DNA of 39,453 nt, from NCBI GenBank assembly GCA_905479505.1, contig CAJQMS010000075.1, forward strand, positions 1 through 39,453, in the 5' to 3' direction. This DNA comes from an uncultured Burkholderiales Genera incertae sedis bacterium (GTDB lineage: Bacteria > Pseudomonadota > Gammaproteobacteria > Burkholderiales > Eutrophovitaceae). This document shows, piece by piece, positions 1 to 39,453 of the stretch (the stretch's first letter is position 1; every line of letters starts with the position of its first letter). The notes beneath the pieces were generated by a model, which was not told the origin of the DNA, did no database searches, and saw only the letters and a list, made by a program, of their open reading frames with translations. The translations under genes were made by a program, and so were the position numbers.

Positions 1-3000
1 TGATTTCCTCAGGAGATCCTGATGAGATAATCTCGCCACCTTCGATACCCGCACCTGGCCCCAAATCAATTACAAAGTCAGCCCTATTAATTGTATCCTC
101 ATCGTGTTCCACAACTACCAGAGTATTACCATTATTTTGTAAATGTTTAAGAGCCTTTAAAAGCACCTCGTTATCTTTTGGATGCAAACCAATAGTAGGT
201 TCGTCGAGAACGTAAACTGCGCCTCTAAGGTTAGAGCCCAATTGGGCTGAAAGCCTCATCCTTTGTGCCTCGCCCCCACTTAGCGTTGGCGCGGCCCTAT
301 TCAAAGTAAGATAAGATAGTCCCACTTCAGTCAGAAACTGCAAGCGAGACAAAACCTCGGTTAGTAAGTCTTTAGCAATCAGTTTCTCTCTATCCGATAA
401 CTCAATCCTTGACAGGATGTGAAATAATGTACCGACAGGCTTGGAAACTAAATCTACGATCGAAAAGTCCTTCCAAATAACGTTTGCTGCTTGCTGATTT
501 AAACGAAAACCAAGACAGGTATCACATGTGGCCGATACTTCATCGTGAACATGCCTATCGCGTTCCGACTCCGCCTCAATTTCATCTCTCAAACTTTTAA
601 CAGGAACGGATTTGTGAGTAAGGACCTGACCGGTCCCTTGACAAGGGTCACACCATCCGTACTTTGAGTTGAACGAGAACATACGCGGGTCTAGTTCATC
701 ATAGGATTTTTGACATTTGGGGCACGCTCGTTTTATTGAAAAACTTTGCTGTTGAAAAAGCCCACCCTGAAGTAAGTGATCAAGATCAGAAATGACATGA
801 AAAAAACCGTTACCGAATTCCAAAGCCTCTTCAACAATATTATTTAATGCCTCAGTTTTAGATTGATCCACCTTGATGCTAGCAACCGGAAGGTCTATTG
901 TGTGCTCCACGTAACGGTCCAGTCTTGGAAAATCCTTAGTTTCTATAAAAACGTCATCAACCAATAGGTGTGTGTAACCTTTTTTTCGATAACTCTCCGC
1001 CAAGTCTTTGTAGACTCCCTTTCTTGCTCGTACTAACGGCGCTAAGAAGCCAATATGAACTCCCGCGTAATCACTCATCAGCTTGTTTACGATGATAGAT
1101 TGCGTTTGAGGCTCAATCTTTACATCACACTCAGGGCAGTATTGATCACCAACCTTGGACATTAATAACCTAAGGTAGTGGTAGATCTCTGTGACAGTTC
1201 CTACCGTACTTTTAATCCCACCGCGGCTGGTCCGTTGCTCGATGGCAACTGCAGGGGGTATACCGAAAACCGCATCCACATCAGGCTTCGTTCCGACTTG
1301 AATAAATTGGCGCGCATATGCATTCAAGGACTCTAAATACCGTCTTTGACCTTCGCCGTAGATTATGTCGAATGCCAACGAAGATTTACCACTGCCGCTA
1401 AGCCCAGAAATAACGGTCATCTTCTCATGAGGAATCTCAGCACAGATACTCTTTAAGTTATTTTCTCTCGCATTTTTAATCGAAATTGAACTTGGCGGCA
1501 TCTCATTTTTGGAGACCACCTGATGTGACGATTGATCTTTATTGATAAATCCCAAACCATCATTTACTCGAGCTAATTCAATTCCTGTTAACGACGATTG
1601 ATGATCAACTATGGCATTCGGCGTTCCGCAAAAGACGACCTTTCCGCCCCCTTCGCCACCCTCCGGCCCTAAGTCAATGATCCAATCGCAAGAAGCTATC
1701 AAATCGAGGTTATGTTCGACCATCACCACCGACGCGCCGAAATTGACTAACGTACGAAGAGCTATGAGTAATTTTTGAACGTCCTGATAGTGAAGACCTG
1801 TTGTTGGCTCGTCGAGTAGAAAAATTGTTTTTTCAACTGCTCCACTAGAAGCTTCAGCAATGTAACTCGCGAGTTTCAGTCGCTGAGCCTCACCTCCTGA
1901 AAGCGTGGGTACTGGTTGTCCAAGTCGAAGATACCCTAGGCCTACATCGATCAAAGGCTTAAGCTTGTTACAAATTTTAGGGTCGTCTTTAAACGCTCGA
2001 ATGGAGTCCGAGATTGTTAAATTTAAAACGTCGTCAATATTTACGGTCCCGACAGTTGGTAGGTCGATATATATTTTCAAAATATCTGAACCGTAACGTT
2101 TACCATCGCATTCATTACATCTCAGATAAACGTCTGATAGGAATTGCATCTCAACCAGCTCGAAACCACTACCCGAACATGACTGACATCGTCCTTTGCC
2201 AGAATTGAAACTGAAAAATCCTTTATCGAACTTCGCTTGTTTCGCCGGAATGGAATTTGCAAAAATAGTTCGTATTCCGTCTAAAGCGCGGACATAACTC
2301 ACAGGATTTGATCGCGAAGATTTTCCAATTGGCCTTTGGTCTAACAAAATGACACGATCAATTAACTCTATATTTTTAAACCCCTCCAACCCGTCAGTTG
2401 AAACACCCTTTCCCACTAAAACTCTCTCGATTTCATTGGATAAGATATCTTCTAGAAATGTTGATTTCCCGGACCCAGAAACCCCTGTAATAGCGACTAG
2501 ATGCCCCAGTGGAATGTCAATATCGATATTTTTTAAGTTATTTCGCTGCGCGCCCAAAACACTGAGCCAATGAGTTTGTCCAGCCATAATTGGCTTACAG
2601 GATGAAGCGTCCCTGACAGACTTGTGACCTAATAGATATTGAGCGGTAACACATGCATCAACTGTAAGATCTTGTAACCGGCCAAAATACTCAATATGTC
2701 CTCCACGCTCCCCCGCCTCCGGCCCAATATCTAACAAATAAGTAGCAGCGCGAATTATTTGTGGGTCATGTTCAACGATTACAATAGTATTTCCATTTCG
2801 CTTGAGCCTCTGAATAACTGAGATGATTCTGTTTATATCCCTCGGATGCAAACCGATGGATGGCTCATCCAGTAGAAATAGGGTCTGAGTCAGTGATGCC
2901 CCTAGAGCGGTCGCTAAATTCAGGCGCTGGACTTCACCGCCAGATAACGTTCTAGATTGCCGGTCAAGAGTCAAATAACCGAGCCCAACTTCCTCTAAAA

Positions 3001-4435
3001 ATTCAAGTCTCGATACAATTTGATCCAGCACTAACTGACTTGAATCGTCTCCATCAACTTCGTGCCACTTGTGTTTTTCGGTATTTATAAACCGCTTCAA
3101 ATCCCAAACTGAAATGACATTCAAATCGTGTATCGAAAAGCCGTTAATACGGCTTTTCTGTTTAAGACTCCAATCAATTTCAGGATACGTCGTAACAGTC
3201 GCCAATGGGTCAGGATCAGACTTTTCGGATCCAATCCGCCATAGCAACGCACTCGATTTCAAACGACTACCGAGGCATTCAGGACATTCCGTGTATGAGC
3301 GATATTTTGCTAAAAGCACACGGATATGCATCTTATATGCCTTAGTTTCTAACCAATCAAAAAATCGTTTCACTCCGTACCAATGTTTCGGCCAAGACTT
3401 TCGCCAACTCAGCCATTCAGGCTCACCCTCCAGCACCCACTTCTTATGATTGACTGTCATATCAACCCAAGGTTTATCGATAGGTATACCCCGCCGGTGA
3501 GCTTGCTCAATGAGCTCATCCTGGCAATCGGAATAACTGGCTGTTTGCCATGGCTTAATCACACCCTGGGCAAGAGATAAACGCGGATCCATAATCACAG
3601 AGTCCATATCGACACCGATCACCCGTCCAAACCCACGGCAAGTTCCGCATGCGCCCACTGGAGAGTTAAACGAAAACAGACCTGGGCTAGGTGCAGAATA
3701 ATCAATATCGCAAGACGCACAGTGAAAGCGATTACTGAACTCTAATGGTTGTTCAACCTTTTGGTCAGGTGCGTGAGGCGCAACCAAACAGTTTCCTTGG
3801 CCAACACGGAATGCCGCCTCAAAGGCTTCCCTCAATCGCGTCTCGTCGACCCGATTCACGTCAAAGCGATCAACTACAACAAGACTCTTCTCATCTAACT
3901 GGACAAAACGGTCATAACCTTGAGCTGTCAAATAACCTTCGATTTCCGATTGTGAGAAATTTTCTGGCACTATCACCGGAGCGTAAACGACTATCCGGCC
4001 CCATTTTTGATTTCGTACACTATTAACCATTGAATCGATTCCATCGATTTCGACGGGCTGTGCGCACTTGCGACAGTGTAATTTAGCAAACTTCGAAAAA
4101 AGTAATTTCAGATAATCTGACAGTTCAGTCATGGTGCCGACAGTCGACCTAGAGGTCTTCACAGAATTTACCTGGCGAATGGCAATCGCAGGAGGAATAC
4201 CTTCAATGCTTGCCACCGAAGGTCTGTCCATGCGGTCTAGGAACTGCCGCGCATAAGACGAAAACGTCTCGACATATCTCCTTTGTCCCTCTGCGTACAA
4301 GGTATCAAAAACTAGAGAAGACTTGCCCGATCCGGACACTCCTGTGACTGCCGTGATTTCGCCAAGAGGTATGTCTAAATCTATATTTTTAAGATTATTT
4401 TGAGTGACTCCTCTGATTTTGATATGTTTGATCAT
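1..4435 (-). CDS. Tandem-duplicated UvrA-like ABC ATPase (excinuclease ABC subunit A paralogue); 3' end lies beyond the left window edge
   Basis: Absent from the ORF track because it has no in-window stop. Reverse-strand reading from ATG at 4435-4433 gives MIKHIKIRGVTQNNLKNIDLDIPLGEITAVTGVSGSGKSSLVFDTLYAEGQRRYVETFSSYARQF... and continues to nt 1. The track lists no minus-strand fragments here, consistent with one open frame. Three UvrA-type nucleotide-binding units are visible: Walker A GVSGSGKSS / GVSGSGKST / GLSGSGKSS, ABC signatures LSGGEVQRLNLA / LSGGEAQRLKLA / LSGGEAQRMRLS, and Walker B LLDEPSIGLH / LLDEPTTGLH / VLDEPTIGLH. UvrA Zn-module motifs FSFNSPVGACGTCRGFG and FSFNSGKGRCQSCSGSG are also present. 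A second complete UvrA N-terminus (ISIKNARENNLKSI...GLSGSGKSSLAFDIIYGEGQRRYLESL) restarts near nt 1490. Confidence 0.9.
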   Translation of the reverse strand, partial: MIKHIKIRGVTQNNLKNIDLDIPLGEITAVTGVSGSGKSSLVFDTLYAEGQRRYVETFSSYARQFLDRMDRPSVASIEGIPPAIAIRQVNSVKTSRSTVGTMTELSDYLKLLFSKFAKLHCRKCAQPVEIDGIDSMVNSVRNQKWGRIVVYAPVIVPENFSQSEIEGYLTAQGYDRFVQLDEKSLVVVDRFDVNRVDETRLREAFEAAFRVGQGNCLVAPHAPDQKVEQPLEFSNRFHCASCDIDYSAPSPGLFSFNSPVGACGTCRGFGRVIGVDMDSVIMDPRLSLAQGVIKPWQTASYSDCQDELIEQAHRRGIPIDKPWVDMTVNHKKWVLEGEPEWLSWRKSWPKHWYGVKRFFDWLETKAYKMHIRVLLAKYRSYTECPECLGSRLKSSALLWRIGSEKSDPDPLATVTTYPEIDWSLKQKSRINGFSIHDLNVISVWDLKRFINTEKHKWHEVDGDDSSQLVLDQIVSRLEFLEEVGLGYLTLDRQSRTLSGGEVQRLNLATALGASLTQTLFLLDEPSIGLHPRDINRIISVIQRLKRNGNTIVIVEHDPQIIRAATYLLDIGPEAGERGGHIEYFGRLQDLTVDACVTAQYLLGHKSVRDASSCKPIMAGQTHWLSVLGAQRNNLKNIDIDIPLGHLVAITGVSGSGKSTFLEDILSNEIERVLVGKGVSTDGLEGFKNIELIDRVILLDQRPIGKSSRSNPVSYVRALDGIRTIFANSIPAKQAKFDKGFFSFNSGKGRCQSCSGSGFELVEMQFLSDVYLRCNECDGKRYGSDILKIYIDLPTVGTVNIDDVLNLTISDSIRAFKDDPKICNKLKPLIDVGLGYLRLGQPVPTLSGGEAQRLKLASYIAEASSGAVEKTIFLLDEPTTGLHYQDVQKLLIALRTLVNFGASVVMVEHNLDLIASCDWIIDLGPEGGEGGGKVVFCGTPNAIVDHQSSLTGIELARVNDGLGFINKDQSSHQVVSKNEMPPSSISIKNARENNLKSICAEIPHEKMTVISGLSGSGKSSLAFDIIYGEGQRRYLESLNAYARQFIQVGTKPDVDAVFGIPPAVAIEQRTSRGGIKSTVGTVTEIYHYLRLLMSKVGDQYCPECDVKIEPQTQSIIVNKLMSDYAGVHIGFLAPLVRARKGVYKDLAESYRKKGYTHLLVDDVFIETKDFPRLDRYVEHTIDLPVASIKVDQSKTEALNNIVEEALEFGNGFFHVISDLDHLLQGGLFQQQSFSIKRACPKCQKSYDELDPRMFSFNSKYGWCDPCQGTGQVLTHKSVPVKSLRDEIEAESERDRHVHDEVSATCDTCLGFRLNQQAANVIWKDFSIVDLVSKPVGTLFHILSRIELSDREKLIAKDLLTEVLSRLQFLTEVGLSYLTLNRAAPTLSGGEAQRMRLSAQLGSNLRGAVYVLDEPTIGLHPKDNEVLLKALKHLQNNGNTLVVVEHDEDTINRADFVIDLGPGAGIEGGEIISSGSPEEI

Positions 4436-4539
4436 ACGGTGATGTTATCTGAAACTTTTCGTTAATAAAAAACTCTATAGGTGCGATAGACTTCGTTATC
4501 AAAAATTGGTTTAAAAATGGAGGTCAAAGCACACATATT

Positions 4540-5010
4540 ATGATGAACTCTTTAAAGAAATTCGGTAAATTAATCGGGATAGAGACTGGAACGAGCGAAA
4601 CAAACCCAAATCCAGTGGAAACTCCGCGGTCAGTTGCAATTTTTCTCTATGAAGCAGCTCGAGTAGATAACGATGTGACTCCGGAGGATCTAAAAATCGC
4701 TACCGACGCGTTAGCAAGAATAGTAAACGTGACGCAAGCAAAAGCGATCGATCTCTTGCAGCACGCTTCAAGACCTGAAAATAGACCAACGTCATACCAA
4801 CCTTTAGCAAAAATCATTAATGAGCAATTTTCCTACGAGAGAAAACGTCAATTAATTAATGCTATGTGGTTAGTTGCTCATTCGGATGCTCACATCGACC
4901 CGCATGAAGATCATATAATCCGTAAAATTTCCGACCTACTTTACGTATCGCACAGAGACTTCATTCAAGAGAAAATTAGTGCTAGAGAAACGAGAAATTT
5001 GCCTCATTAG
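4540..5010 (+). CDS. TerB-family (tellurite-resistance TerB / DjlA-N-like) protein
   Basis: 156-aa ORF. The C-terminal half (RKRQLINAMWLVAHSDAHIDPHEDHIIRKISDLLYVSHRDFIQEKI) matches the helical TerB-domain pattern with acidic/His metal-ligand positions. It is divergent from the UvrA-like gene across a 104-nt spacer. Confidence 0.65.
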   Translation: MMNSLKKFGKLIGIETGTSETNPNPVETPRSVAIFLYEAARVDNDVTPEDLKIATDALARIVNVTQAKAIDLLQHASRPENRPTSYQPLAKIINEQFSYERKRQLINAMWLVAHSDAHIDPHEDHIIRKISDLLYVSHRDFIQEKISARETRNLPH

Positions 5011-5108
5011 CTCTAGAGTATTCGTGTTGATCGAACTAAAAGACCACGCCTAGATCACTATATAACAATGAGGTCTATCTCAATCATCAATTTTAAGGAT
5101 ACGTAACT

Positions 5109-6287
5109 ATGCGCTCAGCGTCTTCGATTCAAACTGTGATGTTAATTCCAATATTGATAGTTCTTTCGCTTTCGCCTCATGCGCGGGCGATAGACACCGA
5201 GGCACTGTGCGAAACTCCTGGAAATTGGATAATTCCCTCCCATCAGACGAGCACCATAACGGCTCACCCTACGATCATGAAAAGCGTTAGTAGCGCCGAC
5301 TTTGTCCTATTGGGAGAGCAACATAATTTGCCCAATCACCATCGCTGGCAGACCCAGATGTTGGCCACTCTACTGGCACAAAAAGGAAAGATAGCCATCG
5401 GGTTAGAAATGTTGCCGCAATCGAGTCAACAGTCGCTGGACGCTTGGGTCAGTGGCGAATTGACGCTGGAAGAATTCATTTCACAGTCGGAATGGTACGA
5501 CACATGGCGATTCGATATAGAGCTTTATACACCTATTTTACATTTCGCCAGAGACAATCGAGTCCCTTTGTTTGCTCTCAACGTGCCAGGGGACCTGATA
5601 TCAGCGGTCTCGGCTAATGGATGGGAAAACGGCTCAACCGGGTTTGAGGCATACATCTCCAAACCATCACCCGCATCTGATAGATATAAAAACGACCTCG
5701 TAGAAATCTTCGAGCAGCATGACGGTAGCGATGAAAAGCAGATCGAACATTTTGTTGAAGCTCAGTTAGTGTGGGACAGAGCTTTTGCTGAGGGATTGGT
5801 TAGAGCTAGGGAAAAAACGTCACGGTTAGTGGTGGGGATCATTGGGTCCGGACATCTGACATACGGTCACGGAGTTAAACACCAGCTCAATTCATTAGGT
5901 GAATACCAAACTACAACTTGGATTCCAACTGAGAGTGGTGACTCTTGTGAAGCACTTACCTTGTCAAATGACGGCGTGGGCATAGCTGATGCCATTTTCG
6001 TCATAGCAAAGGGGATCGACGAGAGAAGCAAACACAAACTTGGGATTTTTCTTATTAATGGCGAAGGCGGCGTGGTCGTAGGCGACGTCCTAGAAAATAG
6101 CATTGCTCAGGAGGCCGGCATCGAGACTAACGACGTCATTATCGAAGCGGCTGGGCAGCAAATTCTTAACAGTGCAAATCTCGTTCGGCTCATACAAGAC
6201 CAAGCCCCCGGCTACTGGCTACCATTAAAAGTTAAACGAGGGACTCAAGTAATCGAGATTCTCGCCAAAATACCTCTTCAGAACTAG
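5109..6287 (+). CDS. Exported ChaN-family (Tiki/TraB/erythromycin-esterase superfamily) protein with C-terminal PDZ domain
   Basis: Signal peptide MRSASSIQTVMLIPILIVLSLSPHARA. ChaN hallmarks: FVLLGEQHNLPNHHRWQ, IGLEM, and later AQLVWDRAFAEGL and IIGSGHLTYGHGV. The last ~90 aa (GIFLINGEGGVVVGDVLENSIAQEAGIETNDVIIEAAGQQILNSANLVRLIQ...) read as a PDZ fold. Confidence 0.75.
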   Translation: MRSASSIQTVMLIPILIVLSLSPHARAIDTEALCETPGNWIIPSHQTSTITAHPTIMKSVSSADFVLLGEQHNLPNHHRWQTQMLATLLAQKGKIAIGLEMLPQSSQQSLDAWVSGELTLEEFISQSEWYDTWRFDIELYTPILHFARDNRVPLFALNVPGDLISAVSANGWENGSTGFEAYISKPSPASDRYKNDLVEIFEQHDGSDEKQIEHFVEAQLVWDRAFAEGLVRAREKTSRLVVGIIGSGHLTYGHGVKHQLNSLGEYQTTTWIPTESGDSCEALTLSNDGVGIADAIFVIAKGIDERSKHKLGIFLINGEGGVVVGDVLENSIAQEAGIETNDVIIEAAGQQILNSANLVRLIQDQAPGYWLPLKVKRGTQVIEILAKIPLQN

Positions 6288-8321
6288 GTGATGGGACTCA
6301 TTAAACACAAGCTGGCATACTTTTTTTTTCTATTCCTTAGTGCCTTTTTTAATATTCATCAAACAGCAAATGCAGCAGACTCACCACACGTAGACCTTTA
6401 CGTTACCTACGAAGAAAAAGCTGGAAAGGTCGTGGTTCACGCGACAACATTTTTGACGACTAGCGCCCCGAAATTTGTCTTATCTAACGTTGTAACATTA
6501 ACTAACGTCGAGATAGGAAATAATGCAGTTATCTATGAAGCGTCCGACTCATATCTTATCGCATTAAAAGAAGGTCAAAATAGTGCACCCATCGTCTTAA
6601 CTTACTCAATCTCACTTCCGGCTTCCAAGAAGACTGACGGCTCGACTGACCATAACGGCGGAGCAGACTGGTCGGGAGACCAAACTGGAGCGTTCATTCC
6701 AGGTAACAGAATCTGGTATCCCTTGTTTCAAGAGCCCAGTACAGCCAATATAACCATAAAAACTCGCTCTCATTTGCGCGCCGTCGCGCCAGGTCATGAG
6801 ACAGGTAGTGAGGACACGAACGGATACCGCGTCAGTACATTTGAGATGCCTCAACCGATTTTAGGAATCGATTTAATGATAGGCCAATGGTTGGTCAGTG
6901 AGAAACAATTCCAAGGAATAACGGGACGGATCATTTTACGGACCTATTTCGATGAGAATAATAGCCCATTATCCGAAGAGTATTTAGCGCTTTGTGAACG
7001 TTATATCAAATATTATGAAGAGCTGATCGGTCCCTACCCGTACACTGGTTTTGCTGTTGTATCGAGCCCGTTTCCGACCGGACTCGGTATGCCTTCACTT
7101 ACCTACATAAGCGAAAAAATACTTAAATATCCTTTCATTAAAAATAGATCTTTGCCACACGAGATTGTTCATAACTGGCTGGGTAACGGTATACGTGCAT
7201 CCTACGAATCAGGTAATTGGTCAGAAGGGTTAACCACTTATTTAGCCGACTACTGGCAAACCGAATTGAAAAGTCAGAGTGCAGCCAAAGACATGCGATA
7301 TGGTTGGCTCAGAAACTACGCATCAGTAGCAAGAGAGGATGAGCAATCTCTTAGTTCATTCTCATCGCGTCATCACACAGCATCATCCGCCATCGGTTAT
7401 GGCAAGGGGGCAATGTTCTTCCACATGTTGCGCACCGTTCTAGGTAAACCCGCGTTTATCAGTTGTATAAAAGATTTCTGGGGGTCATTTCAATTTAAGT
7501 CAGCCTCATACTCGACAATTAGAGATACCTGTCAAAAATACACGAATGCTGATTTAAACCTTTTTTTTGAAGCATGGGTTCCCACACTGGGCGCTCCCAC
7601 AATTTCCGTGGTCAAGACACCGCGAATGTCTGACAATCGTCAGCTACTATTAACCCAAGATGGTTCTTGGGTTTACAACCTTGAAATTGAATACGCATCA
7701 TTAAAAAACGAGAGTGAAATTATCACGATTCCCCTAGAAAATAAACTAACGGAAGTCAATATTCTTGAGAATAGTAAAGGAGTCGCTCAAGTTCAAATAG
7801 ACCCAAATTTTAACGTATGGCGAAATCTATATTCAGAGGAAATCGTCCCGACAATAAGAGACTTTATTGTTGCCAAAGAACCAATCTACAAGCAACTCGG
7901 CTCAAACGTCATCAATGGTCAAAAACTGATCTCAGAGTATTTTCTAGAAAATGAGATTCAAAAAAAACCTCATAAAGCTTCTGATTTATCGGAGCGGCTT
8001 GAATCTATTCACTTGGGCGATATTTCAGAAGTTAGAGACCATTTATTGCTTTCAACTCAAGCAAATGATCAACGATTCTTAACCGCGATGTCGAATGCGG
8101 ATTTTTTAATCGCATCTTTATCTCACATGAGAGGAAAGACACTTTTCATTGGCGTCTCACCAAAGATAGACGAGGAGATGCTATTTATGCTTTTATCCCG
8201 AGCGAGGCATTATGGAAAATACTCTTGGCTCACGATCAGTAGTTCCGGACAAACTTTTAGCGGAAAATGGTCTAGGGGGAAAAAACTATTCGAGTTGAGT
8301 GCATCCGGTCGTAAAAACTGA
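6288..8321 (+). CDS. Exported M1-family zinc metallopeptidase (aminopeptidase N-like) with an unassigned ~230-aa C-terminal region
   Basis: Gluzincin motif HEIVHNWLGNGIRASYESGNWSEGLTTY (HExxH plus a downstream E). N-terminal signal-like segment LAYFFFLFLSAFFNIHQTANA. The start (GTG 6288 or ATG 6291) directly abuts the ChaN stop at 6285-6287. Confidence 0.8.
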   Translation: MMGLIKHKLAYFFFLFLSAFFNIHQTANAADSPHVDLYVTYEEKAGKVVVHATTFLTTSAPKFVLSNVVTLTNVEIGNNAVIYEASDSYLIALKEGQNSAPIVLTYSISLPASKKTDGSTDHNGGADWSGDQTGAFIPGNRIWYPLFQEPSTANITIKTRSHLRAVAPGHETGSEDTNGYRVSTFEMPQPILGIDLMIGQWLVSEKQFQGITGRIILRTYFDENNSPLSEEYLALCERYIKYYEELIGPYPYTGFAVVSSPFPTGLGMPSLTYISEKILKYPFIKNRSLPHEIVHNWLGNGIRASYESGNWSEGLTTYLADYWQTELKSQSAAKDMRYGWLRNYASVAREDEQSLSSFSSRHHTASSAIGYGKGAMFFHMLRTVLGKPAFISCIKDFWGSFQFKSASYSTIRDTCQKYTNADLNLFFEAWVPTLGAPTISVVKTPRMSDNRQLLLTQDGSWVYNLEIEYASLKNESEIITIPLENKLTEVNILENSKGVAQVQIDPNFNVWRNLYSEEIVPTIRDFIVAKEPIYKQLGSNVINGQKLISEYFLENEIQKKPHKASDLSERLESIHLGDISEVRDHLLLSTQANDQRFLTAMSNADFLIASLSHMRGKTLFIGVSPKIDEEMLFMLLSRARHYGKYSWLTISSSGQTFSGKWSRGKKLFELSASGRKN

Positions 8322-8325
8322 CATG

Positions 8326-9063
8326 TTAATAACAAAATGAGTGTGACTTAAAGTCGCGCTTTGCATTTGCCAATAATTTTTTTGAAAATAAAAGAGTCTT
8401 ACTGTCCAGAACGTCTAGAAATATCCGATAAGGCGACGTTAAATCAATACACAAGAAAGCAAACCCTATAGGATCACCATATAAACGTTCAATACCTTCA
8501 AGATACAAAGCTGCCTGAATCAGGTGGCCATTGCGATTCAAACTCTTTAAAAAGCGTTTTTGATTGTTACCGGAAAACGTTTTTAGGTCGATAACGAGAC
8601 CCTTCGTAACAATGTCTGGTCTTACCCTCCATTGATGATCCGCCTGATCTTTCCAGTATATAGACCTCTCAGTGAATCCAGAGTGAATCCAGTCCCGAAA
8701 TAATTCACCTGACCACTGATTTAGCTTATCACGTGCTATTTTGAGATGACGATAGTCGGTTTGCGTTAAGTATGAGGTAAACAATTTCAGAGGCTCGGGG
8801 AAGCAACTGTTTTTCATGCCAATTGCACTGATCTGAAAATCTTCATCCTCTTCCAGCATAATTCGATGAAAGATAGCGCCAATTTGCATACGAATCGATG
8901 CATTACCGTCTCTTCTACCTACATTGCCACGAAAAGACCTTAGGTCAGAACTAGAAACAAAATCAACTTGAGCTAAGTATTCATCCAGTGTGTCTTCCAT
9001 GGCGAAACAGTCATTTGATTTAAGGTAGGTCGGCAGCGACTCCATAGATTTACTTGGATTCAA
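8326..9063 (-). CDS. PD-(D/E)XK nuclease superfamily protein (RecE/Cas4-like; resembles the DUF3799-type PDDEXK domain)
   Basis: Ordered motifs typical of RecB/RecE-type nucleases: GAIFHRIMLE, ERSIYW, RVRPDIV, VIDLKT (the D-x-K core) and QAALY (Q-x-x-x-Y). A TTG start at 9063 overlaps rlmJ by 14 nt. The alternative ATG at 9045 lies 4 nt after the rlmJ stop. Confidence 0.65.
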   Translation of the reverse strand: MNPSKSMESLPTYLKSNDCFAMEDTLDEYLAQVDFVSSSDLRSFRGNVGRRDGNASIRMQIGAIFHRIMLEEDEDFQISAIGMKNSCFPEPLKLFTSYLTQTDYRHLKIARDKLNQWSGELFRDWIHSGFTERSIYWKDQADHQWRVRPDIVTKGLVIDLKTFSGNNQKRFLKSLNRNGHLIQAALYLEGIERLYGDPIGFAFLCIDLTSPYRIFLDVLDSKTLLFSKKLLANAKRDFKSHSFCY

Positions 9064-9904
9064 GCGACGTAGTTAGGAGCCGATTAACAATAGAGCCATT
9101 TCCCGTCGGATCAAGTCTTTTTAAAATCCAGCATCCGATAATATTCACAACGGATTCAAATTGATAAGGAGGGTTGATGATTAAAAGGCCACAGGCGTTC
9201 ATCCTTCCAGCAAAATTAGCATTGGACAAATGAATCTCTGCTTGGAGCAACAATTTACTGCTATGTAACTGAAGTTTTTTAATTAATTCGTTACCACCCT
9301 CTCCATCTATCACCGGGTACCAAATGACGAAGACTCCGCTTGCGAACTTTCTTAGACCAACTTCAAGAGAAGCGGCAATTCGACTAAATTCATCTTTACG
9401 GTCATAAGAAGGATCCATGAACACTAGCCCTCTGCGTTCAGATGGTGGCAAGACAGAGTTTGTTAAAGAAAAACCGTCCTCATTACGTATCGAAGTCCGA
9501 GACCAATTTTTAGTAAGCGCTTTTAATTGAACTGAGTCTGATTTATTTAACTCATTGAGCACTAATCGGTCTTGCGGGCGCAATAGACTATGTGCGACGA
9601 CTGGAGATCCTGGATAACAGCTAAGCATATCGCCATCATTCTGCTGTTTTAATACCGATATGTACGCCTCCATTTTTTCTGGATAGTCATCCGCAGCAAA
9701 TATACGACTGACACCAAATTCATACTCTTTATTTTTCCCCGCCCAAGGGTGAGATAAATCATAAACACCTAACCCCGCATGAGTATCCACATATACGAAC
9801 GATCGGTCTTTTTTTTGGAGCGTTAAAATTAATTGTGACAAAAGAGCATGCTTAAATACATCTGCAAAATTACCTGCATGAAAATGATGTCTATATGCAT
9901 ACAT
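9050..9904 (-). CDS. rlmJ: 23S rRNA (adenine2030-N6)-methyltransferase RlmJ family
   Basis: The N-terminus MYAYRHHFHAGNFADVFKHALLSQLILTLQKKDRSFVYVDTHAGLGVYDL closely parallels E. coli RlmJ (MLSYRHSFHAGNHADVLKH...LDTHAGAGRY). Length is 284 aa. An NPPY-type catalytic motif (IINPPYQ) lies near the C-terminus. Confidence 0.85.
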   Translation of the reverse strand: MYAYRHHFHAGNFADVFKHALLSQLILTLQKKDRSFVYVDTHAGLGVYDLSHPWAGKNKEYEFGVSRIFAADDYPEKMEAYISVLKQQNDGDMLSCYPGSPVVAHSLLRPQDRLVLNELNKSDSVQLKALTKNWSRTSIRNEDGFSLTNSVLPPSERRGLVFMDPSYDRKDEFSRIAASLEVGLRKFASGVFVIWYPVIDGEGGNELIKKLQLHSSKLLLQAEIHLSNANFAGRMNACGLLIINPPYQFESVVNIIGCWILKRLDPTGNGSIVNRLLTTSLESK

Positions 9905-9925
9905 TTTTTAAGTCAGCCATTACAC

Positions 9926-10282
9926 TTAACTGAACTCAGTATATTTTTTAGCATTACCTTTACTCAAGGCAACAGGATATTTTTTTTCGTTTATTACTAA
10001 CTTCTGCTCTGCTGAGTCTATTAGGTCTATGTCTAAAATATCAGCTATACGGATTAAATAAAGAAAAATATCTGCCAACTCCAACGAGACGTCCAACTTC
10101 TTTGGCGTATCAAGAAGATACGAATCAGACTCGCTTAACCATTGAAAATGCTCCATTAACTCACAAGCCTCCACAGTCAAGGCCATTGAAATGTTCTTAG
10201 GACTATGAAATTTTTCCCAATCACGTTCTCGCGCAAATTGATTTAGCCTAGTGGCTAGAGACAGCAAAGCGTCTTTAGTCAT
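9926..10282 (-). CDS. MazG-like nucleotide pyrophosphohydrolase (small all-alpha NTP-PPase, dCTPase/XTP3TPA-like)
   Basis: 118 aa with FARERDWEKFHSPKNISMALTVEACELMEHFQW ... ELADIFLYLIRIADILDIDL ... KKYP. This is the EExxE/ExxD helical-pair pattern of MazG-type house-cleaning enzymes. Confidence 0.8.
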   Translation of the reverse strand: MTKDALLSLATRLNQFARERDWEKFHSPKNISMALTVEACELMEHFQWLSESDSYLLDTPKKLDVSLELADIFLYLIRIADILDIDLIDSAEQKLVINEKKYPVALSKGNAKKYTEFS

Positions 10283-10297
10283 TGTGAAATTGACTCG

Positions 10298-11086
10298 TTA
10301 TGTTTCTGAACTCGAGTCTGAATTCGAATCTGAACTCGAGTCTGAATTTGAGCCTGCCTGCGAGTCAACAGGCTTTCTCGGAAATCGTCTGCCAGAACCT
10401 CTCCTTCGCCTTTGTCCTGGCGACTTAGGGTTTCTGGGCTTTCCGTTTGATTCATTGTTTGGCCCCGAGTTGGATTCGTTTCCAGTTGCATTTGGTTCTG
10501 CTGTTTTCCTATTTTGCGGTCTTGAGTTGCTCCGTTTTTTTGGACCTAAGCCCAAGAGGGCGCGCATTGACTCATAACCAAAACGTTGACCCCGTTCCGA
10601 CGAGCTAGCATTCGGGCCGATCACATGCAAACTCATTAACCCCTTTTCCTTGGTAAAGTCTGCGATAACCTTTCCAGCTTGACCGGGTTGGAGCTCACCA
10701 CCGTCGATTAAACGGTATGGTTTTCCCAACTGAACACAGTAATCAAGAGCTTCCTCCGGCTCATCTTCAATATCCATGAAATAAATGATAGCCGTCCCAT
10801 CACTGTCTTTAACGTTTTGACGTATCGTGTCTCCAGTATCGGCAGCTGGGAGTTCCGTTACAGGATAGTTATCAGGAATAAATCCATCCTCAGCCATTCT
10901 TCCCTCAACACATGAACCACCACAATCCGTTCCTAATTCGAGGGCTGCGTCCAGCACCCCCCGGCTGACGCCTGTTTGTGCATTCGTAAGAATCTTCAAG
11001 CGACCACTTTGCAATCCGGATATTCCAGTTTGTCCTGAAGGTCTACTTTTTTTGATAAAACGAGAATCTCTATTATTTCTTGGCAC
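10298..11086 (-). CDS. cpYpsA-type SLOG-superfamily protein (formerly 'putative molybdenum carrier', PF12694-like) with an 82-aa disordered basic-then-acidic tail
   Basis: Core sequence: LKILTNAQTGVSRGVLDAALELGTDCGGSCVEGRMAEDGFIPDNYPVTELPAADTGDTIRQNVKDSDGTAIIYF...LHVIGPNASS. It matches the family pattern (SGGQTGxDRAALD...GGWCPKGR.AEDG.IP..Y.L.E....Y..RT..NV.DSDGT), with diverged residues TNAQTG and GGSCVEGR. GTG start at 11086 with the SD-like GAGG 6 nt upstream. The tail (residues 181-262) is Arg/Lys/Asn/Ser-rich and ends in (SDSS/SDSN) repeats. Confidence 0.7.
   Translation of the reverse strand: MPRNNRDSRFIKKSRPSGQTGISGLQSGRLKILTNAQTGVSRGVLDAALELGTDCGGSCVEGRMAEDGFIPDNYPVTELPAADTGDTIRQNVKDSDGTAIIYFMDIEDEPEEALDYCVQLGKPYRLIDGGELQPGQAGKVIADFTKEKGLMSLHVIGPNASSSERGQRFGYESMRALLGLGPKKRSNSRPQNRKTAEPNATGNESNSGPNNESNGKPRNPKSPGQRRRRGSGRRFPRKPVDSQAGSNSDSSSDSNSDSSSET
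10305..10352. repeat. 4 x 12-bp in-frame tandem repeat (tctgaaCTCGAG / tctgaaTTCGAA / tctgaaCTCGAG / tctgaaTTTGAG) encoding the Ser/Asp C-terminal tail of the SLOG protein
   Basis: Direct reading of the sequence. The units differ at only 1-3 positions. On the minus strand they translate to ...SNSDSSSDSNSDSSSET. Confidence 0.9.
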
Positions 11087-11408
11087 CTAAACCTCGATCA
11101 GCAGGAACTATAAAAAAACGCGAGCACCCTGCATGCGTGCATCTTCGTTCATAAACTACAAAAAAACGCTATCTCTTATCTCTAAACATTTCCTGGCTTC
11201 GGATCACAGACTGAAAGCATGTTCAAACACAATATGCGCTCCGTAGCGATTGTGCTCGGCCCCAGCCTATTTTGAGTTTTTCAATGTCCTGTAAGTTGCG
11301 TTCCGAGGACCCTCTGGTCACACATCGAGGCGGTTATTGACATTAACCACTACCTCTTTACTCGGATTTGTTCACAAAACTTAAGGCAAGCTTAGTTTTC
11401 TAGGCACC

Positions 11409-11436
11409 AATGTAACACTTTTAACAGTACTGTCAA
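11409..11436 (-). promoter_or_regulatory. Candidate sigma70 promoter for the SLOG-MazG-rlmJ-nuclease operon
   Basis: Minus-strand reading: TTGACA (11436-11431), a 16-nt spacer ending in TGT (extended -10), then TACATT (11414-11409). It would give a ~315-nt untranslated leader before the GTG at 11086. This is a motif match only. Confidence 0.35.
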
Positions 11437-11585
11437 ATTTTAATCGATCTCAAGATTACTATCACGACCAAACCTTGGTTTCAGAATGAACCGTCACTTA
11501 GCCTTTGTCTAACCTCCTCACGTTTGATATCCTAACCACTCTAATTTGAACTTAAGAAATTGACTAGGCAAAGAGGGACAGATTT

Positions 11586-11981
11586 ATGGCTAACGAAAAA
11601 AAATCCATCGAAGAGCTTGTAATGGATCCAACAGAATTATTCCGTGAGGAGAGCATAACTGACCGAAAAGTTGGAACAATTAGAGTTTTAACTCCGATCA
11701 GTACTGATGGCAAGCAGGACCCGAATCGGCAGACGGTTTACGCGGGGGAAACACAAATTATGACGCCGATGGGAGCCTTACCAATTGCCTTTCAAATTGA
11801 GGCCGACTCTTTGGCAACCGCCGTCGAGCGTTACGGTGATGCGGGTAAAGCCGCTGTTGAAAAAGCAGTAAAAGAGCTTCAAGAAATGAGAAGAGAGCAA
11901 GCGTCTTCTATAGTGCTGCCTGGCGGCGCACAAAGCGGCATGTCAGGTGGTGGGCCTGGCGGCGGTTTAACGATGCCATAA
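11586..11981 (+). CDS. Conserved hypothetical cytoplasmic protein with Gly-rich C-terminal tail
   Basis: 131-aa ORF with SD-like AGAGGGA 6 nt upstream of the ATG. The sequence LFREESITDRKVGTIRVLTPI...IMTPMGALPIAFQIEADSL...AVKELQEMRRE resembles small uncharacterised proteobacterial proteins. I could not assign a family name with confidence. Confidence 0.6.
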   Translation: MANEKKSIEELVMDPTELFREESITDRKVGTIRVLTPISTDGKQDPNRQTVYAGETQIMTPMGALPIAFQIEADSLATAVERYGDAGKAAVEKAVKELQEMRREQASSIVLPGGAQSGMSGGGPGGGLTMP

Positions 11982-11995
11982 GCGCATTCATCCTT

Positions 11996-13192
11996 TTAAG
12001 ACGACCCATCCGAAACAGCATGGGACTGCATCAGAGCGTCAATTTCAGCTTCGTCGTAGGAAAGTTCTCTTAACACCTCCCGTGTATGCTGACCCAGCGT
12101 GGGGGCAGGTGTGACTCGATCTGGCGTTGAATGAGACCAATTACTTGGTGTTTTCGTCGCGTATAAGCTGCCCTCAGTAGGGTGCTCCTCATCAATGAAA
12201 AAACCGGTCTCCCGTAAATGCTCATCAGACATCAAATCATCAACGGCATTCATCCTTGCCACCGGCACGTCAACACTTTCAAAAAACATCAACCAATGGT
12301 CAGTGGTGTCCTTTTTGATAATTTCTGACAACAAATCATAGATCTCACCAATATTTTCTGCTCTAGCCGGATGCGATATAAACTTCGGATCCTTCATCAT
12401 TTCGGGCTGATTCATTGCGGACCAAAATCTAGTCCATTGAGCCTCGTTATAGACTAAAGCACAAATAAAGCCATTTTTTGTTTCATATACTCTTCGATGT
12501 TTTAATCGCTCATAGCCAGAAGGGCCAATGGGTGGATTGAAACTTAAACCAGCCATGTGATCACCCAACACAAAATGTGAAATCGTCTCAAACATGGGAA
12601 TTTCTATCGATTGACCTCGTCCCGACTTTTCCCTTTGGTAAAGCGCGGAGGTCACCGCATAAACTGCGTGAAGCCCGGTAACTCGATCAGCAAAATTAAG
12701 AGGCACGTATCGCGGCGTTTCTTTTCCACCTTTGGATACGAGCCAAGGCACCCCTGTGCCCCCTTGGATTAAATCGTCATATGCGGCCTTCCCGGCTCTA
12801 GGGCCTTTTTCAGAGTAGCCATAAGCACCCAGATAAATTATCTTAGAGTTAAGTGCGCTCACCTCCTCGTAGGAGAGACCTAGTCGAGCCATAGCTTGAG
12901 GCCTGACGTTATAAATTAACACGTCGCTACGTTTTATCAGCTTCTTAATAACCTCTATTCCAGAGGGGTGTTTTAAATCAACCGCAACGCCTTTTTTTCC
13001 ACGATTTAAATGGAGATGCAAATGCCCCATATGTGGATTCGCCATTGGCCCGACATCCCGCATATTGTCTCCTTTCAGAGACTCAACTTTAGTTACCTCC
13101 GCACCCAATTCAGCCAAAATTTGGGTCGCAAACGGGCCCATCACTACAGACGTTAAGTCTAGGATCTTGACCCCTTTAAGTGGACCTGCCAT
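11996..13192 (-). CDS. Family III CoA-transferase (CaiB/BaiF type)
   Basis: N-terminus MAGPLKGVKILDLTSVVMGPFATQILAELGAEVTKVE is the canonical family III CoA-transferase opening. Length is 398 aa. Confidence 0.85.
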   Translation of the reverse strand: MAGPLKGVKILDLTSVVMGPFATQILAELGAEVTKVESLKGDNMRDVGPMANPHMGHLHLHLNRGKKGVAVDLKHPSGIEVIKKLIKRSDVLIYNVRPQAMARLGLSYEEVSALNSKIIYLGAYGYSEKGPRAGKAAYDDLIQGGTGVPWLVSKGGKETPRYVPLNFADRVTGLHAVYAVTSALYQREKSGRGQSIEIPMFETISHFVLGDHMAGLSFNPPIGPSGYERLKHRRVYETKNGFICALVYNEAQWTRFWSAMNQPEMMKDPKFISHPARAENIGEIYDLLSEIIKKDTTDHWLMFFESVDVPVARMNAVDDLMSDEHLRETGFFIDEEHPTEGSLYATKTPSNWSHSTPDRVTPAPTLGQHTREVLRELSYDEAEIDALMQSHAVSDGSS

Positions 13193-13283
13193 GACCGTTC
13201 CTTTTTAAATTTTAACAATACTCACCAACGAGATTCGATTAAACGTCCCTCGAATTCAACAAAGTGGTATTAATACGAATTAA

Positions 13284-13529
13284 TTATGCGGGTGAAGCAG
13301 ATGGACGATCTTCCCGATGACGAAAGTTAATACGGGCCTTGGTTAAATCATACGGCGAAATTTCTACCGACACGCGATCACCTGCAGTGATTCTAATCCT
13401 GTTTTTTCGCATCTTTCCCGACGCATAGGCTATGACCTCAACGCCATTTTCAAGTTCTACTCGAAAAGTTGTATTCGGCAACACTTCCTGAACGGTGCCA
13501 TCCATTTCGATTAATTCTTCCTTCGCCAT
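13284..13529 (-). CDS. infA: Translation initiation factor IF-1, with a ~9-aa C-terminal extension
   Basis: [70 protein letters not shown] aligns almost residue-for-residue with E. coli IF-1. SD GAGGGG lies upstream. Confidence 0.9.
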
Positions 13530-13545
13530 TCAAACCCCTCATTAT

Positions 13546-13562
13546 TTTAAGCGACGCTTAAA
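13546..13562. promoter_or_regulatory. Perfect 8+1+8 inverted repeat TTTAAGCG-A-CGCTTAAA in the infA 5' leader / divergent promoter region
   Basis: Read directly from the sequence. It lies 17-33 nt upstream of the infA start and about 6 nt upstream of its SD. It could be an operator or a weak leader hairpin. Function is unknown. Confidence 0.3.
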
Positions 13563-13717
13563 CATCGCTTTGTAAGTATAAATTTAATGTGTCCCTGCCT
13601 CCATTCTAACTTCAAAACCATTTTAGAGTCGGCCTCTCACCTAATCTACTTTGTTATGCGCCAGCAAAATTACTGAAGCCTCTAGTGTCGTGATACATTG
13701 GAAGAAAAAGGAATCCT

Positions 13718-14338
13718 ATGAATTTTTATGAGCGCCAAATACTTCCTCCGATTTTAAACTGCGTCTGCGGTTTACCGTTACTCAATGGATATAGAGAGGG
13801 CATCGTAAAAAGAGCAAGGGGTTCCGTACTTGAAATTGGTTTAGGATCTTCATTAAACACGAAATTTTATGCTCACGAGCAAGTTACAGAAATAACTGGC
13901 ATCGATCCTAACGAGTCGCTACTGCAAATCGCAGCGCAAAATGAGTCGCCTCATCAGGGCAAAATCAACCTTATCCGCGCGGTTTCGGAGCGCTTACCAT
14001 TTGAAAATAATCGATTCGATTCGGCAGTTGTCACCTTCTCACTTTGCACCATTCCTGAGCCAGTTTTAGCTCTAGAAGAAATTAAGAGAGTTCTTAGGCC
14101 GGGCGGAGACCTTCATTTTTGCGAGCACGGGCTGAGTGATAGCCCTAAAGTTCAAAAGTGGCAAAGATGGTTGGAACCGTTATGGAAACCTTTAGCTGGA
14201 GGGTGTCACTTGAAGCGCGATATTTTTTCTCTTATTAGTGCGACTGGTTTCAAACTTCATGACCACGAAACGATGTACGTAAAAAATATTCCAAAGTTCA
14301 TTGGTTACATTTACAAAGGTTCAGCAAAAAAAAATTAA
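13718..14338 (+). CDS. Class I SAM-dependent methyltransferase (Methyltransf_11-like)
   Basis: Motif I VLEIGLGSSLN, the post-I acidic residue in ITGIDPN, and LRPGGDLHFCEHG. Length is 206 aa. Confidence 0.75.
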   Translation: MNFYERQILPPILNCVCGLPLLNGYREGIVKRARGSVLEIGLGSSLNTKFYAHEQVTEITGIDPNESLLQIAAQNESPHQGKINLIRAVSERLPFENNRFDSAVVTFSLCTIPEPVLALEEIKRVLRPGGDLHFCEHGLSDSPKVQKWQRWLEPLWKPLAGGCHLKRDIFSLISATGFKLHDHETMYVKNIPKFIGYIYKGSAKKN

Positions 14339-14346
14339 TGCCTCGT

Positions 14347-15873
14347 TTAAGCTAGCATCTTTCTCAGGTTAGTTTTTAATACTTTTCCGTAGTTGTTCTT
14401 TGGCAAAGATTCAAGAAAATAATATTTTTTGGGTCTTTTAAATCTTGCAATGTGGTCGATACAGAATTGGTCTAGTGTATGTTCATCAGGCTCAGCATTT
14501 GGAACCATGACTACAAACGCCACAACACTCTCACCCCAATCGCCGCTAAACTGTCCCACAACGGCCGCCTCACTGACCAATGGATGTGCCAACAGCACCT
14601 CTTCAACTTCTCGAGGATAGATGTTCGACCCACCACTTATAATCATATCTTTAGCGCGGTCAACCAATGTAAGGAATCCATCAGCGTCAATGAATCCGAT
14701 ATCACCCGTATGCAACCAACCCTCCCTCCAAGTAGCTTGCGTAGCCTCTTTATCATTCCAATAACCTGCAGCTACGACCGGGCCTTTGACAAGAACCTCA
14801 CCCATTTCGCCGTTTGGAACGTCCGTGCCATCCTCACGTTGTATTTTCATTGTCACCACATTCTGTGCCGTTCCAACAGAACCTAGCCGCTCTTGATGTC
14901 TCGGATTCGTAGCGTCGTTGATAACCGCCTTGGTTAAAACGGTTATTGTCATCGGTGACTCGCCTTGACCGTAAATTTGTACAAAATGTGGCCCTAAAGT
15001 CTCAATTGCCCATTTAATGTCCTGAACATACATTGGTCCGCCGCCATATATGATAGTTTTCAATCCATTAGTTGTGAATTTTTCACTCTGATAAAGCTCC
15101 GCTAATCGCTTAACCATAGTCGGGGCTAAGAACATGGATACGCCCTGCCAACTCTCCAACAACTCACACACCTCACTCGGCACAAAGCGTCCGCTGTTAG
15201 GTATTACTTGGTTAGCACCTCTCATAACATACGGGAGGTCATAAAAACCAGAGCCATGAGATAGAGGTGCTGCGTGAAAAATACTATCTGACGCCTCCAC
15301 ATCATTGACATCAGTTAGGAAGGTCATTGCACCTATGAGTAAATTGTGGTGCGTGATCATCACGCCCTTGGGTTTCCCGGTAGTTCCACTGGTGTAGAAG
15401 AGCCACGCAATATCGCCAGACCCTCTCTCCTCAATTTCAATTGCCTGACGTGCTTTTGTCATATCTCGATACTCTTCCGATTCCACGTCAATTACGGAGA
15501 CTGTAGTCTGGCGTGCATAAGAATCGGAAGTTAGAGTTTGTGTCAACTGAGTCAGCGTAAAACATGCACTCGACCCGGAATGATTCAACATATAGCTTAT
15601 TTCTAAACCATGGAGCTTGGAGTTAATGGGGACAACCGTTAAACCTGCAAACCAAGCTGCATATCTAATAACAAGATACTCAGGGTGATTTGGCATCACT
15701 ATTGCGACTCGGTCTCCAGGCTTTAAGAGAAGCTTCTGTTGCATTGAAGCTGCAAGATAGCTTACCCGGAGATAAAGGGACCGGAAGGTATAGAGCACTT
15801 CAGAGCCTATTGATATCGCTGACCGGTCAGGATATTTTTGAGAGGCTTTAAGCAAAATGTTGGCGATATTCAT
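14347..15873 (-). CDS. AMP-forming acyl-CoA synthetase / fatty-acid-CoA ligase
   Basis: AMP-binding signature FYTSGTTGKPKGVMITHHNL, later motifs YGQGE and GWLHTGDIGFIDADGFLTLVDRAKDMIISGGSNIYPREVEE, and a terminal lysine motif (NNYGKVLK). Confidence 0.9.
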   Translation of the reverse strand: MNIANILLKASQKYPDRSAISIGSEVLYTFRSLYLRVSYLAASMQQKLLLKPGDRVAIVMPNHPEYLVIRYAAWFAGLTVVPINSKLHGLEISYMLNHSGSSACFTLTQLTQTLTSDSYARQTTVSVIDVESEEYRDMTKARQAIEIEERGSGDIAWLFYTSGTTGKPKGVMITHHNLLIGAMTFLTDVNDVEASDSIFHAAPLSHGSGFYDLPYVMRGANQVIPNSGRFVPSEVCELLESWQGVSMFLAPTMVKRLAELYQSEKFTTNGLKTIIYGGGPMYVQDIKWAIETLGPHFVQIYGQGESPMTITVLTKAVINDATNPRHQERLGSVGTAQNVVTMKIQREDGTDVPNGEMGEVLVKGPVVAAGYWNDKEATQATWREGWLHTGDIGFIDADGFLTLVDRAKDMIISGGSNIYPREVEEVLLAHPLVSEAAVVGQFSGDWGESVVAFVVMVPNAEPDEHTLDQFCIDHIARFKRPKKYYFLESLPKNNYGKVLKTNLRKMLA

Positions 15874-15975
15874 TTGTATATAAAACTAGTTAACGAGCTC
15901 TCAGTCTTGGGTCATCGTGGTACATTATTAATCGTAAGAAAGTCAAAAATCAAACCTGCAGCGAAGGAGCACTCT

Positions 15976-16521
15976 ATGAAACTAAAATATGCACTCGGTA
16001 TTTTCTCTTGCTTTCTCTTAATGTGGACACCTTTACTGCACTCGGCTGAAGCGCCAGAGTTAAGCGTCAGACAAGCTATCCAGATTAATGCTCCAGCTAA
16101 TGAAGTATGGGACGTTGTGAGTGACTTTGGAGGCATTCACAATTGGCTTATTTTCATCAAGGACACAAAAATCACGCTAGGTAAAAACAGACAAAAGGGA
16201 GCTATCCGTTTATTGACAAGGGGAAATGGCACCAAAATTGAGGAGCGCCTCGTCGCGTACGACCCTAGCAATATGACAGCCTCTTACTCTTATGTTCAAG
16301 GAGTTCCACTTTCGAGTGACTACTACTCCACTATGACAGTTAAAATTATCAATAAAGGCTTATCGCAGGTCGAATGGAAAGCTACTTTTAGACGGGTCCA
16401 CTATTGGAGAGATACGCCGCCAGGCGCAAGAGACGATGAAACTTTAGTTAAACTTTATAATAAAATCTACGAAGTCGGGCTCAAAGGTATTAAAGACAAA
16501 ATCGAGTCGGGCTCAATCTAA
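15976..16521 (+). CDS. Secreted SRPBCC (START/polyketide-cyclase-like) superfamily protein
   Basis: The track ORF starts at 15838, inside the neighbouring gene. The internal ATG at 15976 has AAGGAG 7 nt upstream and is followed by the signal peptide MKLKYALGIFSCFLLMWTPLLHSAEA. INAPANEVWDVVSDFGGIHNW is typical of SRPBCC proteins. Confidence 0.7.
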   Translation: MKLKYALGIFSCFLLMWTPLLHSAEAPELSVRQAIQINAPANEVWDVVSDFGGIHNWLIFIKDTKITLGKNRQKGAIRLLTRGNGTKIEERLVAYDPSNMTASYSYVQGVPLSSDYYSTMTVKIINKGLSQVEWKATFRRVHYWRDTPPGARDDETLVKLYNKIYEVGLKGIKDKIESGSI

Positions 16522-16595
16522 CATGCGCATAACAACGTCTTAGCAAGTACCATCCTTAATTTGCATGTTTTTAATGCCTTGGTGAGGAAGCATAT

Positions 16596-16895
16596 ATGGC
16601 AACTATCGTTCAATTTGAAAGTCGCATTGGGAATCTCATCATGTTTAAACAGCACGCCGTTCAACTGCTTAAATTGATGGGCCTATCCGGGGAAATCCCC
16701 AGTGCCATCAAGCCCATTGATATCCAAAATGCGGTCAATATGGCTCGCGCACACCCTGCTCTAGCGAGCAACTTATCGCAGCACTCTGACAAATCGGATA
16801 CGGAAACCAACATTTCACTCAGGGTCAGAGCGACACCTCTTCTTGACCTGATGGATAGAGCTCAAATCCGCAATTGTGAAGTGATATGGCGTTAA
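16596..16895 (+). CDS. DUF1840-family small protein
   Basis: 99 aa. The N-terminal F.S..G.LIMF...A..LL.LMG motif and the C-terminal LRVRATPLLDLMDRA....EVIW match my recollection of the DUF1840 pattern. SD GAGGAAG lies upstream. Confidence 0.55.
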   Translation: MATIVQFESRIGNLIMFKQHAVQLLKLMGLSGEIPSAIKPIDIQNAVNMARAHPALASNLSQHSDKSDTETNISLRVRATPLLDLMDRAQIRNCEVIWR

Positions 16896-16960
16896 TCAAT
16901 ACAACCTTGATGTGTGGGTACCACACATTTGGAGCTTGACCCAAAAGGAGAACTACAGCA

Positions 16961-17737
16961 ATGGTTGATACCAAAAGTTTTTTCCGTCTTGACGATAAAG
17001 TTGCAATCATCACTGGGGCGAGTCGGGGAATAGGAAAAGCTATAGCGATAGCTTACGCTCGTTATGGAGCCAAGGTCGTCGTGTCGAGTAGGAAAATCGA
17101 AGCGTGCGAGAAAGTTGTCGAAGAGATTCGATCTTTCGGCGGAGAGGCAACTGCCACTGCCGCCAACATATCGGAAAAATCCAGCTTAGAAGACCTAGTG
17201 CGCTTCACTTTAAAGACATACAAATCTATTGATGTTCTGGTCTGCAATGCGGCATCGAACCCGTTCTTCGGGCCGCTAAAAGACATTCCGGACTCAGCTT
17301 TTGAGAAAATTTTAAAAAACAACATTCTGAGTAATCATTGGCTATCAAGTTTAGTTGCTCCCCACATGGAGGGCAAAAATGGCGGCTCAATACTTATTAT
17401 TTCCTCAATAGCAGGACTCAAAGGCTCGCCCGGGCTGGGAGCGTATGCAATTTCAAAAGCAGCCGACATGCAATTAGTGCGGAATCTAGCAATAGAATTA
17501 GGTGATAAAAATATCAAAATCAATGGCATCGCGCCAGGGCTAATTAAAACGGATTTTGCAAAAGCCCTGTGGGAAAACATAGAAACAAGGAAGCACTATG
17601 AGAAGAAAACAGCACTCCGAAGATTGGGAAATCCTGAAGACATCGCCGGAGTGGCACTTTTCTTAGCCTCGGCGGCCTCAGCGTATATTACCGGGCAAAC
17701 AATCGTGGCTGATGGAGGCATCACCATTACTGGTTAG
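16961..17737 (+). CDS. SDR-family oxidoreductase (FabG-like)
   Basis: TGASRGIGKA cofactor motif, NAAS, catalytic Y-x-x-x-K (YAISKAA), and C-terminal ITGQTIVADGG. Confidence 0.9.
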   Translation: MVDTKSFFRLDDKVAIITGASRGIGKAIAIAYARYGAKVVVSSRKIEACEKVVEEIRSFGGEATATAANISEKSSLEDLVRFTLKTYKSIDVLVCNAASNPFFGPLKDIPDSAFEKILKNNILSNHWLSSLVAPHMEGKNGGSILIISSIAGLKGSPGLGAYAISKAADMQLVRNLAIELGDKNIKINGIAPGLIKTDFAKALWENIETRKHYEKKTALRRLGNPEDIAGVALFLASAASAYITGQTIVADGGITITG

Positions 17738-17800
17738 GGCTTAAGACTAAAAAGTATCACCCTAAATCGTAGCATCTAACTTAACGAAAGCAGGAAGTAA

Positions 17801-18712
17801 ATGTCCGAATTCATTCTGCACCACTATCCTACGTCCCCAATTTCGGAAAAAATCCGAGTAGTCATGGGAATTAAAAAACTTACTTGGCGATCTGTGCAAA
17901 TACCCAACTTGCCACCCAAACCCGACGTGATTCCGCTTTCAGGGGGGTATAGGAGAACTCCGATCATGCAAATCGGTGCTGATATTTTTTGTGATAGCCA
18001 AACTATCTTGGCTGAAATCGAAAACCAATACCCAACAAAGATGAAGAATGCTGGGTTAATACAGGTAATTAACCACTGGTGTGATAACTTATTTGCACCG
18101 ATAGTGAAAGTAGCGATCGCGACATCGTCGAGTCGATTCCCGGAGGATTTTCTAAAAGACCGTCAAGCCTTGTTTTTGGGTGCATATCCCGACATGGATT
18201 CAGTTACTCGTCGCATTCCACATTACACAACACAAGTGAGAGCTCAGATGTCTTGGGCGAATGCAGCCCTACATGATAGTGGCGGCTTCCTCCTGGGTGA
18301 AGCACCATCAGTGCCAGACGCATCATTATTCGCTCTGGTCTGGTTTATTCGAAGGCGCTGGGAAAACGGTGAAGAATTTTTAACTGAATTTCCCGACATT
18401 TGTCGTTGGGAAAAAGCCATCACAGATATCGGACACGGGACATACGATGAAATGACTTCTCAAGAGGCATTAGATGTAGCCAACAACTCTGATATAGCGC
18501 CCGAAAACAACGGCGCCGACTCCGATGATCAAATTTTTTCAAAAGGAAATTATGTAAGAATTTCCTTTGATGGGAAATCTGGGGAACAACCAGTCTCGGG
18601 ACGCATACATTCTTTAGAGCGAAACAGAATAAGTTTAATCCACACCAATGATCGCGTTGGGACGGTTTGCATTCACTTTCCCAAGGTGGGATACCTAATT
18701 GAACATCTATGA
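17801..18712 (+). CDS. Glutathione S-transferase-like protein with an extra ~70-aa C-terminal domain
   Basis: GST N-terminal thioredoxin-like pattern: LHHYPTSPISEKIRVVMGIKKLTWRSVQIP....PLSGGYRRTPIMQIGADIFCDSQTILAEIE. The C-terminal segment (KGNYVRISFDG...VCIHFPKVGYLIE) has no family I recognise. Confidence 0.65.
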   Translation: MSEFILHHYPTSPISEKIRVVMGIKKLTWRSVQIPNLPPKPDVIPLSGGYRRTPIMQIGADIFCDSQTILAEIENQYPTKMKNAGLIQVINHWCDNLFAPIVKVAIATSSSRFPEDFLKDRQALFLGAYPDMDSVTRRIPHYTTQVRAQMSWANAALHDSGGFLLGEAPSVPDASLFALVWFIRRRWENGEEFLTEFPDICRWEKAITDIGHGTYDEMTSQEALDVANNSDIAPENNGADSDDQIFSKGNYVRISFDGKSGEQPVSGRIHSLERNRISLIHTNDRVGTVCIHFPKVGYLIEHL

Positions 18713-18746
18713 ATACTCCAACCGAACAATATAAGGAGAAGCTTAC

Positions 18747-19727
18747 GTGCAATTTGACAAAAAATTAGGTTCGCTAAAATCAATATTATTAATCTGTGCG
18801 TTAGCGACGATCGGTGTATCCGGGTGTTCCGAAAATACAGGTAACTCAAAAACTTATAAGTTGGTTACAGGCCCGCAGGGTGGCGCCTGGTACCCTCTAG
18901 GGGGTGCGCTAAAAGCACTGATAGAAAATGGACAGTCAGAGATCAAAGTTCAGGTTCTCCCTGGAGGGGGAGTTTCCAATGTCCTCGCTTTGCATACCGG
19001 TCAGGCTCAAATAGCCCTCGCACAAAGCGTTACAAGTCTAGATGCGATTGAAGGCAAAGCTCCATTTAAGGAACCTCTCCAAAACATTTGTAACATAGCC
19101 ACATTCTACCGACAGTACTTTCAAGTAGTGACGTTAGCCGAATCAGGTGTCAACAGCCCCTATGATTTGAAGGGCAAGGTATTGGCGACACAGCCCAGAG
19201 GGGCAACCGGAGAAGCAATCACCAATCACCTATTACTAGCACACGATATGGATTACAAAACCCTAGAGAATGTAAGTTTTGGGTCATATACAGATTCAGT
19301 CACACTGATGAAAGATGGAAATGCTGACGTATTTACTTTAACCACAACAATTCCTTCAGGTGCAGTGATGGACCTAGCGAGCTCTCGGACAATGAAACTC
19401 ATGCCAATGAGTATAGAGTCGCACAAAAAAATGCTAAAAATTAATTCCAAGTATGAACGAGGAGTCATCCCAAAAGGAACATATCCTGAACAAAATGAGG
19501 ACGTGCCGACGATTTTCTGGTACACCCACCTCGCTGCTCGATGTGATGTGAGCAATGATGTCGTAGCTCATATCCTCGACGTTGTGCAGTCTGGTTCAAA
19601 TGAGCTCGTCTCAGTCACAAGAGCAATAGAAGGCCTTGATATGGCAACTATGACCCGTGACATTGGTGTACCAATGCACCCAGGAGCAACTCAATGGTAT
19701 GCCGAGCAAGAGCAAGAGCAAGATTAA
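18747..19727 (+). CDS. TAXI-family TRAP transporter solute-binding lipoprotein
   Basis: Lipobox LATIGVSGC. TAXI pattern GPQGGAWYPLGGALKALI...VLPGGGVSNVLALHTGQAQIALAQS. GTG start with AAGGAG 8 nt upstream. The C-terminus ends in an (EQ)3 repeat from a gagcaa x3 tandem. Confidence 0.85.
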   Translation: MQFDKKLGSLKSILLICALATIGVSGCSENTGNSKTYKLVTGPQGGAWYPLGGALKALIENGQSEIKVQVLPGGGVSNVLALHTGQAQIALAQSVTSLDAIEGKAPFKEPLQNICNIATFYRQYFQVVTLAESGVNSPYDLKGKVLATQPRGATGEAITNHLLLAHDMDYKTLENVSFGSYTDSVTLMKDGNADVFTLTTTIPSGAVMDLASSRTMKLMPMSIESHKKMLKINSKYERGVIPKGTYPEQNEDVPTIFWYTHLAARCDVSNDVVAHILDVVQSGSNELVSVTRAIEGLDMATMTRDIGVPMHPGATQWYAEQEQEQD

Positions 19728-19755
19728 AATCTACTAATGTCTGGGAATATATAAG

Positions 19756-21609
19756 GTGACACTAAAACCAGCCAAGTTTATGACAACAATCATATCTTTC
19801 GTTGCGCTCTCGATGTCTGGTTTTCATTTATATATTGCGTGGCAGGGCCCACCGGATGCATTGACGCTTCGAGCCGTGCATTTGGCTTTTGCCTTAATAC
19901 TAGTATTTCTAACTAGCGCCACTAAAAGAGATTCAAAACTGGGATTTAGATTCGACTCTTTGATCTTAATCATACTAACCATCGTAACTTGTGGTTATCT
20001 GGTCCTTCAACAAGACTATATCGTCAGTCGAATGGTTTACGTCGACCCATTAAGGCACATAGATTGGACCTTAGGCATTATAACGGTGTTACTTGTTCTA
20101 GAAGGCACCCGGCGAGCCGTAGGATGGGCTCTGCCAGTCACGGCCATCGCCTTCCTAGCGTATGCACTCACAATCGGAGGCGTTGACTTTGAGCGAGTCA
20201 CCGAACAAATGTATATGGGCACAGAGGGGATTCTAGGCATCCCTTTGTATGTTTCCGCTACATATGTGATGCTATTTATCCTTTTCGGCGCACTCGTGGA
20301 GAGAACTGGTACGGGTGCATTATTTATGGACTTTGCTATGGGTCTTGCTGGTCACTCCGCTGGAGGGCCCGCAAAAGTCTCTTGCATCACAAGTGGAATG
20401 TTCGGCACCGTCTCAGGAAGCGCCGTAGCCAACGTGATGACCACTGGCGCCTTCACCATCCCCTTGATGAAACGACTTGGCTACAAACCCGCCTTCTCGG
20501 GTTCTGTCGAAGCAGTCGCTTCAACAGGTGGACAGATAATGCCTCCCATCATGGGAGCGACAGCATTCATAATGGCCGAATTTCTCGGCATAAGCTATCT
20601 CAAAGTCGCTATGTACGCGCTTTTACCGGCGCTTTTATACTACGTCGCCTTGTTTTTAAGTATTCATTTCGAGGCAAAAAAGAATGGAATGCATGGTTTA
20701 AAAAAATCAGAGCTCCCTAAAGTATCAAAGGTACTCAAAGAGCGTGGACATTTGTTCCTTCCCTTATTCATAATTGTTGGGACACTGCTCTTAGGGTTCA
20801 GCGCACCTTTCGCAGCCCTGTGTGGAATTGCCAGCACCATCCCCACCGCACTACTTAGAAAAACGACACGCCAATATATTAATCTTGAAAATATTCTCAA
20901 AGCTTTAGAAGAAGGTGCAAAAAATACCGTTACTGTCGCACTATCCTGTGCCTGTGCAGGGATTGTTATCGGTGTGATTTTCATCACGGGTTTAGGCTTA
21001 GAGTTCACGAATTTAGTACTCTCTGCAGCAGACAACCATCTTTTCTTAGCGCTAGTTTTAACCAGTTTTGCTGGCATATTACTCGGGATGGGAATGCCCA
21101 CGGCACCGGCCTATATTATGCAGACAGCTCTTCTCGTCCCGGCACTTGTCAAGCTTGGAGTGATTGTTGAAGCCGCACACATGTTTGTGTTTTATTTTGC
21201 CATTCTCTCAGCCATTACCCCACCAGTTGCGCTCGCGGTCTATGCGGCAAATGGGATTTCTCGCGCATCCATATGGGATTCAAGTATAGCTGCACTTAGA
21301 CTTGGGGCAACGGGTTATATTATTCCGTTTATGTTTGTGTTTGGTCCGTCACTTTTGCTAATCGGTAGCGGTATAGAAATTCTGCAAACAAGCATAACGG
21401 CAATTATAGGAGTCGTTTGCTTGGCCTCGGGGTTATCTGGTTACCTCTTCAAAGTCACCTCCATTTGGGAACGACTAAGCTTGTTGGCTGCGGCATTAGT
21501 CCTTATTAAACCTGGTTTAGAGACTGATATTGTCGGGGCGGCATTTATACTGTTTACACTTGTGGGACAGCTAAGAAATAGAGTAAAAGTAGATTCGACG
21601 ACTAATTAA
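19756..21609 (+). CDS. TRAP transporter fused permease (TAXI-type 4TM/12TM fusion)
   Basis: 617-aa polytopic membrane protein immediately downstream of the TAXI binding protein. GGPAKVSCITSGMFGTVSGSAVANV is typical of DctM-like large subunits. The start (GTG 19756 or a downstream ATG) is uncertain. Confidence 0.85.
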   Translation: MTLKPAKFMTTIISFVALSMSGFHLYIAWQGPPDALTLRAVHLAFALILVFLTSATKRDSKLGFRFDSLILIILTIVTCGYLVLQQDYIVSRMVYVDPLRHIDWTLGIITVLLVLEGTRRAVGWALPVTAIAFLAYALTIGGVDFERVTEQMYMGTEGILGIPLYVSATYVMLFILFGALVERTGTGALFMDFAMGLAGHSAGGPAKVSCITSGMFGTVSGSAVANVMTTGAFTIPLMKRLGYKPAFSGSVEAVASTGGQIMPPIMGATAFIMAEFLGISYLKVAMYALLPALLYYVALFLSIHFEAKKNGMHGLKKSELPKVSKVLKERGHLFLPLFIIVGTLLLGFSAPFAALCGIASTIPTALLRKTTRQYINLENILKALEEGAKNTVTVALSCACAGIVIGVIFITGLGLEFTNLVLSAADNHLFLALVLTSFAGILLGMGMPTAPAYIMQTALLVPALVKLGVIVEAAHMFVFYFAILSAITPPVALAVYAANGISRASIWDSSIAALRLGATGYIIPFMFVFGPSLLLIGSGIEILQTSITAIIGVVCLASGLSGYLFKVTSIWERLSLLAAALVLIKPGLETDIVGAAFILFTLVGQLRNRVKVDSTTN

Positions 21610-21699
21610 CGAGTCGATTAATCAACCTAAGGTGACTCTTTTTACTACTGAATGTGATTTCTAAATTACAATACTGGATTATCACTTTGAGACAACATA

Positions 21700-22419
21700 A
21701 TGTTTGATTGGATCGCTTCCCCTGAGGCATGGATCGCACTAGGAACACTCACGGCGTTGGAAATCGTTCTAGGTATCGACAATATAATATTTCTTTCGAT
21801 ATTAGTTAACCGCTTACCGGAGAGACAACGTAATCTAGCGAGGCGTCTTGGGCTATCGCTTGCGATGATTGCAAGGCTTGGCCTGCTTTTCTCCCTCTCG
21901 TGGGTTATGTCACTTCGAGAACCTATCATTTCGTTTGAGCAGTTTAGCGTTTCCGGTCGAGACCTCATTTTGTTTTTCGGTGGGCTTTTCCTAATAGGAA
22001 AAGCAGTCCAGGAGATATATGAGGCCCTGACCGGAATGACATCTGAACGAACTTCAAGCGGCAGAGCTAGCTTACTTTCTATACTGATTCAAATTGCGAT
22101 TCTAGACATAGTTTTTTCACTAGACTCAGTTATTACTGCTGTCGGTTTAGTGGACCAGTTAAGCATAATGGTTATCGCTATCGTTGCGGCTGTTGGTGTA
22201 ATGATGTTTGCAGCCGAGGCAATTGGTAATTTTGTGGACAGGCATCCGACCATAAAAATACTCGCCTTAGCGTTTTTGATCTTAGTTGGTGTCGTGTTAG
22301 TTTTCGAGTGCTTTCAGGTGCATATTCCGAAGTCTTATATATACTTCGCCATGGCATTTTCTCTATCAGTAGAGCTGATCAACATCAAAACACGATTGAC
22401 ACAACACAAATCCAGTTAA
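21700..22419 (+). CDS. TerC-family integral membrane protein
   Basis: The N-terminus WIALGTLTALEIVLGIDNIIFLSILVNRLP and the second repeat IAILDIVFSLDSVITAVG are the duplicated TerC motifs. Length is 239 aa, with no CorC/CBS extension. Confidence 0.85.
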   Translation: MFDWIASPEAWIALGTLTALEIVLGIDNIIFLSILVNRLPERQRNLARRLGLSLAMIARLGLLFSLSWVMSLREPIISFEQFSVSGRDLILFFGGLFLIGKAVQEIYEALTGMTSERTSSGRASLLSILIQIAILDIVFSLDSVITAVGLVDQLSIMVIAIVAAVGVMMFAAEAIGNFVDRHPTIKILALAFLILVGVVLVFECFQVHIPKSYIYFAMAFSLSVELINIKTRLTQHKSS

Positions 22420-22430
22420 CGAAGTTTTAG

Positions 22431-23354
22431 TTAAGTGTTTAAAAAATTAAGTGGCAACCCTGGGCAGTGCCATTGAAATGAGTAGAGTCGACCAAGTCCC
22501 GATGAAGTTACAAATGCAGTTTTAAGATCCGGCCCACCAAAACACACGTTCGTGACCATCAAATCGAAATCAGGAACAGGAACACGAGCTCTGACTTCTC
22601 CCGAAGGGGCGATGGCTGTCACACAGCCCGTACCTAGCGTCGCGACTACAACATTCCCCTCAGAGTCAACTGCGAGTGAATCAAGGCGTTCATATCCGTA
22701 GAATTTATGTAAAAGTCGACCTGGCCAAAAAGGACTTGGGCCATTTTTCTTCAGTACACCTGGAGACTCAATATCGAAAGCCCATAGCCTAGCGGCATTG
22801 GTTTCCGCTACATATAACGTTTTCTCATCTGGAGACAGTCCTATCCCATTTGGAGTATCAAACGGATGAACTAGCTCAACGATCATCGATCCGTCTACCT
22901 TCGCATAAAAAATCGCACCTCGATCGATTTGTCTTCCACGACGTTTTCCAAGGTCAGTAAAATAAAATCCTCCCTGACGATCGAAAACAATGTCGTTTGG
23001 CCCTTTTAAGGACTCTCCCTCACACTCCTTGAAAACCGTACAAACCTCACCAGTTTCGAGATCTACCGATTGAATCGATCCACCGTCATAGTCTTCGGGC
23101 AACGTCTCTCCTGGACGATTAAATGCTCCTATTTTTGACCATACAAAACCACCGTTATTACAAATGTACATCTTGCCATCTGGCCCAAGCGCTGCGCCAT
23201 TCGGACCACCACCACAGTCAGCCACAATTGTTTGAGTCCCGTCTGGAGCCACTCTCGTGAGGCTCTTGCGTTCGATTTCCACCAGTAAAATAGATCCATC
23301 TGGCATCGCTACAGGTCCTTCTGGAAACATTAACCCACGACAAATTTCTTTCAC
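22431..23354 (-). CDS. SMP-30/gluconolactonase/LRE-family beta-propeller hydrolase
   Basis: FPEGPVAMPDGSILLVE..., GGPNGAALGPDG, NDIVFD..GGFYFTD and PNGIGLSPDEKTLYVAE are propeller-blade signatures. I prefer the GTG at 23354 (GGAGGAG SD 8 nt upstream) over the track's TTG at 23387. Confidence 0.85.
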   Translation of the reverse strand: MKEICRGLMFPEGPVAMPDGSILLVEIERKSLTRVAPDGTQTIVADCGGGPNGAALGPDGKMYICNNGGFVWSKIGAFNRPGETLPEDYDGGSIQSVDLETGEVCTVFKECEGESLKGPNDIVFDRQGGFYFTDLGKRRGRQIDRGAIFYAKVDGSMIVELVHPFDTPNGIGLSPDEKTLYVAETNAARLWAFDIESPGVLKKNGPSPFWPGRLLHKFYGYERLDSLAVDSEGNVVVATLGTGCVTAIAPSGEVRARVPVPDFDLMVTNVCFGGPDLKTAFVTSSGLGRLYSFQWHCPGLPLNFLNT

Positions 23355-23394
23355 TTTAATTTCTCCTCCGTAATATGGAAATCCCAAAAATACT

Positions 23395-24192
23395 CTAAAG
23401 CATTAGTAAACCACCATCAACATGATAAGACTGTCCTGTTATAAAGTCAGAATCTTTGGACGCTAAGAAACATGCCATTGAGGCCACATCCTCAGGCTTT
23501 TGTGCTCGCCCCATCGGCACACCTTTTACCCGCTCAGACCATACTGATCCCGTTGGCTTTCCCTCGATAGCAGCCCACTGAGCATCAATCTTTACCCACA
23601 TCTCCGTATCGACTGGACCGGGACAAATACTGTTGACCGTAACTTTTGGCGAAAACTCTGACGCGCCGGATTGTGTGATCATAATAACCGCTGCCTTACT
23701 TGCAGAGTAAGCACAGATTAGCCCCCTTCCCGATCGACCCGCAATGGAAGACATATTAATAATTTTGCCTGTCGGTCTTCCATCCGCTAAAGGAACTTGA
23801 CTGAGCATCTGTCTAGCACATGCTTGAACGCTGAAAAACAAGCCTCTCGCATTCACGCTTTGCATATAGTCCCAATCTTGAGTCGTAGTTTCCAGGAATG
23901 ATTTAACTCGAATAACCCCTGCATTGTTTACCATGACATCTATACGACCATAATACTCAGTAGACTCATCAATCATTCTTGACGATGCCTCAGGGTCCGA
24001 GATATCTATGGATAACGGTAAAACATCCACCCCATGCTCTGAAAGTTCGCTAGCGAGAGACGTGACCGCGTCCTGATTGATATCGGCTAGGACTAATCGA
24101 GCACCCTCTGAGGCGTACCGTCTAGCGATTGCCTCGCCAATCCCACGACCTGCTCCTGTGATAATGGCTACCACATTATTTAATCTAGTCAT
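23395..24192 (-). CDS. SDR-family oxidoreductase
   Basis: ITGAGRGIGEAIA, NNAG, YSASKAA and ITGQSYHVDGG. The ATG at 24192 gives the typical short SDR N-terminus; the track's GTG at 24216 is less likely. Confidence 0.9.
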   Translation of the reverse strand: MTRLNNVVAIITGAGRGIGEAIARRYASEGARLVLADINQDAVTSLASELSEHGVDVLPLSIDISDPEASSRMIDESTEYYGRIDVMVNNAGVIRVKSFLETTTQDWDYMQSVNARGLFFSVQACARQMLSQVPLADGRPTGKIINMSSIAGRSGRGLICAYSASKAAVIMITQSGASEFSPKVTVNSICPGPVDTEMWVKIDAQWAAIEGKPTGSVWSERVKGVPMGRAQKPEDVASMACFLASKDSDFITGQSYHVDGGLLML

Positions 24193-24219
24193 TGATATTC
24201 GTCCCGATAAAAACACCGA

Positions 24220-25644
24220 CTAGTCGATATGAGGTCTCTCCAAGTGCCATCGAGTTTTCTCCTGAAATGATCGAGCGATTTTTAATATCTTAATCTCATC
24301 AAATGGCTTTCCATAGATCATAAGTCCAATTGGTAAACCCTGTAAATTAAAGCCACAAGGAACAGTCACTGCACTTAAATTAAGTATGTTACCGATTGCC
24401 GTATTACGTAAACAACTGACATTGATTTTCGAATAAGCGTCGAGACTTGAGTGACAAAAAGCAACCGATACCGGGGGCGTCATTACGGTGGGCACTAGAA
24501 CCGCATCCACCGTTTCAAAAAACTGTTTTACATCGTTTCTAATAGCTTTAAGGCCAGCTTGAATGTCGAGGTAGTCAACTGCGCTAACCTCTTTGCCTTT
24601 AATCAGTCTGTGAGATACTGCCGGATCAAGCTCATCAAAATGCTCTTCTATCAATTTTCTATTGGAATAATAAGCCTCTGCGGCAATGACTAACCCTTTA
24701 GGGTTTAACCTAAGAGCCGCGTCAGCCATCTCGAATGATCGGTATTCAACCTTAGCTCCTAAATCAGCGAACACAGTTGATGTGGCTTGCACAGATGCTT
24801 CAACTTCTGGGTCGCAATCATCAAAAAAAATATTTTGAGCGTAAGCTAATCGTTGCTTGCTCATAAAGCCGTCAAGTTCTTTGCTATGCGGCTCCGAAAT
24901 TCGTTGGAACGCCTTCATGGATGAATCATCTTCGTCATGCGTGGCAATTAAGCGATAGACCAGTTCTGCATCCGATGCGTCTCGAGTGAGTGGGCCCACA
25001 GAATCAAGCGTCCAGCTCAGAGGGTAAACGCCCCGACGACTCACTTGACCGACCGTTGTTTTAAGCCCCGTTACGCTATTAAAGGCAGCGGGGATACGCA
25101 CTGAACCACCCGTATCGCTACCCAACGCCATCGGCACAAGACCGGCACCTACCGCCACTCCCGACCCACTACTAGAGCCTCCCGGCACGTGATGCTCTTT
25201 GGACCAAGGATTAAACGGGGTTCCAAGATCATTATTAATGCCAACACCACCATAAGCGAATTGGACTGTATGTGTTTTACCGACTAAAACAGCTCCGAGC
25301 TCCTGTAAACGACTTACGACATAAGCATCCTGACTAGGAATATTTTCACGGAGCAGCTCGGTGCCGGCTCGAGTCGGCACGCCCGCGACGTCGTACAAGT
25401 CTTTGAGGGCATAAGGAATACCGTGCAGAGGACCGCGATCAAGGCCCGCTTTGATCTCATCGTCAGCTGCTCTAGCATGTTTAAGCGCCCGAAGTTCAAA
25501 AACCTCAACGAATGCATTGAGCTTTTTGTTAAACCGATTGATTCGCTCTAAATAATTCCGAGTAATGCACTCTGAGGTTAACTCTCCAGACCGAATCTTT
25601 TGCCCTAAGTCGGTTATGGACGCGAACGGATCGAATGAGTTCAA
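24220..25644 (-). CDS. Amidase-signature family amidase
   Basis: Amidase signature GGSSSGSGVAVGAGLVPMALGSDTGGSVRIPAAFNSVTGLKTT, with the catalytic Ser-cisSer-Lys context. TTG start at 25644 with GAGGAG 8 nt upstream; an in-frame stop lies just upstream. Confidence 0.9.
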   Translation of the reverse strand: MNSFDPFASITDLGQKIRSGELTSECITRNYLERINRFNKKLNAFVEVFELRALKHARAADDEIKAGLDRGPLHGIPYALKDLYDVAGVPTRAGTELLRENIPSQDAYVVSRLQELGAVLVGKTHTVQFAYGGVGINNDLGTPFNPWSKEHHVPGGSSSGSGVAVGAGLVPMALGSDTGGSVRIPAAFNSVTGLKTTVGQVSRRGVYPLSWTLDSVGPLTRDASDAELVYRLIATHDEDDSSMKAFQRISEPHSKELDGFMSKQRLAYAQNIFFDDCDPEVEASVQATSTVFADLGAKVEYRSFEMADAALRLNPKGLVIAAEAYYSNRKLIEEHFDELDPAVSHRLIKGKEVSAVDYLDIQAGLKAIRNDVKQFFETVDAVLVPTVMTPPVSVAFCHSSLDAYSKINVSCLRNTAIGNILNLSAVTVPCGFNLQGLPIGLMIYGKPFDEIKILKIARSFQEKTRWHLERPHID

Positions 25645-25715
25645 AATGAATACTCCTCATAATTTTTAAAAACATTAACTGAATTAGGATGCCACAAAAT
25701 ACCTCAGACGATTAC

Positions 25716-26477
25716 TCATCCCCCCAGTAGGGCGGGCAAAACGTCAGTGATTGAACCTCTTAGAACCACATCGGCTATGTTGTCATAGTGAGTTTCTTGA
25801 TGATTGACGATGACCACGCCGGCACATGCAGTTTTGGCGGCATCAACAACACCCGCAATTGGATAAACCTGAAGCGTCGAGCCCACACACAAAAGAAGAT
25901 CGCAATTATTTACAAAATCAAAAGCGGCTTTAATTTTTTTTTCGTCTAACGGTTGTCCAAATGAGATAGTGTCGCTTTTTAAAATACCACCACAACTCAA
26001 GCAAGTCGGATCCAAATCTCCAGACTTCACACGCTTAAGCTCTGAACGCATGCTCGTTTTTTTATTGCAAGACATGCATACCACCTTATGTATCGTACCG
26101 TGGATTTCTATCACTGTGTCCGGTTTGTTTCCTGCACTTTGGTGCAAACCATCAATATTTTGCGTGATTAATGCCAGCAGTTTTCCTGAAGACTCAAATG
26201 ACGCCAACGAGTAGTGCGCGTCGTTAGGATTCGCACTTAAAGCTGGATGATGCAAGCGAGACTGCCAAGATAGTCGTCTAACCTCTGGGTCCGACATGTA
26301 GAACCGAATGTCAGACATTTTTTCCGCTAAAGGGTTTTCTGTCCACAATCCCTTAGGGCCACGAAAATCAGGAATACCTGAACCGGTCGAAATTCCAGCA
26401 CCAGTCAAAACAACCACAGAAGAGGCTTCGCCGATCATAACTTGGGCATGGCTTAGTTTCGAAGCTTCAGTGAACAT
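25716..26477 (-). CDS. cobB: NAD+-dependent protein deacylase, Sir2 family (CobB-like sirtuin)
   Basis: GAGISTGSGIPDFRGPKGLW, QNIDGLH with the catalytic H in IEIHG, and Zn ribbon CMSC...CLSCGG. Length is 253 aa. The start lies 5 nt after the upstream esterase stop. Confidence 0.85.
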   Translation of the reverse strand: MFTEASKLSHAQVMIGEASSVVVLTGAGISTGSGIPDFRGPKGLWTENPLAEKMSDIRFYMSDPEVRRLSWQSRLHHPALSANPNDAHYSLASFESSGKLLALITQNIDGLHQSAGNKPDTVIEIHGTIHKVVCMSCNKKTSMRSELKRVKSGDLDPTCLSCGGILKSDTISFGQPLDEKKIKAAFDFVNNCDLLLCVGSTLQVYPIAGVVDAAKTACAGVVIVNHQETHYDNIADVVLRGSITDVLPALLGG

Positions 26478-26482
26478 CGAGA

Positions 26483-27580
26483 CTACCTAATTACGTCAAA
26501 GAGAAAGGGCAACACTCGATCAAGACGATAATCTAGATCCGAATGGTTATCGTCAAACTCTTCGTATGTGTGATTAACCTTAAGACCATGCAGTTTTTTC
26601 GACAAGATACGTGTCCCGTAATGGATAAAATATTGATCGCTAGTTCCACACTCAATCCATAACCCACCTAACTTCTTCAAATTTTTTTCATAACGCTCGG
26701 CTAGATGTATCGGGTCGTGGGCCAACCAACGCCTCCATCGCGAGGGAATTAACTCCCCCGTATCCATATCAAAAGGAACTTTAAATCCAAGAGGAACACT
26801 CGGGTCTGGATCATATGATGCCGCCATGCACAAGCTCATCAGACAGTGGCCCTCTGAGAATGTTATTTTTTCTCGAGACCATACTGAATTCAAAAAACGT
26901 TTCATTCGTCCATCATCAACACCTTGAGATATAAGGTCCCGTCTTAGTCTTTCGCGCTTCGAGTTGCTCACAGGTAGATAGCTAGTTCGTGTGAATTTAG
27001 CTAAAGTATCTAGGGTGTTGGGCCAGTCACGCCGATAAATAAAATCAAAGTAAGCATCGCCAGAAAGATTACCAATTGCACCCCAGACGTCAGGGTGCTT
27101 CATACCCTGAAGCATAGCTCCGTATCCACCAGATGATTTTCCAAAACATGCTCGATTTTTTGCGCTTGGCTTAGTTCGAAAATTTTTATCTACGAAAGGA
27201 ACTAATTCCTGAATTAAATAATCGTCGTAGCTACCTAAAGCCGAGGAGTTAACGTATTGATTACCGCCAAGCGAAGTAAAGCAGTCAGGGAATACCACGA
27301 TCAAAGATCCGATGGTCTCTTCGAAAGTGAGACGCTCTAGCCGTTGCTTCATATTCTCAGCGAAAGGTTTCCAATTGAGTCGAGCCGGGCCGGCCGAGGT
27401 GAATCCGGCCAAATCGTAAACCACCGGATACCGTTGGGTAGTGGACGAGTATCCCGGTGGAAGCCAGACCATGAGATCCCGTCGAATTGGATCTTTAAAC
27501 TGATTACCTTTTAGAACCTTGGATACGTGAGCGATCCGCACTAATTCCCCTAAGGGATAATTTTTATATTTCAAAGGCAT
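26483..27580 (-). CDS. Alpha/beta-hydrolase 'putative esterase' family protein (esterase D / enterochelin-esterase-like)
   Basis: YPVVYDLAGFTSAG, a nucleophile elbow G-x-S-x-G in FGKSSGGYGA, and a downstream DxxxxH region. Length is 365 aa. Confidence 0.7.
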   Translation of the reverse strand: MPLKYKNYPLGELVRIAHVSKVLKGNQFKDPIRRDLMVWLPPGYSSTTQRYPVVYDLAGFTSAGPARLNWKPFAENMKQRLERLTFEETIGSLIVVFPDCFTSLGGNQYVNSSALGSYDDYLIQELVPFVDKNFRTKPSAKNRACFGKSSGGYGAMLQGMKHPDVWGAIGNLSGDAYFDFIYRRDWPNTLDTLAKFTRTSYLPVSNSKRERLRRDLISQGVDDGRMKRFLNSVWSREKITFSEGHCLMSLCMAASYDPDPSVPLGFKVPFDMDTGELIPSRWRRWLAHDPIHLAERYEKNLKKLGGLWIECGTSDQYFIHYGTRILSKKLHGLKVNHTYEEFDDNHSDLDYRLDRVLPFLFDVIR

Positions 27581-27614
27581 TAAAACTTATGAGAAATGGT
27601 TAATGATTTCAAAT

Positions 27615-28508
27615 TTAAATCGATCTAAGACGCTTCACAAACTGTTTAATATGCTCACCTATTTCATCCGCGCTATCCTCTTGGATAAAATGTAAACCAG
27701 GCACCGTTACCTCAAGTTGGTTAGGCCACTGCCGACACAATTCGCGTTGCCTGCCTACGAGGATAGACCCAGGTTCGGCATTGATAAATAACTTAGGAAC
27801 TTCTGCACGCGCAAGCCATTGTGAGTAGTCCTCAACGATATTCACGACCTCAAGCGGAGCACCCTGGATAGGAATTTGTCTAGGCCAGGATAGTGTTGGA
27901 CGTCGATCTTCGCCAGGCACTTCGAACGGGCGGCGGTATTCAGCCATCTCCGATTCTTTCAACGATCGCAGAATAGACCCTGGTAGTACTCGCTCAACAA
28001 ATACATTTTTATCTATAACCATCGCCTCGCCAGCCTCAGAGCGGAATCCTTGAAATACCTTACGAGCATTCTCTGGCCAATCATCCCAACTCAGAGCATC
28101 AACAATCGCCTCCATATAAACGATTCCCTGTACTCGTTGATCATGTTTACGTGCCCACTCAAACGCCAAGGCCGATCCCCAATCATGAATCACAAAAATG
28201 ATTCGATCCCCAAGGTCGAGTTGTTCCCAAGCCGCGAAAAGATATTCCCTTTGTTCAGCATAAGAATATCGATCTGCGCCGGAATCAGGCAATTTATCTG
28301 AGTCTCCCATACCAATCAGATCACATGCGATCAACCTGCCCAACCCCTCACAATACGGCATAACGTTACGCCATAGATACGAAGATGTTGGATTCCCATG
28401 TTGAAAAACAATGGAGTCTCCTTCGCCGACATCGATATAGGCCATTTTGCTACCCTTGACGTCCATCGTTTTCTTAGAGGCATAAGGTAGGTCATTAAGC
28501 ATTTTCAT
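27615..28508 (-). CDS. Haloalkane dehalogenase (HLD-II subfamily, DhaA/LinB/DmbA-like)
   Basis: [17 protein letters not shown], the nucleophile motif [11 protein letters not shown], and the C-terminal [14 protein letters not shown] with the catalytic His. Length of 297 aa is typical of the family. Confidence 0.85.
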
Positions 28509-28514
28509 AAGCCC

Positions 28515-29306
28515 TCATCGTCCTTCAAACGAAGGTTTTTGCTTGGCGACAAACGAGGCAATTCCATCCTGAGCGTCTTTCGTCGTCACCATCCGAGTAA
28601 TTTCTCTCGTCTCTCTCTCCATTTGCGATTCAAGCGTATCATTGGGAGACATCAGAACTAATCGTTTGACACCACCATGCGCAAGCGTAGGACCCTTCGC
28701 GAGACTGTGCGCTAGTTTATCCACCTCTGCTTGCAAGTCAGTTGGTGCGACCACCTTGTTGACAAGACCCCAATCCAGCGCCTCGTGTGCGTTCAGAGTT
28801 CGGTTTGTGAGATACAGCTCAAGCGCACGACGACGACCGATAACACGGGTCAAAAAATAAGTTGAGCTGCCGTCTGGAGTTAGACCGATATGAGTATAAG
28901 CGCTAGTGAATTTCGCTTTGTCTGACGCTATGACTAAATCACTACATGCTGCTAAGCTTAAACCAGCACCCGCTGCCGCACCGTTCACAGCCGCAATGAC
29001 CGGCGCATCCAGCCAAGCTAAACGAGATATTGCGATATGGAGGTATCCGGTCATCTCACGAACAAGAGCTTCTAGACGGTCTTTATTCTCATAGAATTCA
29101 CCAATATCACCTCCAGCACAAAAAGCCTTCTCGCCAGCTCCGGTAATCACAACGGCTCTTACGTTCTTGTCACCTGACATCATATTGACAATGTCATGAA
29201 GGTCTTTAGCGGCTTGTCCATTGACAGAGTTGAACGATTTTTCTCGATTAATCGTCACCCTAGCGATGTTATCTTCAAGGGTGTAAAGCATCGTTTCGAA
29301 TTCCAT
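28515..29306 (-). CDS. Enoyl-CoA hydratase/isomerase (crotonase) family protein
   Basis: VVITGAGEKAFCAGGDI and the oxyanion-hole region AAVNGAAAGAGLSLAACSD. The ATG at 29306 has AAGGAG 7 nt upstream; the track's longer ORF to 29390 is an N-terminal over-extension. Confidence 0.9.
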   Translation of the reverse strand: MEFETMLYTLEDNIARVTINREKSFNSVNGQAAKDLHDIVNMMSGDKNVRAVVITGAGEKAFCAGGDIGEFYENKDRLEALVREMTGYLHIAISRLAWLDAPVIAAVNGAAAGAGLSLAACSDLVIASDKAKFTSAYTHIGLTPDGSSTYFLTRVIGRRRALELYLTNRTLNAHEALDWGLVNKVVAPTDLQAEVDKLAHSLAKGPTLAHGGVKRLVLMSPNDTLESQMERETREITRMVTTKDAQDGIASFVAKQKPSFEGR

Positions 29307-29571
29307 TTCTTTCTCCTTATTAAATACTCGATTTTTTAACCTAATTTTCGCTAGCCTAGAACAGTGAAAATTGTAATTCCAATTCCTCAATCTTACGATA
29401 CGTTCTAATTTTATGCTTGAGCCTTACTGACACGTCAAGCGCTCATACTCAATTGAGTTTATACATAAAGTGTAAAGTTCTAAGGTATACTCTCTCCTCT
29501 AAATAACTGTCGAAGAACGACGGTGCAACAAATTTCAGTTTAAAGTGGATTCCAAATACAGGGAGATATTT

Positions 29572-30174
29572 ATGGCCGCATTATTTCAATCATTAGGGAA
29601 GACTATTATTGCCGGAATTATTATTTTGGTAGCCTTACTTCTTATAGCCTCTGGTACCGGCGACTCGAGCGGTATGTCGCACGCATGGGGCATATTTGTG
29701 ATGAGGTGGTTACACGTATTGTCCGGTGTCATGTGGATAGGATTGTTATGGTATTTCAACTTCGTACAAATACCCTCAATGCCAAAAATCCCGGACGAAC
29801 AAAAACCAGCGATTGGCAAGGTTATCGCACCCGCGGCACTGTGGTGGTTTCGTTACGGCGCCTTAGCAACCGTTGTCACAGGTATCATTTTAGCTTGGGG
29901 AAATGGTTACTTGGCTAACGCACTGGCCCTAGGAACCGGTCACTTAGCGATTGGGATCGGCATGTGGATGGCATTAATCATGGCCGCGAACGTATGGTTC
30001 ATCATCTGGCCAAACCAAAAGAAAGCATTAGGAATCGTTACCGTTGAGGCTGATCAAAAAGCAGCCGCAGCGAAAATGGCGATGATGGGATCGCGCTTCA
30101 ACACCATGCTATCCATACCGATGCTCTACATGATGGTTGCACAGCAAAATGGAGGTGGCGCACTAATTTGGTAG
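29572..30174 (+). CDS. Small polytopic membrane protein, possibly related to the PuuD urate-hydroxylase N-terminal membrane domain
   Basis: About five hydrophobic helices. The motif RWLHVLSGVMWIGLLWYFNFVQ resembles, from memory, the N-terminal domain of membrane urate hydroxylase. The family assignment is tentative. The ATG at 29572 is preferred over the GTG at 29545. Confidence 0.5.
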   Translation: MAALFQSLGKTIIAGIIILVALLLIASGTGDSSGMSHAWGIFVMRWLHVLSGVMWIGLLWYFNFVQIPSMPKIPDEQKPAIGKVIAPAALWWFRYGALATVVTGIILAWGNGYLANALALGTGHLAIGIGMWMALIMAANVWFIIWPNQKKALGIVTVEADQKAAAAKMAMMGSRFNTMLSIPMLYMMVAQQNGGGALIW

Positions 30175-30194
30175 TCAGCGCTAAGAAATCCAGT

Positions 30195-30224
30195 AAAAAA
30201 GCCCACGCATTTGTGGGCTTTTTT
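30195..30224. terminator. Bidirectional rho-independent terminator between convergent genes
   Basis: AAAAAA-GCCCAC-gcattt-GTGGGC-TTTTTT: a perfect 6-bp GC-rich stem flanked by an A-run and a T-run, 21 nt after the stop at 30174. Confidence 0.8.
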
Positions 30225-30308
30225 ACTTTGTACGGTCAGTGCGACCTCAACTCAATTATCTCAGCCTGTGCGCGAGACCCAAACGCCACTGTCGCGATAC
30301 TCCAATGC

Positions 30309-31562
30309 CTAAGTAAATGAAAAATCAACCTCTGGCTTTTTGCCGCTCACAATGTCTGCAATGGCTGCCCCAGAACCACAGGATAAGGTCCATCCGAGGG
30401 TCCCATGACCAGTATTCAAGAATAAATTAGCATATCTGGTCCCACCGATGATAGGGACACTCGATGGCGTCATAGGCCTCAATCCAGCCCACTTTCGAGC
30501 ATTTTCATAATCAATACCCCGAGGAAATAGCTGCTTGACTCGATTTGAAATACCCTCACAACGTGAATCGTTAACCGACAGATCATACCCATTGACCTCC
30601 GCTGTTCCTGCCACCCTTAAAAAGTCGCCAAGACGTGATATTGCCACTTTTCCATTCTCGTCCGTGATGCACACTTCAGGGGCTAAGCTCGGATCAATCA
30701 CAGGAATAGTTAAAGAGTAACCTTTCACTGGGTAAATAGATGTCCTAAGACCAATAGGTCTCAGCAGCGCGTCAGTTGCGCTACCGGTTGCGATGACGTA
30801 CGCGTCAGAATTTTTGACTGCGCTCATCCCGTCCTTAGTTTCCACACGAACACCGTGAATTGAGTCATTCGATCCCAAAAAGCCCAAGACTTTGGTATCG
30901 TACACAAAGTTAATCTTATGTTTACGCTTGCACGCTTCCTCAAGCTGCCTAGTAAACACATGAGCATCACCCGATTCATCATCCGCTGCATAAGTGGCAC
31001 CTACCACAGGCACCGACGATTGCGCGAGCGCGGGCTCAATTCGAGTTAAATCATCTCGACTACATATCGACATATCAAGCCCATATTCAAGTTGTGAAGC
31101 TAACCGCACATTAGCCGCCTCGAATTCGGCTTCATCTGTGTGAATTTGAAGAATGCCTTTTGTGACCTGGTTGTACTGGAGTCGCTCACTATCCCGAAGC
31201 TCTTGTAAAAGACGACGACTGAATAAACCCATGCGAAGAATATTCAGCATGTTGTCGTGTGTTCGAGTCGGGAGGCATTCCATCAAAAAACGCAACCCCC
31301 ATGACCACTGCCTCAAATCTGCACGCAATCGAAATAATAGCGGCGCATCCTCGCGACCGAGCCACTTGAGCACCTTGATAGGCGCACCCGGGTTGGACCA
31401 TGGCTCTGCTTGGCTAACCGATATTTGTCCGCCATTTGCATAGCTAGCACCGAGCGCCGAGCCTGAGCCTTGATCTATCACTTCGACCTCATGCCCACGC
31501 TCAGCGAGAAACCAAGCACTTGTCATCCCAACCACACCAGATCCTACGACGATAACCCTCAT
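30309..31562 (-). CDS. dadA: D-amino-acid dehydrogenase small subunit (FAD-dependent)
   Basis: MRVIVVGSGVVGMTSAWFLAERGHEVEVIDQ...ANGGQIS...PW..PG.P.K..KW parallels E. coli DadA from residue 1. Length is 417 aa. Confidence 0.8.
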   Translation of the reverse strand: MRVIVVGSGVVGMTSAWFLAERGHEVEVIDQGSGSALGASYANGGQISVSQAEPWSNPGAPIKVLKWLGREDAPLLFRLRADLRQWSWGLRFLMECLPTRTHDNMLNILRMGLFSRRLLQELRDSERLQYNQVTKGILQIHTDEAEFEAANVRLASQLEYGLDMSICSRDDLTRIEPALAQSSVPVVGATYAADDESGDAHVFTRQLEEACKRKHKINFVYDTKVLGFLGSNDSIHGVRVETKDGMSAVKNSDAYVIATGSATDALLRPIGLRTSIYPVKGYSLTIPVIDPSLAPEVCITDENGKVAISRLGDFLRVAGTAEVNGYDLSVNDSRCEGISNRVKQLFPRGIDYENARKWAGLRPMTPSSVPIIGGTRYANLFLNTGHGTLGWTLSCGSGAAIADIVSGKKPEVDFSFT

Positions 31563-31598
31563 TCTAAATATATATCCTTCCTCAACTCGCTGTTCTAT

Positions 31599-32357
31599 CT
31601 ACTGTGCAACCCAACCGCCATCAGACAAAATGTCGGTACCCGTGATGAATGATGCGGCGTCAGAACACAAAAATCGAGCGATCTCGCCGATTTGCTTAGG
31701 GTCTCCCCAACGATTTAAAGGGACATTCGACAGAAGCTCTTTGCTTTTACCTGGATCAGATCTGAAAGGAGCAGTTAAATCAGTGGTGTAAAAACCCGGG
31801 CTGATGGCAACAACATTGATTCCATCGGAAGCGTGTTCCAAAGCCAAACTTTTAGTAATCGCAAGAACGCCGTGTTTTGATGCGCAATAAGCGGAGCGAC
31901 CGGCGCTCCCAACGTTCGCCATAATCGATGTCATGTTAATGACTCGGCCCCATTGATGTGTTTTCATATGAGGAACAAAAGCCCGTGAACACAAAAATAC
32001 TCCCGTCAAGTTAGTCTCGAGCACCGTGTTCCATTCGTCTAAGGAAAAATCTATAAGATTTTTGCGAATCGCCGTGCCCGCATTGTTAATCAATATATGG
32101 GCAGGACCGAACCGCTCTTTAACTTTCTTCTCCAACTGCTCGACTTCAATCTCGGAGCGAACATCACAGATAAAGGTATCTGCGTCAACTCCGACTTCAT
32201 CTATTAAATCCTTCGACTCTAGAAGTTTATCTTCGTCTCTACCTACGCAAGCTATCGCTGCGCCATCATGGGCAAGACTAAGAGCCATAGCTCGACCTAG
32301 CCCGCGACTGGCTCCAGTGACAACTGCAATCTTTCCCTTCAACGGCTTGTCCGACAT
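31599..32357 (-). CDS. SDR-family oxidoreductase
   Basis: VTGASRGLGRAMA, NNAG, YCASKHG and ITGTDILSDGG. Confidence 0.9.
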   Translation of the reverse strand: MSDKPLKGKIAVVTGASRGLGRAMALSLAHDGAAIACVGRDEDKLLESKDLIDEVGVDADTFICDVRSEIEVEQLEKKVKERFGPAHILINNAGTAIRKNLIDFSLDEWNTVLETNLTGVFLCSRAFVPHMKTHQWGRVINMTSIMANVGSAGRSAYCASKHGVLAITKSLALEHASDGINVVAISPGFYTTDLTAPFRSDPGKSKELLSNVPLNRWGDPKQIGEIARFLCSDAASFITGTDILSDGGWVAQ

Positions 32358-32476
32358 AACTCTCTCCCAGTTCGTCTTTTATGTAAAACCTGAGTATACA
32401 ACCAACGGTGCTGTTAACATTTAGGTATAGTTTTTGTTTAATTTAATTGCAGCAGTTCGTAAAATCAAAAAAGATA

Positions 32477-34150
32477 ATGGTTCAAAACCTACATATAAAG
32501 CATTGGCCTAACCACTTACCAAAAAGTCTCGAAATGCCACAGAAGACGGTATTTGAAAACTTGGTTAATTCTAGTGAGCGATTTCCTGAGAAACCAGCGG
32601 TAGTCTTTTACGGCACCCAGGTGTTATATCGAGAGCTATTGAAACAAACTGAACAACTTGCTAATCATTTGAAAAATGAGTGCCTGATTAAAAAAGGTGA
32701 TCGGGTTATTATCGATTTGCAGTCGTCACCTCAATTTATAATTAGTTATTACGCCGTGTTATCAATAGGCGCTTTGGTTATTCCAATAAGTCCGATGAAC
32801 GTTCGCGATGAAATCAATCACTACTGTTCCGACTCTGGGGCTCGAATCGCAATAGTTAGTCAAGATGTCATGCACGAGTTCACCGGAGTCATAGAACAAG
32901 GGCTTGTGGATCAAGTCATTGTGGCTACTTATTCCGACTTTATTTCAAAGAACTTCTCTGGTGAAGTGCCAATTAATATCTCAGCGCCAAAAATGAAACT
33001 TAAACTGTCAAAAACGATCAGTTGGGCCGAGACCCAACGTAAAGTTGACAGCTCAAAGCGCGCTCAGGTCGCTCCAAGTGATCTCGCAGCCATCCTGTAT
33101 ACCTCAGGAACGACAGGACGGCCCAAGGGGTGCGTCCATACGCATGAAACGATCCTACGGAATATTGAAGGGGCTTTACTATGGGAAGGGGTTAGCCCTT
33201 CGTCAGTTCTGCTCTCCACAGCACCATTTTTTCATGTGACAGGAATGCAACACAGCATGAATGTGGGCATCGCCGCTGGGAGTTCGCTTGTTATCTTACC
33301 TCGATGGGACGCTAAAATTGCTGGTGAACTTATCGAACGCTACAGATGCACCCATTGGGCAAACGTACCAACTATGGTTGTTGATCTTTTAGCAGAACCA
33401 ACGGTTGAGACCAAGGATCTGAGCTCACTTCAGAATATTTTTGGTGGGGGCGCATCCATGCCAGAGGCGGTGGCACAGAAATTATTTGACCGATGCGGGG
33501 TTAAATACATGGAGGGATACGGCATGACCGAGGCGATATCTCAAACCCATATTAACCCCCCGCAAGAACTTCGCAAACAATGCCTAGGTATTCCGACATT
33601 CGATACCATATCGACCGTCATTGACCCAGATACACTGTGCGAACTTCCTCCTAATGAGACTGGGGAAATAGTAGTTTCTGGTCCTCAAGTCATGCTTGGT
33701 TATTGGGATCGGGAAGACGCTAATAAGGAGAGTTTCCTGAACATCGAGAATAATCGTTTTTTTAGGACAGGGGATCTTGGCAGGTACGACGAAGATGGAT
33801 TCTTCTATATCTCTGACCGAATCAAACGAATGATTAATGCCTCAGGATTCAAAGTGTGGCCAGCGGAAGTTGAGGCTACACTCTATAAACACCCTGCAAT
33901 AAAAGAATTAGCTATTATTTCCTCGCCAGATCTGCGCAGAGGCGAAACAGTGAAAGCAATGATTGTTTTGAAAAATGCGTTTCAAAGTAATGTATCTGAG
34001 GAGGACATCATTACATGGTCGAGGGAGCAAATGGCTAGCTACAAAATTCCACGACTCGTCGAATTCGTTAAAGACTTACCACGATCTGGCTCAGGCAAAA
34101 TCCAATGGCGGCTTCTTCAAGAAGCCGAATGGCAAAATCAATCACAGTGA
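32477..34150 (+). CDS. Long-chain-fatty-acid-CoA ligase-like AMP-binding enzyme
   Basis: LYTSGTTGRPKGCVHTHE, EGYGMTE, FRTGDLGRYDEDGFFYISDRIKRMINASGFKVWPAEVE and SGSGKIQWR. The ATG at 32477 is preferred over the track's TTG at 32447. Confidence 0.85.
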   Translation: MVQNLHIKHWPNHLPKSLEMPQKTVFENLVNSSERFPEKPAVVFYGTQVLYRELLKQTEQLANHLKNECLIKKGDRVIIDLQSSPQFIISYYAVLSIGALVIPISPMNVRDEINHYCSDSGARIAIVSQDVMHEFTGVIEQGLVDQVIVATYSDFISKNFSGEVPINISAPKMKLKLSKTISWAETQRKVDSSKRAQVAPSDLAAILYTSGTTGRPKGCVHTHETILRNIEGALLWEGVSPSSVLLSTAPFFHVTGMQHSMNVGIAAGSSLVILPRWDAKIAGELIERYRCTHWANVPTMVVDLLAEPTVETKDLSSLQNIFGGGASMPEAVAQKLFDRCGVKYMEGYGMTEAISQTHINPPQELRKQCLGIPTFDTISTVIDPDTLCELPPNETGEIVVSGPQVMLGYWDREDANKESFLNIENNRFFRTGDLGRYDEDGFFYISDRIKRMINASGFKVWPAEVEATLYKHPAIKELAIISSPDLRRGETVKAMIVLKNAFQSNVSEEDIITWSREQMASYKIPRLVEFVKDLPRSGSGKIQWRLLQEAEWQNQSQ

Positions 34151-34176
34151 ATCTGACAGAATCCGAGAGAATCCAA

Positions 34177-35469
34177 ATGACAACAATAAATGATCATGAT
34201 CAGGCACTCCAACAAGAGATCAATACTGTGTATGAAGAGCAAGAAGGCGAAATAGTCTCTTTTTTATGTGATCTAATCAAGCACCCGAGTCTACTTGGAG
34301 AAGAGCACAGCGCACAGAATCTAATGGAAGAAACGTTCGTTAATTTAGGGCTCGACATTGACCGGTTTCCGATAAATCACGAAGCATTAAAATCTGTCGA
34401 TGGATACTCCCCATCAGTTGGCGAGTGGGATGGTCACGACAACATCGTGGGTATCCACCGGGCTCGGTCCAACAACAAAAGATCGCTCATCCTCAATGGT
34501 CACATTGATGTTGTACCTGTAGGTGCGGAAGACCTATGGTCTTCAGGACCCTTTAACCCCACCATCAGCAATGAGCGCATCTTTGGTCGTGGTGGCGGAG
34601 ATATGAAAGCGGGCATTGCTGCCTACGTATTTGCCTTTAAAACACTAAAGAAACTTGGATACCGACCGGCGAGCGATGTCTTTCTGCAATCAGTTGTTGA
34701 GGAGGAGTGCACTGGAAACGGCGCGCTAGCTTGCTTACATCGAGGCTACAGAGCTGACGCCGCGATCATTCCAGAACCCTTCAATGAGACAATTATGTCC
34801 GCCCAAATGGGGGTGATGTGGTTACAAATCGAAGTCACTGGAAAACCTGCGCACGTCTTACACGACACAAAAGGAAGTAATGCAATTGAAGCGGCTTTTA
34901 AAATTTGGGCTCACCTCAAAGGTTTAACTGTAAAATGGAATCATCAAAAACACCCTGCATTTGAAGATACAGAGAATCCCGTCAAATTTAATCTTGGAAA
35001 AATTAACGGCGGTGAATGGGCTTCATCCGTTGCCACCAAATGCACCATGGATATCCGGTGCGGCTTCTACCCGGGAGAGGAGCCAAAGGATGTTCGAACA
35101 TCCATAGAAAATCACTTAAACAAGGCAATCAGTGGCGATGCAAGTTTAGCTGGAACCAATCACTCAATTTCCTACCAAGGATTTCAATCACCTGGATGTG
35201 TCGTCGATACCAGCAGCGAGTTCATTCAACTGTTGAGTAGTACGCATGAGGCCGCGTTGGGCAGACCCACCCAATTATTTGCCAGTGCCGCCACGACCGA
35301 TGTAAGAACGTTCGAACTATACGGGCACATTCCAGCAACTTGTTACGGGCCAGAAGCATTAAATATTCATGGCATCGATGAATCGGTCTCTATTAAGAGC
35401 ACGGTTGACGTCAGTCGAGTCATCTGTCACTTCATCACTCAATGGTGTGGAATCGAAAAAGACAGATAG
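34177..35469 (+). CDS. M20-family metallo-deacylase (ArgE/DapE/aminoacylase-like)
   Basis: NGHIDVVP, GRGGGDMKAG, and the EEE(C)TGNG metal/catalytic glutamates. The ATG at 34177 is preferred, because the track ORF from 34105 overlaps the preceding gene. Confidence 0.8.
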   Translation: MTTINDHDQALQQEINTVYEEQEGEIVSFLCDLIKHPSLLGEEHSAQNLMEETFVNLGLDIDRFPINHEALKSVDGYSPSVGEWDGHDNIVGIHRARSNNKRSLILNGHIDVVPVGAEDLWSSGPFNPTISNERIFGRGGGDMKAGIAAYVFAFKTLKKLGYRPASDVFLQSVVEEECTGNGALACLHRGYRADAAIIPEPFNETIMSAQMGVMWLQIEVTGKPAHVLHDTKGSNAIEAAFKIWAHLKGLTVKWNHQKHPAFEDTENPVKFNLGKINGGEWASSVATKCTMDIRCGFYPGEEPKDVRTSIENHLNKAISGDASLAGTNHSISYQGFQSPGCVVDTSSEFIQLLSSTHEAALGRPTQLFASAATTDVRTFELYGHIPATCYGPEALNIHGIDESVSIKSTVDVSRVICHFITQWCGIEKDR

Positions 35470-35487
35470 ACACAAAAATATTCCAGA

Positions 35488-37203
35488 TTATCGCTTTTGG
35501 TTATATCGCAAAAAATTGAAATCACACCCCAGGGGGGCTTGGGTCACCGTCTCGTAGTAAAGTCGCGCGTACCCTCTACTCGGGATATCAGGTGCCTTCC
35601 AATTTCTTTGACGAAGTGCCAGTTCTTCTTCAGAAACTAAGAGATCCAGCTTTTTCTCCTTCACCGACAGTCGTATTTGATCACCCGTTCGGACAAAAGC
35701 TAAGCTTCCGCCTGAAGACGCATCGGGCGAGACGTGCAATACAACTGTACCGAAAGCAGTACCGCTCATTCTCGCATCCGAAATACGAACCATATCCTTT
35801 ACACCTCGCGCTGCGAGCTTTTTAGGGATAGGTAGATACCCTGCCTCCGGCATACAAGACGCACTTTTTGGGCCCGCATTTTTCAAGACTAAAAAATCGT
35901 CCTCTGTCACGTCTAACTCTTCCGAATCGATGCGACTGCTCAGATCCTCTAACGATTCAAAAACTACGGCCCTTCCCGTACGCTCAAAAAGTCTAGAATC
36001 AGCAGCGGCCCGTTTTATGATGGCGCCTGTAGGTGCTAAAGTACCAAAAAGCGCAATTAATCCACCCTCCTTTTGATACGGCTCTTTAAACTTACGAATA
36101 ACATTTCGATCCACCCATTTCGGCGGTTCAGATAACCATTGTCCTAAAGTTTCACCCGTAACAGTCAAACAATCTAAATGCAGTTGATGTTTTAATTCAT
36201 GCAAAACAGCAGTGAGACCGCCAGCCGCAAAGAGATCTTGCATATAATGATCGCCAGTAGGCTTCAAATTAACCAAAACAGGCGTCTCATCGGAGATACG
36301 ATTGATTGTTTCAAGCGGCAAGTCAATTCCACATCGCCCAGCGATAGCCGCTAAATGAACAACCGCATTGGTTGATCCGCTAATCGCAAGTAAGACCGTC
36401 AGAGCATTTTCAATAGCCTTCGAAGTAATAATTTGTTGCGGCAAAGGTGAGCCGCTCACTGCCATTTCCATGGCACGCTCACCACAGGCCTCAGCCAGAC
36501 GAAGTCGATCAGCATGAACAGCCGGAATAGCCGCCCCGCCAGGCAAGCTCATAACGAGAACCTCAGTAATACAAGCCATCGTGCTCGCCGTACCCATTAC
36601 CGCGCAGGTGCCAGCCGTCGTTGCTAGCTTGCCCTCGATATCGTTGATTCTTGCATCGGAGATCTCTCCCGCTCGATATTTGCCCCAAAACCGTCGACAA
36701 TCTGTACAAGCACCCAACTGTTCGCCTTCGAAAGGCATTGCCAACATGGGGCCGGTGACTAACTGAATAGACGGGATATTAGCCGATGCAATACCCATAA
36801 GTTGAGCAGGAACGGTCTTGTCGCAACCACCAATCACAACACATGCATCAATAGGTTGAGCCTTCAACATCTCCTCAACATCCATTGACATGAGATTTCT
36901 AAACATCATGCTGGTGGGAGATAGAAACACCTCACCCAACGAAATCGTCGGAAAATCAATCGGCAAACCCCCACGCTTTAGAACGCCTCGTTTCACTGCT
37001 TCAACCAAATCTGGCATCGACCGGTGACAATTATTGAATCCGCTGGGTGAGGTTGCTATACCAATAATAGGGCGACTTAAACTGTCTAACGAGTAGCCCA
37101 TTGATCTGGCAAATGAGCGGCGAAGATATGCCGCAAAACCAGGGTCACCGTAATTCGTCAAGTTTCGCGTGATACCTTGACTCATATTTTTTGGGTCAGT
37201 CAT
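35488..37203 (-). CDS. IlvD/Edd-family dehydratase (dihydroxy-acid / sugar-acid dehydratase)
   Basis: PIIGIATSPSGFNNCH, the CDKTVPAQLMG Fe-S ligand region, and SDARMSGTAFGTVVLHVSPDA. Length is 571 aa. Confidence 0.85.
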   Translation of the reverse strand: MTDPKNMSQGITRNLTNYGDPGFAAYLRRSFARSMGYSLDSLSRPIIGIATSPSGFNNCHRSMPDLVEAVKRGVLKRGGLPIDFPTISLGEVFLSPTSMMFRNLMSMDVEEMLKAQPIDACVVIGGCDKTVPAQLMGIASANIPSIQLVTGPMLAMPFEGEQLGACTDCRRFWGKYRAGEISDARINDIEGKLATTAGTCAVMGTASTMACITEVLVMSLPGGAAIPAVHADRLRLAEACGERAMEMAVSGSPLPQQIITSKAIENALTVLLAISGSTNAVVHLAAIAGRCGIDLPLETINRISDETPVLVNLKPTGDHYMQDLFAAGGLTAVLHELKHQLHLDCLTVTGETLGQWLSEPPKWVDRNVIRKFKEPYQKEGGLIALFGTLAPTGAIIKRAAADSRLFERTGRAVVFESLEDLSSRIDSEELDVTEDDFLVLKNAGPKSASCMPEAGYLPIPKKLAARGVKDMVRISDARMSGTAFGTVVLHVSPDASSGGSLAFVRTGDQIRLSVKEKKLDLLVSEEELALRQRNWKAPDIPSRGYARLYYETVTQAPLGCDFNFLRYNQKR

Positions 37204-37220
37204 AAAATATTTACCGTTGA

Positions 37221-37664
37221 CTATCGATTACTAAGTTTACGAGTCTTAAACCCTCTCTGAATGTGCACCCAAGCAACCAGGGGGAGCGCTAGTCCAACTA
37301 CCCAATGAACGATTGCGCTAACATCTCGAATCCCTTCCGCACCTAAATAATATAGGAAATAGCCCGATACACTTAGCACCGCCATAGTCAACAACATAAA
37401 AATACCTGTCCACAGATTACGACGCATAGTCCAAGCACGCACTATGTGGCCTGGGATCACACTGCCAAGCCCAATCATCATTAAGGCTGCTGTTATTCCG
37501 TGGGTCGAAATGAGAAAGTGCTCGATGGGATGATGCATCGGCCCAAATTCACCTTCAATACGAACAAAATAATGAAAATAAAGCCATAACGCACCAGATA
37601 AAGTCAACACCACGCCGACAACGTAGAGATACCATTGATGAATTTGACCAAGTTTAATTGGCAT
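37221..37664 (-). CDS. His-rich four-helix membrane protein (DUF4405 / cytochrome-b-like candidate)
   Basis: 147 aa with four predicted TM helices carrying conserved-looking His residues (FHYF, MHHPIEH, STHG, VHWVV, WVHIQ). It overlaps the apbE stop by 11 nt. The heme-b assignment is inference. Confidence 0.5.
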   Translation of the reverse strand: MPIKLGQIHQWYLYVVGVVLTLSGALWLYFHYFVRIEGEFGPMHHPIEHFLISTHGITAALMMIGLGSVIPGHIVRAWTMRRNLWTGIFMLLTMAVLSVSGYFLYYLGAEGIRDVSAIVHWVVGLALPLVAWVHIQRGFKTRKLSNR

Positions 37665-38493
37665 AGCTTGTAATAGTCTTTTCCGTTCTTGGATAGCTCG
37701 TCACATGCTCACCATCGACAAGAAATCCGCGTGCATCAAATTGATGAAGTAACGTGTCACCCTCGCTTTTAAGCATTAGGATACACTTTGTGAGCGCATC
37801 TGCCATAACACAAGTGGGCGCCATGACAGAGGCAGAAACGCCGAAAGGCACGGCACGTCCTGTCCGAGGATCTAGAACGGCTCCAGATTGGTTATAACTT
37901 TTTTCATCATGATAAATAGCGCTAGTGGCGAACGCGGCATCTTTCAATTCTAACGATACGACCGATTCACTTGGCCGCAATGGATGGCGCACGAAGATGG
38001 GATGAGGCGCACCAAAAACTCTGATATCGCCCCCGGCATTGACGTACCCAGAAGGAGTGGACTGACTCTGTAAATATTCAACTGCCTGATCAACCGCATA
38101 ACCTTTCGCGATTCCTCCGAGATCAATCGAACCGGCAGCCACTCGGCAAACTTTTCTCTCATCCATCAACTTGAGAATACGACCGTTATTCTTTTGAGCA
38201 GCAGAGATACTGAATACGCCGCGACTGAGAGCTGTGAGATGTTCGGATAATTGCAAGATAGACCAAAGTTGCTGCGAAACCACTAAAGATCCGTTCATTT
38301 CTAAATCATTAATTTGCGAAACTTCACTTTGTTTATCAAACCGACTCATGGCGCGTTCTATGTTTTCAATTTTGAGGAAGGACTCGGAAATCAATTCCTG
38401 CGCCTCCGCCGCCTCAGTGTCGCTAACTCCGATTTCCACCACCGTACCCAGTAGAGGACGTGCCCGCTTATTGACTTTTGAGGTAAACGTCAT
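37654..38493 (-). CDS. apbE: FAD:protein FMN transferase (ApbE family)
   Basis: The N-terminal PLLGTVVEI matches the ApbE MGT-type opening. GGIAKGYAVDQA and NAGGDIRV are the flavin-binding and catalytic signatures. The start overlaps the upstream FMN-bind gene by 26 nt. Confidence 0.85.
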   Translation of the reverse strand: MTFTSKVNKRARPLLGTVVEIGVSDTEAAEAQELISESFLKIENIERAMSRFDKQSEVSQINDLEMNGSLVVSQQLWSILQLSEHLTALSRGVFSISAAQKNNGRILKLMDERKVCRVAAGSIDLGGIAKGYAVDQAVEYLQSQSTPSGYVNAGGDIRVFGAPHPIFVRHPLRPSESVVSLELKDAAFATSAIYHDEKSYNQSGAVLDPRTGRAVPFGVSASVMAPTCVMADALTKCILMLKSEGDTLLHQFDARGFLVDGEHVTSYPRTEKTITSYAN

Positions 38494-39016
38494 AAGTTGC
38501 CAACACCCGGTTAACCCCCTCGGTTATGTGTCGGCAAGACATTGTTGCTCCAGAGATATTCTTAATTTCTTCCCCTAAATCTAACTGTGAGCCCGGCTTA
38601 CTGCCCACAAACTGCGCTCGCCAACGCGGGTTACGAATTTCATACCCATAGCTCTCACGGTAGACCAAAATCTCAATTTGCCTAACCTCTCCTGAAGGAC
38701 TTAACGCTAACGCATAAGTTATGTACTCATGCTTACCTATCACCTCATCCACAATAAAATAGCCCGACACCTCGCCCCCATCAAACACCGTCCACGTGGG
38801 TAGGGTTCGTCGATCAACTTTCACGCCGGAAGCCGCCTTTATCGCTTTTTTTGCGGCGCTATTGATTTTGATATCAGACTTTTCGAACGAAGCAGACTCG
38901 CCGAACATGAGCTTTTGAGCCTGCTCAACAGTTAGATACTCGGCCGCTTGAACCTGTCCGGCGACCGCAACAGCTGCCACGGGAATTCCAATTAACTTGA
39001 ACCAGTCATTATTCAT
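38468..39016 (-). CDS. Exported FMN-binding-domain protein (NqrC/RnfG/NosR-type, predicted covalent flavinylation substrate)
   Basis: Signal peptide MNNDWFKLIGIPVAAVAVAGQVQA. The C-terminal NISGATMSC contains the S-G-A-T flavinylation motif that ApbE enzymes target in NqrC/RnfG. Confidence 0.8.
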   Translation of the reverse strand: MNNDWFKLIGIPVAAVAVAGQVQAAEYLTVEQAQKLMFGESASFEKSDIKINSAAKKAIKAASGVKVDRRTLPTWTVFDGGEVSGYFIVDEVIGKHEYITYALALSPSGEVRQIEILVYRESYGYEIRNPRWRAQFVGSKPGSQLDLGEEIKNISGATMSCRHITEGVNRVLATYDVYLKSQ

Positions 39017-39029
39017 CTTGATTGGCGTA

Positions 39030-39453
39030 TCAGAGGGTTGTCGAGAGCACTACTTTACCAATCACACGCTTTTGAAGAAGCTCGTTAAGCGCCTCACCTG
39101 CTTGCTCAAGTGGATACACCTTATGAATGTGTGGTGATATTTTTCCCTGGTCAAAAAGATCCATCAGCTCTTGATTATTACTCTTATTAAGGTCTGGCTC
39201 ACGTTTCGTAAACTCACCCCAAAAAACACCAACTACCGAACACCCTTTGAGTAACGGTATGTTGAGGGGTACTTTCGGAATCTCACCAGCGGCGAAACCA
39301 ACAACCAGAAATCGTCCACCCCAACTCATATCCCGTATCGCTTTCTCAGAAAAGGACCCACCAACAGGGTCGTATATCACATCAACCCCGACCTTGCGTG
39401 ATTTCCTTCACACACTGGCGTAAATCGTCCTCCGCGTAATTGATTAAGTGATC
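39030..39453 (-). CDS. NADPH:quinone oxidoreductase / zeta-crystallin-like MDR protein; 5' end beyond the right window edge
   Basis: The frame stays open to the window end (DHLINYAEDDLRQCVKEITQGRGVDVIYDPVGGSF...), so the track's Met at 39380 is internal. The C-terminal GKISPHIHKVYPLEQAGEALNELLQKRVIGKVVL is typical of Qor-type MDRs. Confidence 0.8.

Follow-up and report, generated by a model that had tools for sequence, protein, structure and literature searches.

RlmJ of Escherichia coli is a 23S rRNA m6A2030 methyltransferase in which residues Y4, H6, K18 and D164 have been shown to be essential, and which showed no activity when its substrate was supplied as single-stranded DNA (PMC3814359). 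The E. coli gene is flanked by prlC and gor, and none of its neighbours encodes a MazG, nuclease or SLOG protein. Nucleotide-centric conflict systems are among the settings in which SLOG domains are found (summarised in PMC6459960); the cpYpsA type is usually a stand-alone protein of ~150 aa. Here we describe an array of genes for a cpYpsA protein, a MazG-like pyrophosphohydrolase, an RlmJ and a RecE-like nuclease, found in a 39,453-nucleotide contig (the window, by which we mean the whole stretch analysed) from an uncultured Burkholderiales bacterium, which belongs with the Betaproteobacteria and not with the Gammaproteobacteria. A preliminary description of this DNA took the array for a nucleotide-centric modification/conflict or restriction-modification-like module. 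That proposal did not hold up, and we conclude that the array is probably a piece of chromosomal backbone passed on by vertical descent, a lineage-specific run of housekeeping genes and not a defence system.

The four genes are co-directional on the minus strand, in the order cpYpsA (10298-11086, 262 aa), MazG-like (9926-10282, 118 aa), RlmJ (9050-9904, 284 aa) and RecE/DUF3799 nuclease (8326-9063, 245 aa from TTG 9063 or 239 aa from ATG 9045). ORF calls and sequence reading agree with the preliminary description on these coordinates and on the tight, operon-like packing: the spacers are 15 nt (cpYpsA/MazG) and 21 nt (MazG/RlmJ), and the RlmJ/nuclease junction is either a 14-nt overlap (TTG 9063) or a 4-nt gap (ATG 9045). 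Because conservation among orthologues starts near nuclease residue 25, ATG 9045 and ATG 9000 are equally plausible starts. The nuclease stop lies, as had been noted, 4 nt from the end (8321) of a convergent peptidase-M1 gene. Upstream of the array, the region 11087-11585 (499 nt) is indeed the large non-coding stretch that had been called the only one, being the sole gap of more than 200 nt in the window; what look like further gaps contain a UvrA-like ORF (2-4444, minus strand, running off the window) and a DUF1840-like ORF of ~100 aa. On the far side of this gap is the divergent ORF p131 (11586-11981, plus strand, 131 aa), which has no match in Pfam, NCBIfam, PHROG or PDB; we list it as context, not as a member of the unit.

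A sigma-70-type promoter is predicted at 11409-11436 on the minus strand (TTGACA-16 nt-TACATT with a TG extended -10, 10/12 matches), the top-ranking promoter-like site in 8200-11700. Eight relatives share its -35 and -10 blocks without change, in an intergenic alignment whose mean column identity is only 51%, and of 38 lineage loci examined, 26 have the same motif upstream of cpYpsA, at a distance of 311-358 nt. The preliminary description placed the upper bound of the array at 11436, precisely where this conserved -35 hexamer begins. From the promoter to the cpYpsA start there would run a 5' leader of ~315-320 nt (11087-11402, minus strand). In the relatives' alignments it holds conserved, mutually complementary blocks, AUCCGAGU and GUCCUCGG(G/A)A; a hairpin predicted ~35 nt before the cpYpsA start codon is also predicted in six of eight relatives, and a GAGG Shine-Dalgarno lies 6 nt before the GTG start. 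The consensus fold of the leader is weak (-1.8 kcal/mol; whole-leader z-score -1.64), an Rfam search of it gave no match even at E = 10, and no conserved upstream ORF was found in it. Within the array no internal promoter or terminator rose above shuffle expectation. The conserved sigma-70-type promoter and the ~320-nt leader suggest one transcription unit, and we infer that the site at 11409-11436 probably drives the array and that the four genes are probably co-transcribed.

All four domain assignments of the preliminary description were upheld, each scoring above its Pfam gathering score: cpYpsA (PF12694, 98.6 bits, E = 3.5e-28), MazG-like (PF12643, 42.4 bits, E = 8.6e-11), RlmJ (PF04378, 229.5 bits, E = 5e-68) and DUF3799 PD-(D/E)XK nuclease (PF12684, 48.9 bits, E = 9e-13).

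The cpYpsA protein has an acidic Rossmann-like core (residues 30-178), to which the window form, relative to the usual one, adds a 29-aa N-terminal extension (residues 1-29; basic, disordered, pI 12) and a C-terminal tail (residues 179-262, 84 aa; basic, Ser/Asn-rich, disordered, pI 11.4) that carries the conserved motif GQRRRRGSGRRF. In the AlphaFold2 model pLDDT exceeds 90 in the core and is ~50 in the tails. The protein matches PDB 3imk, a 'putative molybdenum carrier protein' from Syntrophus aciditrophicus, in sequence (7e-14), and its core superposes on that structure with a Foldseek TM of 0.89 and an rmsd of 1.6 A. Aligned with the PF12694 family it keeps 14 family-invariant positions. 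The family's GVDR becomes GV(S/G/T/A)R in long forms (GVSR in the window), and six of seven long forms have GG(S/A/Y/R) where the family has GGW, the exception being P0025, which retains GGW. This tailed long form, which occurs solely with these neighbours, is the array's one unusual part.

The methyltransferase gives a gap-free, full-length alignment with E. coli RlmJ (YhiR, PDB 4blu; E = 3.4e-65), at a similar length (284 aa versus 280-289 aa). It retains all four residues essential in the E. coli enzyme (Y4, H6, K18 and D164) and also has D143-G-F (motif III) and W195 (motif VI). Motif IV (residues 164-167) reads DPSY in place of the E. coli DPPY; among the nearest homologues it is DSSF in 82, DPSF in 20, DPSY in 10 and DPAF in four, and DPSY is, going by these sequences, within their normal range. 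The 'NPPY motif' reported earlier does exist, as a C-terminal INPPY that aligns with INPPW of E. coli; it is not the catalytic motif IV, which is the DPSY just described. On the alignments examined, the methyltransferase is an ordinary vertical housekeeping RlmJ orthologue.

Structure and profile matches identify the MazG-like protein as an all-alpha NTP pyrophosphohydrolase of the DCTPP1/RS21-C6 type, with the metal-binding motifs E38-x-x-E41 and E68-x-x-D71 readable in its translation. It matches mouse and human DCTPP1 structures at E = 8e-21 over residues 14-117, compared with which it has the bacterial minimal length of 118 aa, and PHROG 3301 'pyrophosphatase' at 5e-16. Very similar stand-alone copies are present in Gammaproteobacteria.

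The nuclease is matched by PHROG 412 'exonuclease VIII' (1.4e-24) and by the NCBIfam exodeoxyribonuclease VIII model (1.3e-5, well below that model's cut-off). The motif series reported for it earlier is intact (in 245-aa numbering H66, E132, D150, D159-x-K161 and Q183...Y187), and these catalytic residues are conserved in seven orthologues with the sole exception of E132, which is Asp in one. RecE (3h4r) is matched in sequence at 0.01, with a PD-(D/E)XK core in which RPD, DxK and QxxxY align, and is the top structural match (Foldseek 4e-6, from a low-confidence nuclease model). Compared with RecE, the window protein is the nuclease domain alone (~240 aa), is chromosomal and has no adjacent RecT-like annealing partner. 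Its subfamily is small, with five representative clusters at E <= 1e-30, 155 at <= 1e-10 and 3341 at <= 1e-3.

The four-gene set is found only in one lineage of uncultured Burkholderiales, in which the flanks are also collinear: infA, a CoA-transferase gene and p131 on one side, and peptidase M1, Cofac_haem_bdg, TerB and UvrA-like genes on the other. Wherever a lineage locus extends far enough upstream, p131 adjoins long-form cpYpsA. The order cpYpsA, MazG, RlmJ, nuclease is still seen where identity has fallen to 40% for cpYpsA and 29% for the nuclease. Interrupted arrays belong to deeper, high-GC relatives. Of the three internal junctions in L127, only RlmJ/nuclease is intact: an Omp85-family gene of 637 aa, read from the other strand, separates cpYpsA from MazG, and an ORF of 193 aa, whose DUF6647 match is below threshold, separates MazG from RlmJ. 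The same Omp85 gene follows cpYpsA in L026. In L126 a PALP+CBS (cystathionine-beta-synthase-like) gene comes between RlmJ and nuclease, a pair contiguous in all other lineage members; this locus keeps three of the genes with no detectable cpYpsA. With junctions interrupted in deep relatives, adjacency within the block is kept no better than in the flanking backbone.

Elsewhere the families go separate ways. None of 69 short-form cpYpsA loci from many phyla had RlmJ or the nuclease within 10 kb, and two of them, apparently syntenic with each other, had a MazG-like gene ~4 kb away. Some 20 loci with nuclease homologues (27-32% identity) had no RlmJ nearby and were surrounded by TPR, glycosyltransferase, GGDEF/EAL and Fe-S genes; three of three other Burkholderiales RlmJ loci were without any partner gene. 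The RlmJ of the high-GC linked group has 53-66% identity to unlinked Burkholderiales homologues versus 40-46% to the window's group, and its nuclease 43-52% versus 27-39%, an orthology pattern that looks vertical. Co-occurrence limited to one lineage, with the families scattered elsewhere, is essentially the outcome that the preliminary description had named as counting against its module; its caveat that the linkage may be fortuitous was sound.

Since the four genes are together only in this one group, the array looks like inherited, compacted, ordinary chromosome. In a low-GC compact genome, four individually widespread nucleic-acid or nucleotide housekeeping genes would have become packed head to tail and would be transcribed together from the promoter at 11436-11409 through the leader. 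Each product would keep the job that we infer from its family: RlmJ would methylate A2030 of 23S rRNA, the DCTPP1-like MazG would hydrolyse non-canonical (d)NTPs, the RecE-like nuclease would process DNA ends, and the tailed cpYpsA may bind or process nucleotides while tethered to nucleic acid through its basic tails, with no sensor-modifier-effector logic connecting the four. Some observations run against this backbone reading. Gene order persists to low identity, and RlmJ and the nuclease part company only in L126; the long-form cpYpsA is exclusive to this neighbourhood; the nuclease active site is under purifying selection; the tight spacing and the long leader with its single conserved promoter would suit co-regulation; and all four products act on nucleotides or nucleic acids, a theme more coherent than that of the flanking genes.

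Apart from the selection on the nuclease, these same features, along with Arg-rich disordered tails that resemble nucleic-acid-binding extensions, speak for a co-regulated housekeeping operon whose products cooperate in nucleotide/nucleic-acid quality control or ribosome biogenesis. The tailed cpYpsA might, for example, have as its target ribosomal particles, or nucleotides set free from modified RNA or DNA; the removal of modified (d)NTPs would then fall to MazG, and repair or turnover to the nuclease. We consider such cooperation unlikely, if worth keeping in mind: co-transcription is lost in deeper relatives, where genes have been inserted, one of them on the opposite strand, one relative keeps the rest without detectable cpYpsA, no gene pair recurs outside the lineage, and there is no documented biochemical link, a literature search for RlmJ together with MazG having found no paper.

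A DNA-uptake or catabolism module, in which the nuclease degrades incoming DNA, MazG cleans modified nucleotides and a DprA-like SLOG protein handles single strands, would echo the phenotype formerly ascribed to yhiR ('use of DNA as nutrient'), the deposited title of 2oo3, an RlmJ homologue from Legionella ('Protein involved in catabolism of external DNA'), faint DprA (PF02481) matches in some short cpYpsA proteins and the RecE-like character of the nuclease, but it is very improbable given that RlmJ function is established as rRNA methylation (PMC3814359), that the neighbourhood has no competence, pilus or transporter genes and that the linkage is restricted to the lineage.

The defence reading, in which SLOG sensor, NTP hydrolase, adenine methylase and nuclease effector would form a nucleotide-sensing, modification-dependent defence or conflict system, has very little chance of being right. 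It draws on the known place of SLOG domains in conflict systems, on the frequency of DUF3799 nucleases and MazG-like pyrophosphatases in phages, and on the superficial resemblance of a methylase beside a nuclease to restriction-modification. Against it, no PADLOC defence-system model matches the array, and searches of plasmid and phage DNA gave no counterpart; the array lies in conserved chromosomal backbone and its presence does not vary among close relatives. No tRNA or Rfam element was found in the window. The methylase is orthologous to RlmJ, down to the N-terminal catalytic tail specific to that family, whose E. coli member did not act on its substrate in DNA form (PMC3814359), and the independent cpYpsA and nuclease-subfamily loci show no partner association. 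On paper the array is like a Type II restriction-modification system in that a methyltransferase adjoins a PD-(D/E)XK nuclease, and like SLOG-containing conflict systems (e.g. Thoeris ThsA) in that it includes a SLOG domain. It differs from both in having neither an island-like or mobile context nor recurrence across taxa, and in that its methyltransferase is the orthologue of an rRNA enzyme.

Open reading frame (ORF) calling confirmed the four minus-strand genes of the preliminary description: cpYpsA (10298-11086, 262 aa), a MazG-like gene (9926-10282, 118 aa), RlmJ (9050-9904, 284 aa) and a nuclease gene (8326-9063, 245 aa). The sequence likewise agrees with the junctions reported there: spacers of 15 nt between the first and second genes and 21 nt between the second and third, an RlmJ/nuclease junction that is either a 14-nt overlap (TTG at 9063) or a 4-nt gap (ATG at 9045), and a nuclease stop codon 4 nt from the end of a convergent peptidase-M1 gene. 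The domain calls held, with matches to cpYpsA, MazG-like, RlmJ and DUF3799 families all above Pfam gathering thresholds, as did the claim of a single large non-coding stretch: 11087-11585 (499 nt) is the sole gap above 200 nt, the remaining apparent gaps being occupied by a UvrA-like ORF extending past the window edge and a DUF1840-like ORF of ~100 aa. GC content shows a modest dip, at 37-40%, across the MazG, RlmJ and nuclease genes (8326-10282); the window as a whole has 44.9% and cpYpsA 47%, and no other sign of horizontal transfer accompanies the dip.

The UvrA-like ORF (2-4444, minus strand) is very large and divergent from a TerB-domain gene (4540-5010). In relatives it encodes 1855-1859 aa, with UvrA_DNA-bind, UvrA_inter and ABC domains. 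It is a giant UvrA paralogue, unusual and conserved in the lineage, the uncultured Burkholderiales group that shares the array.

The cpYpsA product scores 98.6 bits against PF12694 (cut-off, 26.2). Its core (residues 30-178) was modelled by AlphaFold2 with pLDDT >90, and a Foldseek search with the model, a check proposed earlier, returned the expected circularly permuted YpsA Rossmann-like fold, superposing on 3imk with a TM score of 0.89. Disordered basic extensions flank the core (residues 1-29, pI 12; residues 179-262, pI 11.4), and the C-terminal one contains the conserved motif GQRRRRGSGRRF. We refer to this tailed protein as the long form, as distinct from a stand-alone short form of ~150 aa. 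In alignment, all seven long-form proteins have GV(S/G/T/A)R in place of the family's GVDR (GVSR in the window) and six have GG(S/A/Y/R) in place of GGW, with 14 other invariant positions retained; these replacements suggest an altered ligand or chemistry relative to the short form. That the lineage carries a distinct tailed form is potentially useful, given that we know of no function for the cpYpsA family; a literature search found the name ‘cpYpsA’ only in an unrelated context. A second cpYpsA-like match in a Halioglobus MAG (locus L057, 4512-5990) lies inside an open frame of ~490 codons, which may encode a cpYpsA fusion protein.

The MazG-like protein matches PF12643 (42.4 bits; cut-off, 27) and the solved mouse and human DCTPP1 (2a3q, 6sqw; E = 7.8e-21). 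Its metal-binding motifs, ExxE...ExxD, read from the translation as E38xxE41 and E68xxD71. It is a predicted all-alpha NTP pyrophosphatase of the DCTPP1/RS21-C6 type.

The RlmJ family is characterized by m6A formation at A2030 in helix 72 of 23S rRNA and by a single housekeeping gene copy per genome. The RlmJ of the window scores 229.5 bits against PF04378 (cut-off, 27) and aligns gap-free over residues 1-272 with E. coli RlmJ (4blu; E = 3.4e-65). Its N-terminus, MYAYRHHFHAGNFADVFKH, includes Y4, H6 and K18 of the motif X tail; these and D164, also present, are the residues found essential by mutagenesis in the E. coli enzyme, which was inactive on ssDNA (PMC3814359). D143-G-F and W195 are present as well. 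The ‘NPPY’ that the preliminary description took as the methyltransferase motif is a C-terminal INPPY, aligned with INPPW in E. coli, and is not motif IV. In monomethylating m6A methyltransferases a motif IV of (N/D)PP(Y/F/W) is regarded as the hallmark. In the window it is DPSY (residues 164-167), with the catalytic Asp, D164, kept, and in lineage relatives it is DPSY, DPSF, DPAF or DSSF. Among the nearest homologues listed (P0052-P0171), the 117 with a readable motif have DSSF (82), DPSF (20), DPSY (10), DPAF (4) or DASF (1) and none has PP, so the change in motif IV is a trait of this RlmJ branch, not of this operon. RlmJ orthologues of this branch without the PP of the textbook motif are noteworthy in themselves.

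The nuclease matches PF12684 (DUF3799; 48.9 bits, cut-off 26) and PHROG 412, ‘exonuclease VIII’ (E = 1.4e-24). Its motifs are intact, as had been read from the sequence: H, E, D, DxK and QxxxY are kept across seven orthologues, to identities as low as 29%, save that one has Asp for Glu, and D150, D159-L-K161 and Q183...Y187, which align with RecE, are invariant in the seven. RecE (3h4r) is the best PDB match by sequence and also the best structural match by Foldseek; the latter, from a low-confidence model built on a shallow alignment (pLDDT 52), is taken only as consistent with what the sequence shows. The protein is accordingly classed by sequence as a RecE/DUF3799 PD-(D/E)XK domain, a predicted exonuclease family.

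The distribution of the array was determined from a cpYpsA-anchored scan in which each GTDB species was represented by one genome, using a narrowed cpYpsA alignment. This yielded 80 loci, each read over 20 kb and tabulated with phmmer. The tailed long form was found in 11, every one from a MAG of Burkholderiales or of unclassified proteobacteria. In nine of these, three or more of the four genes are present in unchanged order; the remaining two are cut short, with one contig (L025) stopping ~0.5 kb past cpYpsA and the other (L026) within the following Omp85-family gene. On the cpYpsA side, a divergent gene for a 131-aa protein, p131 (11586-11981, plus strand, in the window), adjoins cpYpsA in all 11; the flanks further include, where the contig reaches and matches were tabulated, infA and a CoA-transferase gene on the p131 side and genes for peptidase M1, a haem-binding-cofactor protein, TerB and the UvrA-like giant on the opposite side. 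The p131 protein has no match in Pfam, NCBIfam, PHROG or PDB. In each lineage locus its gene forms a divergent pair with long-form cpYpsA, and it is kept even in relative L126, which retains MazG, RlmJ and the nuclease and in which cpYpsA is undetectable.

The remaining 69 loci carry the short form and come from Gammaproteobacteria, Desulfobacterota, Verrucomicrobiota, Acidobacteriota and others. No RlmJ or nuclease gene lies within 10 kb of cpYpsA in any of them, and three short-form neighbourhoods read whole were unrelated to one another. A MazG-like gene is found ~4 kb from cpYpsA, with identical spacing, in two of the 69. Both loci are from gammaproteobacterial MAGs (L036, 9746-14658; L086, 9884-14865), with the MazG-like gene downstream of cpYpsA and its product closer to that of the window (E = 1e-38 and 6e-41) than are the copies of some lineage members. 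A cpYpsA-MazG pairing beyond the lineage was considered and rejected, two loci with the same spacing being not above expectation on a rough estimate; they probably represent one shared synteny or event and not independent evidence of linkage.

Anchoring on the other genes gave the same result. In nuclease-anchored scans of metagenomes and viral contigs, RlmJ adjoins the nuclease only where the backbone is the same, and some 20 loci with full-length nuclease homologues (27-32% identity) place the gene among TPR, glycosyltransferase, GGDEF/EAL and Fe-S genes. No array partners lie near RlmJ at three other Burkholderiales rlmJ genes (contigs of 255-630 kb) or at E. coli rlmJ. The conservation of the four-gene neighbourhood, which the preliminary description had put forward as a check on its module, is thus confined to one lineage with the same backbone, and elsewhere the families lie apart.

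Within the lineage the array is interrupted in the deeper, high-GC members. L127 has lost two of its three internal junctions: cpYpsA and MazG are parted by an Omp85-family gene of 637 aa on the opposite strand (the same gene comes next after cpYpsA in L026), and between MazG and RlmJ lies an ORF of 193 aa whose match to DUF6647 is weak and below threshold. In L126 a PALP+CBS (cystathionine-beta-synthase-like) gene stands between RlmJ and the nuclease. Backbone junctions kept in L127 include p131/cpYpsA, RlmJ/nuclease and peptidase M1/cofactor protein. With internal junctions broken and backbone junctions kept, adjacency within the array is held no better than that of its surroundings. The array is not an obligate operon.

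In the high-GC linked group, RlmJ shares 53-66% identity with its unlinked Burkholderiales counterparts and only 40-46% with the RlmJ of the window's low-GC group; for the nuclease the figures are 43-52% versus unlinked homologues and 27-39% versus the window's group. RlmJ and the nuclease thus behave as chromosomal orthologues that are inherited vertically and have a linkage labile in evolution, and the window's group is the fast-evolving, compact end of the lineage. Recent horizontal acquisition as an island, despite the low GC of the MazG, RlmJ and nuclease genes, is rejected on this vertical pattern and on the gene layout, which all relatives share.

The best explanation of the array is an inherited chromosomal neighbourhood which, in a Burkholderiales lineage of low GC, has become packed into an operon-like unit, and each of the four genes would most likely do the housekeeping job of its own family. 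The caveat in the preliminary description that the linkage may be fortuitous was the correct call. A compact and coherent ‘sensor - hydrolase - methylase - nuclease’ array can stem from inheritance and compaction of a backbone alone, and before a new defence system is proposed synteny should be compared with that of the flanking genes and beyond the lineage.

Real functional coupling of the four genes is unlikely, although the gene order is old, the RlmJ-nuclease junction is the most persistent and the tailed cpYpsA is exclusive to the array context; a literature search yielded nothing joining RlmJ with MazG.

Within 8200-11700 the site most like a promoter, of the sigma-70 type, reads TTGACA-16-TACATT with a TG extension (11436-11409, minus strand). 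Both hexamers and the A-rich end of the spacer show no variation among eight relatives, in an intergenic alignment that averages 51% column identity, and of 38 lineage loci examined, 26 have the motif 311-358 nt upstream of cpYpsA. This conserved position implies a leader of ~320 nt, and a conserved promoter with so long a leader is noteworthy by itself. GAGG precedes the cpYpsA start codon by 6 nt in all aligned relatives. Two conserved blocks of the leader, AUCCGAGU and GUCCUCGG(G/A)A, are complementary to each other, and six of eight relatives have a predicted hairpin ~35 nt ahead of the start codon. The consensus fold from ~9 sequences is weak (-1.8 kcal/mol, 9 pairs, little covariation), with a single-sequence folding z-score of -1.64. 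This hairpin was considered as an intrinsic terminator or attenuator and rejected: the U-run is not conserved and z-scores are modest. The leader has no Rfam match at gathering thresholds or at E <= 10 and no upstream ORF conserved among relatives as a leader peptide, and a by-eye check of the promoter found no LexA box (CTGT-N8-ACAG) common to relatives. The leader may represent a cis-regulatory RNA not described before. Sites resembling internal promoters or terminators are not above shuffle expectation, and the four genes are likely co-transcribed in this genome.

That the four products form a coupled, co-regulated unit under this one promoter and structured leader is a reading to which we give little credence. 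In one version, the SLOG enzyme (cpYpsA) would be tethered to the ribosome or to nucleic acid and work with RlmJ, or alternatively would act on N6-methyl-adenine nucleotides from modified RNA; the pyrophosphatase and nuclease would handle the resulting modified nucleotides or nucleic acid. If true, this would supply the first functional context for cpYpsA and might bring to light a new cis-regulatory RNA.

A defence or conflict role, as the preliminary description proposed, is very improbable: there is no PADLOC match, no mobile context and no recurrence across taxa. In PADLOC-DB v2, cpYpsA, MazG and the nuclease have no match and RlmJ has only a chance-level one (PDC-M41A, E = 0.0035, 15 bits); plasmid and phage DNA similarity searches gave no match, and no tRNA or Rfam element was found in the window. 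Restriction-modification systems combine a DNA methyltransferase with a cognate endonuclease and are variably present and often mobile; here the methyltransferase is the orthologue of an rRNA enzyme and the array occupies a fixed place in a collinear backbone, and such a system is rejected. RecET-type modules place the nuclease beside a single-strand annealing protein (RecT, Redbeta or ERF) in a prophage context; a phage recombination module of this type is also rejected, the nuclease neighbours being RlmJ and peptidase M1 and annealing-protein families being absent from every lineage locus. SLOG-centred nucleotide conflict systems (Burroughs et al. 2015, as summarised in PMC6459960) are those in which a SLOG gene is recurrently linked to nucleotide-generating enzymes and effectors in diverse taxa. 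The cpYpsA family of the window, with RlmJ or the nuclease near none of its 69 short-form genes, differs from SLOG-centred conflict systems in the very feature that characterizes them, recurrent linkage.
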